From NCBI GenBank assembly GCA_965223415.1, contig OZ245002.1, positions 2,752,001-2,816,000 of the forward strand: a DNA stretch of 64,000 nucleotides, read 5' to 3'. Below are positions 1-64,000 of this stretch, piece by piece; the first letter of the stretch is position 1; every line of letters begins with the position of its first letter. Made by a program: the position numbers and the translations under genes. The stretch comes from Myxococcota bacterium (lineage in GTDB: Bacteria > Myxococcota_A > UBA9160 > UBA6930). The notes under the pieces were generated by a model. That model was not told the DNA's origin. It saw only the letters and a list, made by a program, of their open reading frames with translations, and searched no databases.

Positions 1-1
1 T

Positions 2-556
2 CACGTCGACCGCTCCATCCTGCTCCGCTTCGGCCTGCTGCTGCTGCCGATGGGCGCACTCGGCATCCTGGTCGCGCGGGAGCTGCCGGAGGCGGTGGTC
101 CGAGCGGCGATCGGCGTGTTCGTCCTCGTCGCCACCTGGGCGCCGGGCGCGCTCCTCCTCGGCACCCACCCGGAGGAGATCGATCGAAACCGGCGCTTCA
201 TCGGCCTCGGTGGAGTCTCGGGCTTCCTGAACGTGACGATCGGAGCGACCGGCCCGTTGATCGCCCCGTTCTTCCTCAACCTGGGGCTCCACCGCCAGGC
301 CCTGGTCGGGACGAAGGCCGGCTGCCAGCTGCTCGGACACGCTGCCAAGATCCTGCTCTTCGGCGCGGCGGGCTTCGCCTTCGCGGACCACCTCCCACTG
401 TTGTTAGGCGCGACGGCCGCAGTGGTGGCCGGGACCTGGATCGGGAGTCACATTCTCGATCGGGTGAGCGAGCGGTTCTTCACCTTCCTCTACCGGACGG
501 TGCTCACCCTGATCGCCCTGCGCCTCTTGACGATGGAGCTCCTCGCCTTGACCTGA
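2..556 (+). CDS. TauE/SafE (sulfite exporter-like) membrane protein, 5' end outside window
   Basis: Open frame from window edge; hydrophobic helices with GFLNVTIGATGP and G-TWIG-x-IL pattern typical of TSUP family. Confidence 0.8.
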   Translation, partial: HVDRSILLRFGLLLLPMGALGILVARELPEAVVRAAIGVFVLVATWAPGALLLGTHPEEIDRNRRFIGLGGVSGFLNVTIGATGPLIAPFFLNLGLHRQALVGTKAGCQLLGHAAKILLFGAAGFAFADHLPLLLGATAAVVAGTWIGSHILDRVSERFFTFLYRTVLTLIALRLLTMELLALT

Positions 557-720
557 GGGGGCGCCCGCCGGATCCCCGAGGCAGATCCCGGGAAAATGCC
601 CGGGAACCGGAATGCGGAGCCCGCCCCACCGCCGCACTTGCGCTTTTTGCGCTCCATCGGGGCGCGCATCATCCGATACGGGAGGCGTCTGTCGTGATGC
701 GACAGGGAGGGGTGCATTCG

Positions 721-1344
721 ATGATCAAGGCGGGAAGCGACGTTCACTTCCGGGATCCGAGGGTGACGAACGAACGCGTGCTGTATCACGCGGTCGTCGA
801 CGCGGCGGACGAGGACGACCGCTGGGTGGCGACGTTCTCGGCCGGCTGCCCGGCGATCGAGGCCGAGCAGGACGTGCTGATCTACTTCGAGATCAAGCGC
901 GAGTTCATGCAGCAGCCGGCCCGGGTCCATGATCTGGAAGAGGAGGACGGCAGCAAGCGCGTCACCTTCGAGGCCGTCGGCGACCCGGTCTCCGCCGAGA
1001 GCCGGCAGCACTACCGGGTCTCGACGATCACCTCGGACGTCTCCGCCCGCATCGGCGGCGAAGACGGATGCAAGGTCGTGGACATCAGCTCGACCGGCTT
1101 TGCCGCCGTCTCGGCCCACGCCTACGACATCGGAGCGAAGGTCGACGTGGTGATCGAGTATGGCGGCCAGCGCTGCGAGGGCGAGGCATCGGTCCAGTCC
1201 GTGCGGGAGAAGCCCGGCGGAAGGTTCCGCTACGGGCTGCTCTCGATCGCCGACGCCGACGGACCCGACTTCCAGGAGCGCCTGAACGAGATCAGCCTCG
1301 AGATCCAACGCTCCCAGCTCCGCCGCTTGTCCGGAGCCGGGTGA
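721..1344 (+). CDS. PilZ-domain protein
   Basis: RQHYR (RxxxR) followed by DISSTG (DxSxxG) c-di-GMP-binding motifs. Confidence 0.8.
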   Translation: MIKAGSDVHFRDPRVTNERVLYHAVVDAADEDDRWVATFSAGCPAIEAEQDVLIYFEIKREFMQQPARVHDLEEEDGSKRVTFEAVGDPVSAESRQHYRVSTITSDVSARIGGEDGCKVVDISSTGFAAVSAHAYDIGAKVDVVIEYGGQRCEGEASVQSVREKPGGRFRYGLLSIADADGPDFQERLNEISLEIQRSQLRRLSGAG

Positions 1345-1356
1345 GCCGGAGCGCGG

Positions 1357-2130
1357 CTACGACGTGGTCGAGACGCCGCCGTCCACCGGGATGACGGCAC
1401 CGGTGACGTAGGCTCCCGCGCGGGAGGCCAGGAAGAGGGCGGCACCGGCCATGTCCTCCGGCGTTCCGATGCGGCCGCGCGGGTTCGAAGCGCGGATGTG
1501 GTCGCCGAAGTGTTCGAGGGTCTCGGCCATCATCTTGCTCTCGAAGGGCCCGGGGGCGATGGCATTCACGGTGACGTCCTCCCCGGCCAGGCGCTTCGCC
1601 ATCACCCGCGTCAGATGGTGCACCCCGGCCTTGCAGGCGGAGTAGGCGTAGGTCTCGAGGTCCGGCGGCTTGATGCCGTCGATGGAACCGACGTTGATCA
1701 CCCGCGCCGGGTCCTCTGCGCTGGCGGTCTTGCGAAGCATCGGCAGCAGCTTCACCGTCAGGTGGAAGACGCCCTTCAGGTTGAGGGCAAAGACCTTGTC
1801 CCAGCCTGCGTCCGGGTATTCCTCGAGGGGCGCTCCCCAGTTGGCGCCGGCGTTGTTCACGAGGACGTGCACGCCAGGCTCGCGGGCGGCCACGGCCTCG
1901 ACGAAGGCCACCGCGCCGGCCTCGCTGGAGAGATCCGCCGGGATGCCGACGCAGTGGCCGAGCTTGCCCAGCTCCGCCTCCGTCTCGGCGCAGGCAAGGG
2001 CCTTGCGGGAGGCCACGACCACGCGGGCGCCGGCCTCGACGTAGCCCTGGGCGATCATCCGCCCGATGCCGCGGGTGCCGCCGGTGACCACCGCCACCCG
2101 ATCCCGAACCGAGAAGAGCTCTTCGATCAT
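1357..2130 (-). CDS. SDR family oxidoreductase
   Basis: TGGTRGIG, NNAG, YSACK (YxxxK), VNAIAPG, VDGG motifs. Confidence 0.95.
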   Translation of the reverse strand: MIEELFSVRDRVAVVTGGTRGIGRMIAQGYVEAGARVVVASRKALACAETEAELGKLGHCVGIPADLSSEAGAVAFVEAVAAREPGVHVLVNNAGANWGAPLEEYPDAGWDKVFALNLKGVFHLTVKLLPMLRKTASAEDPARVINVGSIDGIKPPDLETYAYSACKAGVHHLTRVMAKRLAGEDVTVNAIAPGPFESKMMAETLEHFGDHIRASNPRGRIGTPEDMAGAALFLASRAGAYVTGAVIPVDGGVSTTS

Positions 2131-2279
2131 GGCGAGGCAGCATAGCCGGCTCCCGTTTCAGCCAGCGGCTTCGCTCGCCGATCCTCTCCCCGTGGCGGGG
2201 CTCGGACTGCGATCCGGGGCGGAACCGGCTCGCCGGCGAGGAGCCGGACGTCCGTCCGCACCCGGGGAGCCCGGGAGGA

Positions 2280-2834
2280 TCAGTTCACACCCTGGGTCGC
2301 CACCAGGGTGGCGGGCTCGATGCCGAGGCTGCGAACTGCGGCCTCCCAGAGGCCTTCCTTCGGCGTGTCGAAGACGAGGGCGTCGCTCATCGGCACCACC
2401 AGCCAGGCGCCGGCCGCGATCTCTCCCTCGAGCTGGCCCGGCGCCCAGCCGGACGAGCCGAGGAACAGCCGGGACGGGATCTCCGGGCTCTCGGCCACGT
2501 AGCGCAGGGCTTCCCGGGAGCCGCTCCAGCGCACGCCCGCGGCCACGATCTCGGCGTCGGGGACGTCCTCCAGCGATTCGCGGAAGACGATCCAGCCCTG
2601 GTCCTGCTGGACCGGGCCGCCCCAATCCACCGTCGCGTCCTCGGCGCCGCGCCACGGGATCTCGAGGCTTCCGCACAGCTCCGTCGCCGGGAAGTTGGTG
2701 CCGCGGTTCAGCACCAGCCCGAAGGCTCCCTGCTGCTCGTCGTGATGGATCATCAGCACGACACTGCGGCGGAAGTTCGGGTCCACCAGGGTGTCGAGAG
2801 CGACGAGGAAGCCCGGTGCGAGGGGAGTGGCCAC
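2280..2834 (-). CDS. YqgE/AlgH family protein
   Basis: DPNFRRSVVL, GAFGLVLNR, GGPV, GWAPGQLEGEI motifs. Confidence 0.92.
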   Translation of the reverse strand: MATPLAPGFLVALDTLVDPNFRRSVVLMIHHDEQQGAFGLVLNRGTNFPATELCGSLEIPWRGAEDATVDWGGPVQQDQGWIVFRESLEDVPDAEIVAAGVRWSGSREALRYVAESPEIPSRLFLGSSGWAPGQLEGEIAAGAWLVVPMSDALVFDTPKEGLWEAAVRSLGIEPATLVATQGVN

Positions 2835-2901
2835 GGGGCGAGGGTAGCCGAAGGCTCGTGCCGGGAGATCGACCGCCCGGGATCGGGGCTAGCCTGCGCC
2901 A

Positions 2902-3624
2902 ATGGACCCGAGGCTCCAGACCGCGCTGCTCAGTCAGCTCCTGTGGCTGACCGCGGCCGTCCTGGGTGCGGCGATGGCGGGCGGCTCGCTGCGGGAGCGC
3001 CTGGGGGTCGTCCCGGGGCGGCTCCCCTGGCGGGCGACCCTGCTCGCGGTGGGCGGTTTCGTCGCGCTCTCCGTCGCCGCCGACGCCGTCCTGCGCATCC
3101 TCGCGCTGCGGGAAGGCGGCAGCCTGCAGCGGCTGGACGAGCTGGCGAGCGCCCAGGCCCGCGGCGGCGCCGTGGCCGCACTGCTGATCCTGGGCGTCCT
3201 CCCGGCGATCTGCGAGGAGCTCCTGTTTCGCGGCTTCGCCCAGCGGATCCTGGTGGCGCGGCTCGGGGCGGCGGCCGGCGTCACCGCCTCGGCGGCGCTC
3301 TTCGGGCTCGCCCACGGCGATCCGGTGCACGGCGCCGCGGCCTTCGCCCTGGGGCTCTTCCTGGGCGCGGTGGCCCACCTGACGGGGGGCGTGGGGGCGG
3401 CGGTCCTCTGCCACGGCGCGAACAACCTGCTGGGGGTGGCCGGCGCCATGGCCCCCTGGCGGCCCCCCGGACCCTCCGGCCCCGGGATCGCCCTCCTGGT
3501 GGGCCTCGCGGCCCTGGCCCTGTGGAGGGTCGCCAGGTCCGCCCGGTCCGAGCCGGCCACGCCGGCGCCGGAAGCCCCGGGGGGAGAGCTACAGCGGCCG
3601 GCCGGGAATGCCGAACCTCCGTAG
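2902..3624 (+). CDS. CPBP (CAAX prenyl protease-like) intramembrane metalloprotease
   Basis: EELLFRG, FGLAH and HGANN motifs in a multi-TM protein. Confidence 0.9.
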   Translation: MDPRLQTALLSQLLWLTAAVLGAAMAGGSLRERLGVVPGRLPWRATLLAVGGFVALSVAADAVLRILALREGGSLQRLDELASAQARGGAVAALLILGVLPAICEELLFRGFAQRILVARLGAAAGVTASAALFGLAHGDPVHGAAAFALGLFLGAVAHLTGGVGAAVLCHGANNLLGVAGAMAPWRPPGPSGPGIALLVGLAALALWRVARSARSEPATPAPEAPGGELQRPAGNAEPP

Positions 3625-3629
3625 GCACC

Positions 3630-4784
3630 ATGGCATCACCCTCGGTTCTGCTGATCGACGACGGAGAGCTGGACGACGTCCGCGTGCTGCTGGCGCAGCT
3701 GGGCGTGGAGTTCCAGCATCTCCGCGGCGGCCAGGTTCCGGAGCGGGTCGAGCCGCCGCGGGACCTGCTCGTCTGCACCTCGCGCCGCGCACTCCTCACG
3801 GAACGCTGGCCGGCGACCGGCGGCCCCGCGAAGATCGCCATCGTCACCGAGGACTCGAACACCCTGCGGAACCTGCTGCGCCGGTGCGGCTTCGACCTGC
3901 TGGTGCGGCGCCCGGTGCATCCCTACGCGCTCCGGCTGGTGGTGCTGCGCGCCCTCTATTCGGGCAACGAGCGCCGCGACGGACGGCGGGTTCCGATCGG
4001 CCACCCGGTCCACTACCGCACCGGCCTGCGCAGCAAGAAGGCGTGGATGGCCGATCTCTCGCTGCGCGGCTGCCGCCTGTTGATGGACGAATCGCCGCAG
4101 CCGGGCTCGCGGCTCTCGCTGCAGATCCCGAGCACGTTCGCCGACGGCCGCGGCCTCAGCTTGCGCGGCAAGGTGCTGCGGGTTCTCCCGGCCGGCGACC
4201 AGGGAGCTGGAGCGAGCTTCGCCGCCGCGATCCACTTCGAGAAGCTCTCGATGCCGGTCAAGCGCCGCGTCTTCCAGATCCTGAACGACCGGTCGCACGG
4301 CCCGTCGGTGCTGCGGGAGCCGCTGCCCGCGGGCGACGTCGAGGCGACCGATGTCTGTGCCGACGCCGTCCAGGCCGCGCCGATCGCCGCACCCGCTTCA
4401 CCGGAGAATCGCCGCAAGCACGACCGGGTGGTGTACGAGCAGGAGATCCGCGTCCAGGGCGACGAGGCCCAGAGCGTTCTCATGGGCCGCAACCTCTCCA
4501 TGGGCGGCATGCAGATCGACCCCCATCCGGACCTCAAGGTGGGAAACACCCTGGAGATCGCGCTCTACGGCGACGCCGAGGACGACCCTTTCCTCGTGAA
4601 GGCCAAGGTGATCCGCCGCCAGTCCTGCGCAGCCCTCGGCCTCGAGTTCGTCGACATCGCGCCGGCTGTCGCCGCCCGCCTCGACCGCCTCGTCTCCCAC
4701 CTCCCGGCCGTCGAGCCTCTCCAGGAGGGAGAGAGCGACGCCATGGGCAGCATCGTCTCCCGCATCCTCCGCCGCGAACCCTAG
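3630..4784 (+). CDS. Tandem PilZ-domain protein with degenerate receiver-like N-terminus
   Basis: Starts VLLIDD; two RxxxR + (D/N)LSxxG pairs (RRDGRR/DLSLRG; RRKHDR/NLSMGG). Confidence 0.8.
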   Translation: MASPSVLLIDDGELDDVRVLLAQLGVEFQHLRGGQVPERVEPPRDLLVCTSRRALLTERWPATGGPAKIAIVTEDSNTLRNLLRRCGFDLLVRRPVHPYALRLVVLRALYSGNERRDGRRVPIGHPVHYRTGLRSKKAWMADLSLRGCRLLMDESPQPGSRLSLQIPSTFADGRGLSLRGKVLRVLPAGDQGAGASFAAAIHFEKLSMPVKRRVFQILNDRSHGPSVLREPLPAGDVEATDVCADAVQAAPIAAPASPENRRKHDRVVYEQEIRVQGDEAQSVLMGRNLSMGGMQIDPHPDLKVGNTLEIALYGDAEDDPFLVKAKVIRRQSCAALGLEFVDIAPAVAARLDRLVSHLPAVEPLQEGESDAMGSIVSRILRREP

Positions 4785-4824
4785 CCCCGCCTTGTGGCGT
4801 TAGGCGCCGGCTCCGTTCGTTGCG

Positions 4825-6324
4825 TCATCCGCCGACGCGGTGGGCGGTGACGCTGCGAACTTGGAGAGGCTCGGGGTTGCAGACCCCCTTCGGGCAGAAG
4901 GCGACCTTCAGCACCTCGGCGGCGAGCTGGCTGGCGCTCATCCAGTAGAGCGGGCCCTGGACGGCGACGGTGGCGACGGCCAGCTTGGGCTCGTCGGCGG
5001 GCGCGACGCCGATGAACCACTCGTAGCGACCGGTCGGATCCCTGCCGTTCAGGCTGCCGGTCTTTCCTGCCACGTCGATACCTTTCAGCAGCGGGTGGCC
5101 GCGGCGGGTGCGAAACGCCTTGCGAGCGGTGCCGCGGCGAGTGGTGTCGACGAGCATCTCGCGCAGGTCCTTGGCGAGGCCCGGCGTGAGCACGCGCACG
5201 GGCTCGGGCGTCGGGGCCAGGGGCATCTCCAGACCGCCGTCCCCCTCGACCCTCGCCACCCAACGGGGGGCGACGCGCTTGCCGTGGGCGAGGACGGCGG
5301 CCAGCTGCACCGCGTGGAGCGGCGTGATCCGCAGCCCGTCCAGCCCGGAGCCGAGCTTGCCAAGCGCCAGCCGGTCCTCCTCCTCGCCGGTGAGGCGACC
5401 GGGCCGGTGGGTGCGCGCCGGCGGCGTGAGGAAGCCGAACCGGTCGATCGCGCGCACCAGGCTGTCCCGCCCGATGTGATGCACCGCGTACTGGGCGAAG
5501 CACTTGTTGTTCGACGTGGCGAGGGCCTTGCGCAGGTTCGCCCGGTTCCCTCCTCGGGACGGCGGGTCGATGTGCCGGGCGCGCAGGCGATAGGGATCCC
5601 CGGCGAAGCGGCAGGTCTCCCCGGCGGCCCCGGGCCGCTTGTCGAGCAGCGCGGCCGCCGTGACCACCTTCACGAGAGACGCCGCGGGGTAGGCCTGGGC
5701 CGGCGGGAACCGCTCCGGATCCGTCGACACGTAGGCCAGCAGCTCGCCGGTCCGGGGGTCCATCAGCAGCACGTGACCGAGCGAGACCCGGCCGCGGTCG
5801 AGGACCTTCCAGATCTGGCGGGTGAGCTCGCTGTCGAGGGTGTACTCGACCCGAAGACCGTCGGCGGTGCGCGGTACCTCGAGGTTCCCCCGACCCACTG
5901 GCGGCGCCCACAGCTCGTCGGGCAGCGGGGCGAGCGGCGGCGCCGAGGCGACCGGCGGCGGCGCAGCCGTCGAGGGCGCGGAAGCGACGGAGGGAGGCGC
6001 GGCGACGGGAGACGCCGCTGCCGGCTTCGTCGCGGCGGGCACCGGCTCGTCGTCAGCGGAGAAGCCGAGGCTCGCGAGGGCGCCGAGCACCAACAGCACT
6101 CCGGCAGCGATCGTCAGCCGGCCGCGCAGCGTCATGCGGCGGCGGCCATTTCGCGCTCGGGGCTCCCCTTCGCGCGCGCGGACCCGCGCCAGCCCACCTT
6201 CCGCGAGGGCCCGCGCAGCGGCCCACCCGCGGGCCAGCGGCGCCCACGGCCGCGGCCTGCGCGTTCGCCTCCGCGTCCTGGTGAAGAACGGGCGACGCCC
6301 CGACGGCTCGAATCCCCCCGACAT
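4825..6324 (-). CDS. Penicillin-binding transpeptidase-domain protein
   Basis: SLVK (SxxK), SNN (SxN), KTG motifs; single TM plus Pro/Ala linker; start uncertain. Confidence 0.88.
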   Translation of the reverse strand: MSGGFEPSGRRPFFTRTRRRTRRPRPWAPLARGWAAARALAEGGLARVRAREGEPRARNGRRRMTLRGRLTIAAGVLLVLGALASLGFSADDEPVPAATKPAAASPVAAPPSVASAPSTAAPPPVASAPPLAPLPDELWAPPVGRGNLEVPRTADGLRVEYTLDSELTRQIWKVLDRGRVSLGHVLLMDPRTGELLAYVSTDPERFPPAQAYPAASLVKVVTAAALLDKRPGAAGETCRFAGDPYRLRARHIDPPSRGGNRANLRKALATSNNKCFAQYAVHHIGRDSLVRAIDRFGFLTPPARTHRPGRLTGEEEDRLALGKLGSGLDGLRITPLHAVQLAAVLAHGKRVAPRWVARVEGDGGLEMPLAPTPEPVRVLTPGLAKDLREMLVDTTRRGTARKAFRTRRGHPLLKGIDVAGKTGSLNGRDPTGRYEWFIGVAPADEPKLAVATVAVQGPLYWMSASQLAAEVLKVAFCPKGVCNPEPLQVRSVTAHRVGG

Positions 6325-6436
6325 GGCCCAAAGGCCTCCTCTCGGCTCCGGATCCCGACATGCGGGCATCCGGTCCTGCATCGGCCCGCGCGTCGGGGGG
6401 ACGGGTGCGCGGGCTCACGCTTCTACTGTGACGACC

Positions 6437-7012
6437 TCACACCTGGATGACCCGCTCGACCTCCGGGACGACCTCCTTGAGGCGCCCCTCGATGCCGAAG
6501 CGCAGGGTGGCCGTGGAGCTGGGACAGCCCACGCAGGAGCCCTGCAGCATGACCTCGACGGTTCCGTCGGCGAACGAGACGAACACGACGTCGCCGCCGT
6601 CCATCGCCACCGCCGGCCGGATCTCGTTCTCGAGCACGGCCTTGATCCGCTCCTCCACCTCGCCGCCCCCGGCGGCGGCCGGCTGGGCCTCGAAGGCCGG
6701 GCCGAGGGCCGCCTCGCCGGACGCGGCGAAGGCCTTGATCGCGTCGACGACCGGCTGGGCGAGGTCTGTCCACTCGGGCTCCTCCTCCTTCGTCACGGTG
6801 ACGAAGTTCTGCCCGATGAACACACCGACGACCCCCTTCACGGCGAAGAGCGCCGCAGCGAGGGGAGAGATGTCTTCGCCCACCGGCTCGCGGAAGTTCG
6901 CGGTCGCGCCGGCCGGCGCGAGCTCCGCCGAGAGCATCCACTTGATGCTCTGCGGGTTCGGCGTGCGCTCGGCGTGCATCCGGAAGCCGAGTCCGGGGCT
7001 GGCGGCGGGCAT
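6437..7012 (-). CDS. NifU/Nfu1-type Fe-S scaffold protein
   Basis: TPNP N-terminal scaffold domain; IRPAVAMDGGD and GSCVGCPSS (CxxC). Confidence 0.93.
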   Translation of the reverse strand: MPAASPGLGFRMHAERTPNPQSIKWMLSAELAPAGATANFREPVGEDISPLAAALFAVKGVVGVFIGQNFVTVTKEEEPEWTDLAQPVVDAIKAFAASGEAALGPAFEAQPAAAGGGEVEERIKAVLENEIRPAVAMDGGDVVFVSFADGTVEVMLQGSCVGCPSSTATLRFGIEGRLKEVVPEVERVIQV

Positions 7013-7063
7013 GGAGGAGGTCCTTCCGGGGGGCTCCGCAAGGGTAGGGAGCCGGGAGGGATT

Positions 7064-7828
7064 TCACACGTCGCCGAAGAGCTCGCGCTCGAGGCCCTCC
7101 AGGGTGAGCACCAGGTGCCCCGCCGCCCGCGCCTCCCGGACTTCGCGCTCGCCGTTGTAGCCCCAGCTCGCCAGGGCGCAACGCACACCCAGTGGCGCCA
7201 CCGAAGCCAGGTGGTTGAGCTTGTCGTCGACGAAGGTGATCTCGGGCAGGGCGGTGCCGGTGCGGGCGGCCAGCGCCTCCAGGTGGGCGCGCTTGCTGCG
7301 TCCGGCCTCCTTGTCGAGCACGCGCTCGGCCGGAAAGAGATCCGCCACGCCGTAGCGCTCCAGCAGCTGCTCCACCGAGGCACGATCCTTGGCCGTGGCG
7401 ATCGCCAGCGTGACGTCGGCGGCACGCCGGCGAAGCACGGGCAGCACTTCGGGATAGGCGTCCATCTCCACCAGCCAGCCCTCGCGATCGCGGGCCGCCC
7501 AGGCCGCGCGCACCTCGTAGAAGCGGGCGTGGAAGGCGGCCAGCTCCTCGGGGCTCTGCTCGGCGAAGAAGGCGTCGTAGGCGGCCTGGTCCGGCAGCGG
7601 GACGTCGGCCTCCAGGGCCAGGAGCGCGACCAGGTAGTCCTCGGCCCGGTTGCCGAGCGGCATCAGCGCGACGAAGGAGGCGAAGAGCCCGGGCGCCTCG
7701 GCTGCGCGGAGTGCGCGGGGGTGGCGCCCTCCCTGGCGCAGCTCGTGATAGGTCTCGAGGGCGACGACGAAGGCCTCCCGCGCCGAGTCGGAGACCACAC
7801 CGTCGAAATCGAGGGCGAGCACCTTCAC
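7064..7828 (-). CDS. HAD-family hydrolase
   Basis: LALDFDGV motif I, FVDD motif IV, WGY; GTG start overlaps upstream stop (GTGA). Confidence 0.88.
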   Translation of the reverse strand: MKVLALDFDGVVSDSAREAFVVALETYHELRQGGRHPRALRAAEAPGLFASFVALMPLGNRAEDYLVALLALEADVPLPDQAAYDAFFAEQSPEELAAFHARFYEVRAAWAARDREGWLVEMDAYPEVLPVLRRRAADVTLAIATAKDRASVEQLLERYGVADLFPAERVLDKEAGRSKRAHLEALAARTGTALPEITFVDDKLNHLASVAPLGVRCALASWGYNGEREVREARAAGHLVLTLEGLERELFGDV

Positions 7829-8835
7829 GCACCCACCTCGAGCACGGCGGCGCCGCGGATGCGGTCCTCCTTCAAGTCGAGCAGGGCCTCGTTCGCACGC
7901 TCCAGGGGATAGGGCACGGTGTGGGTCGCGATCGGGATCTCGCGGGCGAGGCGCAGCAGGGTGCGGGCGTCCGCCCGGGTGTTGGCGGTGACGCTCACCA
8001 GCTGCCGCTCCTGGAAGAGGTGGCGCGGGTAGTCGAGGGGCGGGATCTCGCTCAGGTGGATGCCGGCGAGGGCGAGGGTGGCGCCCCGGTCGAGCGCCTC
8101 GAGAGCGGGGGGAACGAGGCTCCCGGCGGGTGCGAACAGGATGGCGCCGTCGAGAGGCTCCGGCATCGCCTCGCTCGCCTCGCCCACCCAGTGGGCGCCC
8201 ATCTCCCGGGCCAGGGCCTGGTGCCGCTCGCCGCGACTGGCGACGTACACCCGGCAGCCGTGGTGGAGCGCGATCTGCAGGACGATGTGGGCCGAGCCCC
8301 CGAAGCCGTAGAGGCCGATCCGCCCGCCGGGCGGGACCTGGGAGCGCACCCAGGCCCGGTAGCCGATGATGCCGGCACACAACAGCGGCGCCATGCCGTG
8401 GGGATCGGCGTCGTCCGGAAGCGGATGGACGAAGGCCGCGGGGGCAACGACGGCCTCGGCATAGCCTCCGTCCCGATCCCAGCCGGTGAAGACGGGCTCG
8501 AGACACAGGTTCTCGTCGCCCCGACGGCAGAAGCGGCAGCGGCCGCAGCTCTCGTGGAGCCACGCCACGCCGACCCGCTCGCCCACGGCCGGGCGCTCGA
8601 CGCCGGGGCCCCGGGCCTCCACGCGCCCCACCACCTCGTGGCCGGGGACGACGTGGTCGCGACGGACGGCGAGGTCTCCCTCCGCCACGTGGAGATCGGT
8701 GCGGCACACGCCGCACACTTCGACCCGCACCCGCACCTCGCCGGGGCCCGGCTCGGGAAGGGGCAGGTCGGCCAGGCGGAGGGGCCGCTCGGCGGCAGGG
8801 CGGGGTGTATCGACCTGCATGGCGCGCATGGGCAT
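7825..8835 (-). CDS. Zinc-dependent alcohol dehydrogenase family protein
   Basis: CRTD, GHEVVG, CGRCRFC..NLC structural zinc cysteines, GFGGSA. Confidence 0.95.
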   Translation of the reverse strand: MPMRAMQVDTPRPAAERPLRLADLPLPEPGPGEVRVRVEVCGVCRTDLHVAEGDLAVRRDHVVPGHEVVGRVEARGPGVERPAVGERVGVAWLHESCGRCRFCRRGDENLCLEPVFTGWDRDGGYAEAVVAPAAFVHPLPDDADPHGMAPLLCAGIIGYRAWVRSQVPPGGRIGLYGFGGSAHIVLQIALHHGCRVYVASRGERHQALAREMGAHWVGEASEAMPEPLDGAILFAPAGSLVPPALEALDRGATLALAGIHLSEIPPLDYPRHLFQERQLVSVTANTRADARTLLRLAREIPIATHTVPYPLERANEALLDLKEDRIRGAAVLEVGA

Positions 8836-8893
8836 CCGGTAGCACGCGACGAAGCGGGGACCCAGCGGCAGCAGGGGCTACCCTCCGCCCGCC

Positions 8894-9880
8894 GTGGCCC
8901 AAACGAGTGGACGCACCAAGCTCTGGCAGCGCCTCCTGCCGTGGGTCGTCTCGGCCTCCGCGCTCGTCTACGTGTTCGGCTTCGCGACGGACTGGGGCCG
9001 GCTCGTCGAGGCGACCCGTCAGGCGAACCTGCCACTCTTCGTGCTGGTCGTGTCCATCGACAAGCTGGTCTTCTTCCTCGTGTGGGCGTGGCTGCAGGCC
9101 GAGGCCCTGCGGCGGCTGGTCACGCCAGTGCCGCGGCGGGAGGTGCTCTCGGTGCGGGCGGGCTCGGAGCTCTTCCGCGCGATCAGCAACCCGCTGGCCG
9201 ACGCCGCCTTCCTGGTGGGGGTCTCCCGGCTCACCGGCGGACGGCTCGACGCGGTCGTGACCGTCGCGCTGGTCCCCTTCGTCACCCACCTGATCGTGCT
9301 CCTGATCCAGCTCTCGGTGGCGCTGCCGTTCATGCCCGGCGGCCCGGAGCGCAACGAGCTCGTGATCTCGGCGGCAGCCCTGGGCTGGCTGGGCATCGCG
9401 CTCGTCGCCCTGAGCCTGCGCTTCGCGCCCGCCGGCCGGCTGCCCGGCGTGGCGCGTGCCCTGCGCTGGCTCGAGCGCATCCCGATGCGGCAGCTCGCGC
9501 CCTTCATCGGCTGGTTCCTGGTGCTGGCGATCTTCGACGTGGCCATCCAGGGCGTGGCCACTCGCGCCTTCGGCACGCCGATCCCGTGGATCGTCCTCGC
9601 CGGCCGGATTCCGATCCTCTATCTGGCCCTCGCCATGCCCTCGGTCGGCAACTTCGGCGTGCGCGAGTTCACCTGGGCCGAGCTCTACGCGGACTTCGGG
9701 GACCGGGACGCGCTGATCGCCTACGCCTTCGCCACCAACGCGATCTTCCTCGTATGGAACGTGGTCATCGGCGTCTTCTTCCTGCGCCGCGCCATCACGC
9801 TCGTCAGCGAGGTCCGCCGCACCCGCAAGAGCGGGGAGCGCGTCCCCGAGCCCATCCTCCATGACGCCCTGGACGGGTGA
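8894..9880 (+). CDS. Lysylphosphatidylglycerol synthase TM / flippase-like membrane protein
   Basis: About 8 TM segments, PSVGNFGVRE motif resembling the P-G-G-RE motif of UPF0104. Confidence 0.7.
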   Translation: MAQTSGRTKLWQRLLPWVVSASALVYVFGFATDWGRLVEATRQANLPLFVLVVSIDKLVFFLVWAWLQAEALRRLVTPVPRREVLSVRAGSELFRAISNPLADAAFLVGVSRLTGGRLDAVVTVALVPFVTHLIVLLIQLSVALPFMPGGPERNELVISAAALGWLGIALVALSLRFAPAGRLPGVARALRWLERIPMRQLAPFIGWFLVLAIFDVAIQGVATRAFGTPIPWIVLAGRIPILYLALAMPSVGNFGVREFTWAELYADFGDRDALIAYAFATNAIFLVWNVVIGVFFLRRAITLVSEVRRTRKSGERVPEPILHDALDG

Positions 9881-9898
9881 ACCCGACCGTGGGAACGT

Positions 9899-10504
9899 TC
9901 AGCCGCCTTCGCGCTGGCGCTGACGATCGCCGCTCAGGTTCAGGATCTCGCGCGGGAAGGCGTCGACCAGGAACTGGACGACGTCCCGAACGGAGACCAC
10001 GAACACGGGGCGGCCCCGATCGTCGACCACCGGGATGTGACGGAAGCCGCCGACGCTCATGTGGTTCAGGGCCTCGGCGATGGTCTGGTCCTCGTAGAGG
10101 AACTCGGGATCCGGCGTCATCACGTCGTTCAGCGCCAGGATCGCCGGATTGCGGCCACCGTCGACGATCCGGTAGAGCACGTCGCGCTCGGTGAAGATGC
10201 CGATCACCGGTGTGCCCGGCGTGCCGTCCTCGGTGACGATGACGACACCCCGGCTCTCGCCCTTCATCGCTCGGATCGCATCGGTGACCGAGCTGGCGGG
10301 CCCGAGGACCACTGGCTTGCGGGCCGGAAGGATGGTCGCCGGCTCGTGGAGGAGCCGGGTGTCGAAGCCGCGATCGATCGGGCCTCGACTCGACAGGGAC
10401 TCGAAGTAGGCCTCGTCCTGGTCTTCGATGCCGTCGGAGAAGCCGGTGCGGTCCTGCGGCATGATGCGCCCTCCCAGAGTTTCGAGCGTCCGAGAAGATA
10501 CCAC
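9899..10504 (-). CDS. CBS-domain protein
   Basis: GIFTERD, VMTPDP, FRHIPVVD; start may be ~10462. Confidence 0.9.
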   Translation of the reverse strand: MVSSRTLETLGGRIMPQDRTGFSDGIEDQDEAYFESLSSRGPIDRGFDTRLLHEPATILPARKPVVLGPASSVTDAIRAMKGESRGVVIVTEDGTPGTPVIGIFTERDVLYRIVDGGRNPAILALNDVMTPDPEFLYEDQTIAEALNHMSVGGFRHIPVVDDRGRPVFVVSVRDVVQFLVDAFPREILNLSGDRQRQREGG

Positions 10505-10516
10505 GCCGAACGCAGT

Positions 10517-11173
10517 TCAGCGGGTGGGGCGGATCGCCACCTCGGGGGCCCCTAGGGAAAACCCCAGTCCCTCGCCCAGGCGTGCCAGAAGTCGCACAAC
10601 CTCCGGATGGAGCTCCTCGGGTCGGGTCGCCCGCGCGATCCGTCCTGGGGGAAGGCGGCGTCCGAGCTCGCGGGCGAGCGGCCCCTTCGGACCGAGCAGG
10701 CGCTTCGCGTCGAGGCGATCGAGAGCCACCTCGTCGGCCAGCCCTGGGGCATGGCTGCGCAGCAGGCGCTCGAGCTGGGCGGTTTGTGCGGCATCCAGCC
10801 GCAGGGCCCGGCGAATCGCGCCCGGAGCGAGCAGATAGCTCTCGATGTGCCGTCGGCTCCAGCAGAAGGCCTCGAGACCGTCGGTCTCGTCGACGCTCAC
10901 GGCCCGAGCGTCGCGATCGAGCACGCACAGGCCCCGTGCTTCCGGGTGGGCCTCGCGCAGGTCGTCGAGGTGACGTCGTGCCCGCTCGGGCCGGCGCCCC
11001 CCGAGGATGACCATGGCACCGCCCAAGGCCCGGGAGAGAGGCGGCGACATGCCCCGCGCCCAGCCTCGAAGGATCTCCCCGTCCCGCGCTCCCTCGACGT
11101 ACACGACGAAGGGGCTGCCGCCGCGCTTGGACACAACGCGAACAGGGTACACGCCAGATGTGGGGATTGTCAC
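10517..11173 (-). CDS. Hypothetical protein with TOPRIM-like (OLD/DUF4435-type) motifs
   Basis: VYVEGARD, VLDRD (DxD), HIESYLL; start uncertain. Confidence 0.55.
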   Translation of the reverse strand: MTIPTSGVYPVRVVSKRGGSPFVVYVEGARDGEILRGWARGMSPPLSRALGGAMVILGGRRPERARRHLDDLREAHPEARGLCVLDRDARAVSVDETDGLEAFCWSRRHIESYLLAPGAIRRALRLDAAQTAQLERLLRSHAPGLADEVALDRLDAKRLLGPKGPLARELGRRLPPGRIARATRPEELHPEVVRLLARLGEGLGFSLGAPEVAIRPTR

Positions 11174-11223
11174 CAACCCGCCTAGCGGTTTACTCTCCCG
11201 GGGGAAACGCGAAGGGGTCGCAT

Positions 11224-11865
11224 TTGATCGGTGCCGTGATTGCGGACGACCATGCCATCGTCCGAGAGGGATTGCGCCGCTTGCTCGAGGCAGAGGACGA
11301 CATCGAGGTCTTCTCCGAAGCATCGGACGGACGCGAGGTCCTCGAAGCGGTCGCGAAGCACCAGCCCCAGGTGGTGATCCTCGACATCTCGATGCCGAAG
11401 CTCGGCGGTCTCGAGACCCTGGAACGACTTCGGAGCGCCCACCCGGACGTGAAGGTGATCCTCCTGTCCGTGCACGGCGATCCGCCGTACATCCAGAGCG
11501 CCGTCAGCCTGGGTGCGGACGGCTATGTGCTGAAGAATGGTCGCGTGAGCGAGGTCATCTCGGCTGTGCGCGCCGTCACCAAGGGCGGCAGCTATTTCAG
11601 TCCGCCGGTCGCGAAGGAGATCGTCGAGCAGCTCCGCACGCCCGAGCGCGGAGCCGCCGAGCCCTTCTCGGTGCTCTCGTCTCGCGAGCGCGAGGTGCTG
11701 CAGCTCATCGCCGAGGGCCTCTCCGCCAAGGAGATCGCCAGCGAGCTCGGCATCAGCACCAAGACCGTCGAGGCCCACCGCACCAGCGTCATGCGCAAGC
11801 TCGGCGCCCGCAAAGCGACCGAGCTCGTCCGCTACGCCCTCCGCCACGGCCTCATCGAGCCCTGA
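11224..11865 (+). CDS. NarL/LuxR family response regulator
   Basis: ADDH, LDISMP, GYVLK receiver; LSSREREVL..KTVEAHR HTH; TTG start inferred. Confidence 0.95.
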   Translation: MIGAVIADDHAIVREGLRRLLEAEDDIEVFSEASDGREVLEAVAKHQPQVVILDISMPKLGGLETLERLRSAHPDVKVILLSVHGDPPYIQSAVSLGADGYVLKNGRVSEVISAVRAVTKGGSYFSPPVAKEIVEQLRTPERGAAEPFSVLSSREREVLQLIAEGLSAKEIASELGISTKTVEAHRTSVMRKLGARKATELVRYALRHGLIEP

Positions 11866-11886
11866 GCGCGCCGCGGGGAACGCTCC

Positions 11887-13065
11887 CTATCCCAGCAGCG
11901 CGACGGCCTCGACGTGCGGGGTCTGGGGGAAGAGGTCGAAGGCTTCCAGGCCCTCGAGGCGGTAGCCCCGCGCGACCAGCACGCGCAGGTCCCGGGCCAG
12001 CGTCGCCGGATCGCAGGAGACGTAGACGATGCGATCGGCCCCTAGGGCCGCCAGGGCCTCGGCACCGCCCTTCGGGAGACCGGTGCGCGGCGGGTCGAGG
12101 AGCACCAGATCGGGACGCGGATCCCGCGGATCGGCCAGGTAGGCCTCCACCGCCAGGGGACGCACGCCCACCCGAGCCGGGACCGCGGCGCCCGTCAGGT
12201 TGTGCTCGAGGTCCCGCACGGCTCGGGCATCGGACTCGATGGCGGTGACGTGCGCGAAGGCCCGCGCCAGCGCCAGGGTGAAGAAGCCCGCGCCGGCGTA
12301 GAGCTCGAGGGCGCGCTCGCCGCCGCCGCAGGCCGCGGCCACGGCGGCGGCCAGCCGGAGACGCAGGGCGGCGTTCGCCTGGAAGAAGACGCCGGGCCCG
12401 ACGCGGAGGCGATCCGCACCGAGCTCGAGCACGATCGGCGCCGCCCGGGCCCCGGGCCCGCGTGCGCGCACGGACACCTCGCCGCCGTCTCCCCGGGCCA
12501 CGAGCCACTCCACTTCGGCTTCCGGCGGCTCCTTCGCCAGCTCGCCCAGGACCGCATCGAGCTCCGGCACGAGCACCGGGCAGCCCCGGATCCCGCACAC
12601 CTCATGAGAGCGCGCGCGCCGGAAACCCACCCGGCCCGCCTGCCCGAGGATCCGCGCCCGGCTCCGGTAGGCGAGCTCGGGACCGGCGTGGATCGGCGTC
12701 TCCCCCGGCGGCGCGAGGCCCGCGATGCGCTCCACCGCGTCCCGGAGGATGCGGCGCTTGGCGGCGAGCTGGGCCTCGTGGGTCAGGTGCTGCCAGGCGC
12801 AGCCGCCGCACTTGCCCGCCACGGGGCAAGCGGGCGCACGGCGGCCAGGCCCGGGGCGCAGCACCTCCACCGGCTCGCCGCGGGCGAAGCGCTTCCGCGT
12901 CTCCCGCAGGCGCACGAGCACCTGGTCTCCCGGTGCGGTCCAGGGCACGAACACCACCCGGCCGTCCGCGAGCCGGCCCACGCCGTCGCCGCCGGCGGCG
13001 AGGCTCTCGATCTCCACGACGACCGGCGCGTCTCCGGTGCCCAGAGCGGTGGCCTCACCCGCCAT
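11887..13065 (-). CDS. rlmD: TRAM-domain 23S rRNA (uracil-C5)-methyltransferase, RlmD/TrmA family
   Basis: CPVAGKCGGC Fe-S motif, FFQAN, ELYAGAG, DPPRTG, YVSCDPATLARD, DLFPQTPHVE. Confidence 0.88.
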   Translation of the reverse strand: MAGEATALGTGDAPVVVEIESLAAGGDGVGRLADGRVVFVPWTAPGDQVLVRLRETRKRFARGEPVEVLRPGPGRRAPACPVAGKCGGCAWQHLTHEAQLAAKRRILRDAVERIAGLAPPGETPIHAGPELAYRSRARILGQAGRVGFRRARSHEVCGIRGCPVLVPELDAVLGELAKEPPEAEVEWLVARGDGGEVSVRARGPGARAAPIVLELGADRLRVGPGVFFQANAALRLRLAAAVAAACGGGERALELYAGAGFFTLALARAFAHVTAIESDARAVRDLEHNLTGAAVPARVGVRPLAVEAYLADPRDPRPDLVLLDPPRTGLPKGGAEALAALGADRIVYVSCDPATLARDLRVLVARGYRLEGLEAFDLFPQTPHVEAVALLG

Positions 13066-14953
13066 CGGGAGCACCGAAGCCCAGCTCGGAGAGGCGGGCC
13101 CGCACGGCACTGCCGGGCTCGAGCAGCCGGCGCAGCGCCGCCACGGCGGGCCGGCCCGCACGCTCCCGCGGCACCACGAAGTCGTAGTGCTCCGCCCGCA
13201 GCGGCTGGAAGCGCAGCCCCGCCTGGTCGGCCACCGGCCCGATGGTGACGCCCCAGTCCGCCCGCTTCTGGGCCACCGCCGCCGCCACCGCGTAGTGGGA
13301 GCGGGGCTCGTAGGCATGGCCCGCCGGGCGCCGCTCTCCGAGCAGAGCGTCGATCAACACCCGCGTGCCGGCGCCGCGGTTGCGATTGACCATGCGAAGG
13401 GCCGGGGCGTCGAGCAGCGCCTCGACGTCCCGCGCCTCGTCGGGACGGGTCACCACTCCCTGCATGCGGGTGTAGCCGCGCACCAGCTCGAGCCCCTCGC
13501 CGAGGAACGGCCGGTTGTACTCGCCGCTCTCGGGATCGAGCAGGTGCACTGGGGCCACGTCGCACTCGCCCCGGCGCGCGGCCTCGAGCCCGCCCTGGCT
13601 GCCCACCGCCATCACCTTCACGCGAAAGCCTTCGGCGGAGAGCGCCGACGCCAGCACGTCGAGCCCCGCGCAGTGGCTGCCGACCACGACCAGGTCCGCC
13701 ACGGGCAGCTCCCGGCCAATCAGCGTCACCTGGACCTCGCTGTCCGCCTCGACGATCTCCGTGTTGCGACCGACCCGCACGAAGCCGTCGGCCCGGCTGA
13801 AGGCCGTGACCGAGCCGCTGCCCTTGCCCATCGGATAGGCGGCCAGGGCACCGTCCGCTCCCCGGACGAGGCCGACGAGCAGGTACTCGAGGCGCCCGCG
13901 CTCGGATTGCACGCGCAGGGCGAGCTGCGCAGCGACCTCTTCGCGGCGGTCACGGGAGAGGCCGGCCATCTCGCGCAGCACCGGCGCGACGAACTCGTGG
14001 AAGGTGAAGACAGCGGAGGTCGGGAAGCCCGGCAGGATCACGACGGGCTTCTCTCCCGCCGCCGCCAGGCAGATCGGCTTGCCGGGCTTGAGGGCGACGC
14101 CGTGCACGACGATGCCGGGTTCGAGATCCGCGACGACCCGCGCGTTCAGGTCCCCCTCGCCCTTCGACGTACCGCCGGAGAGGAGCACCAGGTCCGCCGA
14201 CGCCACCGCCTCGTCGAGGGCGGCGCGCAGCGCCGTCTCCTCGTCACGGAAGGCGCCCAGGAACCAGGGCTCGCCGCCGAGCTCGCGCACCGCATCGGCC
14301 AGGATGCGTCCATTGCTGTCGAACACGAGCCCGGGCCGCATCGCCTCACCGGGCTGCACGATCTCGTCGCCGGTGGAGACGATCGCCACCCTCGGGCGCG
14401 GACGGACGGCGACGCGGTCGCAGCCGATCGCGGCCAGCACGCCGGTCTCCCGGGAGGTGAGCGACACGCCGGCGAAGAGCACCGTCTCCCCCATTCCCAT
14501 GTCGGTGCCGGCGAAGGACACGGCGCCCCCGGGCACCCGCGCCCGGCGCACGATCAGAACGTCACCTTCGACGTCGGTGTGCTCGACGGGCACGACCGCG
14601 TCGGCTCCGCGCGGCAGCATGCCGCCGGTGGCGATGGGCGTGGCCGTGCCTTCGGTCACCTCGAGCCGGGGCGCGACGCCGGTGGGAATCGTCTCCGGGT
14701 TCAGGCGCAGTCGAGCCGGCTCCTCCTCGGACGCGCCAAAGGTATCCCGCGCGCGCACCGCGAAGCCATCCATGTTCGAGCGGTCGAAGCCCGGCACGTC
14801 GACGCCCGCGTGCACGTCCCGGGCCAGCACCCGGCCCAGCGCCTCTTCGAGCGGAACCTCCTCCTCCGCGGGTGCGACCGGGCGGATCACCTTCCGCCAG
14901 CGACGCTCCGCCTCGTCCCGGTCGAGCACCTCGAGGAACTGCTGCTGCTTCAC
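13055..14953 (-). CDS. moeA: MoeA fused to C-terminal periplasmic-binding-protein-like domain
   Basis: FDRSNMDGFAV, STGDE, SGGTSKG, KPGKP, LPGFPTS then GSHC, GSQGGL, NRNRGAGTR. Confidence 0.92.
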   Translation of the reverse strand: MKQQQFLEVLDRDEAERRWRKVIRPVAPAEEEVPLEEALGRVLARDVHAGVDVPGFDRSNMDGFAVRARDTFGASEEEPARLRLNPETIPTGVAPRLEVTEGTATPIATGGMLPRGADAVVPVEHTDVEGDVLIVRRARVPGGAVSFAGTDMGMGETVLFAGVSLTSRETGVLAAIGCDRVAVRPRPRVAIVSTGDEIVQPGEAMRPGLVFDSNGRILADAVRELGGEPWFLGAFRDEETALRAALDEAVASADLVLLSGGTSKGEGDLNARVVADLEPGIVVHGVALKPGKPICLAAAGEKPVVILPGFPTSAVFTFHEFVAPVLREMAGLSRDRREEVAAQLALRVQSERGRLEYLLVGLVRGADGALAAYPMGKGSGSVTAFSRADGFVRVGRNTEIVEADSEVQVTLIGRELPVADLVVVGSHCAGLDVLASALSAEGFRVKVMAVGSQGGLEAARRGECDVAPVHLLDPESGEYNRPFLGEGLELVRGYTRMQGVVTRPDEARDVEALLDAPALRMVNRNRGAGTRVLIDALLGERRPAGHAYEPRSHYAVAAAVAQKRADWGVTIGPVADQAGLRFQPLRAEHYDFVVPRERAGRPAVAALRRLLEPGSAVRARLSELGFGAPDGG

Positions 14954-16209
14954 GAGGCCTCCTCCTCGTCGTACAGCAGCACCTCCACCTCGGTGCCCTC
15001 GGGCATCCCTTCGAGCTCCCGGGGCACGATCACCGCCCCGGCGGCGCGCACGGTCGAGGAGAGGATGGAGGCGCCGGAGGTGGCGATCGGAACGACGGCA
15101 CTGTCCTCGATGGCGACGCGCACGTAGTCCGTGCGGCCGACTGCCGAGGCGATCTTGCGGGCCAGGGGCCGGCGCACGCGCCGGTGGGGCCAGGCGCCGG
15201 AGCGCCCGCCGAGCCTCCGCAGGGTCGGCCCCGCGAAGAACTCATAGGCGCACAGGCAGCTCACCGGATTGCCCGGCAGCAGGAAGGCGAAGCGCTCGCC
15301 GGTGCCCCCGGTGGCGGGAAGGCGGCCGACGCCCGCCGGGCTCGAGGGCCGCATCGAGACGCCGTGGAAATCGAGGCGACCGAGCTCCGCCACCAGGCGC
15401 GGCGCGTGGTCCTCCTTGCCGACGGAGCTCCCGCCGGAGACCAGCAGCACCTCGGCGGGGGCGGTGGCGAGGAGATCGGCGATCACCTCGGCCCGGTCCG
15501 GGAGCAGGGCAAAGGGCAGGAGCTCACCGCCGTCCCGGGCCACCAGGGCGCCGAGCACCACCGAGTTGCTGTCGGCGATGCGTGCACCCTCGGGGCGGCT
15601 GCCGGCGGGCAGCAGCTCGTCGCCGGTGATCACGAGCTGCACGCGCGGGCGGCGCACGCAGGCCACCTCGGCAATGCCGATCGAGGAGAGCAGGCCCGCG
15701 TCCTGGGGGCGAAGCCGGCGGCCCGACCCGAGCACCGCCGTGCCGGCGCGGATGTCCTCGCCCGGCGCGCCGACGTTCTTGCGCGGCGCCACGGCGTCGT
15801 CCACGCGCAAGAGGTCCCCCTCTTCCTGGCACACCTCCGCCATCACCACGGCGTCGGCGCCCTTCGGCACCGGCGCACCGGTCATGATGCGCACCGCCTG
15901 CCCGGCCCCCACACTTCCCTCGAAGGGCCGGCCGGGCATCGACTCGCCCACCAGCGCGAGGCGCAGCGGGTCGTACGTGGAGGCGCCGAAAGTGTCCTCG
16001 CCGCGGACCGCATAGCCGTCCATCGCCGAGCGCGCGAAGCCCGGCACGTCCACCTCGGCGCGCACCTCCTCGGCCAGCACCCGGCCTGCGCAGGCACCCA
16101 GTGCGACGAGCTCGGCGGGCAGAGAGCGCGCGCGGGCCGCGAGGAAGCCCTCGACTTCCTCCACGTCCGCCCGCTCGGCGAATCCCCGCATGCGAACGTC
16201 GCGCGTCAT
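14950..16209 (-). CDS. moeA: Molybdopterin molybdo/tungsto-transferase MoeA (Glp)
   Basis: SAMDGYAV, IMTGAPVP, TGDEL, SGGSSVG, LPGNPVS. Confidence 0.93.
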   Translation of the reverse strand: MTRDVRMRGFAERADVEEVEGFLAARARSLPAELVALGACAGRVLAEEVRAEVDVPGFARSAMDGYAVRGEDTFGASTYDPLRLALVGESMPGRPFEGSVGAGQAVRIMTGAPVPKGADAVVMAEVCQEEGDLLRVDDAVAPRKNVGAPGEDIRAGTAVLGSGRRLRPQDAGLLSSIGIAEVACVRRPRVQLVITGDELLPAGSRPEGARIADSNSVVLGALVARDGGELLPFALLPDRAEVIADLLATAPAEVLLVSGGSSVGKEDHAPRLVAELGRLDFHGVSMRPSSPAGVGRLPATGGTGERFAFLLPGNPVSCLCAYEFFAGPTLRRLGGRSGAWPHRRVRRPLARKIASAVGRTDYVRVAIEDSAVVPIATSGASILSSTVRAAGAVIVPRELEGMPEGTEVEVLLYDEEEAS

Positions 16210-16279
16210 GGTCGTCCCAAACATCGAACGGGCAGGGGAGAGCCCCCTGCCCGTTCCCGGAATCCGGATCCGTGTGGGC

Positions 16280-18013
16280 TCAGCCGGAGGCCTTCGCGGT
16301 GAACAGATCCTCCTGGGCCGGCATCCGCTTGTAGACGGCCTGGATGATGTCGGCGGGCACGTCGAACACCACCTGGGCGCCCTCGGGACCGACCGCATCC
16401 TGCCCCAGGCAATCCGCCAGCTTGTCGTCGGCGGCGGTGAAGCCGGCCTGCCGGTTGAACTCCCACTCGTCCTCGAGCACCTGCCAGCCCTGGTCGTGGA
16501 TCGCCTCGCGGCTGACATCCTCGCCATAGAGGGCCGTGTAGAAAGCGCGGATGTCGTCGAGGCTCGGCTGCAGGAACTGGCAGAAGCCCGACGAGTCGCA
16601 GACCGTGTTCACGATCTGCACCTTCTGGCTCTCCCACGCGAACTGGTCGGGCGCGAGGCCCGGGTTGACGATCAGGCCGGCCGTGTGGTCCGCCCCCATC
16701 GGGCTCGTGCAGTAGGAGACGCCGGTGGCCTTGAGCGGCCGCGGATCCCAGGCCGGAATCGACTGGCCCTTGGCCTCGGGCACCCGGTGGTGGCCGGTGA
16801 ACTTGCCCGTGGCCACGGCGCCGTTGCCGATGGCCTTGCCCCGGTCGGTCCCTTCCGGGATCTCGGCGATCAGCGTCCGCATGGCGTCGGCGTCGCCCCA
16901 CTCCATCTGGCCCGCGTCCATCAGGATGGCAATGGCCGCGCCGGTCTCGATGGTGTCGAGGCCCACCTCGTCGCACAGCCGGTCCATGTCCGCCACGTCC
17001 TCCCAGCTCGCCACCGCGCAGTTGGCGCCGAGCAGGGTGAGGGTCTCGAACTCGAGGGCGGAGGTCTTGTACTCGCCCTGGGCGTCGTGGACGATGTTCG
17101 AGCACTTCACGATGCAGCCAGTCATGCAGTTGTGCATCTCGCCGCCGCGCTCTTCGAAGCTCTCGACGATGCGCGCGCCGTCCAGCGTGGCCGCGTCGGG
17201 GCTCTGGCCCTCGACCCGGTTCTTGTAGGGGAAGGTGTGCAGCATGTTCGCGACGGGCACGACCGAGCTGGTGCCGGTCTTGAACATCTGCGGACCTTCG
17301 AGGTAGCCCTTCGTGTAGTCCTTGCAGAGGGCGCCGAAGGCCTTGCGATCCGCCGGCTGGCGAACCGCGGTCTTGCCCGGATCCACCGCGACGTACTTCA
17401 GGCCCTTCGAGCCCATCACGGCGCCGAGCCCACCGCGGGCCGCGTGGCGCGCCGGGTAGCGGTTGTCCTGGTCGGTGGTGGCGACCGACGCGCCCGAGAG
17501 GCGCATCTCGCCGGCGGGCCCGCAGGTGATGAAGGACGTGGTCGCCGGGTACTGGCCGTGCAGGTCCTGGCAGAGCGCGTAGTTCCACTTGCCCTTGTGG
17601 TCGTCGGCAGCAACGACCTTCACGCCGTCGGCGTTCACCTCGATCGCGTAGCGCGCCTCGGCGTCCGCGGGCTGGCCCTTCACCACGATGCCGCGGTAGC
17701 CGAGCTTCATCAGGTGCTGGCCGGGCTGGCCGCCGGTGTTCGCCTCCTTGATGCCGCCGGTCAACGGGCTCTTGCCGCCGATCGAGATACGGCCGGAGGT
17801 CGGCGCCGCCGTGCCGCTGAGCACACCGGGCGCCATCACGAGCACGTTACCCGGACCGAGCGGGTCGCAGGCCGGGTCGCAGTCCTGGAGCAGGATCTTC
17901 GCCGAGAGACCGCGGCCGCCGAGCAGCTTCCACTCCTCGGGGAAGTCGCGGATGTCCACGGACTGGTCGGTCATGTCGACGTAGATCAGCTTGTCGCCGC
18001 TGGGGCCACTCAT
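16280..18013 (-). CDS. aor: Aldehyde:ferredoxin oxidoreductase (AOR family, tungstopterin)
   Basis: GGRGL, KSPLTGGIKEAN, AARGGLGAVMGSKGLK, CMTGCIVKC, EFET, GLDTIETG, DSSGFC. Confidence 0.93.
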   Translation of the reverse strand: MSGPSGDKLIYVDMTDQSVDIRDFPEEWKLLGGRGLSAKILLQDCDPACDPLGPGNVLVMAPGVLSGTAAPTSGRISIGGKSPLTGGIKEANTGGQPGQHLMKLGYRGIVVKGQPADAEARYAIEVNADGVKVVAADDHKGKWNYALCQDLHGQYPATTSFITCGPAGEMRLSGASVATTDQDNRYPARHAARGGLGAVMGSKGLKYVAVDPGKTAVRQPADRKAFGALCKDYTKGYLEGPQMFKTGTSSVVPVANMLHTFPYKNRVEGQSPDAATLDGARIVESFEERGGEMHNCMTGCIVKCSNIVHDAQGEYKTSALEFETLTLLGANCAVASWEDVADMDRLCDEVGLDTIETGAAIAILMDAGQMEWGDADAMRTLIAEIPEGTDRGKAIGNGAVATGKFTGHHRVPEAKGQSIPAWDPRPLKATGVSYCTSPMGADHTAGLIVNPGLAPDQFAWESQKVQIVNTVCDSSGFCQFLQPSLDDIRAFYTALYGEDVSREAIHDQGWQVLEDEWEFNRQAGFTAADDKLADCLGQDAVGPEGAQVVFDVPADIIQAVYKRMPAQEDLFTAKASG

Positions 18014-18097
18014 GGGAATCTCCTGCGTGGAAAACTTGGAAAGAAGGGAATGAAGAAGAAGAGAAAGGAAGGGTGGATGGCTCGCGGCGCGCCCCGC

Positions 18098-18370
18098 TCA
18101 GCCGCCGGCGATGGCCGCCAGCACCTCGACCTCGTCCTCCGGCGAGACCGGAGTGCGCAAGGCCTCGGCGGCGTCGAGCTGATCGCCGTTCACGAACAGC
18201 TTGACGAAGCGCTGGACGCCGCCGTCGTCGTCGATCACCTGGGCGAGGAAGCCCGGGAACTTCTGCTCGACCGCCTCGAGGCACTCGAGAACGCTTCCGC
18301 CATCCACGTCGATCTCGCCGGTCCCCTGGGTGGGGCCGCGGTACGGCGGGGGGATGACGACCTTGGGCAT
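18098..18370 (-). CDS. moaD: MoaD/ThiS sulfur-carrier protein
   Basis: 90 aa, LFVNG, C-terminal IAGG. Confidence 0.9.
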   Translation of the reverse strand: MPKVVIPPPYRGPTQGTGEIDVDGGSVLECLEAVEQKFPGFLAQVIDDDGGVQRFVKLFVNGDQLDAAEALRTPVSPEDEVEVLAAIAGG

Positions 18371-18484
18371 CGGGCTCCTCGGGATGACCGGCGGGCATGA
18401 TAGCGTCCCCCCGGGCCGGCGGGACCGCCCCGGGGCAGGCTTCCCCAGCGTCTCCCGGCCCCCCGCGGCCGGTAGACTGGCGCG

Positions 18485-19444
18485 ATGCCCGGCCCCCGTC
18501 GCCTGCTCCCGCCGCTCCTGCTGGCCTGGACCCTCTCCGCCGCCAGCCTGGCCCAGGGCGGCCACCCGGTGGCTCCCTCGCCGATCCGTCCCCTCCAGGA
18601 GCGGGTGGGCGCCGCCGACGTGGTGCTGATCGGCGAAGTGGTCGCCCTCTCCGAGGGCCGGATCGACGTGGAGGCGCGGAACGTCCTCCGCGGCGCGCCC
18701 CCCGACCGCTTCCTCGTGAAGCGCGGACGCTCCGCTCCGCCGCCTCTCGCCGCGGGCGACCGGGCGGTGCTTCTCCTCCGCGGCGCCCGCCCCCCCTACG
18801 TGCTCGTCGACGAGCCGGCCGAGACCGTGCGCCTCGTCGATGCCCCGGGGGAGGAGGCCTGGCGGAGCGCGGTGGAGGCCGCCCTCTCCCTCCGTGACGA
18901 CCCCACGGCGCTCGCCGACCGCATGACCCGTTGGATCGACGCGGGCCCCGCCTCTCTGCGCGACGTCGCAGGCCTCTCACTCCGCCCCCTCCTCGCCGCC
19001 GACGAGGTCCTGAGCGGACGCATCGCGCTCGAACGCGCCGAGGCCGCCGCCCGCTCCGACCTCCCCGCTGAAGCTCGCGCCCTCTCCGCCCAGCTCGCCG
19101 CCGCGAGCCCCGAAGGACAGGACCGGTTGGTCGCAACCCTCACCCGCGCCGAGCACCTCGATCCGAGCGCCCTGGCCCTCGCCCTGCGAACCGGAAGCAT
19201 CCGCGGACACGCCGACCTCGCGGCCCTGTACGAGCGCGCGCTCGACTCCAGGGATCCGGAGCTGCGGAGGATCGCGGCGCGGGATCCGGCCCCGGTGCTG
19301 CGGCTGGGCGCCGACGCCGAGGCGCGCCTGCAGGGGTTGGTGAACGGGGATCCGGAAGAGACGGTGAAACGCGCGGCCGAGGAGACGCTGGGGCGGGTTC
19401 GGCGGGCACGGGAGGCGGGGCGGCTCGGGGCTACGGCGGAGTAG
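18485..19444 (+). CDS. Hypothetical exported protein, helical (HEAT-like) C-terminus
   Basis: Signal-peptide-like N-terminus; DPELRRIAA and DPEETVKRAA repeats. Confidence 0.6.
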   Translation: MPGPRRLLPPLLLAWTLSAASLAQGGHPVAPSPIRPLQERVGAADVVLIGEVVALSEGRIDVEARNVLRGAPPDRFLVKRGRSAPPPLAAGDRAVLLLRGARPPYVLVDEPAETVRLVDAPGEEAWRSAVEAALSLRDDPTALADRMTRWIDAGPASLRDVAGLSLRPLLAADEVLSGRIALERAEAAARSDLPAEARALSAQLAAASPEGQDRLVATLTRAEHLDPSALALALRTGSIRGHADLAALYERALDSRDPELRRIAARDPAPVLRLGADAEARLQGLVNGDPEETVKRAAEETLGRVRRAREAGRLGATAE

Positions 19445-19477
19445 AGCCGCGGCGGCCGGATCCCGGCGAACGTGCCG

Positions 19478-19498
19478 CGGCCGAAACAATTTCGGCCG
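19478..19498. terminator. Hairpin downstream of the hypothetical gene
   Basis: CGGCCGAAA-caa-TTTCGGCCG perfect 9-bp stem; no U-tract. Confidence 0.35.
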
Positions 19499-19589
19499 AC
19501 AGGAGACGGATATCCCCCGGCCCGAATCCCCGCACGCGGGCAATCCCCAATGGAATCAATGGTCCCCGAGAGATCCCCTCGTCTGCGTA

Positions 19590-19617
19590 TTGGGTTTCGG
19601 CCGGCGCGGGTTACTCT
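19590..19617 (+). promoter_or_regulatory. Possible Pc-like promoter facing the cassette array
   Basis: TTGGGT-16 nt-TACTCT about 20 bp upstream of the first GTT core site. Confidence 0.25.
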
Positions 19618-19642
19618 GGATTGGAGATCTACTATCTAGTTA

Positions 19643-21301
19643 CTTCCCGTCCAAGAACTCGTAAGTCACTGAGAAGAAAAGGAATTGGCGCAAACGCGCC
19701 TCCCGATCGAGTTGCGATTGGTGTATGTTAGGTGGTGCCAACCTACCGAACATACACAGCAATTCGCCAACCGGGGGGTGAAGCGATGCGCCAATTCCGA
19801 GAAACTCAGCTCTCACTCACGCCCACATGGGGTCCGCATCAACATACCCGAGAGCTGCAGATGATCGCCAGGATCCTCGGGGCGGATCCGCGCTTGGGTG
19901 CTGTTGTGCACGGAGATCTGATCGGGGAACGTCGCGCCGATACCGGCCGTCGGGGCCTCAGCGGCGATCAGGTCCTTCGAATCGCCCTACTCAAGCAGAT
20001 CCACGGGCTGAGCTACCGGGAGTTGGAGTTTCACCTCCAGGACTCGGCCGCCTTCCGCAGCTTCGTAGGACTCGGGCTTGGTGACTGGCCCCGCTTCCAG
20101 ACCCTTCAGGACAACGTCAAACGGATCCGGCCCGAGACGTGGGAAGCCATCCACCGTGCGTTGATCGGCCTGGCTCGCCGGGAAGGAATCGAACGAGGCG
20201 AGACGATTCGGGCGGATACGACGGTCGTCGAGGCGAACATCCACGAGCCCGCCGACTCGGCCCTGCTCTGGGACAGCGTTCGGGTGATGACGCGGATTTT
20301 GCGAAGGATGGCGAAGCAACGCCCTTCGCTGCGCAAGATGTTCCCGGATCGTCGTCGTTGCGTGAAGCGACGCGCCTACGCGATCAAGTTCCACCGGCGG
20401 TCGATCAACCTGGTCGCGAGCTATCGGTGCATGATCCGGGCCACGGAAGAGGTCTGCCAAGCGGCCCGTAGCGTCGCGGAGAGGGTCGCCCGAGTCGAAG
20501 ACACGACGCCGCTTCGCGAAGAGCTCCTCGCGGTGCTTCCCCTCGTCGAGCGCGTCATCGATCAGAGCCGTCGCCGTGTCCTCGAAGGCGAGCGCGTCCC
20601 TGCAGCCGAGAAGATCGTGTCGATCTTCGAGCCGCACTCGGACATCCTCGTGAAGGACAATCGAGGCACCTACTACGGTCACAAGGTCTGTCTGACTGGC
20701 GGCAGGTCGTCACTCGTCCTCGACTGTGTCATCGAGGAAGGAAACCCTACGGACTCGACGCTGGTCGAACGTACGCTCGAGCGCCATGCAGATCTCTTCG
20801 GCAAGGCACCCCGCCAAGTGGCGATGGACGGAGGCTTCGCGTCCATGGACAACGTTGCCAAGGCCAAGGCGCTCGGCGTGGAAGACATGGCCTTCAACAA
20901 GAAGAGCGGACTCGAGGTCCACGAGATGGTGCGCAGCGCCTGGGTCTTCCGGCGCCTTCGTGACTTCCGCTCGGGGATCGAGGGCGTGATCTCGACGCTC
21001 AAGCGAGCGTTCCAGATGGACCGATGCACCTGGCGGGGCCTGGCGTCCTTCAAGGCCTATGTCTGGGCCAGTGTGACGAGCTTCAACCTCGTCGCCTTGG
21101 CCCGCCACCTGCTGACTCGCGAGTTCGCCTGAACCCCTGAGAGTGGTTCGGTCGGTGGACACGTGCGCCCGCGCATCGGAACACGGTCGCTCACTCACCC
21201 CGACGGCTCCGGGACTGCTGTGACATCGCTACTCTCAACGCCCGCGAAGACCGCCAACGATCCACTAAGAGGCCGACGAACGGCTCTTCTCGGACGGGAA
21301 G
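19643..21301 (+). mobile_element. ISNCY-type (ISDol1-like) insertion sequence
   Basis: Terminal IRs CTTCCCGTCCAAGAA / TTCTCGGACGGGAAG (14/15); flanking 6-bp direct repeat TAGTTA (19637-19642, 21302-21307). Confidence 0.9.
19786..21132 (+). CDS. ISNCY family DDE transposase
   Basis: ADTTVVEANIHEPADSALLWD, KIVSIFEPH, AMDGGFAS, FRSGIEGVIS. Confidence 0.9.
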   Translation: MRQFRETQLSLTPTWGPHQHTRELQMIARILGADPRLGAVVHGDLIGERRADTGRRGLSGDQVLRIALLKQIHGLSYRELEFHLQDSAAFRSFVGLGLGDWPRFQTLQDNVKRIRPETWEAIHRALIGLARREGIERGETIRADTTVVEANIHEPADSALLWDSVRVMTRILRRMAKQRPSLRKMFPDRRRCVKRRAYAIKFHRRSINLVASYRCMIRATEEVCQAARSVAERVARVEDTTPLREELLAVLPLVERVIDQSRRRVLEGERVPAAEKIVSIFEPHSDILVKDNRGTYYGHKVCLTGGRSSLVLDCVIEEGNPTDSTLVERTLERHADLFGKAPRQVAMDGGFASMDNVAKAKALGVEDMAFNKKSGLEVHEMVRSAWVFRRLRDFRSGIEGVISTLKRAFQMDRCTWRGLASFKAYVWASVTSFNLVALARHLLTREFA

Positions 21302-21318
21302 TAGTTAGGCGTCGCGAC

Positions 21319-21672
21319 ATGGAAACTAAGCCCAGGCGGTCTCTGGCGTCGCAGCTTCGCTCATCTGTCGAGCGGCTCGCGGCGCGTGGCGTCGAGCAAG
21401 TCGCCTGGGTCGAGCGCCAGGGCGTCCACGCTGATGAGCTGGCTCTAGACTTCTCGGACGCAGTGCTCCCCGCGGTAGTCAATCTCTCCAACGAGTTCAC
21501 GCCGGAGTTGCTCCTGCGACTAGAGCTCCTCGACGATCAGCTCTCGTCAATGTCGGGCACAGCCAAGGCTAGATTATGGACCAGCGCTTCAATCCTCAAC
21601 GACCCAGCCTGGGGGCGGGTGCGCACCCTGGCACAAGTTGCGCTCGATGCGCCCGGCTGGCCGCCGCTGTAG
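21319..21672 (+). CDS. Gene cassette 1: hypothetical protein (117 aa)
   Basis: ATG 8 nt after GTTAGGC; stop just before attC1; lower GC than flanking core genes. Confidence 0.75.
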   Translation: METKPRRSLASQLRSSVERLAARGVEQVAWVERQGVHADELALDFSDAVLPAVVNLSNEFTPELLLRLELLDDQLSSMSGTAKARLWTSASILNDPAWGRVRTLAQVALDAPGWPPL

Positions 21673-21682
21673 TGTGCGCGGC

Positions 21683-21811
21683 GCCTAACAAGCGGCTGCA
21701 GCTGACGGCTCCAAGCACCCTTCAAACGGCCATGGTAGCCTGGGGTTGTTCCTTGGCCGGTTCAGCGGGCGTCGGGGCCGTCGCCGCAGCTGAGCCGCCG
21801 GTCCGTTAGGC
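21683..21811 (+). other. attC recombination site 1 (intact, 129 bp)
   Basis: R'' GCCTAAC and R' GTTAGGC; arms GCGGCTGCAGCTGAC / GCAGCTGAGCCGC pair with extrahelical bases. Confidence 0.93.
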
Positions 21812-21818
21812 GGCTGGA

Positions 21819-22298
21819 ATGCGACCGCTCGGCAGACTTCTGGCGCTTGTTCTCCTCTCTGCCTGCAGCGAGTCGCCGGCCGAGAAGGTGCTTTCGCGAG
21901 TGGAAGAGAGCGGCCCGCAAGCAGTGATCGCTCAGCTCTTTCAGTCGGACACCGAGTGGACGGAGCTGAGTCGAAACATCGAGTCTGGCGACGACGCGTG
22001 GCTTCGCGTTGCGGCAAGCTTGCGCCCGGGTAGCGATGCGGGTTCAGCACTCAGTCTGATCTACTCGGTCGCACGTGCGATCCCGGCAAATCCCCACGGA
22101 GTTCTCTCGCTCGCGAAGGAAGGCCACTTCTCGATCGAGCTGATCTGCACGTCTCCGTTCATTGAGCCGGAGCCGGGAATCGCCGAGAGGTTCGCGGAGA
22201 AGGCATCGGAAGCCCTCTCGACCGTGCAGGACCCCCACCTCCTTCAGGTACGCGACGAATGCGTCACAAGAGTTCAACTGCCCCAGCCAGCCGCCTAA
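21819..22298 (+). CDS. Gene cassette 2: putative lipoprotein (159 aa)
   Basis: LSAC lipobox; TAA stop lies inside R'' of attC2; cassette ends GTTAGGCGGCTGG / CCAGCCGCCTAAC are perfectly complementary. Confidence 0.82.
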   Translation: MRPLGRLLALVLLSACSESPAEKVLSRVEESGPQAVIAQLFQSDTEWTELSRNIESGDDAWLRVAASLRPGSDAGSALSLIYSVARAIPANPHGVLSLAKEGHFSIELICTSPFIEPEPGIAERFAEKASEALSTVQDPHLLQVRDECVTRVQLPQPAA

Positions 22299-22317
22299 CC
22301 AGCGGCTGCAGCTGACC
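22293..22317 (+). other. attC site 2, left part (interrupted)
   Basis: GCCTAACCAGCGGCTGCAGCTGAC, 23/24 identical to the start of attC1. Confidence 0.9.
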
Positions 22318-22339
22318 CGTTTAGGGAGTGTCAACTCCA

Positions 22340-22560
22340 ATGATCGCGAAGCACGTGTGGGTCTTGGTGGTGTCCTCCAACGGAATCGGCTTGCGTCCCT
22401 GCGGGTTCGGGTTCAGTCCAAACGCGTTGTCGGCCTCGTGGGCTCAATGAGGGGTTCGGGGCGACGGTGGTGAATCGGGGCCAAGGGCTCATGGGCCGCA
22501 GTCAGCTGCCCGCCTACCGTCTTCGTTGGAACACAAGCGAGAAGGGGTCCTGGGGGAGCG
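22340..22560 (-). ncRNA. Candidate seekRNA/bridge RNA region of the IS1111-type element
   Basis: Non-coding region 3' of the transposase; 22501-22509 is the exact reverse complement of the attC flank GCAGCTGAC; boundaries approximate. Confidence 0.55.
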
Positions 22561-23299
22561 GGGCTACGCCATGCCAAGGCACCTCCGGAGATCGAAGGCC
22601 TCGCCGCGGGTGAGCGTGACCCAGACGCTGACGAGGAGTCTGCGAGCCAAGGCCATGCGGACCTTGTTCTTGTGGACGCGGGTCCGCATCGTCTTCGCCC
22701 AGGCACGAACCAACGGGTCGTCCTTCATCAGGCGAACCGCCCATTGGCTGACGATCCAGCGGAGCTCGGCCTGGCCTTGGCGGGTCATGCGGCCGTGGTG
22801 GGCGTGGTCGGCTGACTGGTTCACCTTGGGGGTGAAGCCGGCGAAGGCCGAGACCGCACGGGGGCCTCGGAATCGGTGCGGGTCGCCGATCTCGGCGAGC
22901 AGCGTGGCAGCCGATTGCGTCCCGATGCTCGGGAGCTCCTGCTCGAGGGCCTGGACGTCGGGATCCTCTCGCCCGATCCGTCGGATCTCCCGATCGAGAG
23001 CCAGCACCTGGCCCTGCAGGCTATCGAGCACCTGGAGCAGGGCCTTGAAGGCGGTCTGCATCTCCAGGGTCGGCAGGGTGACGGTGCGGAGCTTCTCCCG
23101 GCTCGGCTTGGTATAGAGCGCGCTCGTGGGAGCGGGAATCCGGTAGGCGTTCAGGAAGCCCCGGTGTCGAGGGACGTCATCTCTTGCGCGCTAAGAGGAC
23201 GGCTAGTTTTGCGCACCCCCCTGGGTTGATGTTCGGTTCTTCCTTCTTCTCTTCCGCTCTCCGAAGGAGAGCACGGCCGTCAGGCCGCCCTCTGGGGCC

Positions 23300-24100
23300 T
23301 CAACGCTGGGCGCTTTGCCCCGCGGCCTGCTCGAGCTCGCGGAGCCGGTAGCTCCGCCCCGAGATGTTGAGCACCTGGCTGTGGTGGAGGAGGCGATCGA
23401 GGATGGCGGTGGCCAGCACCTCGTCGCCCGCCAGCACCTCGGGCCAGTCGGCGATGCCCTTGTTCGTGGTGATCAGGATCGAGCCCCTCCCATAGCGGTA
23501 GGAGACGAGCCGGAAGAAGAGGCTCGCCTCCTGGCGCGTCATGGGCTCGAAGCCGACCTCGTCGATGACGAGGAGCGCCACGTTCATGTGCTTGCGCCGC
23601 CGCAGCCGTTGCGGGCTGATCTCGGCGTCGCGCTTGAGGGCCGCCAGCAGGTCCTCGAGGCGATGGAAGGCCACGGAGAAGCCGTTCTCCACGGCCCGCA
23701 CCCCCAGGGCCACCGCCAGGTGGGTCTTGCCCACTCCCGGCGGACCCTGGATCAGCAGACTCTCCTTGGCCCGGATCCACGCGCAGGTGCCCAGCGTCTC
23801 GATCCGGCTCCGCTCCACACTCGGCTGGAAGGCGAAGTCGAAGTTGCCGAGGGTCTGCCCCGTGGGAAGGCCCGAGAGACGGAGCGAGGTCTTCATCCTC
23901 CGCTCCTCGCGGTGCTGCAGCTCGGCCTCGAGCAGCAGGTCGAGGAAGCGGTGGGGCACGAGGTCGTCCTTGGTCGCTCGGGCCAGCTCCTCGCCGATGT
24001 GCTCGGCCGCGTGATGGAGGCCGAGGCGCACGAGCCGCTCGCGGGTCGGGTCGAGATCCACCTTGCCGCCCTTCTTGGGCACCGGGTTTCCCGCCGTCAT
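23300..24100 (-). CDS. istB: IS21 helper ATPase IstB
   Basis: GPPGVGKT Walker A, LLVIDEVG, ITTN, AILDRLLH, SYR; ATGA overlap with istA. Confidence 0.96.
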   Translation of the reverse strand: MTAGNPVPKKGGKVDLDPTRERLVRLGLHHAAEHIGEELARATKDDLVPHRFLDLLLEAELQHREERRMKTSLRLSGLPTGQTLGNFDFAFQPSVERSRIETLGTCAWIRAKESLLIQGPPGVGKTHLAVALGVRAVENGFSVAFHRLEDLLAALKRDAEISPQRLRRRKHMNVALLVIDEVGFEPMTRQEASLFFRLVSYRYGRGSILITTNKGIADWPEVLAGDEVLATAILDRLLHHSQVLNISGRSYRLRELEQAAGQSAQR

Positions 24101-25383
24101 CGCGCCACCTCCGCCAGATCGGCATAGAGGTCGATCGGCCGCTGCTCCGGCTCCATCGCCCACAGCTCCTGGAGGCGTCGACCCATGCGCCCGAGCGGTA
24201 CGGGCGCCTCCACCCCCTCCGTGCTCGGCCCCTCGTAGTGGCTCGGGTCCAGCAGCAGGCGGCTTCGCGTGTGGCGCGGGTGCGCGGCCACCACCGAGCC
24301 CTCGGCCCAGACCTGCACCTGCCGGGCGCAGCCGCGCACCTCGACGCTCTGCTCGACGAAGCGGAAGGGGACGCTGTAGGTACGCCCCTCGAAGCGCACC
24401 GTGGCGTCGCGCCCGACACGTCGCATCACGGCCAGGTCGAAGGGCTCGGGAAGCCGCTCGGGCAGGGCCCCGAGATGGGGCTTCTCCGCCTCCCACGCCT
24501 GGAAGACCGTCGTGCCCGTCGCCGGGCACTGCCGCCGGTGGCTCGAGCGCGCCACCTGGCCGTCCGTCCACGCTTGCAGCGACTCCAGGCTCTCGTGCTC
24601 CCGCCGACGCGGATCGAAGCCCCGCCGGTGCCCCAGGATCCGACGCTCCACCTTCCCCTTCTCCTGCGGCTGGCGGGGACGGGTGGCGTCCACGTGGAAG
24701 CGAAGGGCCCCGGCATAGCTCGCGTAAGCCGGGTTCACCGTCCCCCATGGCCCCGCCCCCTTCGCCACCGCTGTCTTCACGTTGTCGACCCGCAGCACCG
24801 CCGGCACCCCGCCCAGCCGCTCGAAGGCCCGGTTGTGCACGTCCAGCCACGCCAGCGTGTCCGCCCGCTCCGACCACACCACCGCTTCTCGCCGCGAGTG
24901 CGAGAGCACCAGGTGGAAGGCATGCAGGTCCACCTCCTGGCCCCCGATCCGCACGCCCGGAAACTCGCCCCAGTCCACCTGACCCTGCGCCCCGGGCGGT
25001 GTCTCCACCCGACGCCGGCTCCGCACCTTCGGTCTCGGGAACCGGGCCCGCACGTACCGCTGCACGCTCTTGGAGCTCCCCGTGTACCCGTGCTCCTCCA
25101 CCAGGAACTCGTGAAGCTCCTGCAGGTTCACGCCACGGCCTCCCGAGCTCGCCTCCAGCCACTCCGCGATCACCTCGTGGACCGCCTCGGCCAGGAAGGG
25201 CTTCCCGCTCCGGCCGTCTCGCGCCCCCTCCGCCAGCCGCTTCAGCCGGTAGCGCACCGCGCTCTCCCGGATCCCCAGCTGGCGGGCGATCTCCCGGTTC
25301 GAGCACCCCCGCTCGTGCAGCACTTCGATCGTCATCACTTCCTCCTGCCTCAGTCGCCGCTGCCCCACGCCCCCCTCCCTCAC
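24097..25383 (-). CDS. istA: IS21 transposase IstA
   Basis: HTH, ETPPGAQGQVDWG, VDNVKTAV, KGKVER, YSVP; start may be ~25334. Confidence 0.95.
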   Translation of the reverse strand: MREGGVGQRRLRQEEVMTIEVLHERGCSNREIARQLGIRESAVRYRLKRLAEGARDGRSGKPFLAEAVHEVIAEWLEASSGGRGVNLQELHEFLVEEHGYTGSSKSVQRYVRARFPRPKVRSRRRVETPPGAQGQVDWGEFPGVRIGGQEVDLHAFHLVLSHSRREAVVWSERADTLAWLDVHNRAFERLGGVPAVLRVDNVKTAVAKGAGPWGTVNPAYASYAGALRFHVDATRPRQPQEKGKVERRILGHRRGFDPRRREHESLESLQAWTDGQVARSSHRRQCPATGTTVFQAWEAEKPHLGALPERLPEPFDLAVMRRVGRDATVRFEGRTYSVPFRFVEQSVEVRGCARQVQVWAEGSVVAAHPRHTRSRLLLDPSHYEGPSTEGVEAPVPLGRMGRRLQELWAMEPEQRPIDLYADLAEVAR

Positions 25384-26001
25384 GGGGAACGTGCCGCGCA
25401 GCGGCTCAACAGGAGGTGCGCAAATCTACGTGTCCTCTTAGCCCTCGAATATCACGTCCTGCGACACCCCGGAGCTGGTTCACGGCCTGTTGGCGCATCT
25501 GGACGAGGCGGTGGCGGACCCGAAGGAGCTTCCTCCTCCCGTACTCCTCGTCGCTCGGGTAGTAGGTCGTTGCCACCCGATCCAGATCACCGAGCCAGAG
25601 CCGGCGTGCAATCTCGGCTGCATCTCGCCGGTCCGTCTTCTTGCCGAGCTTCTTCAGGTCGAGCTTGCGCGGATCACAGACCAGAACGTCGAGCTGCGCC
25701 TCTCGGCAGGCGTTGACGAACCACCGGTTGAGGCCCAACGCCTCGACGGCTACGCGGCAATGGGGTCCGAAGAACTTCAGCCGCTCCACGACCCCGAGGC
25801 CCTGTTCAAGGCTCTCGGAGCGGATCCTCTCCTCGGCGATCTTCTCACCCCGCGCATCCAGCACGCAGATCTGGATCACGGTGCGATGCAAGTCGATCCC
25901 AGCGAAGTACTCTGTCGTCATGGTCAGTCTCCTTGGGGAGTGTTTGTTGGAACACAGCCAAGGTGGCTGTTCTCCAAGGAGCTGACCTCCCTATACCCTC
26001 C

Positions 26002-26103
26002 GGGCCCCGCTCGTCCCAATCGAGGCATGATACCCTGGGGTTCCACTCAGGTGGCTCGGCGAGCCTCGGGGCCGGCCCGGCAGCTGAGCCGCCAGTCCGT
26101 TAG
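26002..26103 (+). other. attC site 2, right part
   Basis: Ends GCAGCTGAGCCGCCAGTCCGTTAG, near-identical to the attC1 3' arm; continues as GCGGC at 27344 once the IS110 is removed. Confidence 0.9.
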
Positions 26104-26118
26104 ATACTCCCTTCGTCG

Positions 26119-27114
26119 TCAACCCTTCGTGGCGAAGAATTTCTCGCCAAGGAAGTCCTGGTCGTGGCGGAGCATGCCGTAGATGGCGTGGAGCAGCTTC
26201 CGCATGACGGCGACGAGTGCTTGCATCTTGGTTTTGCCCTTGGAGAGCAGCTTCTCGTAGAAGGCCTTCACGTTCGGTTCCCAGCGTGCAGCGACCATCG
26301 CAGGAAGAAAGAGTGCGCGGCGAAGGTGGGCGTTGCCGGTCTTGCTGATGCGAGCTGGCTTGTGCACAGAGGTGCCCGATTGAAACTGTCGGGGGTCGAG
26401 GCCCGCATGCGCGACCCATTGCCGGGTCGTCATGTCCTTGGGCAAGGTGCCTAGCTCGGCGAGCAACTGGATGCCGGCTGCGTCGGCGATACCCTTGATC
26501 GATGTGATGTGGCCGAAGTCTCTGGCGAGCTCGGGGCTCTGCTCGATCACCTTCAACGCTTGCTTGCGCAGCCGATCGATTCGCCCCTCCAGGAGCTCGA
26601 TCAGTTCGCGGATGTCTTGCTTCACGAACTCACTGAGCTCCTCGCTCTGGTCGTTGGCATGGAGCCGGTTCTTCTCCTGCGTCACGGTCTTGCTCAGAGC
26701 CTCCACGCGGCGGGAGAGGGCCCGTACCTCCAGAATTCGGGGGTCCGGCGGAGTCCAGGCGGAAAACTCCATGCGCATTCCGAACTCGAGAATCGTTTCC
26801 GCATCGAGCGCATCCGTCTTGGAGCGTTGAAGCGATGCCTTGGCGAACGCGGCAATGGCCCGCGGGTTCGCCACCATCACCTGGGACGCCTTCGCACGGT
26901 GAAGCGCGAACGCGAGGTCGAGGCCGTACACCCCGGTCGATTCCAGGACGACGCGCGCCGTCGCATTCCCCTTCGTGGCCCACCGAATCAGCCTCTGGTG
27001 GCCCTTGGGATCGTTCGCAAAGACCAGCCCGCCCTCGCGAGTTCCGTTCCGGTCGATGGCGACGACGAGCTCCTTCGCCCCGACGTCCACGCCCACGTAA
27101 TGACACTTCTTCAA
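26119..27114 (-). CDS. IS110 family bridge recombinase (intact, 331 aa)
   Basis: GVDVG, LESTGVY, NP, KTDALDA (DEDD) and AGLDP..QSGTS serine motif; TTG start after GGAGGA RBS. Confidence 0.95.
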   Translation of the reverse strand: MKKCHYVGVDVGAKELVVAIDRNGTREGGLVFANDPKGHQRLIRWATKGNATARVVLESTGVYGLDLAFALHRAKASQVMVANPRAIAAFAKASLQRSKTDALDAETILEFGMRMEFSAWTPPDPRILEVRALSRRVEALSKTVTQEKNRLHANDQSEELSEFVKQDIRELIELLEGRIDRLRKQALKVIEQSPELARDFGHITSIKGIADAAGIQLLAELGTLPKDMTTRQWVAHAGLDPRQFQSGTSVHKPARISKTGNAHLRRALFLPAMVAARWEPNVKAFYEKLLSKGKTKMQALVAVMRKLLHAIYGMLRHDQDFLGEKFFATKG

Positions 27115-27159
27115 GGTCTCTCCTCCCCGTGATAAGCTGGGACCCGGGTCTCCCGACCC

Positions 27160-27336
27160 TGCACATTCACCTACGGACCTTGTAGACGCAGGCTCTCGGG
27201 CCTCGGATACTCCACGGCATGGGTGACGAGGGCGGGAGGCCCATCTAACGGACAAGCTCTCTGGCTTCAGGCAGCGACGGCCTTTCCCGGGAACCCATCT
27301 CGGAGTCTCACTCAGGCCCGAAGAGCCTGCTCAGAG
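27160..27336 (-). ncRNA. Predicted bridge RNA of the IS110 element
   Basis: 5' hairpin plus two internal-loop stems; guides LTG 27276-27269, RTG 27253-27245, LDG 27213-27206, RDG 27184-27179 match target and donor; ends approximate. Confidence 0.85.
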
Positions 27337-27343
27337 GTACAAG

Positions 27344-27461
27344 GCGGCGCCCTGCGAACGGCGAGACTCGACCACTTGATCGCGCTTGTCTGTCTTGTCG
27401 CAGTCAGCTTTGGCTGCGTGAACCCAAGCTCCTCATCACGAATTCGCATCTTCGTGAGCGA
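27344..27461 (+). pseudogene. Gene cassette 3 remnant (signal-peptide-like ORF start) truncated by IS21 B
   Basis: Follows the reconstructed GTTAGGC; frame LIALVCLVAVSFGC resembles a lipoprotein signal; no attC follows. Confidence 0.5.
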
Positions 27462-27541
27462 CCCTCGGTGGACGTCTGAAAACCGGCCAAAGGTGGACGT
27501 CTCAAAGGCGGCCAAAGGGCCGCGCCCAGGACAGAGGGGTT

Positions 27542-28303
27542 CTACCGCGCCGGAGCCTCCTTCGGCAAGGCCGTGGTCTTCTTGGTGCGCCAGCTGCGGG
27601 GTCCGCACTTGAGCAGGTGGCCGTGGTGGAGGAGGCGGTCGAGCATGGCGGTGACGGCTGCCGTGTCGCCGAGGAGCCGGCCCCAGTCGTCGACGGGTCG
27701 GTTCGAGGTGACGAGGGTGCTGGTGCGCTCGTAGCGGCGCATGATGAGCTCGAGCAGGTCCTCGGCGGCCGTGGTGGGGAGCTTGCGCATGCCGAGGTCG
27801 TCAAGGATGAGCAGCGGCACGCTCGCCATCTCGGCCAGGTACTCCTTGCGGGTGCCGTCGAGGGTCGCATCAGCGAGTTCCTCGAGGAGGACGTGGACCT
27901 CGCGGTAGGCGACGCGATGGCCCTGGTGGATGACGGCGAGGCCGATCGCCTGGGCGAGATGGCTCTTGCCCGTGCCCGGCGGGCCGAGGAAGACAGCGTC
28001 CTCGGCTTGCTCGAGGAAGCGGCCCGTGGCGAGCTCGAAGACCAGGGCGCGATCGATCTTCGTATTGAAGCGGAAGTCGAAGCCGTTGAGGGTCCGGTTG
28101 GCGTCGCGGAAGCGGGCCTGCTTGATGCGCCGGGCCAGCAGTCGGTCCTGCCGGCGCTCGAGCTCGTCCTGGACGAGCGCCGAGAGCAGGTCGATGGCCG
28201 CCCACTCGCCCTTCTGGGCTTCGAGGAGCCGCATCTCCAGATGCTCGGCCATGCCCGAGAGCCGGAGCTTGCGCAGTGCGGGATCGAGTTCAGTCAGATT
28301 CAC
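27542..28303 (-). CDS. istB: IS21 helper ATPase IstB
   Basis: GPPGTGKS, LLILDDLG, TSN, AMLDRLLH, SWR. Confidence 0.95.
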   Translation of the reverse strand: MNLTELDPALRKLRLSGMAEHLEMRLLEAQKGEWAAIDLLSALVQDELERRQDRLLARRIKQARFRDANRTLNGFDFRFNTKIDRALVFELATGRFLEQAEDAVFLGPPGTGKSHLAQAIGLAVIHQGHRVAYREVHVLLEELADATLDGTRKEYLAEMASVPLLILDDLGMRKLPTTAAEDLLELIMRRYERTSTLVTSNRPVDDWGRLLGDTAAVTAMLDRLLHHGHLLKCGPRSWRTKKTTALPKEAPAR

Positions 28304-29879
28304 GAGAGGTCTCCTCGGTGCGGCGATCGATGAGATCGCGGTAGTGGGTGAGCTGGCGGATGAGCGGGTCCACCTGCTTGAGCGAGAGCGGCAGCTCGGG
28401 CTGACGCTCCAGGTAGCGCTTGACGAACGCGTAGGTGGGCAGCTCGAGGGCCAGGGCGGTGGCGCAGGCATCGTCGACGCGAGGGATGCCGTGGCGCTTG
28501 CACAGGGAGAGCACGCCCAGGATGCGACGCACCCCGGGCTCGCCGTCCAGGCGATGGATCGCCTCACACACCTCGCCCACGTGGACGCCGGCGCGCCGGG
28601 CCCGCGCGAGCAGCTGGAGGGTCGTGGCCGGCGTCCGCTTCGGGCGGTCCTCCTCCCGCATCCTGCGGCGCCCCCGCCTCTGGCGGACGTGCTCGCGCAG
28701 CAGCTCCCCCGTCTGCAGATCGAGCATCCGCACCCGCAGCCCGTCCCATTGGACGGCCACCCGCCGCCCCAGCCAGCCCGGCGGCGCGTGGTAGTAGGCC
28801 CCCTCCACCTCGATGGCCCCGTCGAGGTGCACCGTGCGCTCGCCGTGCTGGTAGTAGCGGAAGGGCTCGATGGGAAGCCCGAGCAGGTGCGGCTTCTCCT
28901 CTTCGTACATCGCCGCCACCTGGCGCTTGGTCGTGCCGTGGATGCGGGTGTCGGCCCATCGGCGCTCCCAGCGGTCGAGGTAGGCCTGGGCCTGCTCGAG
29001 CGACTCGAAGCGCATCCCGCGGACCTTCTGCTGCGCGTGGCGCACCCCGGACTCGACCTTCCCCTTGCGATCGGGGTGGCGCACCCGGCACGGAAGCGCC
29101 GTCACGCCGTAGTGGGCGAGCACATCGCGGTAGAGGGGGTTGAGCGCGGGGTCGTAGACGTCGGGCTTGAGAACGCCCTCCTTGAGGTTGTCGAGGACGA
29201 CGGTGCGCGGTGCACCGCCCAGCCGGCGGAAGGCCTTCTCGTGCAGCTCCGACCAGACCTGGCTGCTCGACTTCCACACGAGCAGCCGAACGCACTTGCG
29301 GCTGTAGCCCAGGGTGAAGACGAACAGCCTCGTGCGCCGGTACTTCCCCGACCCGGGATGCCGCACCATCGGCCCGTCGCCGTAGTCGACCTGGCCCTCT
29401 TCTCCCGGTGCCGTCTCGATCACCGGGTGCGCCTCGCGCGGCGCCGCGGCTCGCTGCTTCGCCACGAAGCGCTTCACACTCGCATAGCTGAAGGCGAAGC
29501 CGTGGTCATCGACTAGGTCCTGCCAGATCGCCATCGCCGTCCGGCCCTGGCGCACGCCCGCCTCGATCCACTCGCGGTAGGGCTCGCAGGCGCTGGCCTG
29601 GGGGCTCCGGCCCGGCATCGGCGGCCAGGCCGGATCGGTGGACGCCTCTTTGGCCGCTTTTGCCGGGGCCTTCGAGTCGGTGGACGCCTCTATGGCCGGG
29701 TTTGGGGCCCCGTGCCCCCAGCGACCAGGAGATCGCACCGCGATCCCCGCGGCCCGGAGGTAACGGCTCGCCGTCTCCCGGCGCACGCCCGTCGCCTCCT
29801 CGATCCGCCGAAGCGACCAGCCGAGGCGGCCAAGTGCCAGAATCTGCTCGCGTTTCTCGTTGCCCAGAAGGTTCGCCAT
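28290..29879 (-). CDS. istA: IS21 transposase IstA
   Basis: HTH, ETAPGEEGQVDYG, LDNLKEGV, KGKVES, RIHGTT. Confidence 0.95.
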   Translation of the reverse strand: MANLLGNEKREQILALGRLGWSLRRIEEATGVRRETASRYLRAAGIAVRSPGRWGHGAPNPAIEASTDSKAPAKAAKEASTDPAWPPMPGRSPQASACEPYREWIEAGVRQGRTAMAIWQDLVDDHGFAFSYASVKRFVAKQRAAAPREAHPVIETAPGEEGQVDYGDGPMVRHPGSGKYRRTRLFVFTLGYSRKCVRLLVWKSSSQVWSELHEKAFRRLGGAPRTVVLDNLKEGVLKPDVYDPALNPLYRDVLAHYGVTALPCRVRHPDRKGKVESGVRHAQQKVRGMRFESLEQAQAYLDRWERRWADTRIHGTTKRQVAAMYEEEKPHLLGLPIEPFRYYQHGERTVHLDGAIEVEGAYYHAPPGWLGRRVAVQWDGLRVRMLDLQTGELLREHVRQRRGRRRMREEDRPKRTPATTLQLLARARRAGVHVGEVCEAIHRLDGEPGVRRILGVLSLCKRHGIPRVDDACATALALELPTYAFVKRYLERQPELPLSLKQVDPLIRQLTHYRDLIDRRTEETSRESD

Positions 29880-29988
29880 GGCGGCGGGGGATCGCAGGTC
29901 CCTCGCCGTCGTCAACGTCCTGGGCGTCAGCCCCTATGGCCGCTTTTCAGACGTCCTTCTATGGCCGGTTTTGGGTGTCCACCGAGGG

Positions 29989-30301
29989 CCTCGAAGACCG
30001 GGAGGCCGAGGGCACGGGCCGCCTGCTTGCACATCTCGAACTGGGGCGCGAGATCGTCGGGAACCTCGTCGCCCCGCGAGGCCTTGTAGCCCGGGAAGGC
30101 GTCGTTCCGGAACGACGTCATTGCGAAGTCGAAGCAGCAGGCCATGTGGGTCGGCTCCTGCTCCGAGAGGAGCCGCAGCAGCGTGTTGGTGAAGCCGTAG
30201 GCCGCCTGAGTGGCCGTCTCGCCGTCCGGCCCGAGCATCTCCGGCAGCGAGAAGTACGCCCGGAAGACGTAGACATGCGCATCGATCAGATGAACGAGCA
30301 T
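29989..30301 (-). pseudogene. 5'-3' exonuclease (PolI N-terminal/FEN-like), truncated at IS21 B
   Basis: HLIDAHVYVFRAYF, YGF, FD..SFRN..PGYKASR; frame runs into the IS end before the expected EADD motif. Confidence 0.88.
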
Positions 30302-30303
30302 CG

Positions 30304-30329
30304 ACAACTTAACAAACGAAACCGGCCCC
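30304..30329. repeat. Short dispersed intergenic repeat, copy 1
   Basis: ACAACTTAACAAACGAAACCGGCCCC; 22/26 identical to the reverse complement of 52386-52411. Confidence 0.6.
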
Positions 30330-30333
30330 TATC

Positions 30334-32040
30334 TTAACGGCGCTCTTCGAGGACGGCGTTCTGGACGATGTCGGCGGCCTTGTGGACTTCGACGTCGCGT
30401 TTTTCGGCGCCGCGGCGGCGGAAGAGCTCGACCTGGCCGTTGGCCAGGCCCTTGGGGCCGACGGTGAGGCGATAGGGGATGCCGACCAGCTCGGCGTCCT
30501 TGAACTTCACGCCGGGGCGTTCGTCGCGGTCGTCGAGGACGGCGTCGATGCCGTCGCCAACGAGGCTCTCGTAGATGCGTTGGCCGGCCTCGGCGCTCTC
30601 CACGTCCTTCGGGTTGACGACGGTGACCACCACCTCGAAGGGCGCGACGTTGACCGGCCAGATGATGCCGTTCTCGTCGTTCCAGCTCTCGACGATCGCC
30701 GCCAGGGCACGGCCCACGCCGATGCCGTAGGAGCCCATGATGATGGGGACCTTCTTGCCGTTCTCGTCCTGCACCTCGGCGCCGAGGGCCTCGCTGTACC
30801 TCGTGCCGAGCTTGAAGATGTGGCCGACCTCGACCGTCTTGCGCACCTGGAGCGCAGCCTCGCACATGGGGCAGGCCTCGCCCTCGGTCACCTCGCGCAG
30901 GTCCATCCACTCGGTGACGGAGACGTCCCGCGCCACCGATACCCCGCGCAGGTGGAAGTCGTCCTCGTTGGCACCGGTCGTCATGTTCGTGCGGCCCTCG
31001 AGGGCGACGTCCGCGATCACGCGCAGCCCTTCCACGCCCACGGCGCCGAGGCTTCCTGCGGACGCGCCGAGAGCCCGGCGGATCTCGTCGCCCGCAGCCG
31101 GGCGCAGCAAACTCGCCCCGGTACCGTCGGCGAGCTTCTGCTCTACGAGCCCGTGATCTCCGCGCAGCAGCACCAGGGTGGGCGCGTCGTCGACGAGGTA
31201 GACGAGGGTCTTGATCTGGCGGTCCGCCGGGGCACCGCCCTCGAACGACGCCAGGTCCTCGATCGTGCGCACGCCGGGCGTCGCGAACTTCTCGGGCGCG
31301 TCGGGTCCGGCTTCGTCGTTCGCACCTTCGAGCAGCGACGTCGCCTTCTCCACGTTGGCTGCGTAGCCGCAGGCCCCGCAGGAGACCACCCAGTCCTCGC
31401 CCGCCGGCGTCTCGACCATGAACTCGATCGACTCGCTCCCGCCCATCGCGCCGGAGGAGGCCTCGACGGCGAGGGTGTCGAGCCCAAGCCGGTCGTAGAT
31501 CCGCCGGTAGGCCTCGAAGTGCTGCTGGAAGGCGTGGTCGAGCCCTTCGGGCGCGACGTCCATCGAGTACGAGTCCTTCATGGTGAACTCGCGCACCCGC
31601 AGGAGCCCGGACTTCGGCCGCTCCTCGTCGCGGAACTTCGTCTGGAACTGGAACCAGGTCTGGGGCAGCTCCTTGTAGGAGCGCAGCTCCCGCGCCAGCC
31701 AGGCGAAGATCTCCTCGTGGGTGAAGCCGAGGCAGGTGCTCGCGCCGTGGCGATCTTCGAGCTTGAACATCACGTCCACGCCCGCGCGCCCGGACTTCTC
31801 GAGGATGTCCATGGGCAGGAGCGCAGGCAGGCTGAACTCCTGCCCGCCGATCTTGCCCATCTCCTCGCGGATGATGCCCTCGACCTTGTCGTGCACGCGC
31901 TTGCCGAGGGGAAGCAGCGAGTACACCCCTGCCATCAGCTGGCGCATGAAGCCGCCGCGCACGAGCAGGCGGTGGCTCGCGGCCTCGGCGTCCGCCGGGT
32001 CGTCGCGGAGGGTGGGAATGAACGCCTGACTCCAGCGCAC
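30334..32040 (-). CDS. proS: Proline--tRNA ligase (with INS editing domain)
   Basis: ASHRLLVRGG, THEE, KFRDEERP..GLLRVREFTMKDSYS, EVGHIFKLG, MGSYGIG. Confidence 0.98.
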   Translation of the reverse strand: MRWSQAFIPTLRDDPADAEAASHRLLVRGGFMRQLMAGVYSLLPLGKRVHDKVEGIIREEMGKIGGQEFSLPALLPMDILEKSGRAGVDVMFKLEDRHGASTCLGFTHEEIFAWLARELRSYKELPQTWFQFQTKFRDEERPKSGLLRVREFTMKDSYSMDVAPEGLDHAFQQHFEAYRRIYDRLGLDTLAVEASSGAMGGSESIEFMVETPAGEDWVVSCGACGYAANVEKATSLLEGANDEAGPDAPEKFATPGVRTIEDLASFEGGAPADRQIKTLVYLVDDAPTLVLLRGDHGLVEQKLADGTGASLLRPAAGDEIRRALGASAGSLGAVGVEGLRVIADVALEGRTNMTTGANEDDFHLRGVSVARDVSVTEWMDLREVTEGEACPMCEAALQVRKTVEVGHIFKLGTRYSEALGAEVQDENGKKVPIIMGSYGIGVGRALAAIVESWNDENGIIWPVNVAPFEVVVTVVNPKDVESAEAGQRIYESLVGDGIDAVLDDRDERPGVKFKDAELVGIPYRLTVGPKGLANGQVELFRRRGAEKRDVEVHKAADIVQNAVLEERR

Positions 32041-32083
32041 GGCGCGTCTCCTGGCGGCTTGCGGGTGGGAGGATCGTCCGAGG

Positions 32084-32953
32084 CTACCCGCCGATCGGCG
32101 TCCCCGCCTCCTCCGTGAGGCGCACGAACGCCCGGGAGAGCTCGTCCATCACCGGGCGTTGCCCGTTGCCGATGGGTCGGCCGTCGAAGGAGCCGACCGG
32201 CACGATCCGTGCGCCGCTGCCCGAGAGGAAGACCTCGTCCGCGGCGAAGAGGTCGAACCGCCCGAGCCTCCGCACCTCGGCGGCGATGCCCTCTTGCGCC
32301 GCCAGCTCCAGAAGGCTGCGACGCGTGATGCCCTCGAGCGCCCCGTCGGTGGCCGGCGGCGTCACCAGGACGCCGTCGCGCACGGCGAAGACATTGGCCA
32401 CGGAGGCCTCGGCCACGTGGCCTCCGGTGTTCAGCAGGAGGGCCTCGTCGGCGCCCCGCTGGCGGGCCTCGAGCTTGGCGAGGGCGCTTCCGAGGTAGTT
32501 CAGGCTCTTGACCCGCGGGTCGAGCACGTCGGCCGGCGGCCGCCGCCAGCTCGAGGTCACGAGCGCGATGCCTTCCCTGAGCTTCTCCTCCGGGTAGATC
32601 CGCACTTCGTCGGCGATGCAGACGATGCGGGCGCGCGGGCAGGTGGTGGGATCGACGCCGAGGGCACCTTCGCCCCGGGAGACGATCAGGCGCAGGTAGG
32701 CCTCGTCCCGCCCGAAAGCGCGGGCCGTCGCGAGGGTCGCCTCGCGGGCCGCTTCGATCCCGCCCGGGATGTCCAGGGCCAGGGCACGAGCCGCCGTCGC
32801 GAGACGGACCAAGTGGTCCTCGAGGCGGAAGATCTTCCGGTGGTAGACCCGCATGCCCTCGAAGACGCCGTCGCCGTAGAGGAAGCCGTGATCGGTCACC
32901 GGGATGCGCGCGTCCTCGGGCGCAACGATCCCACCGTCGAGCCACACCTTCAC
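32084..32953 (-). CDS. ilvE: Branched-chain amino acid aminotransferase (class IV)
   Basis: DHGFLYGDGVFEG, KSLNYL, DEALLLN, LEGITR, ADEVFL. Confidence 0.88.
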   Translation of the reverse strand: MKVWLDGGIVAPEDARIPVTDHGFLYGDGVFEGMRVYHRKIFRLEDHLVRLATAARALALDIPGGIEAAREATLATARAFGRDEAYLRLIVSRGEGALGVDPTTCPRARIVCIADEVRIYPEEKLREGIALVTSSWRRPPADVLDPRVKSLNYLGSALAKLEARQRGADEALLLNTGGHVAEASVANVFAVRDGVLVTPPATDGALEGITRRSLLELAAQEGIAAEVRRLGRFDLFAADEVFLSGSGARIVPVGSFDGRPIGNGQRPVMDELSRAFVRLTEEAGTPIGG

Positions 32954-33720
32954 GAGCCCGCCTCCCGGATGCGCGGGCGGGGCGCGCGCAGCCGCTCCTC
33001 GATGCGTCCGGCGGCGACGCGCAGGCGTTGGACCAGGGGCATCGCTCCGAGTCGCTCGATCTGCTCCGAGGCGGCGGCGACCGCGAGAGCGGCCTCGAGC
33101 CGCTGCCCGTTCCAGAGCGGCACCGCCACGACGGACATCCCGGGGATCCACTCGCCGCGGTTCTCCGCCCACCCGCGCAGGCGCACGCGGCGCACCTCCG
33201 TCTCCAGGGCGGCGTGGCTCGTCGCGGTGCGGTCGGTGAAGGGCTCGAGCGCACTTCCGCCCAGGGCCACGGCACCCGGCGCGAACGCCAGCACGAGCTT
33301 GCCGATGGCGGTGGCGTGCACGGGGATGCCCTCGCCCACCCGCGGTGCCGCCCGCAGGAAGCCGGTCCCCTCGACCTGGTCCAGCACGAGGATGCGGCCC
33401 GCCCGCGGCCCGGCCAGGAACACCGTCTCCCCGAGCTCGCCCGCCGCGGCCTCCAGCTCGGGACGGGCGAGGGACAGCAGCGGATCCCGCTCCAGCTGGG
33501 CCAGCCCGAGCGCCACGAGGGCGGAGCCCGTGCGGTAGCGCCGCCGATCGTCCTGCTCCACGAGCCCCCGGCGCGCCAGGGAGGTGAGCAGGCGGTGGGT
33601 CGTGGACTTCCCGAGCCCGAGGGTCCGGGCCAGGGCAGTGACGCCAGCGGGCTCCTGGGCCGTGCTGAGCGCGAACAGCAGATCGACCGCGTTGTCGACT
33701 GTCGAGAGAGTTTGTTCCAT
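32950..33720 (-). CDS. IclR family transcriptional regulator
   Basis: HTH LGLGKSTTHRLL, PVHATAIGKLVLA, FTDRT, VRLRGWA. Confidence 0.93.
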   Translation of the reverse strand: MEQTLSTVDNAVDLLFALSTAQEPAGVTALARTLGLGKSTTHRLLTSLARRGLVEQDDRRRYRTGSALVALGLAQLERDPLLSLARPELEAAAGELGETVFLAGPRAGRILVLDQVEGTGFLRAAPRVGEGIPVHATAIGKLVLAFAPGAVALGGSALEPFTDRTATSHAALETEVRRVRLRGWAENRGEWIPGMSVVAVPLWNGQRLEAALAVAAASEQIERLGAMPLVQRLRVAAGRIEERLRAPRPRIREAGS

Positions 33721-33732
33721 ATACCGGTCTCA

Positions 33733-33751
33733 TGTCCTTTTTAATGGGACA
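33733..33751. promoter_or_regulatory. Possible IclR operator
   Basis: AT-rich imperfect palindrome TGTCC-TTTTTAATG-GGACA just upstream of the iclR start. Confidence 0.35.
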
Positions 33752-33892
33752 ATTGTACGGCCGAGGCCCGGTGGGGTCAAATCCTTTCGCCCCCAGAGCC
33801 CACCGGCTAGGATCGACCGACCGGCGCTGCGCTCTCCCCCGGGCAGGCCACCGTGTCCCCCGGCCCACCAACCACCAGAGGCGTAAGCGTAC

Positions 33893-35047
33893 GTGGCGGA
33901 CTTCGAGCGCATCGAGAATGCATCCGAACTCGAAGCGCTGGCTCGGGAGCTGCTGAAGCAGAAGGTGGTCGCCTTCGATACGGAGGCGGACAGCTTCTAC
34001 CACTACTTCGACAAGACCTGTCTGGTGCAGGTCGCGACGAAGCGGCGCATCTACCTGATCGATCCGCTCGCCCTCGGGGGCCCGGCGGAGCTCCAGCCGC
34101 TCGCACCGGTGATGGCGTCGCCGGACATCCGCAAGATCTTCCACGCCGCCGAGTACGACCTGTTCGTCCTGAAGCGCGATTGCGGCTTCACCTTCGCGAG
34201 CCTCTTCGACACGATGATCAGTGCCCAGCTTCTGGGATACCCGGCCATCGGACTGGCGGCGCTGATCGAGCGCCACTTCGAGATCAAGCTGCCCAAGGAC
34301 GAGCAGCGCTCGGATTGGTCGGCCCGCCCGCTCCGGGACAGCCAGCTCACCTACGCCGCGGCGGACGTCACCCATCTGATTCCGTTGGCGAAGCTGCTGG
34401 AGAAGGAGCTCAAGAAGGCCGGCCGGCTGGACTGGGCCCAGGAGGAGTTCGAGACCCTCACCCAACGCCAGTGGCCCGAGCGGGAGTTCGACCGGCTGGG
34501 CTACCTGCGCATCAAGGGCGCCCGCGCCCTGGATCCCAAGGCGCTGTCGGTGTTGCGCGAGCTCTATCTAGTGCGCGACAAGCGCGCGCGGGACATCGAC
34601 CGGCCGCCGTTCAAGGTGCTGGGCAACCGCGCACTGCTCGAGATCGCCGAGCGCATGCCGCGGACGGATGCCGCGCTGAGCAAGGTGAAGGGCGTCACGG
34701 ACCTGATCCTCCGGCGCTTCGGCCGCGAGATCCTCGCCGCGGTCGAGCGTGGCGCCCAGAAGAACCACGGCCCGGTTCCGAAGAAGATGGGCGGCAACGG
34801 CTCCGGCCGCCGCCGCATGGACCGCACGACCGAGAAACGGGTGGCAGCCCTCAAGCGTTGGCGCACCGGCCGCGCCAAGGACCTGGCGATGGATCCCGGC
34901 GTGCTGTGCCCGAACGCGACCCTCGAGACGATCGCGTGGAAGAAGCCGAAGCAGGCCTCGGAGCTCGAAGGCCTTCCGGGCGTGAAGGGCTGGTTCGCCC
35001 GCAACTTCGGCAGCGAGATCGTCGAGGCGCTCGAGGCCGACGGGTAG
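33893..35047 (+). CDS. rnd: Ribonuclease D (DEDDy exonuclease + HRDC domains)
   Basis: AFDTE, CLVQVA, KIFHAAEYD, FDTMI, SDWSARPL..QLTYAAADV. Confidence 0.93.
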   Translation: MADFERIENASELEALARELLKQKVVAFDTEADSFYHYFDKTCLVQVATKRRIYLIDPLALGGPAELQPLAPVMASPDIRKIFHAAEYDLFVLKRDCGFTFASLFDTMISAQLLGYPAIGLAALIERHFEIKLPKDEQRSDWSARPLRDSQLTYAAADVTHLIPLAKLLEKELKKAGRLDWAQEEFETLTQRQWPEREFDRLGYLRIKGARALDPKALSVLRELYLVRDKRARDIDRPPFKVLGNRALLEIAERMPRTDAALSKVKGVTDLILRRFGREILAAVERGAQKNHGPVPKKMGGNGSGRRRMDRTTEKRVAALKRWRTGRAKDLAMDPGVLCPNATLETIAWKKPKQASELEGLPGVKGWFARNFGSEIVEALEADG

Positions 35048-35508
35048 GGGCCCGTACGCGGGACGTCTCGTGCGGAGACCGGGGCGGGGCCGGGTGCGGG
35101 TGCTTGCGCTGGTCTCCTTGGCATCCGGGTGTGCGGGACGGGGCCCTCTCCTTGCCCGAGAGTCGGCGGCGGGGATGGATGGAGCTCCAGGGCCTCTGGA
35201 GGGCCCTGGCGAGGCGTTCGGGTAGGACGGCGCCGCATGGCGGGATCCGTCGCTCGCTCCAGCACCCGCACCCGGCCCGAGGACCGGCTCGTCAGGCCGT
35301 TCGGGGTGAAGAGCGCGGAGGGCGCGAGCCCTCCCGGCGCAAGCCCAGCGAGCCTTGCGGCCGGTGCGATGAGGCGAGCGCAGCGACGTCCTGATTCCGG
35401 CACCCGACCGAAGACGGCGAGCGAGCGAGAGCCCGGAGGGCGCGTGCCCCTCCGAGAGCAAGCCCTGCCGGGGCGCGCAGTGAGCCGAAGGCGAACGAAG
35501 AATCACGA

Positions 35509-35547
35509 CAAAAAGGAAAAGGCCCTCCGGAACTTCCGGAGGGCCTT
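35509..35547 (-). terminator. Intrinsic terminator for a minus-strand transcript
   Basis: Perfect GC stem GGCCCTCCGGA/TCCGGAGGGCC followed by TTTTCCTTTTT on the minus strand. Confidence 0.85.
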
Positions 35548-35700
35548 CGATCAACCTGGAGTCTTGGCGTTGGCCGAGTCAGGCGGGGTGCCGTTCTGGG
35601 GGAAAGCGCCTTAGCAGACTCGGTTACTCCTCGACTCGGGATTCGAAGGTCTGCGCGCCCGATGAGACCGTTCGATTCCCATTCCAGGTTGGCTCCACGC
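35510..35700 (-). ncRNA. Candidate structured small RNA (family unassigned)
   Basis: Lies between a sigma54-like promoter and a terminator; long-range stem AACCTGGA/TCCAGGTT, inner stem GCAGAC/GTCTGC; no convincing CDS. Confidence 0.5.
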
Positions 35701-35710
35701 TGTTGGGTAT

Positions 35711-35727
35711 TACACGTGGCGTGCCAA
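35711..35727 (-). promoter_or_regulatory. Sigma54-like promoter
   Basis: TTGGCACG-CCAC-GTGTA versus consensus TGGCACG-N4-TTGCW; -24 element exact, -12 element deviant. Confidence 0.45.
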
Positions 35728-35982
35728 CCCGCAGGGTCGGCGCCGACCCGCCCCAACTCATTGATTTTGCTTGGTTTCTTCGCCAGCCGGGCCGAGAGCA
35801 GGATCGCGGAGGCTGCCGCCGGATGATGCAGGCGTGAGCCCCGCGGATTCGGGGCCCCGGGGTAAAACTAGTGGTGCCGCACCGGGTTGCGCCCCCGCAG
35901 GCCAGTGCCACATGCGTTGGCGGCGCCACTCCGGGCGGCACGGTCTCGTTCCCGGGGCGGCAGGCGTTATCCTGCACGCCTC

Positions 35983-37287
<1,305 letters not shown>

Positions 37288-37299
37288 TCAGGAGACGGA

Positions 37300-39255
<1,956 letters not shown>

Positions 39256-39265
39256 CGGGCGGCCC

Positions 39266-40105
39266 ATGAGCGAGCTCGCCCGGCTGCTCGAGCGCGAGCC
39301 TCCGCGCCCGTGGGCGTGCGGCGGGAAGATCCCCTGGAACGAGCCGGGCTTCAGCGAGCGGATGCTGCGGGAGCACCTCTCGCAGGTGCACGACGCTGCG
39401 AGCCGTCGGGCCGAGCGCATCGACGCCCACGTGGCGTGGATCCACGCGCGATGGCTGGCGGACGGAGCGAAGCGCGTGCTCGATCTCGGCTGCGGGCCGG
39501 GTCTCTACACCGAGCGCCTCGCCCGCCACGGCCACCGCTGCGTCGGCGTGGACTTCTCGCCGGCGTCGGTCGCCTACGCGAGGAGGCAGGCCGAGACGCT
39601 GGGGCTCGAATGCCGGTACCTCGAGGCAGACCTGCGCACGGCCGATCCCGGCACGGGCTTCGACCTCGCGCTGCTCGTGTTCGGCGAGCTGAACGCGTTC
39701 CCACCCGAGGAGGCCCGGGAGATCCTCCATCGCGCCCGGTCGTCCCTCGTCGCGGGCGGAGCCCTGCTGCTCGAGGTGCATGACCCGGCGTACGTCCATC
39801 GCATCGGGCGAGCGGAGCCCAGCTGGAGTACGGCCGCTTCCGGGCTCTTCTCCGACGCCCCGCATCTCCGGCTCGAGGAGTGTGCCTGGGACGAGGACGA
39901 GCAGGCCTCGGTGGAGCGCTACCTGGTCGTCGACCTGGCCAGCGGAATGGTGTCGGAGTACGCGAGCACCCTGCAGGCCTATCCGGACGACGCACTTCGG
40001 GACATGCTGCGCGAAGCGGGGTTCGCGGATGTCGAACCCTTCCCTTCCCTCACGGGAGAGGCTGCGGCCCCCCACGACGGACTGCACGTCCTGGCCGCGG
40101 CGTGA
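39266..40105 (+). CDS. Class I SAM-dependent methyltransferase
   Basis: VLDLGCGPG, GVDFS, KIPWNEPGFSERMLREHLSQ N-terminal motif. Confidence 0.9.
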   Translation: MSELARLLEREPPRPWACGGKIPWNEPGFSERMLREHLSQVHDAASRRAERIDAHVAWIHARWLADGAKRVLDLGCGPGLYTERLARHGHRCVGVDFSPASVAYARRQAETLGLECRYLEADLRTADPGTGFDLALLVFGELNAFPPEEAREILHRARSSLVAGGALLLEVHDPAYVHRIGRAEPSWSTAASGLFSDAPHLRLEECAWDEDEQASVERYLVVDLASGMVSEYASTLQAYPDDALRDMLREAGFADVEPFPSLTGEAAAPHDGLHVLAAA

Positions 40106-40156
40106 ACGGATCGTTTCCCGGCGTGCCGGCTTCCGGGGGCGGCTAACGTTGGAGCC

Positions 40157-40780
40157 ATGAGGATCCACGACTTCCCGCTCGCTCCGAACCCCCGCAAGCT
40201 GCGGACCTACCTGGGCGAGAAGGGCCTCGAGATCCGGTTCGTGCTGGTGAACCTGATCAAGGGCGAGCACAAACGGCGGGAGTTCCTGGCCATGAACCCG
40301 ATGGGCAGCGTGCCCGTGCTCGAGCTCGACGACGGCAGCTTCCTCACGGAATCCCTCGCCATCATCGAGTACCTGGAGGAGCTCCACCCGGAGCCGCCCA
40401 TGATCGGCACCACCCCGCTGGAGCGCGCCCGGGTGCGGCGCCTCGAGCGCCTGGCCGAGCTGGGCGTGCTGTTCCGGACGGCCCAGTACGTTCACGCGTC
40501 GAAATCCCCACTCCCCGGCGTGGAGCCGCGGCCGGAGGTGGCCGCCCACATGCTGGCCCAGCTCCCGACCTTCCTCGGCCTTCTCGACGCGGAGGTGGGC
40601 GATCGCCCCTTCGTCGCCGGCGACCGCCCCACCATCGCCGACTGCACGCTCTTCGCCGCGTTCGAGTTCGGGAAGTTCGGAGGGCTCGAGCTGGCGGAGG
40701 TGGGCGACGGCTTCCCCAACCTGAAGCGCTGGCACGCTGCCTTCTCGCAGCGTCCCAGCGCCCAGGTCTCGTTCCCTTGA
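40157..40780 (+). CDS. Glutathione S-transferase family protein
   Basis: APNP, NPMGSVPVLELDDG, ESLAIIEYLEE, TIAD. Confidence 0.95.
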   Translation: MRIHDFPLAPNPRKLRTYLGEKGLEIRFVLVNLIKGEHKRREFLAMNPMGSVPVLELDDGSFLTESLAIIEYLEELHPEPPMIGTTPLERARVRRLERLAELGVLFRTAQYVHASKSPLPGVEPRPEVAAHMLAQLPTFLGLLDAEVGDRPFVAGDRPTIADCTLFAAFEFGKFGGLELAEVGDGFPNLKRWHAAFSQRPSAQVSFP

Positions 40781-40793
40781 AGGGCGGAGACGC

Positions 40794-41990
40794 CTACTCG
40801 TAGACGATGCCCTTCTTCGCGGCCTGCTCCTTCACGGCCTCGAAGACCTTGGCGTCGAAGCCTTCGACGCGGCCGGCGGCGCGCTGGCGCTCGGTCTCGG
40901 CGCGCACCCACGCATCGCGTTTACCCGCGAGCGCGTCGATCTCTTCCTGGATGCGCTCGCGCTCCTCGAGCTTCTGCTGCACGAAGGCGCCCTGCTCGGC
41001 GGGCGACATCGCGCGCATCGGCGCGGGCAGCGCCTCGGGGGCGACGGCCTCGAGCTCGAGGCCGTCCTTGAACGCGTCGACCAGATCGCTCATGCCCGAT
41101 ATCGCCCGCTTGCCGCTCTTCGCCAGGTAGGAGAGCCGCGAGGCGGCGGCGGGCGCGTCGGCCTCGACCGAGTTCTTCACCTTCTCCTCCATGGCCATGC
41201 GGTCGTCGGCGGAGCCGTAGGAGACGACCGTGGAGGCGAGGGCGCGGTTCAGCCGCGCCAGCTCGTCGTCCATGGGCGTGGCCAGCGCCACCATGCCGCC
41301 GTCCTGGGCGATGGCCGCGAACTGCCCGAGGCCGATCGAGGCGATCTCGCGCCACACCGGCGTGGTGTTCGGCTGGGCACCGCACTGCACGGTGTTGAGC
41401 ATGATGCCCCTCTGCTTGGCGAGGCGGGCCGTCTCCGCGTAGGGGACGTCCTGGGCGTAGTCCATGTGCGGCGGGGCGTCGCCGACCAGGAAGATCACGC
41501 GGTAGACGCCCTCCCCGGTGCTCCAGGACAGGTCGTTCACGGCCTCGTGCAGCGCCTGGTTGACCGATTCCGGCGTATCGCCGCCGCCCTGGGCCTGGAA
41601 GCCGCGCAGCTTCGCGTAGATGGCGTCGATGTCGTCGGTGAGGTCAAAGCGCCGGGTCACATAGGCGTCGCCGCGATCGCGGTAGCCGATGAGCGCGATG
41701 CGCACGTCCGCACCCTGCTGGGAGCTGGCCATCTGGTTGGCGATCGACCAGATCTTCTGCTTGGCGCCCTCGATCAGGCCGGACATGGAGCCGGTGGTGT
41801 CGAGCACGAAGGCCACCTCGATGCGGGCGTCGGGGGCCGGCACCACGTGCACGGGCTCGATCGGCGGCACCGGATCCACGTGGGCGGCGCTCTTGGCACG
41901 GGCGTGGGCCACGGCCAGGGTGGCTGCGGCGAGCAGCGCCACCAGGCCGAGCTGGTGGAGGCGAGTGAAGCGGGGCTTGCGTTCCTGCAT
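40794..41990 (-). CDS. Exported VWA-domain protein
   Basis: Signal peptide; DTTGSM MIDAS-like motif, YRD, GGGDTPE, GDAPPH. Confidence 0.88.
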   Translation of the reverse strand: MQERKPRFTRLHQLGLVALLAAATLAVAHARAKSAAHVDPVPPIEPVHVVPAPDARIEVAFVLDTTGSMSGLIEGAKQKIWSIANQMASSQQGADVRIALIGYRDRGDAYVTRRFDLTDDIDAIYAKLRGFQAQGGGDTPESVNQALHEAVNDLSWSTGEGVYRVIFLVGDAPPHMDYAQDVPYAETARLAKQRGIMLNTVQCGAQPNTTPVWREIASIGLGQFAAIAQDGGMVALATPMDDELARLNRALASTVVSYGSADDRMAMEEKVKNSVEADAPAAASRLSYLAKSGKRAISGMSDLVDAFKDGLELEAVAPEALPAPMRAMSPAEQGAFVQQKLEERERIQEEIDALAGKRDAWVRAETERQRAAGRVEGFDAKVFEAVKEQAAKKGIVYE

Positions 41991-42162
41991 GGTTCGGGTC
42001 CTCGGTTCTCGTTGGGTGTGGGGGCTGGGATTCGACGTCGAGCCTATGGGCCCCTTCGGTGGGTTGCTGTAAAGGCCCGGTAAATCCACGCCCGACGGCG
42101 GCCGAGGCTCCGGGAATCGCGGACTTGCGGCGCCCGCCTGCGCCTCCGAAGCTCCCGCCACC

Positions 42163-43449
42163 GTGGACCGCCCTGCGCTCGGACTCGATTTCGGCACCAC
42201 GAACAGCGCGATCGCCCTGGTCGACGGCGAGGGGCGCTCCCGACTCGCGCGCTTCGATGCCGACGACGGACCCACCGAGACCTTCCGCTCGGTCCTCTAC
42301 TTCGAGGAGGACGAGGACGACGGGCGCACCCATGTGCACGCCGGGCCGAACGCCATCGCGCGCTACCTGACGAGCGAGGAGAAGAACGGGCGCCTCGTGC
42401 AGTCGCTGAAGTCGTTCCTGGCGAGCCGGCTCTTCTCCGCCACCAACGTGATGGGCCGGGTCTACCGGCTGGAGGACCTGATCGCGCTGCTGCTGCGGCC
42501 GCTGCGCGAGCAGGCGGAGGAGCGTTTCGGGGTGGCCGTCGAGCGAGTCGTGGCGGGGCGGCCCGTGCGCTTCGTGGGCGCGGAGTCGGACGAGGACGAG
42601 GAGCTGGCGATGACGCGGCTCACCGCCGCGCTGCACAACGCCGGCTTCCGGCACGTGACCTTCGAGTACGAGCCAGTGGGTGCGGCCTACCACTACGAGC
42701 AGGGCTTGGAGCGCGACGAGCTGATCCTGATCGCCGACTTCGGCGGCGGGACCAGCGATTTCTCGCTGCTGCGGGTCGGTCCCTCCTTCGCGGGAGAGGG
42801 CCGGCGCGCGGAGTCGATCCTCGGACACGACGGGGTCGGCCTGGCCGGCGACGCCTTCGACGGCAAGCTGGTGCGCCACCTGGTCGCGCCGCGTCTCGGC
42901 CGCGGGGCCGAGTTCCGCTCGATGATGGGACGCGTGCTGCCGGTGCCCGCGTGGATCTACGGGCACCTCGAGCGCTGGCACCACGTCTCGCTGCTCAAGT
43001 CCCGCAAGACCCTGCAGCTGCTCCTCGACCTCCGCCGGGAGGCCCTCGAGCCCGAGAAGCTCGAAGCGCTGATCCACGTGGTGCGCTCCGACCTGGGGTT
43101 CCTGCTCTACCGCGCGACCGAGCACGCCAAGCGCACGCTCTCGGACGAGGCCAGGGCGACCTTTCGCTTCCAGCACGAGCACGTGGGCATCGCGGCGCTG
43201 GTGCCGCGCACCCGCTTCGAGGAGTGGATCGCGGAGGAGCTCGTGCGCATCGAGGCGTGTGTGGACGGCCTCCTCGAGCGCAGCGGCATCGCGCCGGGCG
43301 AGGTCGACCGCGTCTTCCTCACCGGCGGCTCGTCCTTCGTCCCCGCCGTCCGCGCCCTCTTCCTGTCGCGCTTCGGCGAGGCCCGCGTGACCAGCGGCGC
43401 CGAGCTCACCTCCGTCGCCAGCGGCCTGGCCCTCCGCGCCGCCGAGTGA
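42163..43449 (+). CDS. Hsp70 family protein (YegD-like)
   Basis: GLDFGTTNS, GRPV, EPVGAA, DFGGGTSD, LTGGSS; no substrate-binding domain. Confidence 0.9.
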   Translation: MDRPALGLDFGTTNSAIALVDGEGRSRLARFDADDGPTETFRSVLYFEEDEDDGRTHVHAGPNAIARYLTSEEKNGRLVQSLKSFLASRLFSATNVMGRVYRLEDLIALLLRPLREQAEERFGVAVERVVAGRPVRFVGAESDEDEELAMTRLTAALHNAGFRHVTFEYEPVGAAYHYEQGLERDELILIADFGGGTSDFSLLRVGPSFAGEGRRAESILGHDGVGLAGDAFDGKLVRHLVAPRLGRGAEFRSMMGRVLPVPAWIYGHLERWHHVSLLKSRKTLQLLLDLRREALEPEKLEALIHVVRSDLGFLLYRATEHAKRTLSDEARATFRFQHEHVGIAALVPRTRFEEWIAEELVRIEACVDGLLERSGIAPGEVDRVFLTGGSSFVPAVRALFLSRFGEARVTSGAELTSVASGLALRAAE

Positions 43450-43529
43450 AGAAACGGGGCCAGAGTTAAGAATTCAGTTACGCCCCCTTGGGGCGTAACT
43501 GAATTCTTAACTCTGGCCCCGTTTCTTCA
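43447..43529. repeat. Perfect 40-bp inverted repeat with 3-nt spacer
   Basis: 43447-43486 is the exact reverse complement of 43490-43529. Confidence 0.97.
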
Positions 43530-44135
43530 GGCGGCTTCGTTGACGCCCGGGGGGTCGGTGGAGCGCTGGCCCGGGTGCCAGGTGCCGTCGCCGCGGCGGG
43601 TGAGGAGGATGCGGCCGCCGACCTCGGGCTGGCCCTCGGCGGGGGCTTCTCCCGTCAGGTGGCGGACGATCTCGCGGATCACGCCCTTGTGCAGGACGGC
43701 CACGGCGGTGCGGCCGGGGTCGGCCAGGAGGCGCTCGAGAGCCCGCCCGATGCGGGCCTGGAAATCGGCGCGCAGCTCGCCGCCCGGGTACTCGAAGCCC
43801 TCGGCGCCGGCCTGCCAATCGTCGAAGAGCGCGGGATCCTGGGCCTGGATCTCCTCCTTCGAGAGGCCCTCCCAGCGCCCGAAGTGGATCTCCCGGAGCT
43901 CGCTCTCCATGCGCACCTGAGCTCCGCGGCTCACGACCGCAGCCCCGCCCCAGGAGCGCTTCAGGGTGCTGGCCACGTAGAGATCGGCGGGCTCGTCGCG
44001 CAGCTCGCTGGCGACGCGCCGCATCTGCGCCCGCCCTTCGGCGGACAGGCCGAGGTCGGTGCTGCCGTAGTAGCGGACGCTCGACTCGCCGTCGGTCTCA
44101 CCGTGGCGGATCAGGATCAGGCGGCGGATGGACAT
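43527..44135 (-). CDS. Histidine phosphatase family protein
   Basis: LIRHGET, LREIHFGRWEG, GE, HKGVIR. Confidence 0.92.
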   Translation of the reverse strand: MSIRRLILIRHGETDGESSVRYYGSTDLGLSAEGRAQMRRVASELRDEPADLYVASTLKRSWGGAAVVSRGAQVRMESELREIHFGRWEGLSKEEIQAQDPALFDDWQAGAEGFEYPGGELRADFQARIGRALERLLADPGRTAVAVLHKGVIREIVRHLTGEAPAEGQPEVGGRILLTRRGDGTWHPGQRSTDPPGVNEAA

Positions 44136-44231
44136 GGGCGGCTCCTCCGGGAATCGCGCGGGAGAATGGCCGGCTCCCCGGGCCTCGTCAATTCGAGGCC
44201 CGAGGCGGCGCGGTTGGTAGACTGGCCCGCC

Positions 44232-45581
44232 ATGACCGGCCGAGCCTGGGGGGTGATCGCACTGCTCGCCCTCGCCATCGTGGCGGGGACCAGCGTCTGG
44301 CTGCGCTGCGAGGGCGCCGCCCCGGAGATCCGGGCCCCGGAGCGGGTCGTGATCGGGCGGGCCGGCGCGGAGGTGAGCCTGGGCGCCTCCGACGCGGGCT
44401 CCGGGGTGCGAGAGCTGGCCGTGCGCCTGCGCCACGCCGGCGGCGAGGCCACCGTGTTCCGCGAGAGCTACCCGGGCAACCCGCTGACCGGCGGCGTGCT
44501 GAAGCCCGGCATCCCCGACGTCGCCGCGAGCCTCGACCCGAAGGCCCTCGGCTTGAAGGACGGAGAAGCGTTCCTGATCGTGGAGGCGACGGACTGGTCG
44601 TGGGCCTCGATGCTCAGGGGCAACACGGGCGCCCTCGAGGTGCCGGTCCGCATCGACCTGAAGGCGCCGCGGGTCTCCGTCCGAACCGGCCTCACCTACG
44701 TGAAGCGCGGCGGCAGCGCCTCGGTCGTCTACCAGGTGAACGAGGACGCGGCCCGGGACGGCGTCCTGGTGGGCGACGCCTTCTTCCAGGGCGTGCCGCT
44801 ACCGGCCGCGGACGACGGGCGGCGCATCGCGATCTTCGCGATTCCCCGGGACGCCCCGGACAACGTGCCCATCCGCGTCGTGGCCGAGGACGCCGCCGGC
44901 AACCGGGGCACCGGTGGCTGGGCCACGCGTCTCCAGGAGCGGGGCTTCCAGGAGGTGACGATCAACCTGGGCGAGCGCTTCCTCTCCGGCAAGGTGCCGG
45001 AGCTGGCGGACGCCCTGGATCTCGACGCCTCCGATCCGATCGTCGCCTTCCAGCACATCAACACGGAGGTGCGCGCGGCCAACGAGGAGGAGATCCGGCG
45101 CATCGTGGCAAGAGCCACCCCGCCGCTCGCGTTCGAGGGCGGCTTCCTGCAGATGCGCGGCTCGGCGGTCACCAGCCGCTTCGCCGAGCACCGGAGCTAC
45201 TTCGTCGAGGGCCGCAAGGTCTCCGAGGCGATCCACTACGGCTACGACCTGGCCTCCACCGCCGGTGCGGCGATCGAGGCGTCGAACGCGGGCCGCGTGC
45301 TCTTCGCGGACGCCCTCGGCATCTACGGCAACTGCGTGATCGTCGACCACGGGCTCGGCGTGACCTCCCTCTACGCGCACCTCTCCCGCATCGACGTGGG
45401 CGCCGGCGACGAGGTGGCGCGGGGGCAATCCCTCGGCACCTCCGGTGCGACGGGGCTCGCTGGCGGCGACCACCTGCACTTCGCGATCCTCGTCGGCGAC
45501 ACCTACGTCGACCCGAAGGAGTGGTGGGACGCGAAGTGGGTACGGGATCACATCGAGGCGCGCTTCGAACCCACCGAGTGA
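44232..45581 (+). CDS. M23 family metallopeptidase
   Basis: N-terminal TM; HYGYD (HxxxD), YGNCVIVDHG, YAHL, HLHF. Confidence 0.93.
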   Translation: MTGRAWGVIALLALAIVAGTSVWLRCEGAAPEIRAPERVVIGRAGAEVSLGASDAGSGVRELAVRLRHAGGEATVFRESYPGNPLTGGVLKPGIPDVAASLDPKALGLKDGEAFLIVEATDWSWASMLRGNTGALEVPVRIDLKAPRVSVRTGLTYVKRGGSASVVYQVNEDAARDGVLVGDAFFQGVPLPAADDGRRIAIFAIPRDAPDNVPIRVVAEDAAGNRGTGGWATRLQERGFQEVTINLGERFLSGKVPELADALDLDASDPIVAFQHINTEVRAANEEEIRRIVARATPPLAFEGGFLQMRGSAVTSRFAEHRSYFVEGRKVSEAIHYGYDLASTAGAAIEASNAGRVLFADALGIYGNCVIVDHGLGVTSLYAHLSRIDVGAGDEVARGQSLGTSGATGLAGGDHLHFAILVGDTYVDPKEWWDAKWVRDHIEARFEPTE

Positions 45582-45591
45582 AGGGGCCGCG

Positions 45592-46305
45592 GTGAAGGTC
45601 GCTCGAGAAGCGGAGCTCGAGGGCTTCCTGCTGCGGCGCTACAAGCGCTTCTTCGCCGACGTCGAGACGCTGGACGGCCGCAAGCTCACCGTCCACTGCC
45701 CGAACCCGGGCAGCATGCGCGGGCTCCTCGTGGAAGGCGCGCCGGTGCGCTGCTCCACGAGCGCGAACCCGAAGCGCAAGCTCGCCCACACCCTCGAGAT
45801 GATCCGCATCGGACGCAGCTGGGTGGGGCTGCACACGGGCCGGGGCAACGCCGTCGCTGCGGCCGCCATCGACGCCGGGCTCCTGCCGTCCTTGGATGGC
45901 TACGAGGTGCGGCGCCCTGAGGTGCGCATCGAGCACGGCGGTACGAGCTCGCGCATCGACTTCCACCTCTCGAAGCACCGGAGCCGGCCCGACGCCTGGG
46001 TCGAGGTGAAGAGCGTCACCTTGGCCGCGGGCCGGCGCGCGCGCTTCCCGGACAGCGTCACCGAGCGGGGACGGAAGCACGCGGAGCTGCTCGGCACGCT
46101 CGCGCGGCGGGGCGAGCGCGGCGTCCTGCTCTTCGTCGTCCAACGGGGCGATTGCCGGATCGTGGAGCCAGCCGACGACATCGACCCGGCCTACGGCGCC
46201 GCACTGCGGCAGGCAGTGGCGCGAGGTGCGGAGGTGCTCGCAGTGCGGGCGCGGATTCGCCAGGACGCGATCGTCCCCCTGGACCGGCTACCGGTCGAGC
46301 TGTGA
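45592..46305 (+). CDS. sfsA: DNA/RNA nuclease SfsA
   Basis: RYKRFFADV, HCPNPGSM, SRIDF, VEVKSVT, FPDSVTERGRKH, IDPAY. Confidence 0.95.
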   Translation: MKVAREAELEGFLLRRYKRFFADVETLDGRKLTVHCPNPGSMRGLLVEGAPVRCSTSANPKRKLAHTLEMIRIGRSWVGLHTGRGNAVAAAAIDAGLLPSLDGYEVRRPEVRIEHGGTSSRIDFHLSKHRSRPDAWVEVKSVTLAAGRRARFPDSVTERGRKHAELLGTLARRGERGVLLFVVQRGDCRIVEPADDIDPAYGAALRQAVARGAEVLAVRARIRQDAIVPLDRLPVEL

Positions 46306-47369
46306 GCCGGGCCGCGCTGCGCCGGGCGCTGCTGCGCTGGTACCGCGAGCAGGCCCGCGACCTCCCCTGGCGCCGGACGCGCGATCCCTACGCCATCTGG
46401 GTCTCCGAGACGATGCTGCAGCAGACCCGGGTCGAGACGGTCATCCCCTACTACGAGCGCTTCCTCGCCCGCTTTCCGACCGTGGAAGCGCTGGCAGACG
46501 CCGAGAGCGACGACCTGATGGAGCACTGGGCGGGCCTCGGGTACTACCGGCGCGCGCGCAACCTGCAGGCCGCCGCCCGGAAGGTGGTGGAGGAGCACGG
46601 CGGCGCGCTGCCGGACGACGTGGAGGGGCTGCTCGAGCTGCCGGGCGTGGGACGCTACACGGCCGGGGCGCTGGCCTCGATCGCCTTCGACCGCCCGGCG
46701 CCGATCGTCGACGGCAACGTGGCCCGGGTGTTCGCGCGGCTGTTCGGGATCCGCGAGGACGTGCGCAGCGCTCCGGTGCAGGCGCGCCTGTGGGAGGAGG
46801 CGACGGCGTTGGCGCGGGGGCGCAGTCCGGGCGATCTGAACCAGTCCGTGATGGAGCTCGGCGCCACCGTCTGCACACCGCGCGCGCCGGAGTGCCTGCT
46901 GTGTCCGCTGATGCGCCACTGCGACGCACGCGAGGCCGGAGACGCCGAGGCCCTACCCGTGAAGCCTCCGAAGAAGCCGCCGCGCGAGGTCGCGGCGGTC
47001 GCCGCACGGGTCGATCGCGACGGCCGCGTGCTCGCCGTGCGGCGACCGCCGGGAGGGCTCCTCGGCGGCCTGTGGGAGCTGCCCGGTGACGAGCTCGAAG
47101 CCGGCGAGACCCCGGAGGCCGCCGCGGCGCGCAGCCTGCGCGAGCGCGCCGGCCTCACCGCCAAGGCCTGTACACCGCTGGGCGCGATCGAGCACCTCTT
47201 CACCCACCGCCGCCTCACCCTCCACGTCCTGCGCGTCGACGTCGCCCCCGGCCGCGTGCGCCGCCACCACTACGACGCCCACCGCTGGCTCCTCGAGCCC
47301 GCCCTCGGCGCCCTCCCCCTCTCCACACTCGCCCGCAAAGCCATCGCCCTTCCCCCCGCATCGCGGTGA
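46302..47369 (+). CDS. mutY: A/G-specific adenine glycosylase
   Basis: SETMLQQT, WAGLGYYRRARNL, LPGVGRYTA, DGNV, C-x6-C-x2-C-x5-C, GLWELPG. Confidence 0.96.
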   Translation: MSRAALRRALLRWYREQARDLPWRRTRDPYAIWVSETMLQQTRVETVIPYYERFLARFPTVEALADAESDDLMEHWAGLGYYRRARNLQAAARKVVEEHGGALPDDVEGLLELPGVGRYTAGALASIAFDRPAPIVDGNVARVFARLFGIREDVRSAPVQARLWEEATALARGRSPGDLNQSVMELGATVCTPRAPECLLCPLMRHCDAREAGDAEALPVKPPKKPPREVAAVAARVDRDGRVLAVRRPPGGLLGGLWELPGDELEAGETPEAAAARSLRERAGLTAKACTPLGAIEHLFTHRRLTLHVLRVDVAPGRVRRHHYDAHRWLLEPALGALPLSTLARKAIALPPASR

Positions 47370-47746
47370 GCTTCGAGATCGAGCGACGGGGAGAGCGGGT
47401 GGCGGGAATCGCGGCCGGGGTGGACCGGGCGCATCTCCGGCGGCTCGAACGGGGGGAGATTGAGGTCGACGCGGAGCTGGACCTGCACGGGCTGGACGGG
47501 CGGGAGGCGCGCCGGGCCGTGCGAGAGGCGCTGGAGGAGGCGTACCACGACGGCGAGCGGTGCCTGCTCGTGATCCACGGGCGAGGGCGGCGCTCGGAGC
47601 TCGGCCCGGTGCTGCGCGAGGCGTTGCCGGAATGGCTCACGGCGCCGCCGGTCGGGCGCCGGGTGTTGGCCTTCGCATCGGCGCGGCCTGGGGACGGCGG
47701 CACCGGCGCCACCTACGTGCTTCTGCGACGGCACAGAGGCAGGTAG
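47366..47746 (+). CDS. Smr-domain protein
   Basis: LDLHG, VIHGRG, GGTGATYVLL. Confidence 0.92.
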   Translation: MSFEIERRGERVAGIAAGVDRAHLRRLERGEIEVDAELDLHGLDGREARRAVREALEEAYHDGERCLLVIHGRGRRSELGPVLREALPEWLTAPPVGRRVLAFASARPGDGGTGATYVLLRRHRGR

Positions 47747-47761
47747 CTATCCTGCCCCCTC

Positions 47762-48850
47762 ATGGGCAGCTCCAGCGGCCGGCTCTTCCGCATCACCACC
47801 TTCGGCGAGTCCCACGGCGGCGCCGTGGGTGTCGTCGTGGACGGATGCCCTCCCCGGATCGAGATCTCGGAGCAGGAGATCCAGGCGGAGCTCGACCGCC
47901 GCCGCCCCGGCCAGAGCCGCTTCACGACGCCGCGGCGGGAAGACGACCGGGTCGAGATCGTGTCCGGCGTCTTCGAGGGCCGCACCCTCGGCACGCCGAT
48001 CGCGCTGGTCGTGCGCAACCAGGACGCGCGTCCCTCCGCCTACGAGGACATGAAGGATCTCTACCGCCCGAGCCACGCGGACTACACCTACGAGGCCAAG
48101 TACGGCATCCGCAACTGGCAGGGAGGCGGCCGCGCCAGCGCGCGGGAGACGATCGGCCGCGTCGCCGCGGGCGCCCTCGCTCGCAAGCTCCTGGGCGAGC
48201 AGTGCGGCGGCACTGAGGTGGTGGCGTGGGTCGCCCAGGTCCACGACGTCGAGGCGAAGGTGGACGCAAGCCGGGTGGCCCTCGCGGATGTCGAGGCCAG
48301 CCCGGTGCGCTGCCCGGACGCCGCGGCGGCCGGCGAGATGGAGACGCGCATCGACGCCGCGCGGGAGCGCGGCGATTCCCTCGGCGGCGTCGTCGAGTGC
48401 GTCGCCCGGGGCGTGCCACCCGGCCTCGGCGAGCCGGTCTTCGACAAGCTCGAGGCGGACCTCGCCAAGGCCCTGATGTCGCTCCCCGCCTCGAAGGGCT
48501 TCGAGATCGGCAGCGGCTTCGGCGGCACCCGGCTCACGGGAATCGAGCACAACGATCCCTTCGTGCCGGGTGAGGGCGGCCTCCCCCACACGACGACGAA
48601 CCGATCGGGCGGCGTGCAGGGTGGAATCAGCAACGGCGAGCCGATCCTGCTGCGCGTCGCCTTCAAGCCGACCGCGACCATCCGGCTCGAGCAGGACACG
48701 GTGGACCGGGAGAACCGTCCCACAAAGCTCGCCGCGAAGGGACGCCACGATCCCTGCGTCCTTCCGCGGGCCGTGCCCATGGTCGAGGCCGCGGTCTGCC
48801 TGGTCCTCGCGGACCACTGGCTGCGCCAGCGCGCCCAGAACCCGGACTGA
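47762..48850 (+). CDS. aroC: Chorismate synthase
   Basis: [36 protein letters not shown]. Confidence 0.98.
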
Positions 48851-48954
48851 GCGGGCCGAACGCAGCCCGGGCCGCCTGTGAAGCGCTTCACTGTGGCGGG
48901 GGCGGGAGCGGTGCACCTTGAGCCGCGTACCTCAACTGCGCCCAAGGGAATCCC

Positions 48955-49485
48955 ATGAAACCTCGCTTCAGCTTCCTCCATCGAACCCGCGCCGTGATCC
49001 TCGCGGCCGCCCTCCTCATGTGGACCGTTCCGGCCCTGGCCGGCGGGCCGCTCGAGCCGCCCGACGGCGTCGGCAACCCGGACTTCAACGACTACTCCGG
49101 CTACTTCATCGTCGCGCTCTTCCCGGGCGTGCGCGAGAACTCCAGCCAGAGGACGCGATTCCAGTGCTTCAACGCGGGCGGCGCCACCGCCGACAACGTC
49201 GTGGTCCAGTTCTACTCCGCGAACGGCTCCGCGAGCAGGGCACCTACCGGAATCGATGGCCTGGCATCCGTCGTGGATCCCGGCGAGGCGCCCAGTGACG
49301 ACACCGAGTTCGGCGTGACCGGCTCGGTGAGCGACCGGGGCATCGCGCGCATCATCGCGATCGATAGCGTCCGCAGGCGGAACCCCGCCCTCAACTGCTC
49401 GGCGACCATCGAGACCGCCGGAACGGGCACCACGATCGGCTCGCTCCAGCGGGTGGACCTGCCGCGGAAGAAGAAGAAGCGCTAG
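48955..49485 (+). CDS. Hypothetical exported protein
   Basis: Signal peptide (ALA), two cysteines, C-terminal RKKKKR; GC3-rich codon usage. Confidence 0.65.
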   Translation: MKPRFSFLHRTRAVILAAALLMWTVPALAGGPLEPPDGVGNPDFNDYSGYFIVALFPGVRENSSQRTRFQCFNAGGATADNVVVQFYSANGSASRAPTGIDGLASVVDPGEAPSDDTEFGVTGSVSDRGIARIIAIDSVRRRNPALNCSATIETAGTGTTIGSLQRVDLPRKKKKR

Positions 49486-49497
49486 CCCTCTCCTTGC

Positions 49498-50448
49498 TCA
49501 CTCCTCGTCCGGGGCGCCGAGGTCGAGGTCCGCGAGGGCCTCTTCCGCGGCGTCCCGGACGTCCGGGTCCGCGTGGAACTGCAGCGGCTCGATCGCGTCG
49601 ACGATGCTCTCGTCGCCGACGAAGGCCAGCAGCTCCAGGCTGCGGACCAGGACCTCCGGATGCTCGCTGCGGAGTGCGCCGACCAGGGCGGCGGTGGCGC
49701 GTAGCGTCTCGTCCTCTGCCAGCCGCTCCAGCGCGGAGATACGCACCTCCGGGTCGTCGTCCTCGACCGCGGCGATCACCAGGTCCAGGCCCCAGCCGCT
49801 GGTGTCCATGTCGACGATCGCCTCCATGCGATCCTCCGGATCCCGGCTCTCGAGCTGGTCGATCAGCTGCCCGTTGGTCTTGACCGGAAGGGGGACGGGA
49901 GGCGGGCCCGAGCGCCGCGCCTCCTCCTCCTGGCGCCGCTCCTCTTCCTGCTGCGCTGCAGCTTCGCGAGCAGCGGCGGACGGGTTCTCCCGCTCGACCG
50001 GGTGGGAGAGCCCGGTCAGGGGCGCCGCGCCGACGTCCAGGCTCGTCAGTCGATGGCGGGGAGGCCCCGGCGCCTCGACGGGCGCCCATCTCGCCGCGTA
50101 GGGAACGCCGCGCAGCAGCTCGGCGAGGACGGCGGCCAGCGGCGCGTCGATCCGCACCAGGGTCACCGGCCGGGACGGAGCCTGCCCGCGAAGTGGGAAC
50201 TCGCCCTGGGCGGCCAGCGCGGTCATCAGCTCGTTCAGGGGGACACCGCCGGCGCGAAGCGAGACCCGATCCGCCTCCAGGGCGATCGATAGCTCGCCGG
50301 GGAGCGGCGCGTCGGGCCCGGGTGCAGCAGGCGCGGGCGAAGGTGGGGCCGTCTCCCGCGCAGGCTGCGGAGCCGGCGGAGCGGGCGGGAGCTCCGGCTC
50401 GGCTCCGCATGCGAGAGCCGAGAGCACGACGGGAAGGAGGCGGCGCAT
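49498..50448 (-). CDS. Putative lipoprotein with HEAT repeats
   Basis: ALACG lipobox-like; DPEDRMEA, DDPEVRISA, DPDVRDAA repeats. Confidence 0.75.
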   Translation of the reverse strand: MRRLLPVVLSALACGAEPELPPAPPAPQPARETAPPSPAPAAPGPDAPLPGELSIALEADRVSLRAGGVPLNELMTALAAQGEFPLRGQAPSRPVTLVRIDAPLAAVLAELLRGVPYAARWAPVEAPGPPRHRLTSLDVGAAPLTGLSHPVERENPSAAAREAAAQQEEERRQEEEARRSGPPPVPLPVKTNGQLIDQLESRDPEDRMEAIVDMDTSGWGLDLVIAAVEDDDPEVRISALERLAEDETLRATAALVGALRSEHPEVLVRSLELLAFVGDESIVDAIEPLQFHADPDVRDAAEEALADLDLGAPDEE

Positions 50449-50461
50449 CACTCGAAGATAG

Positions 50462-50914
50462 TCAGGGCAGCAGCACGAAGCCGGTGAAGAAGCTCGCCAC
50501 CGCACAGCCCACGGCGGCGAGCGCCAGGAGCGCGTGGGTGTCCACGTTCCGGCTGCGGCCCGTCTCGAGCCGGCGGCCGAGGACGCCGGTCGTGACGAAG
50601 AGCAGCAGCGAGGCGGTGCTCACGAAGCCGTGGGCCGTCGTGAAGACGCCCCAGCCCCGCAGCCACCAGGCCGAGGCGAGGCCCGCCGCGTAGCCGACCG
50701 CGATCATCACCAGCGCCGGCTTCGCCCGGCGCAGGTGTCGCCGCAGCTCGCCACGCGGCCGGCGCGTACCGAGCCGCCTGGCGCTGCGCAGTCGGAGACC
50801 CGTGCGCAGCGCCAGGCCCGCCCAGAGGATCGAGACGATCATCCAGAGCGGATGGACGTGGGCGAGCCAGAAGAAGAGCGGCTCCTGGCCCGTCGGGTCG
50901 GGCGCGCCGTCCAG
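50462..50914 (-). CDS. Membrane protein, DUF4079-like
   Basis: Four TM segments each with His (HPL, RRH, TAHG, DTH); start uncertain (CTG 50914 or ATG 50842). Confidence 0.6.
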   Translation of the reverse strand: MDGAPDPTGQEPLFFWLAHVHPLWMIVSILWAGLALRTGLRLRSARRLGTRRPRGELRRHLRRAKPALVMIAVGYAAGLASAWWLRGWGVFTTAHGFVSTASLLLFVTTGVLGRRLETGRSRNVDTHALLALAAVGCAVASFFTGFVLLP

Positions 50915-51640
50915 CTATTCGACCTTGTGGACGGCGTCGCTCGGCAGCCTTCCGAGCAGCGCGTCGAGGGCTTGCTGGAGGTACCCCGCGTCCCTGGACT
51001 CGAGGGTCAGCAGCACGTGGAAGGCCTCTTCGCCGATCTTGGGGTAGGAGCCGAGCATCAGCTGGGGGAACTCGGAGAGCAGCTCGTGCAGAGCCTCGGC
51101 GATGTCGCTCTCGCGCCGGCGGACGTAGACCCGCTTCAAGAGGAAGGGAACGCCGCGGAAGCGATCGCGGATCGACTCGAACTTCTTGTAGAGCAGCTCG
51201 GGGATGCCGGGGAAGACGTGGACGTTCTCCACGACGACGACGGGAAACCAGAGATCACCGGCGTCGATCAGCTGGGCACCGTGAGGGATCATCGCCATCT
51301 TCACCTGGCTCTCGTTGACGGGCTTGTTCTGCGCCCGCTCCATGCGGCCGATGATCGACTCGTTCCGTTCGACCTCGATGCCGAAGGCGGCCGCCACACC
51401 GTCCATGGTGAGATCGTCGTGGGTGGGGCCGATACCGCCGGAGGTGAAGACGAAGTCGTAGGCGTCGCTCATGGCCCGGACCTCCCGGGCGATCAGGTCG
51501 ATCTCGTCGGGGATGGTCAGGATCCGCTCGACGTCGACCCCGAGCTCCCGCAGCTCCCGACACAGGTAGGGCGAGTTCGTGTCGGTGACCTTTCCGGAGA
51601 GGATCTCGTTGCCGATGATCAGGATACCGGCGGTCGGCAT
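50915..51640 (-). CDS. CinA N-terminal-like / molybdopterin-binding-domain protein
   Basis: IGNEILSG..DTN, SGGIGPTHDDLT, FPGIP. Confidence 0.9.
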   Translation of the reverse strand: MPTAGILIIGNEILSGKVTDTNSPYLCRELRELGVDVERILTIPDEIDLIAREVRAMSDAYDFVFTSGGIGPTHDDLTMDGVAAAFGIEVERNESIIGRMERAQNKPVNESQVKMAMIPHGAQLIDAGDLWFPVVVVENVHVFPGIPELLYKKFESIRDRFRGVPFLLKRVYVRRRESDIAEALHELLSEFPQLMLGSYPKIGEEAFHVLLTLESRDAGYLQQALDALLGRLPSDAVHKVE

Positions 51641-51682
51641 GGGGGCAGGTTATCCGATCGGCCCGGCAGCTGCCGCGCGGGT

Positions 51683-52003
51683 ATGCTCGCCGGCGTGGAG
51701 CACGAGGTGCGACTGCGGCGCCGCCGCGAGGGACGGCGGGAGATCGTTCGGGTGTCGCTGGTCGAAGGGCGCACGCTGATGGAAGCGGCCCGCGCCGCGG
51801 GCCTGCCGATCGCGAGCGCGTGCGGCGGCGGCAGCCTGTGCGCCCGCTGCGGCGTGGAGATCCTGGCAGGAGCCGGACATCTCACGCCGGAACCGGCCTC
51901 GGAAGCAGAGGCGAAGCGCCGCAACCGCATCGAGCCCCGGCTGCGCCTGGCCTGCGTGGCCCGGGTCGCGGGGCCGGTCGAGGTGACGGCCGCCTACTGG
52001 TAG
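51683..52003 (+). CDS. 2Fe-2S ferredoxin
   Basis: CGGGSLCARC ... RLAC. Confidence 0.88.
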   Translation: MLAGVEHEVRLRRRREGRREIVRVSLVEGRTLMEAARAAGLPIASACGGGSLCARCGVEILAGAGHLTPEPASEAEAKRRNRIEPRLRLACVARVAGPVEVTAAYW

Positions 52004-52015
52004 GCGGAGGCGTCC

Positions 52016-52372
52016 ATGCGCGGCATCGTCCTCATCGACCACGGCAGCCGCGAGCCCGCGGCGAACGCGCAGCTCGACACGTTGGCCGAGCAGGTGGCGG
52101 CACGCCTGCCGGACTGTGCCGTGCGCGCCGCGCACATGGAGCTCGCCGCGCCGAGCCTCGACGAGGCCGTCGACACCCTCGTCGCCGAAGGCGCCACCGA
52201 GATCACCCTCCACCCCTTCTTCGTCGCCCCGGGCCGCCACGTCCGCGAAGACATCCCCCGCCTCGCCGCCGACGCCCGCGCCCGCCACCCCACCGTCCCC
52301 ATCCACATCACCGCCCCCCTCGGCCTCCACCCCGCCATCCTCGAAGCCGTCCTCTCCCGCCTGTCGCAGTAG
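52016..52372 (+). CDS. CbiX/SirB short chelatase-like protein
   Basis: DHGSR, AHMELAAPS, PFFVAPGRHVREDIP, PLG. Confidence 0.9.
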   Translation: MRGIVLIDHGSREPAANAQLDTLAEQVAARLPDCAVRAAHMELAAPSLDEAVDTLVAEGATEITLHPFFVAPGRHVREDIPRLAADARARHPTVPIHITAPLGLHPAILEAVLSRLSQ

Positions 52373-52385
52373 CTGTTGCTCTTTG

Positions 52386-52411
52386 GGGGGCGGTTCCGTT
52401 TGTTGCGTTGT
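52386..52411. repeat. Short dispersed intergenic repeat, copy 2
   Basis: Reverse complement 22/26 identical to 30304-30329. Confidence 0.6.
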
Positions 52412-53218
52412 TCAGACGTAGAGGCTGAGGTCGCTGGCGAAGGGGATCAGGCGGAGGCGATGGGCGAGGGCGCGGGAGGGGCGGTTGTCCCAGGAGGTGC
52501 TGTAGAGGGGAATCCCTCCCCGGCGGCGGACCTCGTGGGCCCAGGCGGCGACGAGCTCGGCGCCGAGGCCGTGGCGCCGGTGGGAGGGGGCGGTCTCGAC
52601 ACCGGCCTCGACGGCCCCACTCGCGCAGGGCGACGTGGCTGCATGACAGGACGCCACGACCCGGCCGCCGTCCAGGACGACCGCGTGGGGCGCACGGTCG
52701 TCCCGCCAGTGGACGTCGCTGCGAGGCGCGTCGAGCTCTTCGGGAAAGCGGAACGCGATACCGCGCCAGACACGGCGAATCGGCCCCCACGCTTCCAGTC
52801 GCTCGCACATCGCCGGCAGGCGCTCCGGGTCGGCATCGAGATCGGCGCTGGTCCGCTCCGCTCCGGCGAGCCGCGAGAGCTCTCGCACCAGCGCGTCGGG
52901 AAGATCGTCCCGCAGGCGCCACAGGTTGCCGTGACGCGTGCGACCGAAGAAGAAGGCGGGGGCCCGCGGGTCGTCGTCGGGCCCGCCGTTCCACGCGGTG
53001 ATCCGCCCCTGCGGATCGTGGCGGAACAGGGTGCGGATCTGGAGGTCGAGCCACCCCAGGTCGGTCGCGAGGGGGTGCGCCTCAGCCGCCGTGGCGCCGC
53101 TCGTGGACGATCCAGTTGGCGTTGGCGCCGAGGCAGCCGCTGGCGGTGAACACGGCGACGCAGAACGCCAGGAGTCCGTAGAAGGAGCCGGTCTGCAGGA
53201 GATCCGGGAACTGAGCAC
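52412..53218 (-). CDS. GNAT-family acetyltransferase
   Basis: GVETAPSHRRHGLG acetyl-CoA motif, YSTSWDNRPSRALA; true start probably near 53060-53090. Confidence 0.75.
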   Translation of the reverse strand: MLSSRISCRPAPSTDSWRSASPCSPPAAASAPTPTGSSTSGATAAEAHPLATDLGWLDLQIRTLFRHDPQGRITAWNGGPDDDPRAPAFFFGRTRHGNLWRLRDDLPDALVRELSRLAGAERTSADLDADPERLPAMCERLEAWGPIRRVWRGIAFRFPEELDAPRSDVHWRDDRAPHAVVLDGGRVVASCHAATSPCASGAVEAGVETAPSHRRHGLGAELVAAWAHEVRRRGGIPLYSTSWDNRPSRALAHRLRLIPFASDLSLYV

Positions 53219-53354
53219 CGCGGAACACGTCGACGGCGATGGCGGTAATGACGCCCAGCGGAAGCCCGCGGCCGAGGAGGCCGTAGCGCAGCAGGAAGGG
53301 GGCCCTCCCCTCCTCGCGGACCTTCGCCCACTCCTCGGCGCTGAACGACTTCAC
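53082..53354 (-). CDS. Small hypothetical membrane protein
   Basis: Two hydrophobic segments; WAKVREEG..FLLRYG. Confidence 0.5.
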   Translation of the reverse strand: MKSFSAEEWAKVREEGRAPFLLRYGLLGRGLPLGVITAIAVDVFRGAQFPDLLQTGSFYGLLAFCVAVFTASGCLGANANWIVHERRHGG

Positions 53355-53399
53355 GCCGCCCAGGATGGCGCGGCCGCCGCCCGGTGTCATCCTGGCTCG

Positions 53400-54599
53400 G
53401 TGCCCCGGGTCGCCACCTTCTGGTTCCTCTACATGTCGGGCCTGGGGCTGATCTTCCCGTTCCAGGCGCTCTACTTCCGCGAGAACGCCGGCCTCACCGG
53501 CGCCCAGCTCGGCATGGTGCTCGCCATGCGGCCGCTGATGGGCATGCTGTGCCAGCCGCTCTGGGCCCAGCTCGCCGATCGCAGTGGCTCGCGCCGCGGT
53601 GTGCTGGTCGCCATCACCCTCGGCAATGCCATCGCCTACGCCATGCTCCCGCAGGCGGGCTCCTTCCCCGCGCTGCTCCTGGCCATGGCGGCCCTCTCGC
53701 TGTTCGGCACCTCGGTCATGCCGATCGGCAACGCGGTCAGCCTCGCGGCCATCGGCGAGCGCGCCGCCGAGCGCTTCGGGCGCGCCCGGGCCTGCGGCAC
53801 GTTCGGCTTCCTGCTCCTGGTGATCGCCTTCCCCTTCGTGCTGGACCGCTGGCAGCAGCACCGCGGGCTCGTGGCCACGCCGGGCGGTCCTTCGGAGCCC
53901 GGCCTCGAGATCATGTTCTTCGGCGCCGCAGCCCTTACCCTCACCTCGACCCTGGCGGCCCGGCGCCTGCCCCAGACCCGCGCCATGGGAGTCCGCGCCC
54001 GGCGCGGCGACCTGCGCGCGCTGCTCTCCCACGGCCCCTACCTCCGACTCCTCCTCTTCACCTTCCTCGCCTTCCTCGCCCTCCAGGGCCCGATCCTGAT
54101 GTTCCCGGTCTTCGTCCGGGCCCACGGCGGCGACATCGACACCCTCTCGCAGATGTGGATCGCCATGCTGGTCGTAGAGATCCCGCTGGTCTGGGCCTCG
54201 GGCAACATCCTGCGCCGGTTCGGGCCCCGGGCCCTGGTGGCGACGGGTGTGGCCGCGGACGGCCTGCGCTGGCTCCTGTGCTCCACGACCGGCGACCTGC
54301 GCTGGATCTTCGCCCTACAGCTGCTCCACGGCGTGGTCGTCGCCGGGCTCACGATCGGGTCGGCGCTCTACGCCGAGACCGTCGTCCCCGAGCGCCTGCG
54401 GGCCACGGCCCAGGGGGTGCTGGCCATGCTGGGCTACAGCCTGGCCGGGATCCTGGCCAGTGTGGCCTTCGGCGCCGCCATCGACACCTTCGGCCCGGAC
54501 CTGCCCTACCGGGTGAGCGGGCTCCTCGCCCTGGCGCTGGCGGCCTCCGTGCCGTGGCTCCTCCGGGAAGGCGAACGCGTTCGCGAAGCAGGAGATTGA
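53400..54599 (+). CDS. MFS transporter (HcaT/nucleoside-symporter-like)
   Basis: About 12 TM; WAQLADRSG, FGRARACGTFGF, VEIP, QLLHG, RATAQG. Confidence 0.88.
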   Translation: MPRVATFWFLYMSGLGLIFPFQALYFRENAGLTGAQLGMVLAMRPLMGMLCQPLWAQLADRSGSRRGVLVAITLGNAIAYAMLPQAGSFPALLLAMAALSLFGTSVMPIGNAVSLAAIGERAAERFGRARACGTFGFLLLVIAFPFVLDRWQQHRGLVATPGGPSEPGLEIMFFGAAALTLTSTLAARRLPQTRAMGVRARRGDLRALLSHGPYLRLLLFTFLAFLALQGPILMFPVFVRAHGGDIDTLSQMWIAMLVVEIPLVWASGNILRRFGPRALVATGVAADGLRWLLCSTTGDLRWIFALQLLHGVVVAGLTIGSALYAETVVPERLRATAQGVLAMLGYSLAGILASVAFGAAIDTFGPDLPYRVSGLLALALAASVPWLLREGERVREAGD

Positions 54600-54610
54600 C
54601 CGGGAGTCAG

Positions 54611-54646
54611 CGAATTTGACGAATTGGGTGTAATTCGTACAATTCG
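54611..54646 (+). promoter_or_regulatory. Sigma70-type promoter overlapped by putative TetR operator
   Basis: TTGACG (54616-54621)-16 nt-TACAAT (54638-54643); 15-bp inverted repeat (13/15) spanning it. Confidence 0.75.
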
Positions 54647-54649
54647 TGC

Positions 54650-55342
54650 ATGACGCAGCCCGTCACCCAGACAGCCAGCGCAAGGGCAGAGGACAGGGCA
54701 GAAGAAGCCGCCGCGCCGCGGCCCGGCCGCGCGGCGCGCACCCGCCAACGGATCCTCGAGGCCGCCGGCCTGTGCTTCAGCACCGGCGGCTACGCCAAGA
54801 CCACGGTCGAGGCCATCGCCGCCCGCGCGGGCGTGTCGAAGGGCATCGTCTACCACCACTTCCGGGGCAAGGAGGAGATCCTCGAGCGCGTCCTCGAGGC
54901 GACCCTCACCGAGTGGACGAACGTGTCCCGCCTCGACGAGGTGCTGGCCCGGGGCGGCGCCGTGCTCGGCGCCATCGCCGAGGTCCACCGCAAGTCGATG
55001 GCCTTCGCCCGCGAGAACCCGATGGCCCGCTCGCTGCTCCAGGTGGATCACGAGGTCCTGCTGACCGTCGCAGGCAGCCGCCAGGTGCGCGAGTCGATCG
55101 AGCGACACCGCCGCAACCTGGTGGGAGCGCTGCGCCACGGCATCGCCAACGGCGAGCTGCGCCCGGAGATCGATCCCGAGCGCGCGGCCGACATCCTGCA
55201 CGTCCATTCCATGGGGCTGATCGACCAGCTCCTCGACCCGGAAGGGCTCGAGGTGACGGAAGAGCTGGTCGACTGCGGCCTCGACATCCTGTTTCACGGC
55301 ATGGCAGCGCGCCCCCGCCAGGCCGACGGAGCCGAACGATGA
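54650..55342 (+). CDS. TetR/AcrR family regulator
   Basis: ILEAA..F..GY..TTVEAIAARAGVSKGIVYHHFRGKEEI. Confidence 0.95.
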   Translation: MTQPVTQTASARAEDRAEEAAAPRPGRAARTRQRILEAAGLCFSTGGYAKTTVEAIAARAGVSKGIVYHHFRGKEEILERVLEATLTEWTNVSRLDEVLARGGAVLGAIAEVHRKSMAFARENPMARSLLQVDHEVLLTVAGSRQVRESIERHRRNLVGALRHGIANGELRPEIDPERAADILHVHSMGLIDQLLDPEGLEVTEELVDCGLDILFHGMAARPRQADGAER

Positions 55343-56433
55343 ACATGCTGAAGTGGAATCCCATCCTTGCGGCGCTGGGGCTTGCCCTCGCGGCGGCGGC
55401 GCCGGCCGGCGCCGAGGACGGCGAGAAGCGGCGCATCGCCCTCGAGCGGGTGCGGAGCGAGCGGCTGCACGCCTCGATCGCGGCCTCGGGCTCGATCGAG
55501 GCGAGGCGGATCACGGAGGTCGGCTCCGAGGTGAGCGGACGCATCACCCGCGTGTTCGTCGACGTGGGCGAAGTTGTGGAAGAGGGCGACGCGCTCTTCC
55601 AGATCGATCCGGAGCCCTACGAGATGGCGCTCGCGGAGGCCCGGGCGGGCCTGGCCCTGGCACGGGCCGAGAGCGAGAACGCCGCCGCCGAGGCGGAGCG
55701 CATCGCCAAGCTGGTCGAGCTCTCCGCCGCCTCCAAGCAGCGCTTCGACAAGATCGTCACCCAGGCCGAGGTGGCGCGGGCCCGCGTGCGCCAGGGCAGG
55801 GCGGGGCTGGATCGGGCGAAGCGCAACCTCGACCGCACCCTCGTCGTGGCGCCCTACGCGGCCAGCGTCGTGGAGCGGCGCGCCCACGAGGGCAGCATGT
55901 CGAGCGGCGCTCCCATCCTCGTGCTCCAGGAGCGCGGCGCCCTCGAGTTCATCATCGACGTGCCGGAGGCGGCGGCCGCACCGGTGCGCCCGGGCGATGC
56001 GGTCAAGCTCTACCTGGAGGGGCTGCCGGATCCCCTCGAGAGCCAGGTGGACCGGGTGAGCGCACGGGTCGACCCGCAGACGCGCACCTATCAGGTACGC
56101 GGCACCGCCCTCGATCCGTCCGGCGTGGTGAAGGCTGGCTCCTACGTGCGGGCCGAGCTCCAGGCGCGAAGGCCGGAGGCCCGGCCCGTCGCGCATCGGT
56201 CGTCGGTCCTCACCCGCGACGGGCGCACCTTCGTCATGCGCATCGACGGCGGAGTCGTGCGCCAGACTCCGGTGCGTGTCGGAATCCGGGCAGGCGGGGA
56301 CGTCGAGCTGCTCCAGGGCGTCACCGCCGGCGATCTGGTCGTCAGCGGAAGCGACGCAACGCGCATCGCGGAGGGCACGCGCATCCGCCTGCGTGAGCCG
56401 GTGCAGGCCGCCCGGAGCGGAGACGCGCCGTGA
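55339..56433 (+). CDS. RND efflux periplasmic adaptor subunit
   Basis: SGRITRVFVDVGE, helical hairpin, AP, VDPQTRT, GV..GD. Confidence 0.92.
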   Translation: MNMLKWNPILAALGLALAAAAPAGAEDGEKRRIALERVRSERLHASIAASGSIEARRITEVGSEVSGRITRVFVDVGEVVEEGDALFQIDPEPYEMALAEARAGLALARAESENAAAEAERIAKLVELSAASKQRFDKIVTQAEVARARVRQGRAGLDRAKRNLDRTLVVAPYAASVVERRAHEGSMSSGAPILVLQERGALEFIIDVPEAAAAPVRPGDAVKLYLEGLPDPLESQVDRVSARVDPQTRTYQVRGTALDPSGVVKAGSYVRAELQARRPEARPVAHRSSVLTRDGRTFVMRIDGGVVRQTPVRVGIRAGGDVELLQGVTAGDLVVSGSDATRIAEGTRIRLREPVQAARSGDAP

Positions 56434-59400
56434 CCCTCTCGGACGTCTCGGTCCGCCGCCCGGTCTTCGCCGCCATGCTCATCCTGGGCCTGGTCGTGAT
56501 CGGCCTGATCTCCATGTCGCGGCTCGAGATGAAGCTCGAGCCCGACATCGACTTCCCCTTCCTCCAGGTGATGACGGAGCTGCGCGGCGCCTCGCCCGAG
56601 ACCGTGGAGCGCGAGGTCACCGACATCATCGAGGAGGCGATCAACTCGATCGAGGGCATCGAGGAGATGGGCTCCACCTCCTCCCAGGGCCTGTCGCGGG
56701 TGTCGGTGCAGTTCGAGCTGGGCTCCGACGTCGACGTGAAGGCCCAGGAGGTGCGGGACAAGGTGGCGCTCGCCCGTGCCAAGCTCCCCCTCGACGTCGA
56801 GGACCCGCTCGTCCAGAAGTGGGACCTGGACGCGATGTCCTTCATGACGATCGTCCTGGGCGGCACCGTCGACATCCGCGAGATCTCGGACATCGCCGAG
56901 CACGAGGTGAAGGAGCGACTGGAGCGCATCGGCGGCGTCGGCTCCGTCGGCATCCAGGGCGCCCGCGAGCGCGAGGTGCGGATCTGGCTCGATCCCCTGC
57001 GGCTCACCGGCTACGGACTCTCGATCGAGGACGTGGCGGACACCCTGCGGCGCGAGAACGCCGAGCTCGCCAGCGGCCGGATCGAGGGCGCGAGCCAGGA
57101 GTGGTCGGTCACCACCCAGGGCAAGGCGCGCAGCATCGAGGAGTTCGGCGAGATCATCGTGGCGGAACGCGCCGGGCGCCTCGTGCACCTGCGCGACGTG
57201 GCAGTGGTCGAAGACGGCATGGCCGAGGCCAAGAGCGTGGCCAAGCTGAACGGCAACCCGGGCGTCGCCATCGAGATCCAGCAGCAGAGCGGCTCGGACC
57301 TGGTCGCCGCCGCCCGCGAGATCCGCAAGGAGATCGAGCTCCTCTCGGGGGAGCTCCCCGCCGGCGTCGAGCTCAAGATCGCGCGGGACTACGCGAAGAT
57401 CGTCGAGGACCAGGTCTACTCCGTGCTCTTCGACATGGTGCTGGCCGCGGCTCTCGTCGTGGTGGTGGTGCTGCTCTTCCTGCGGAACTTCCGCTCCACC
57501 TTCATCTCGGCGCTGGCGATTCCAGCCAGCCTCATCGCGACCTTCACGTTCTTCCTGCTGGCCGGCCTCTCCCTCAACAACATGACCCTGATGGCGCTCT
57601 CGCTGTCCATCGGCCTCGTGATCGACGACGCGATCGTCGTGCTCGAGAGCATCTTCCGGAAGGTCGAAGAAGGCGAGCGGCCCTACGACGCCGCCCTCCA
57701 GGGCTCGCGGGAGGTCGTGCTCGCGGTGGTGTCGACCACCCTGGCGGTGTGCGGCGTCTTCGTGCCCATCTTCTTCATGACCAGCACGATGGGCCGCTAC
57801 TTCTTCGAGTTCGGCGTCACCGTGATCGTCGCCGTTTCGGTCTCCACCGTCGTGGCGTTCACCCTCACCCCGAGCCTCGCGAGCCGCACACTCAGCCGCA
57901 CCACGACGAAGGAAGGCGCCGTATTCCGCTTCCTGGAGACGGGCCTCCGTGGCATGGAGACGGGCTACCGACGCCTGCTCGGGTGGTCGCTCGGCCACCA
58001 GACGCTGATCGTCATCTTCACCTGCCTGGTCGTCGGTGGCGGCTGCGCCGTGATGACCACCGTGCCCTTCAACTACTTCACCCGCGACGACATGGGCGAG
58101 GCCTACGTCCGCATCAAGCTGCCGATCGGCACGCCCCTGCCCGCGACGGAGCGGATCGTCCGGCGCATGGACCAGGCGATCCGCACCCATCCCGAGGTGC
58201 GCGACACGCTGGCCATCTCCGGGGACATCCACAAGCACGAGCCCCACAAGGCCGGCATCCACATCTACCTCTCGAAGAAGCAGGAGCGCGAGACGTCGCT
58301 CGAAGAGCTCTTCGGGGAGCTCCGGGCACTGGCCGCCGAAGCGGCGCCGCGAGTCGAACAGATGAGCGTCGGCTACCCGAACATGATGAGCGGCGGCGAG
58401 TACTCGGAGATCCAGTACGCCATCCAGGGCCCGAACCTCGAGAAGCTGCAGCAGTTCACGGGCGATCTGCTGGAGCGGCTGAAGGGCGACCCGCGCTTCG
58501 TCGACGTGCGCAGCTCCTTCGAGACCGGAAAGCCGCAGATCACCCTCGACGTCGACCGGGGCCGCGCCGCGGACCTCGGCGTGTCTTCCGTGCAGCTCGG
58601 CCGGACGCTCCGGACCCTCCTCGCCGGTGAGAAGGTCGGCTCCTTCGAGGACCGGGGAAACCGCTACGACGTGCGCGTGCAGGTACTCCCGGAGTATCGG
58701 GACGACCCGTCCAAGCTCGACCTGATCCGCGTACGCTCCCTGCGTGGCGAGCTCGTGCCGTTGGCCGGCGCCGCCGACGTGAGCATGGGCGACGGACCCG
58801 TCGAGGTGCTGCGCAGCGCGCGGACCCGCATGATCGAGGTGCGGGCCAACACCGCCGGAGACACCTCGCTCGGCGAGGCCATGGCCGTGGTCGAGGGCTG
58901 GGCGCGGGATCTGGGCATCGAGCGCCCCTACAGGCTGAAGCGCGACGGCCAGGCCGACTCGATGGCCGATGCCATGATCGACGTCGCCTTCGCTCTGGGC
59001 CTGGCGATGCTGGCGATCTACATGATCCTGGCCTCGCTCTTCAACTCCCTGAGCCAGCCGCTCGTGATCATGATGTCGGCGCCCCTCTCCTTCATCGGCG
59101 GCGTCCTGGCACTGAAGGTCGCCGGCCTCTCCTTCGACATCATGAGTGCCATGGGCCTGCTCGTGCTGATGGGCCTGGTGATGAAGAACGGCATCCTGCT
59201 CGTCGACTACACCAACCAGCTTCGCGAGCGGGGCGTGGAGAAACGCGAGGCGATCCTGCGGGCGGGCCCCGTGCGCATGCGCCCGGTGCTGATGACCTCG
59301 ATGGCCTTGATCTGCGGGCTCTTGCCGATGGCGCTCTCGAACGCGACGGGCTCGGAGTTTCGCGCGCCGATGGCGGTGATCGTGATCGGAGGCCTCGCCA

Positions 59401-59543
59401 CGTCGACCCTGCTCACCCTCGTGGTGGTGCCCGTCTTCTACAGCCTGGTCGACGGCGCCACGGTGCGCATGCGCGACTACGTGCGCCGCCTGCGCGGCCG
59501 GCCGGCCCGGGCCGCCGCCTCACCCGTCGCCGGCGGCCGGTAG
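56430..59543 (+). CDS. RND efflux permease (AcrB/MdtC-like)
   Basis: 1037 aa; IGLVIDDAIVVLE, KNGILLVD, RMRPVLMTS, IGGL. Confidence 0.97.
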   Translation: MTLSDVSVRRPVFAAMLILGLVVIGLISMSRLEMKLEPDIDFPFLQVMTELRGASPETVEREVTDIIEEAINSIEGIEEMGSTSSQGLSRVSVQFELGSDVDVKAQEVRDKVALARAKLPLDVEDPLVQKWDLDAMSFMTIVLGGTVDIREISDIAEHEVKERLERIGGVGSVGIQGAREREVRIWLDPLRLTGYGLSIEDVADTLRRENAELASGRIEGASQEWSVTTQGKARSIEEFGEIIVAERAGRLVHLRDVAVVEDGMAEAKSVAKLNGNPGVAIEIQQQSGSDLVAAAREIRKEIELLSGELPAGVELKIARDYAKIVEDQVYSVLFDMVLAAALVVVVVLLFLRNFRSTFISALAIPASLIATFTFFLLAGLSLNNMTLMALSLSIGLVIDDAIVVLESIFRKVEEGERPYDAALQGSREVVLAVVSTTLAVCGVFVPIFFMTSTMGRYFFEFGVTVIVAVSVSTVVAFTLTPSLASRTLSRTTTKEGAVFRFLETGLRGMETGYRRLLGWSLGHQTLIVIFTCLVVGGGCAVMTTVPFNYFTRDDMGEAYVRIKLPIGTPLPATERIVRRMDQAIRTHPEVRDTLAISGDIHKHEPHKAGIHIYLSKKQERETSLEELFGELRALAAEAAPRVEQMSVGYPNMMSGGEYSEIQYAIQGPNLEKLQQFTGDLLERLKGDPRFVDVRSSFETGKPQITLDVDRGRAADLGVSSVQLGRTLRTLLAGEKVGSFEDRGNRYDVRVQVLPEYRDDPSKLDLIRVRSLRGELVPLAGAADVSMGDGPVEVLRSARTRMIEVRANTAGDTSLGEAMAVVEGWARDLGIERPYRLKRDGQADSMADAMIDVAFALGLAMLAIYMILASLFNSLSQPLVIMMSAPLSFIGGVLALKVAGLSFDIMSAMGLLVLMGLVMKNGILLVDYTNQLRERGVEKREAILRAGPVRMRPVLMTSMALICGLLPMALSNATGSEFRAPMAVIVIGGLATSTLLTLVVVPVFYSLVDGATVRMRDYVRRLRGRPARAAASPVAGGR

Positions 59544-59545
59544 CC

Positions 59546-60250
59546 GTGGAGAAGCTCGCCTACGTCCTGTGGAAGCGCGGCGACGAGGCCGAAGGCGATT
59601 TCGCCAAGCGCCTGCTCGCCGAGACCGCGCCCGCCCTGCGCGACGCCGGCGCGCGCTTCCTGAAGCTCTCTGTCGTGGACGACGACGTCGCGCCCGGCGC
59701 AACCCTTCGCATCGGCCAGATGGATCCGCCCAAGGCCGGCCTCGCGACCTTCTGGCTCGACCAGGCCCAGGAGCGCACCTCGCTCGAGGGCCTGCTCGAA
59801 CGGGCCTGCGGCCGCGTGGCCGGATACCTGGTCGTCGAGTCGCGGCCCCTCGTGCCGGTCGCGGAGATCGCCTCCGAAGGCGAGCGCACGCCGGGCTTCC
59901 ACCTCGTCACCTGCATCACCCGCAAGCCGGAGCTCGACCACTCGGCCTTCATCGAATTCTGGCACCAGCGCTTTCGCGACGTCGCCATCGAGACCCAGAG
60001 CACCTTCGACTACGTCCGCAACGAGATCGTGCGCCCCCTCACGAAGCAGGCTCCCGCCTGGAGCGCCCTCGTCGAAGAGGGCTTCCCGCTGGGCGCGCTG
60101 ACCGACCCCCACGTCTTCTACGACTCCGGCGGCGACGAAACGAAGCTCCGGGCCAACCAGACGCGCATGGTCGAGCACGTGCAGCAGTTCCTCGACCTGA
60201 CGAAGATCGAGTCGCACCCTATGAGTGAATACGTCCTCGAGCGGATGTAG
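59546..60250 (+). CDS. EthD-domain protein
   Basis: RKPELDHSAFIEFW, YVRNEIVRPLT, VEEGFP. Confidence 0.7.
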   Translation: MEKLAYVLWKRGDEAEGDFAKRLLAETAPALRDAGARFLKLSVVDDDVAPGATLRIGQMDPPKAGLATFWLDQAQERTSLEGLLERACGRVAGYLVVESRPLVPVAEIASEGERTPGFHLVTCITRKPELDHSAFIEFWHQRFRDVAIETQSTFDYVRNEIVRPLTKQAPAWSALVEEGFPLGALTDPHVFYDSGGDETKLRANQTRMVEHVQQFLDLTKIESHPMSEYVLERM

Positions 60251-60259
60251 GCTCCGGGC

Positions 60260-61048
60260 GTGACCCGCAGCGAGAGCGTCGTCCGGAACCCCCGCCGCCT
60301 CGGCCCCATGGGCTTCGTCCGCGAGGCCGCCCGGGCGCGGGGCGCGGGGCCGGATCCCGAAACGGTCTTCCGACTCCTGCGCCCCTTCCACGGGCCCGAG
60401 TTCGACGCCATCTACGACCGCGTGATGGCCGACCCGGTCGGTCGGTGGATCCTGCACGAGGGCCGGAGCCTGCACCCCACGCTGCTGGGCTTCGATCGGC
60501 TGCGCGCCCTCCCGCAGGGCAGCCTCGGGCGAGAGTACCTGCGCTTCATGGAGGACAACGACATCGACATCGTGTCCTTCGCCGAGGCGAGCTGGCGGAA
60601 CATGGCGCGCGAGGACTACGCGAACGGCGCGGCCTGGACCCTGGCGAACCGCCTGCGCGACATCCACGAGATCGTCCACGTGGTCTCGGGCTACGGCACC
60701 GACGTGCTCGGCGAGATGTGCGAGCTCGCCTTCAACATCGACGAGGACCCGCGTCCCCGGGCCACCCGCTTCGCGATCCGGGCGAACCTCTCGATGTTCC
60801 GCCGGCTGGGCCACGGACACGCGGACGCCACGATTCGCGAGGCCTTCCAGCGGGGCGCTCGCACGGGCCTCTTCGTCGCCTGCGACTGGGAGGCGATGAT
60901 GGATTGGCCGCTTCTGGACGTGCGGAAGCACCTGAACGTCGCACCGCCGCCGGCCTACCGGCCCGCTCCCGTCCGCGGCGAGGCCGACGTCCCGGGCCTG
61001 ACGGATCTCCTGCGAAGCGTCATCGGCGCCGTGCCCGCCGGCCTCTAG
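60260..61048 (+). CDS. Coq4-family protein
   Basis: LRALPQGSLGREYLRFM, HEIVHVVSGYGTD..GE, DWE..WPL..VR..L. Confidence 0.75.
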   Translation: MTRSESVVRNPRRLGPMGFVREAARARGAGPDPETVFRLLRPFHGPEFDAIYDRVMADPVGRWILHEGRSLHPTLLGFDRLRALPQGSLGREYLRFMEDNDIDIVSFAEASWRNMAREDYANGAAWTLANRLRDIHEIVHVVSGYGTDVLGEMCELAFNIDEDPRPRATRFAIRANLSMFRRLGHGHADATIREAFQRGARTGLFVACDWEAMMDWPLLDVRKHLNVAPPPAYRPAPVRGEADVPGLTDLLRSVIGAVPAGL

Positions 61049-62573
61049 CCCTGATCCGGCATTGAGATCACGGATCCGAGCGTAGGTCTGGCGGGCTCAC
61101 GCGGCGAGCGCGGTCTCGGCGGCCCGGATGGTGGAGCGGCTGCGCGAGGACGCGGCGATTCGGAGCGAAGCGCGTCCGGCAGGCCGAGCGATGCGGCCAG
61201 GGAGCTGGATCAGCTCGAAGCGGAGCGTGCGGAGCGAGGGGAAGCGGAGCCGGGCGGTCCGCTTTCGGCCGTTGGGTCGCTCTGGCAGGCCAAGCGTGGC
61301 TTGGAAGTCCCGCACCAGGTTGTGGGTCAGGGCACTGAGCAGCTGCCAGTTGCTGTTGGCGTCCCAGTCCTGGGTCGGGATGGTGGCGAACGCCAGGTGC
61401 TGTTTGAGCTCGGCCAGCGTCTTCTCGTGGCCGCCGCGTCCGGCCATGAAGGCCCAGACGGCGGCCTCGCTGGTCCGCTTGTTCGTCGCGACCATCGAGT
61501 ACTCGTAGTGGCCATCGTCCGGGGTGAAGAGGTCGAGCTGGAAGTTCTTCGCGCTTCGCCCGGAGACCTTCTTGCGGAACACCACGATCCGCTCGCAGCG
61601 CTTCCACTGTGGGATCCGGTGGACGACGGAGAAGGCGTCGACGCTCGCGTTGACGCGGTGCCAACGCTTCCGGGCGGCGATCTTCTCACGCACGCCGAGC
61701 CAGCGCCACATGGGGACCTTGAGGGCGTACTCCACGCGAGAGGCCGTGAGAACCTCGAGAACGGCCTTCTGGAAGAAGGCGCCATCGAGCCGCACCTCGA
61801 TCGGGACCCGATCGAGGCGCCGCTTCGCGTCGCCCAGGAGAAAGGCCAGCTTCTCCGCAGCGCCCACCGCATCGTTCACATTGCCCGGCCGGTTCCATAC
61901 GCCGAGCAGCTGGCTCGTCTGCGCCAGGTGCGCCGTCAGCGGGTAGTAGGACGGGTCCTTCGGGTGATGTGGGTTGAAGCCGCGCTCGGCGCCGTCCACG
62001 TACTCGCCCGTCCGAAGCACGGTGCCGTCCAGCTCGATCGTGGCCCGCTCCAAGCCGAGCCCTGTGTGGGTTCCATAGGCCATGTCCCGCAGCAGTTCGT
62101 TCAGACGATCGCGGTAGCCCGACGTCAGCTCCTTCAGGTTCCTCGCCAGGGTCCGCTCGTCCGGAAGCCGCTGCAATCGGACGAACCGCCGAAACAACGG
62201 ATCCCGATCGAGCACCCGGACATGCGAGAGACGGCTCCCTCCCAGCAGCAGCATCCCCACCACCACCAGCATGCAGCGGAAGGATCCGTAGTCCGAGTCG
62301 AACGCCCGATCCGCAAAGGCCGCTTTCAGGCGCTCTGCCCAAAAGCGGTCGAAGAAGCGCCGGAACAGCTCCAGCCCGCCGTAGCTCGTCAGCGCCTCAT
62401 CCGTGAAGGCGATCGACAATTCGCCCTTGACGCGGGCTCGAATCCGGTGTCTGCTTAGCTTCACGAATGTGGCTCCTCGGAGGCATGATGGTGGTTGGCA
62501 CTTCCATCAAGCACACCGACGGAGCCACTTTCAATTCCGGGCTTTCCCTACACCTCGCAATGCCGGATCAGGG
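61049..62573 (-). mobile_element. IS1380 family element
   Basis: Perfect 16-bp IR CCCTGATCCGGCATTG; 4-bp DR CTAG (61045-61048, 62574-62577). Confidence 0.95.
61097..62464 (-). CDS. IS1380 family transposase
   Basis: LTSYGG, ELDGT, SYYPL, RPGN, VRLDGAF, RGGHEKTLAELK. Confidence 0.92.
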   Translation of the reverse strand: MKLSRHRIRARVKGELSIAFTDEALTSYGGLELFRRFFDRFWAERLKAAFADRAFDSDYGSFRCMLVVVGMLLLGGSRLSHVRVLDRDPLFRRFVRLQRLPDERTLARNLKELTSGYRDRLNELLRDMAYGTHTGLGLERATIELDGTVLRTGEYVDGAERGFNPHHPKDPSYYPLTAHLAQTSQLLGVWNRPGNVNDAVGAAEKLAFLLGDAKRRLDRVPIEVRLDGAFFQKAVLEVLTASRVEYALKVPMWRWLGVREKIAARKRWHRVNASVDAFSVVHRIPQWKRCERIVVFRKKVSGRSAKNFQLDLFTPDDGHYEYSMVATNKRTSEAAVWAFMAGRGGHEKTLAELKQHLAFATIPTQDWDANSNWQLLSALTHNLVRDFQATLGLPERPNGRKRTARLRFPSLRTLRFELIQLPGRIARPAGRASLRIAASSRSRSTIRAAETALAA

Positions 62574-62653
62574 CTAGAGGGCCGCGGGAGAGCCCGGATC
62601 CTGCCGCCGGCTGGCGGCGTGGGATAGGTTCGGGCGCCGGAGGCACAGGGATC

Positions 62654-63319
62654 ATGGTTCGCGCCGTCGTGATCGTCGCCGTCTTCGTCGCCCTGTTGGC
62701 GGCCTCGCTGTTCGGAGCGGCCGGGACCTTCGCCTGGCCCGAGGCGTGGGCCTTCCTGGCCGTGCTCGGCCTGTTCATCGTCGCCGGGTTCCTGCTGATC
62801 GATCCGGACACGCTGCGCGAGCGCGCGGCCCCGGGGCCGGGCACCCAGAGCGCCGATGCCCGATTGGCCAGCCTCGGCGGCCTCTTCCTCTACCCCGGCA
62901 CGATGGTCGTCGCGAGCCTGGATACCGTCCGCTTCGGCTGGTCGCACCCGCTCCCCACCCTGTTCGAGGGCGCGGGGCTGGCCGGATTCGTCCTCGGCTA
63001 CGGCTTCGCCTTCTGGGCCATGCGGGCGAACCCGTTCTTCTCGACCTTCGTGCGCATCCAGGAGGAGCGGAACCACCACGTGGTGAGCGAGGGGCCCTAC
63101 GCCCTCGTGCGTCACCCCGGCTACGCGGGAACGCTCGTCGCCCACGCGCTGCTGCCCCTCGCGCTCGGATCGCTGTGGGCGTTCCTGCCCGCCGGGCTGG
63201 GCATAGCACTCTTCACCGTGCGCACCGCACTCGAGGACCGGACGCTGGCCCGCGAGCTCCTCCGATACGACGAGTACCGCCGCCGGGTACGCTGGAAGCT
63301 GGTGCCGGGGGTCTGGTGA
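62654..63319 (+). CDS. Isoprenylcysteine carboxylmethyltransferase-family membrane protein
   Basis: NPFFS..VRIQ, GPYALVRHPGY, EDRTL, Y..Y..V.WKLVPGVW. Confidence 0.92.
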   Translation: MVRAVVIVAVFVALLAASLFGAAGTFAWPEAWAFLAVLGLFIVAGFLLIDPDTLRERAAPGPGTQSADARLASLGGLFLYPGTMVVASLDTVRFGWSHPLPTLFEGAGLAGFVLGYGFAFWAMRANPFFSTFVRIQEERNHHVVSEGPYALVRHPGYAGTLVAHALLPLALGSLWAFLPAGLGIALFTVRTALEDRTLARELLRYDEYRRRVRWKLVPGVW

Positions 63320-63355
63320 GGATGGAGCGACTCGCCGCCTCCGGCCCGACGTCGC

Positions 63356-64000
63356 CTACACGTGCTCCAGCGCCTGCTCGAGATCCGCGATCAGGTCGCC
63401 CGGGTGTTCGATGCCCACCGAGATGCGGATCATGTCGGGCCCGATGCCGAGGCTCCGCTGCTGATCCGCCGGGACGTCGGCGTGGGTCATACTCGCCGGG
63501 TGCTCGGCGAGAGATTCGGTGCCGCCCAGGCTCACTGCGAGCTTCACGAGCTGGAGCGCGTTCAGGAAACGGAAGGCCTCCTTCTCTCCGCCGTCGATAT
63601 CGAAGGAGATCACCGAGCCGGCGGAGCGGCACTGGCGGTGGTAGACGTCGGCCATCGGATCCTCGGCGCGGGTCGTGCCCAGGTAGTGGATGGCGCGCAC
63701 CTTCGGATGCTCGACCAGGAAGGCGGCCACCTCCTGGGCACCGCGAGCCTGGGCCTGCATGCGCAGGGCCAGGGTCTCGAGGCTGCGCAGCAGGAGCCAG
63801 CCGCTCCAGGGGCCGGCCAGGGTGCCGAGGAAGGTGCGCAGCGCGCGGATCGGCGCGAGCACCCGCCCGCTCCCGAGGGCGGCGCCGGCGATCACATCGC
63901 TGTGGCCGCCGATGAACTTGGTGGCGGAGTAGATCACCAGGTCGGCGCCGTGCTGGAGCGGGTGCTGCCAGAGCGGGCCGAGGAAGGTGTTGTCGACCAT
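63356..64000 (-). CDS. Cystathionine gamma-synthase / methionine gamma-lyase family PLP enzyme, 5' end outside window
   Basis: VDNTF, SATKFIGGHSD (PLP lysine), AVSLGGTESL, RISVGIE. Confidence 0.93.
   Translation of the reverse strand: MVDNTFLGPLWQHPLQHGADLVIYSATKFIGGHSDVIAGAALGSGRVLAPIRALRTFLGTLAGPWSGWLLLRSLETLALRMQAQARGAQEVAAFLVEHPKVRAIHYLGTTRAEDPMADVYHRQCRSAGSVISFDIDGGEKEAFRFLNALQLVKLAVSLGGTESLAEHPASMTHADVPADQQRSLGIGPDMIRISVGIEHPGDLIADLEQALEHV

Follow-up and report, generated by a model that had tools for sequence, protein, structure and literature searches.

How does an insertion sequence come to lie within a single box of an integron recombination site, and what selected that position? 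The question is raised by an element, here called IS-A, that interrupts an attC site in a 64-kb stretch of the 5.8-Mb contig OZ245002.1 from a Myxococcota bacterium (the window). We conclude that IS-A is very probably a complete member of the IS110 group, guided by a bridge RNA that is encoded in its left end and organized around two internal loops. The anatomy of the element, the conservation of its RNA structure, the covariation of guides with flanking DNA and the identity of the targets as attC sites are established by the analyses described here.

Anatomy and recombinase of IS-A

IS-A occupies 26104–27343 on the minus strand, 1240 bp when a single copy of the core is counted. Its junctions can be read directly from the plus strand: GTCCGTTAG (26095–26103) is followed by ATACTCC at the right junction, and GGTACAAG (ending at 27343) by GCGGCG at the left, which places the two copies of the CT core (AG on the plus strand) at 26102–26103 and 27342–27343. 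The relatives that we compared end in the same way, with ..GAGTAT/CT and CT/TGTA... According to PMC11208160, IS110-group elements lack long terminal inverted repeats and have a long non-coding left end, a right end that is short and a dinucleotide shared by both junctions; IS-A agrees with this description, with 227 nt of non-coding left end, a 15-nt right end and CT at both junctions. The window holds one copy.

The recombinase gene (26119–27114, minus strand) encodes 331 aa from a TTG start codon, with GGGGAGGAGAG just before it. The protein has the N-terminal DEDD RuvC-like domain (PF01548, E 3.8e-26) and the C-terminal Tnp domain (PF02371, E 1.5e-20), scores 218 bits (cut-off 140) against NCBIfam NF033542, 'IS110 family RNA-guided transposase', and matches the solved bridge recombinases ISCro4 and IS621 over its full length, in agreement with the initial annotation, which had called it intact. 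Residues D10, E58, D101, D104 and the S246-G247 pair are present, are conserved in the alignment of relatives (A1) and align with ISCro4; the catalytic set of IS621 is D11, E60, D102, D105, S241 and G242 (PMC11208158).

The interrupted attC site

The site occupied by IS-A (attC_b) is broken into three pieces on the plus strand. The 5′ half (22293–22316) consists of the R″ box GCCTAAC and L″ (two matches in the window, none in 100 shuffles), the 3′ half (26053–26103) is one copy of a 51-nt repeat and ends in the GTTAG of the R′ box, and the remaining GC of that box, with the first bases of the next cassette, lies beyond the element (27344–27352), where it forms the left target on the element strand. 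The insertion point is thus between GTTAG and GC. In an intact paralogue, attC1 (21683–21811, plus strand), the target is unoccupied: at 21801–21814 GTCCGTTAG runs uninterrupted into GCGGC. The earlier assignment of the target to an attC R′ box, in the same R′ region as attC1, holds. The 51-nt repeat at 21759–21809 and 26053–26103 is 84% identical. In attC1 the boxes GCCTAAC and GTTAGGC, which fit the attC consensus RYYYAAC/GTTRRRY, close a 129-nt imperfect DNA hairpin with unpaired bases (z −2.63; 1 of 200 shuffles as good). The sites are 610 bp apart, a cassette-sized spacing, and lie at the 3′ ends of cassette ORFs; the TAA within the R″ box of attC_b is the stop codon of ORF 21819–22298. 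This ORF and its neighbour (21319–21672) are on the plus strand, and IS-A is antisense to the cassettes. The local array is a two-cassette remnant with no integrase in view, none having been found among the 63 window ORFs scanned.

A second IS110-family element, IS-B, which is of the IS1111 type and did not figure in the initial annotation, lies at 22317–26052 in the 5′ part of attC_b. Over its C-terminal part IS-B shows only 26% identity to IS-A, and its N-terminal part has no BLASTP similarity to IS-A; the N-terminal part also had no match in a search of plasmids, and IS-B is for this reason not tied to any named IS1111-attC relative. The 51-nt repeat was considered as part of the ends of IS-B and rejected as such, for attC1 has the repeat without any insertion sequence and relatives of IS-A show the same flank.

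A predicted bridge RNA in the left end

The left end (27115–27341, minus strand) encodes the predicted bridge RNA; RNA model R1 scores 166.6 bits on 27294–27141, with all 154 model positions covered. A 5′ hairpin (CAGGC ... GCCTG, 27313–27329) is visible by eye and forms part of the computed fold, and is absent from the conserved alignment (A3). The target-binding loop (27238–27282) has an outer stem (27282–27279 with 27241–27238) and an inner hairpin (27267–27254), helices 1 and 2, in which six of eight pairs show changes on both sides among the relatives. It contains the left target guide CGCUGCCU (27276–27269; CGCTGCCT in DNA letters), whose match to the left flank CGCCGCCT includes one U:G wobble, and the right target guide GUCCGUUAG (27253–27245; GTCCGTTAG in DNA letters), the exact complement of CT plus AACGGAC. 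A long stem, helix 3 (27151–27237; 27237–27229 with 27160–27151), with nine pairs, four of them with changes on both sides, and 97.8% of alignment cells paired, encloses the donor-binding loop (27167–27226; outer stem 27226–27217 with 27174–27167, inner hairpin 27203–27190, helices 4–6), in which lie the left donor guide GGAGTATC (27213–27206) and the right donor guide TACAAG (27184–27179). All these features are on the minus strand. The four guide segments had been proposed at exactly these places, and their order and strand logic agree with those of IS621 as given in PMC11208160; one left-end RNA has two loops that match target and donor.

The alignment of 35 relatives supports 29 pairs in six helices with 96.6% of cells paired and with changes on both sides at 16 pairs, a number reached by none of 500 shuffles; slid controls gave at most 56.6% paired cells and at most four such pairs. 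The guide segments lie within the unpaired strands of the two loops in this alignment. When the 187-nt left-end body was subjected to 20 000 mononucleotide shuffles, a 9-nt antisense match to the target arose in 397, an 8-nt sense match to the donor in 274 and a 6-nt antisense match to the donor in 5830, while all four observed match values were equalled jointly in one. As shuffles reach guide-like matches at these rates, the single sequence is only moderately improbable, and the strong evidence for the putative guides is comparative. The minimum-energy fold of the whole IS-A left end is no better than that of shuffles (z −1.12). Rfam 15 gave no match for the window and no bridge-RNA match for an IS621 left end either; it has no bridge-RNA family, and its silence on IS-A is therefore no curated test.

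A candidate junction promoter and the state of the element

On the minus strand TTGACG (26117–26122), over the stop codon of the gene, is a candidate −35 half and TACCTC (27334–27339), a weak match, a candidate −10 half; only excision as a circle would bring the two together, 17 nt apart, as a promoter. Most relatives keep cTTGAC at the matching place; at the −10 place relatives have TATATC or TATCTC, where IS-A has the poorer TACCTC. An IS621 copy carries its split-promoter halves at the same distance from the core, and PMC11208160 describes a promoter reconstituted across the core. A sigma-70 scan of 26000–27500 returned no promoter.

The weak −10 hexamer is one reason to consider that IS-A could be structurally whole but immobile, a fossil within a nest of insertion sequences. 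The 64 kb hold only the one copy, the equally good target in attC1, 4.3 kb away, is unoccupied, and elements of the ISNCY, IS21 and IS1111 types have heavily disrupted the region. Set against this are an open, full-length reading frame with every catalytic residue, an RNA that fills the whole of model R1, and both ends and both core copies intact, and we consider loss of mobility possible but doubtful.

Guides covary with flanking DNA across relatives

The initial annotation had suggested that the flanks of other copies be collected and guide and target compared, and both comparisons bear it out. An attC-type right flank (..TAACG) is present at 33 of 80 related loci, and two more have the corresponding guide only; these come from 23 assemblies, and several of the elements lie inside cassette arrays. 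By organism name the hosts are environmental Myxococcota, Gemmatimonadota, Acidobacteriota, Thermodesulfobacteriota and Bacteroidota/Rhodothermota. Most of the nearest homologues, at 64–87% identity, are on metagenome contigs. IS-A belongs to a widespread, attC-dwelling lineage that is apparently undescribed.

For covariation 57 of 78 aligned loci were kept (21 dropped), representing 35 guide classes. Left guides match their own flank at 4.66 of six non-core positions and the flanks of other classes at 2.80, right guides at 4.09 and 2.15 of six, respectively; the total was reached by none of 10 000 permutations. In lineages that have other targets, guides and flanks of the same element agree over 8–10 nt (e.g. 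L020, L031, L032, L035, L064, L076 and L078), and in L059, as in the L065–L077 group, AT replaces CT in all four guides and both junctions. The agreement is not uniform: left-flank matches are weak in several attC-class loci (L011, 1/6; L015 and L062, 3/6), and past AACG the right guide is frequently mismatched at positions 7–8 (L003, L027, L037).

Recognition might instead depend mainly on the folded attC hairpin, through the protein or a rule of sequence and structure, with the RNA guides only refining the choice. Targets in the clade are very often hairpin-forming repeats, attC itself or the G/C-rich palindromes of L017, L018, L023 and L025; when the bottom strand of attC1 is folded, right-target positions 4–7 (GGAC) are its unpaired spacer; and a 2026 preprint (10.64898/2026.03.19.712850) reports a dual-match rule of sequence and structure for ISPpu10. 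Yet guides and flanks covary base by base even where the flanks show no hairpin (L039–L056), and all 33 attC-class insertions are at the R′ side and none at R″, although R″ shares its box and stem with R′, the sole difference being the spacer read by the right guide. Selection chiefly by the hairpin is accordingly unlikely, and the RNA guides remain our preferred determinant of target choice.

The related loci also bear on the nature of the repeats. A scripted search of 20 CT-type right flanks detected fold-back onto a GTTAG box 51–175 nt away in 12 of them. By a strict definition, box-closed hairpins occur 20 times in 176 kb of attC-class loci and three times in 216 kb of other loci; a looser finder proved unspecific (77 matches in attC-class loci, 54 in others) and was replaced by the strict version. 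L006 has, besides its occupied site, six unoccupied same-strand sites 470–830 bp apart, and L009 has three unoccupied sites. At L007 an integron integrase (TIGR02249, 318.5 bits, cut-off 265) adjoins the cassette array, 1.8 kb from the element; at the other related loci the integrase look-up covered flanks of 2.5 kb. That the repeats are instead REP-like chromosomal palindromes resembling attC, with IS-A an ordinary REP-targeting IS110 element, as the common targeting of REPs in this family (IS621, ISPpu9, ISPa11), the presence of only two sites and no integrase in the window and the unspecific loose finder might suggest, is very improbable in view of boxes that fit RYYYAAC and GTTRRRY and are kept while sequence varies between sites, the ORF stop inside R″, the cassette-sized spacing in L006 and L009 and the integrase beside the L007 array.

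The R′ box of attC is the commonest target of the clade and may be ancestral there (the backbone of the tree is not resolved). The earlier description of IS-A as an IS621-like element retargeted to the R′ box stands as regards the likeness and the target; the implied direction of retargeting is conjectural.

Five relatives (L005, L006, L009, L016 and L078) carry AT or TT in native sites or in the left guide (native sites were checked for L006 and L009). In all five the left junction keeps the AT/TT core and the right junction keeps the CT of the donor, as predicted if the top strand is cut 3′ of the core, the position reported for IS621 (PMC11208158).

Comparison with known systems

The closest solved structure is the ISCro4 recombinase (PDB 9t56, E 4.2e-49, residues 3–320), a comparison of protein only, in which the DEDD and SG motifs align. 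The recombinase of IS621 shares its architecture with that of IS-A (36% identity across 96% of the length; PDB 8wt6, E 2e-46), and the likeness extends to an RNA in the left end with two internal loops and guides in the order left target, right target, left donor, right donor (PMC11208160), to the CT core and to donor ends ..AGTAT/CT and CT/TGTA.., which are the same in an IS621 copy (L081). Model R1 aligned the donor loop of IS621 (E 0.009) but not its target loop. IS621 also differs in targeting an E. coli REP rather than attC R′, in a right target guide of four bases (PMC11208160) compared with a match of 7 nt beyond the core in IS-A, in a right end of about 100 nt (L081) rather than 15 nt, and in a left end of 191 rather than 227 nt. 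By analogy, the mechanism of IS-A would be that of IS621.

The IS1111-attC group (ISPa21, ISPst6, ISKpn4, ISPa25) belongs to the same IS110 superfamily, targets integron attC sites and, like IS-A, inserts antisense to the cassettes (PMC3001079); its members encode a guide RNA, segments of which match the two strands of the target (PMC11187229). The group has its RNA downstream of the gene and subterminal inverted repeats and sits near the 5′ end of attC (PMC3001079), whereas in IS-A the RNA is upstream, the right end is 15 nt and the insertion is in the 3′ R′ box; the IS1111 habit is shown in the same attC by IS-B. Group IIC-attC introns are likewise mobile and insert into attC antisense to cassettes (PMC3001079), but are retroelements with a ribozyme and a reverse transcriptase, unrelated in mechanism and sequence. 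Guide-RNA targeting of attC is an established trait, though only of IS1111-type elements, which lie at the opposite end of the site.

Proposed mechanism and relation to the integron

The target loop would read 16 bp of double-stranded DNA, whose sequence on the element strand is GCCGC-CT-AACGGAC; on the cassette strand the site comprises the R′ box GTTAGGC, flanked by the R′-L′ spacer and, at the opposite edge, by 3 bp of the next cassette. The donor loop would read the joined ends of IS-A, that is the right end GGAGTAT, the core CT and the left end TGTAC. We infer transcription, circle formation, cleavage positions and present activity: by homology to IS621, IS-A would leave as a circle in which the promoter divided between the two ends drives expression of RNA and protein, circle and target would be brought together by a tetramer of the recombinase with its RNA, and the top strands would be cut just 3′ of CT to give a Holliday junction, whose resolution would leave IS-A inserted antisense between GTTAG and GC.

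This insertion point is 4 nt inside the downstream cassette, and the predicted cut, again placed by homology to IS621, would be 2 nt from the position at which IntI cuts. The right end of IS-A restores a consensus box, GTTAGAT (26099–26105); attC should therefore stay recombinogenic, with IS-A as the first part of the next cassette. A possible but less likely reading is that the integron serves these elements as an additional vehicle, with IntI able to excise and reinsert IS-A together with the downstream cassette. Among the ten L065–L077 copies, the left flank is shared over at least 2200 nt by L067 and L077 and over 1450 nt by L072 and L073, the right flank of these pairs over only 100 and 50 nt, respectively; L067 and L071 share 1450 nt to the right of the element and nothing to its left. 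The breakpoint of L072/L073, near 793, is at no recognisable attC. This pattern is explained equally well by recombination between copies, by assembly duplication and by cassette movement. Were the integron such a vehicle, RNA-guided mobility within arrays would be combined with integrase-driven mobility between arrays.

The mechanism itself is not new, and the activity of IS-A is putative, as read from sequence. What the clade adds is a second, independent RNA-guided lineage on attC, at the crossover box itself. It is also a natural reprogramming series, with 35 guide classes on one conserved scaffold, and offers long right target guides and CT or AT cores for work on bridge recombinases, while some of its natural junctions record which core each product inherited. 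Such elements could shape the stability of arrays and the mobility of cassettes outside the clinical integrons in which IS1111-attC elements were described.

An intact IS110-group element

IS-A (26104–27343, minus strand) is 1240 bp long and carries a recombinase ORF of 331 aa (27114–26119, minus strand) whose TTG start codon is preceded by GGGGAGGAGAG. This ORF contains the two domains of IS110-family recombinases (Pfam PF01548, E = 3.8e-26; PF02371, E = 1.5e-20) and passes the NCBIfam model NF033542 'IS110 family RNA-guided transposase' with 218 bits (cut-off 140). Two bridge recombinases of solved structure, ISCro4 (9t56, E = 4.2e-49) and IS621 (8wt6, E = 2e-46), align to residues 3–320. 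In the alignment D10, E58, D101, D104 and S246-G247 of IS-A occupy the positions of D11, E60, D102, D105 and S241-G242 in the residue list set out for IS621 in PMC11208158. With both domains and the catalytic residues conserved, the recombinase is intact, as the initial annotation had held. The non-coding ends measure 227 nt (left) and 15 nt (right) and CT stands at both flanks, a layout that sets the IS110 group apart from the IS1111 group by the criterion set out in PMC11208160.

The target is the R' box of attC

The intact attC of the window, attC1 (21683–21811), runs from a GCCTAAC box to a GTTAGGC box, and the predicted fold of its bottom strand is an imperfect hairpin closed by these boxes, with GGAC unpaired beside the box (z = -2.63, 1 of 200 shuffles as good). 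The attC interrupted by IS-A, attC_b, lies in three parts. The 5' half (22293–22316) differs from attC1 at two of 24 nt (two matches in the search, none in shuffles) and holds the TAA stop codon of ORF 21819–22298; the 3' half (26053–26103) matches attC1 with 84% identity along 51 nt; the last two box bases follow IS-A, from 27344. The insertion point lies between GTTAG and GC.

More than 5000 recombinase homologues of IS-A were found, the nearest 64–87% identical and mostly on short metagenome contigs. An alignment of 16 homologues led to 80 loci (45–83% identity) from one-genome-per-species contigs. An attC-type right flank is present in 33 of the 80: CT-AACG in 22, including L002 (cut after AAC), L014 (CC-AACGG) and L004, and AT-AAC(G/A) in 11. 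Two more (L012, L016) have an attC-type guide and no readable flank, which brings the class to 35 loci, spread over 23 assemblies. A scripted search for a GTTAG box 51–175 nt off onto which the flank folds back succeeded for 12 of 20 CT-type flanks; GTTAGCC, outside the script's pattern, was seen by eye in L014, L021 and L027, and the rest are beyond range or at contig ends. Locus L006 has six further unoccupied sites on the same strand (173, 1001, 1593, 4168, 4641 and 5240) and L009 has three. Strict box-closed hairpins number 20 free sites in 32 attC-class loci (176 kb; at least one in 14 loci) and 3 in 45 loci outside that class (216 kb). An integron integrase lies 1.8 kb from the element in L007 (TIGR02249, 318.5 bits, cut-off 265); none was found among the 63 window ORFs scanned, and in the window the array is reduced to a remnant of two cassettes flanked by housekeeping genes. 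The hairpin, the stop codon in attC_b, the arrays of L006 and L009 and the integrase beside L007 identify the target as attC. Beta-lactamase-family ORFs (PF00144) flank two attC-class loci (L015:3549-4859, L022:5205-5975).

The right target AACGGAC combines the box with the spacer in which the R' and R'' sides differ. The 33 attC-class insertions that could be read are all on the R' side, whose spacer is read by the right target guide (RTG), an argument for use of the long right guide. The attC-side junction, GTTAGAT (26099–26105), still meets the box consensus. Integron crossover takes place between G and TT, so IS-A would formally belong to the downstream cassette.

The predicted bridge RNA and its guides

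All four guide segments proposed in the initial annotation are found in place on the minus strand. The left target guide (LTG) CGCUGCCU (27276–27269) reads in the same sense as the left flank CGCCGCCT, apart from a single U:G wobble, and RTG GUCCGUUAG (27253–27245) is the exact complement of CT plus AACGGAC. The left donor guide GGAGUAUC (27213–27206) reads in the same sense as the right end followed by C, and the right donor guide UACAAG (27184–27179) is the complement of CT plus TGTA. The four match lengths together are reached by 1 in 20 000 shuffles of the IS-A left-end body; for single guides, 20 000 shuffles of the left end give a 9-nt match 397 times and an 8-nt match 274 times. The case for the IS-A guides rests on comparison with relatives. 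The U of LTG stands opposite C in some left flanks and T in others, so that the wobble broadens the target range.

The left ends of 40 loci were aligned with IS-A, and then the RNA part of 35 sequences; extra copies in multi-copy genomes, contig-end cuts and large insertions (L059, L065, L061) were excluded. Six helices make up the consensus structure. The target loop is framed by two stems, one outer and one inner; the donor loop, with two outer helices and one inner, is enclosed by a nine-pair stem, and the guide segments are the unpaired strands flanking the inner hairpins of both loops. Over the 29 consensus pairs 96.6% of cells are paired, and 16 pairs have both-side (compensatory) changes, a number reached by 0 of 500 shuffles. 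When partners are slid by 1–3 columns, at most 56.6% are paired and at most 4 pairs have both-side changes. The covariance model built from this alignment scores IS-A 166.6 bits and finds the donor loop of the IS621 copy L081 (16.2 bits, E = 0.009), where both donor guides fall in register; it did not align the L081 target loop. The ends of L081 are ..ACAGTAT-CT and CT-TGTATTAT, so the donor ends of IS-A and IS621 are nearly the same.

Guides follow their flanks

The four guides and both flanks were extracted for 78 loci. The covariation test kept 57, which make up 35 guide classes, and dropped 21 (L004, L012, L016, L017, L018, L025, L028, L034, L036, L046, L059, L065-L068, L070-L074, L077), each on the ground of no recognised end in the searched interval, a frameshift or a contig end. 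Left guides match their own flanks at 4.66 of 6 non-core positions (2.80 across classes) and right guides at 4.09 of 6 (2.15 across classes); the observed sum is reached by 0 of 10 000 permutations. Some matches extend 8–10 nt. Left flanks are identical to guides GCCCATCCT (L031), TAGGGGCT (L064) and TCCTTCTT (L078), and the right guide CCCTGAAG of L028 faces flank CTTCAGGG. Matches are weak in L011 (left, 1 of 6), L061 (2 and 2) and L080 (2 and 2), and some weak cases arise from one-base alignment shifts.

One Methylophagaceae genome holds 18 copies (L039-L056) with CTAC alone common to the right flanks; the divergent left guides of L049 and L051 fit their own flanks better than the majority guide would.

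Core inheritance and mobility

In L059 and ten copies among L065-L077, AT replaces CT in all four guides and at both junctions. These belong to a Bacteroidota/Rhodothermota lineage with attC-like targets (boxes ..ATAAC and GTTAT..); the ten copies are in one genome, some less than 10 kb apart, and several stand beside another IS110-family ORF (e.g. L065:367-1425, L067:3640-4698). Copies L067, L071 and L077, and likewise L072 and L073, share a long flank on one side with one partner and the flank on the other side with another. This could be an assembly artefact, a segmental duplication or the outcome of copies recombining with each other.

In L005, L006, L009 and L016 the left guide and left junction have AT, and in L078 TT, while CT stands in the three remaining guides and at the right junction; the unoccupied native sites of L006 and L009 have AT cores. 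In these five loci the left junction keeps the core of the target and the right keeps CT, a natural record of core inheritance. By homology with IS621, as described in PMC11208158, the top strand of IS-A would be cut just 3' of CT, and a cut there predicts this arrangement.

A putative -35 promoter half, TTGACG (26122–26117, minus strand), overlaps the stop codon, and a weak putative -10 half, TACCTC (27339–27334, minus strand), reads TATATC or TATCTC in relatives. In the excised circle the two would stand 17 nt apart; the IS621 copy has the same geometry (TTGCAG, 17 nt, TATTAT).

Recombinase phylogeny

The tree comprises 45 recombinases, one representative per genome or guide class, with the long-branched IS621 as outgroup. 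IS-A falls in a supported clade of seven attC-targeting members with L001, L002, L003, L005, L006 and L009. The remaining attC-targeting members form further supported groups, the AT-core pair is sister to all others, and support does not extend to the backbone. L020, whose target differs, falls among L027, L037 and L062, and L034 falls among members with other targets. This nesting shows, at the level of the recombinase tree, that retargeting has occurred between close relatives. The direction implied by the term 'retargeted' in the initial annotation is not shown by the tree.

Near-identical elements (branch lengths 0–0.07) occur in L030, L031 and L060, on 1.4–1.7-kb contigs binned as Methanosarcinaceae archaea, and in L035, L039 and L052, from Methylophaga-like bacteria; either the contigs are mis-binned or the elements were transferred very recently.

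Neighbouring mobile elements

A distant second IS110-family element, IS-B (22317–26052, minus strand), lies antisense in the 5' part of attC_b directly after GCAGCTGAC, which recurs within its right end, antisense to the adjoining target. Its ends (left 131 nt, right 247 nt, subterminal inverted repeats of about 12 nt) follow the IS1111 habit. Its gene is in two pieces (25921–25406 and 23061–22564). An IS21-family element (IstA/IstB, inverted repeats; 23190–25442) splits IS-B. A related IS21-family element (IstA/IstB, inverted repeats; 27459 to about 29993) interrupts the sequence 115 bp past IS-A and leaves a 5'-3' exonuclease-like ORF (29927–30307, PF02739) truncated. The right end of an ISNCY-family element (19636–21308; NF033593, 435 bits) abuts GTTAGGC (21304–21310), the start of a cassette with ORF 21319–21672, and may lie in or beside another R'-type box; attC was not seen in its left flank. 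An IS1380-family transposase gene lies at 61097–62464 (minus strand; NF033539, 211 bits).

Relation to known elements

RNA-guided attC targeting is reported in PMC11187229 for the IS1111-type ISKpn4, ISPst6 and ISPa25, and IS1111-type attC elements are described in PMC3001079 as antisense and near the attC 5' end. Full-text literature searches, with the primary IS1111-attC papers and ISfinder outside their scope, did not turn up any IS110-group element described as targeting the attC R' box. In the available text of PMC11208160 the word attC occurs in the reference list only. CCGCCTAAC is present in at least three sequences of its supplementary target lists, so attC-R'-targeting elements are probably already within that data set, unremarked. 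The initial observation is confirmed and its interpretation, with the refinements given here, is supported. The mechanism predicted for IS-A is that of a known family; its target position, its lineage and the spread of that lineage are, as far as our searches reach, new.
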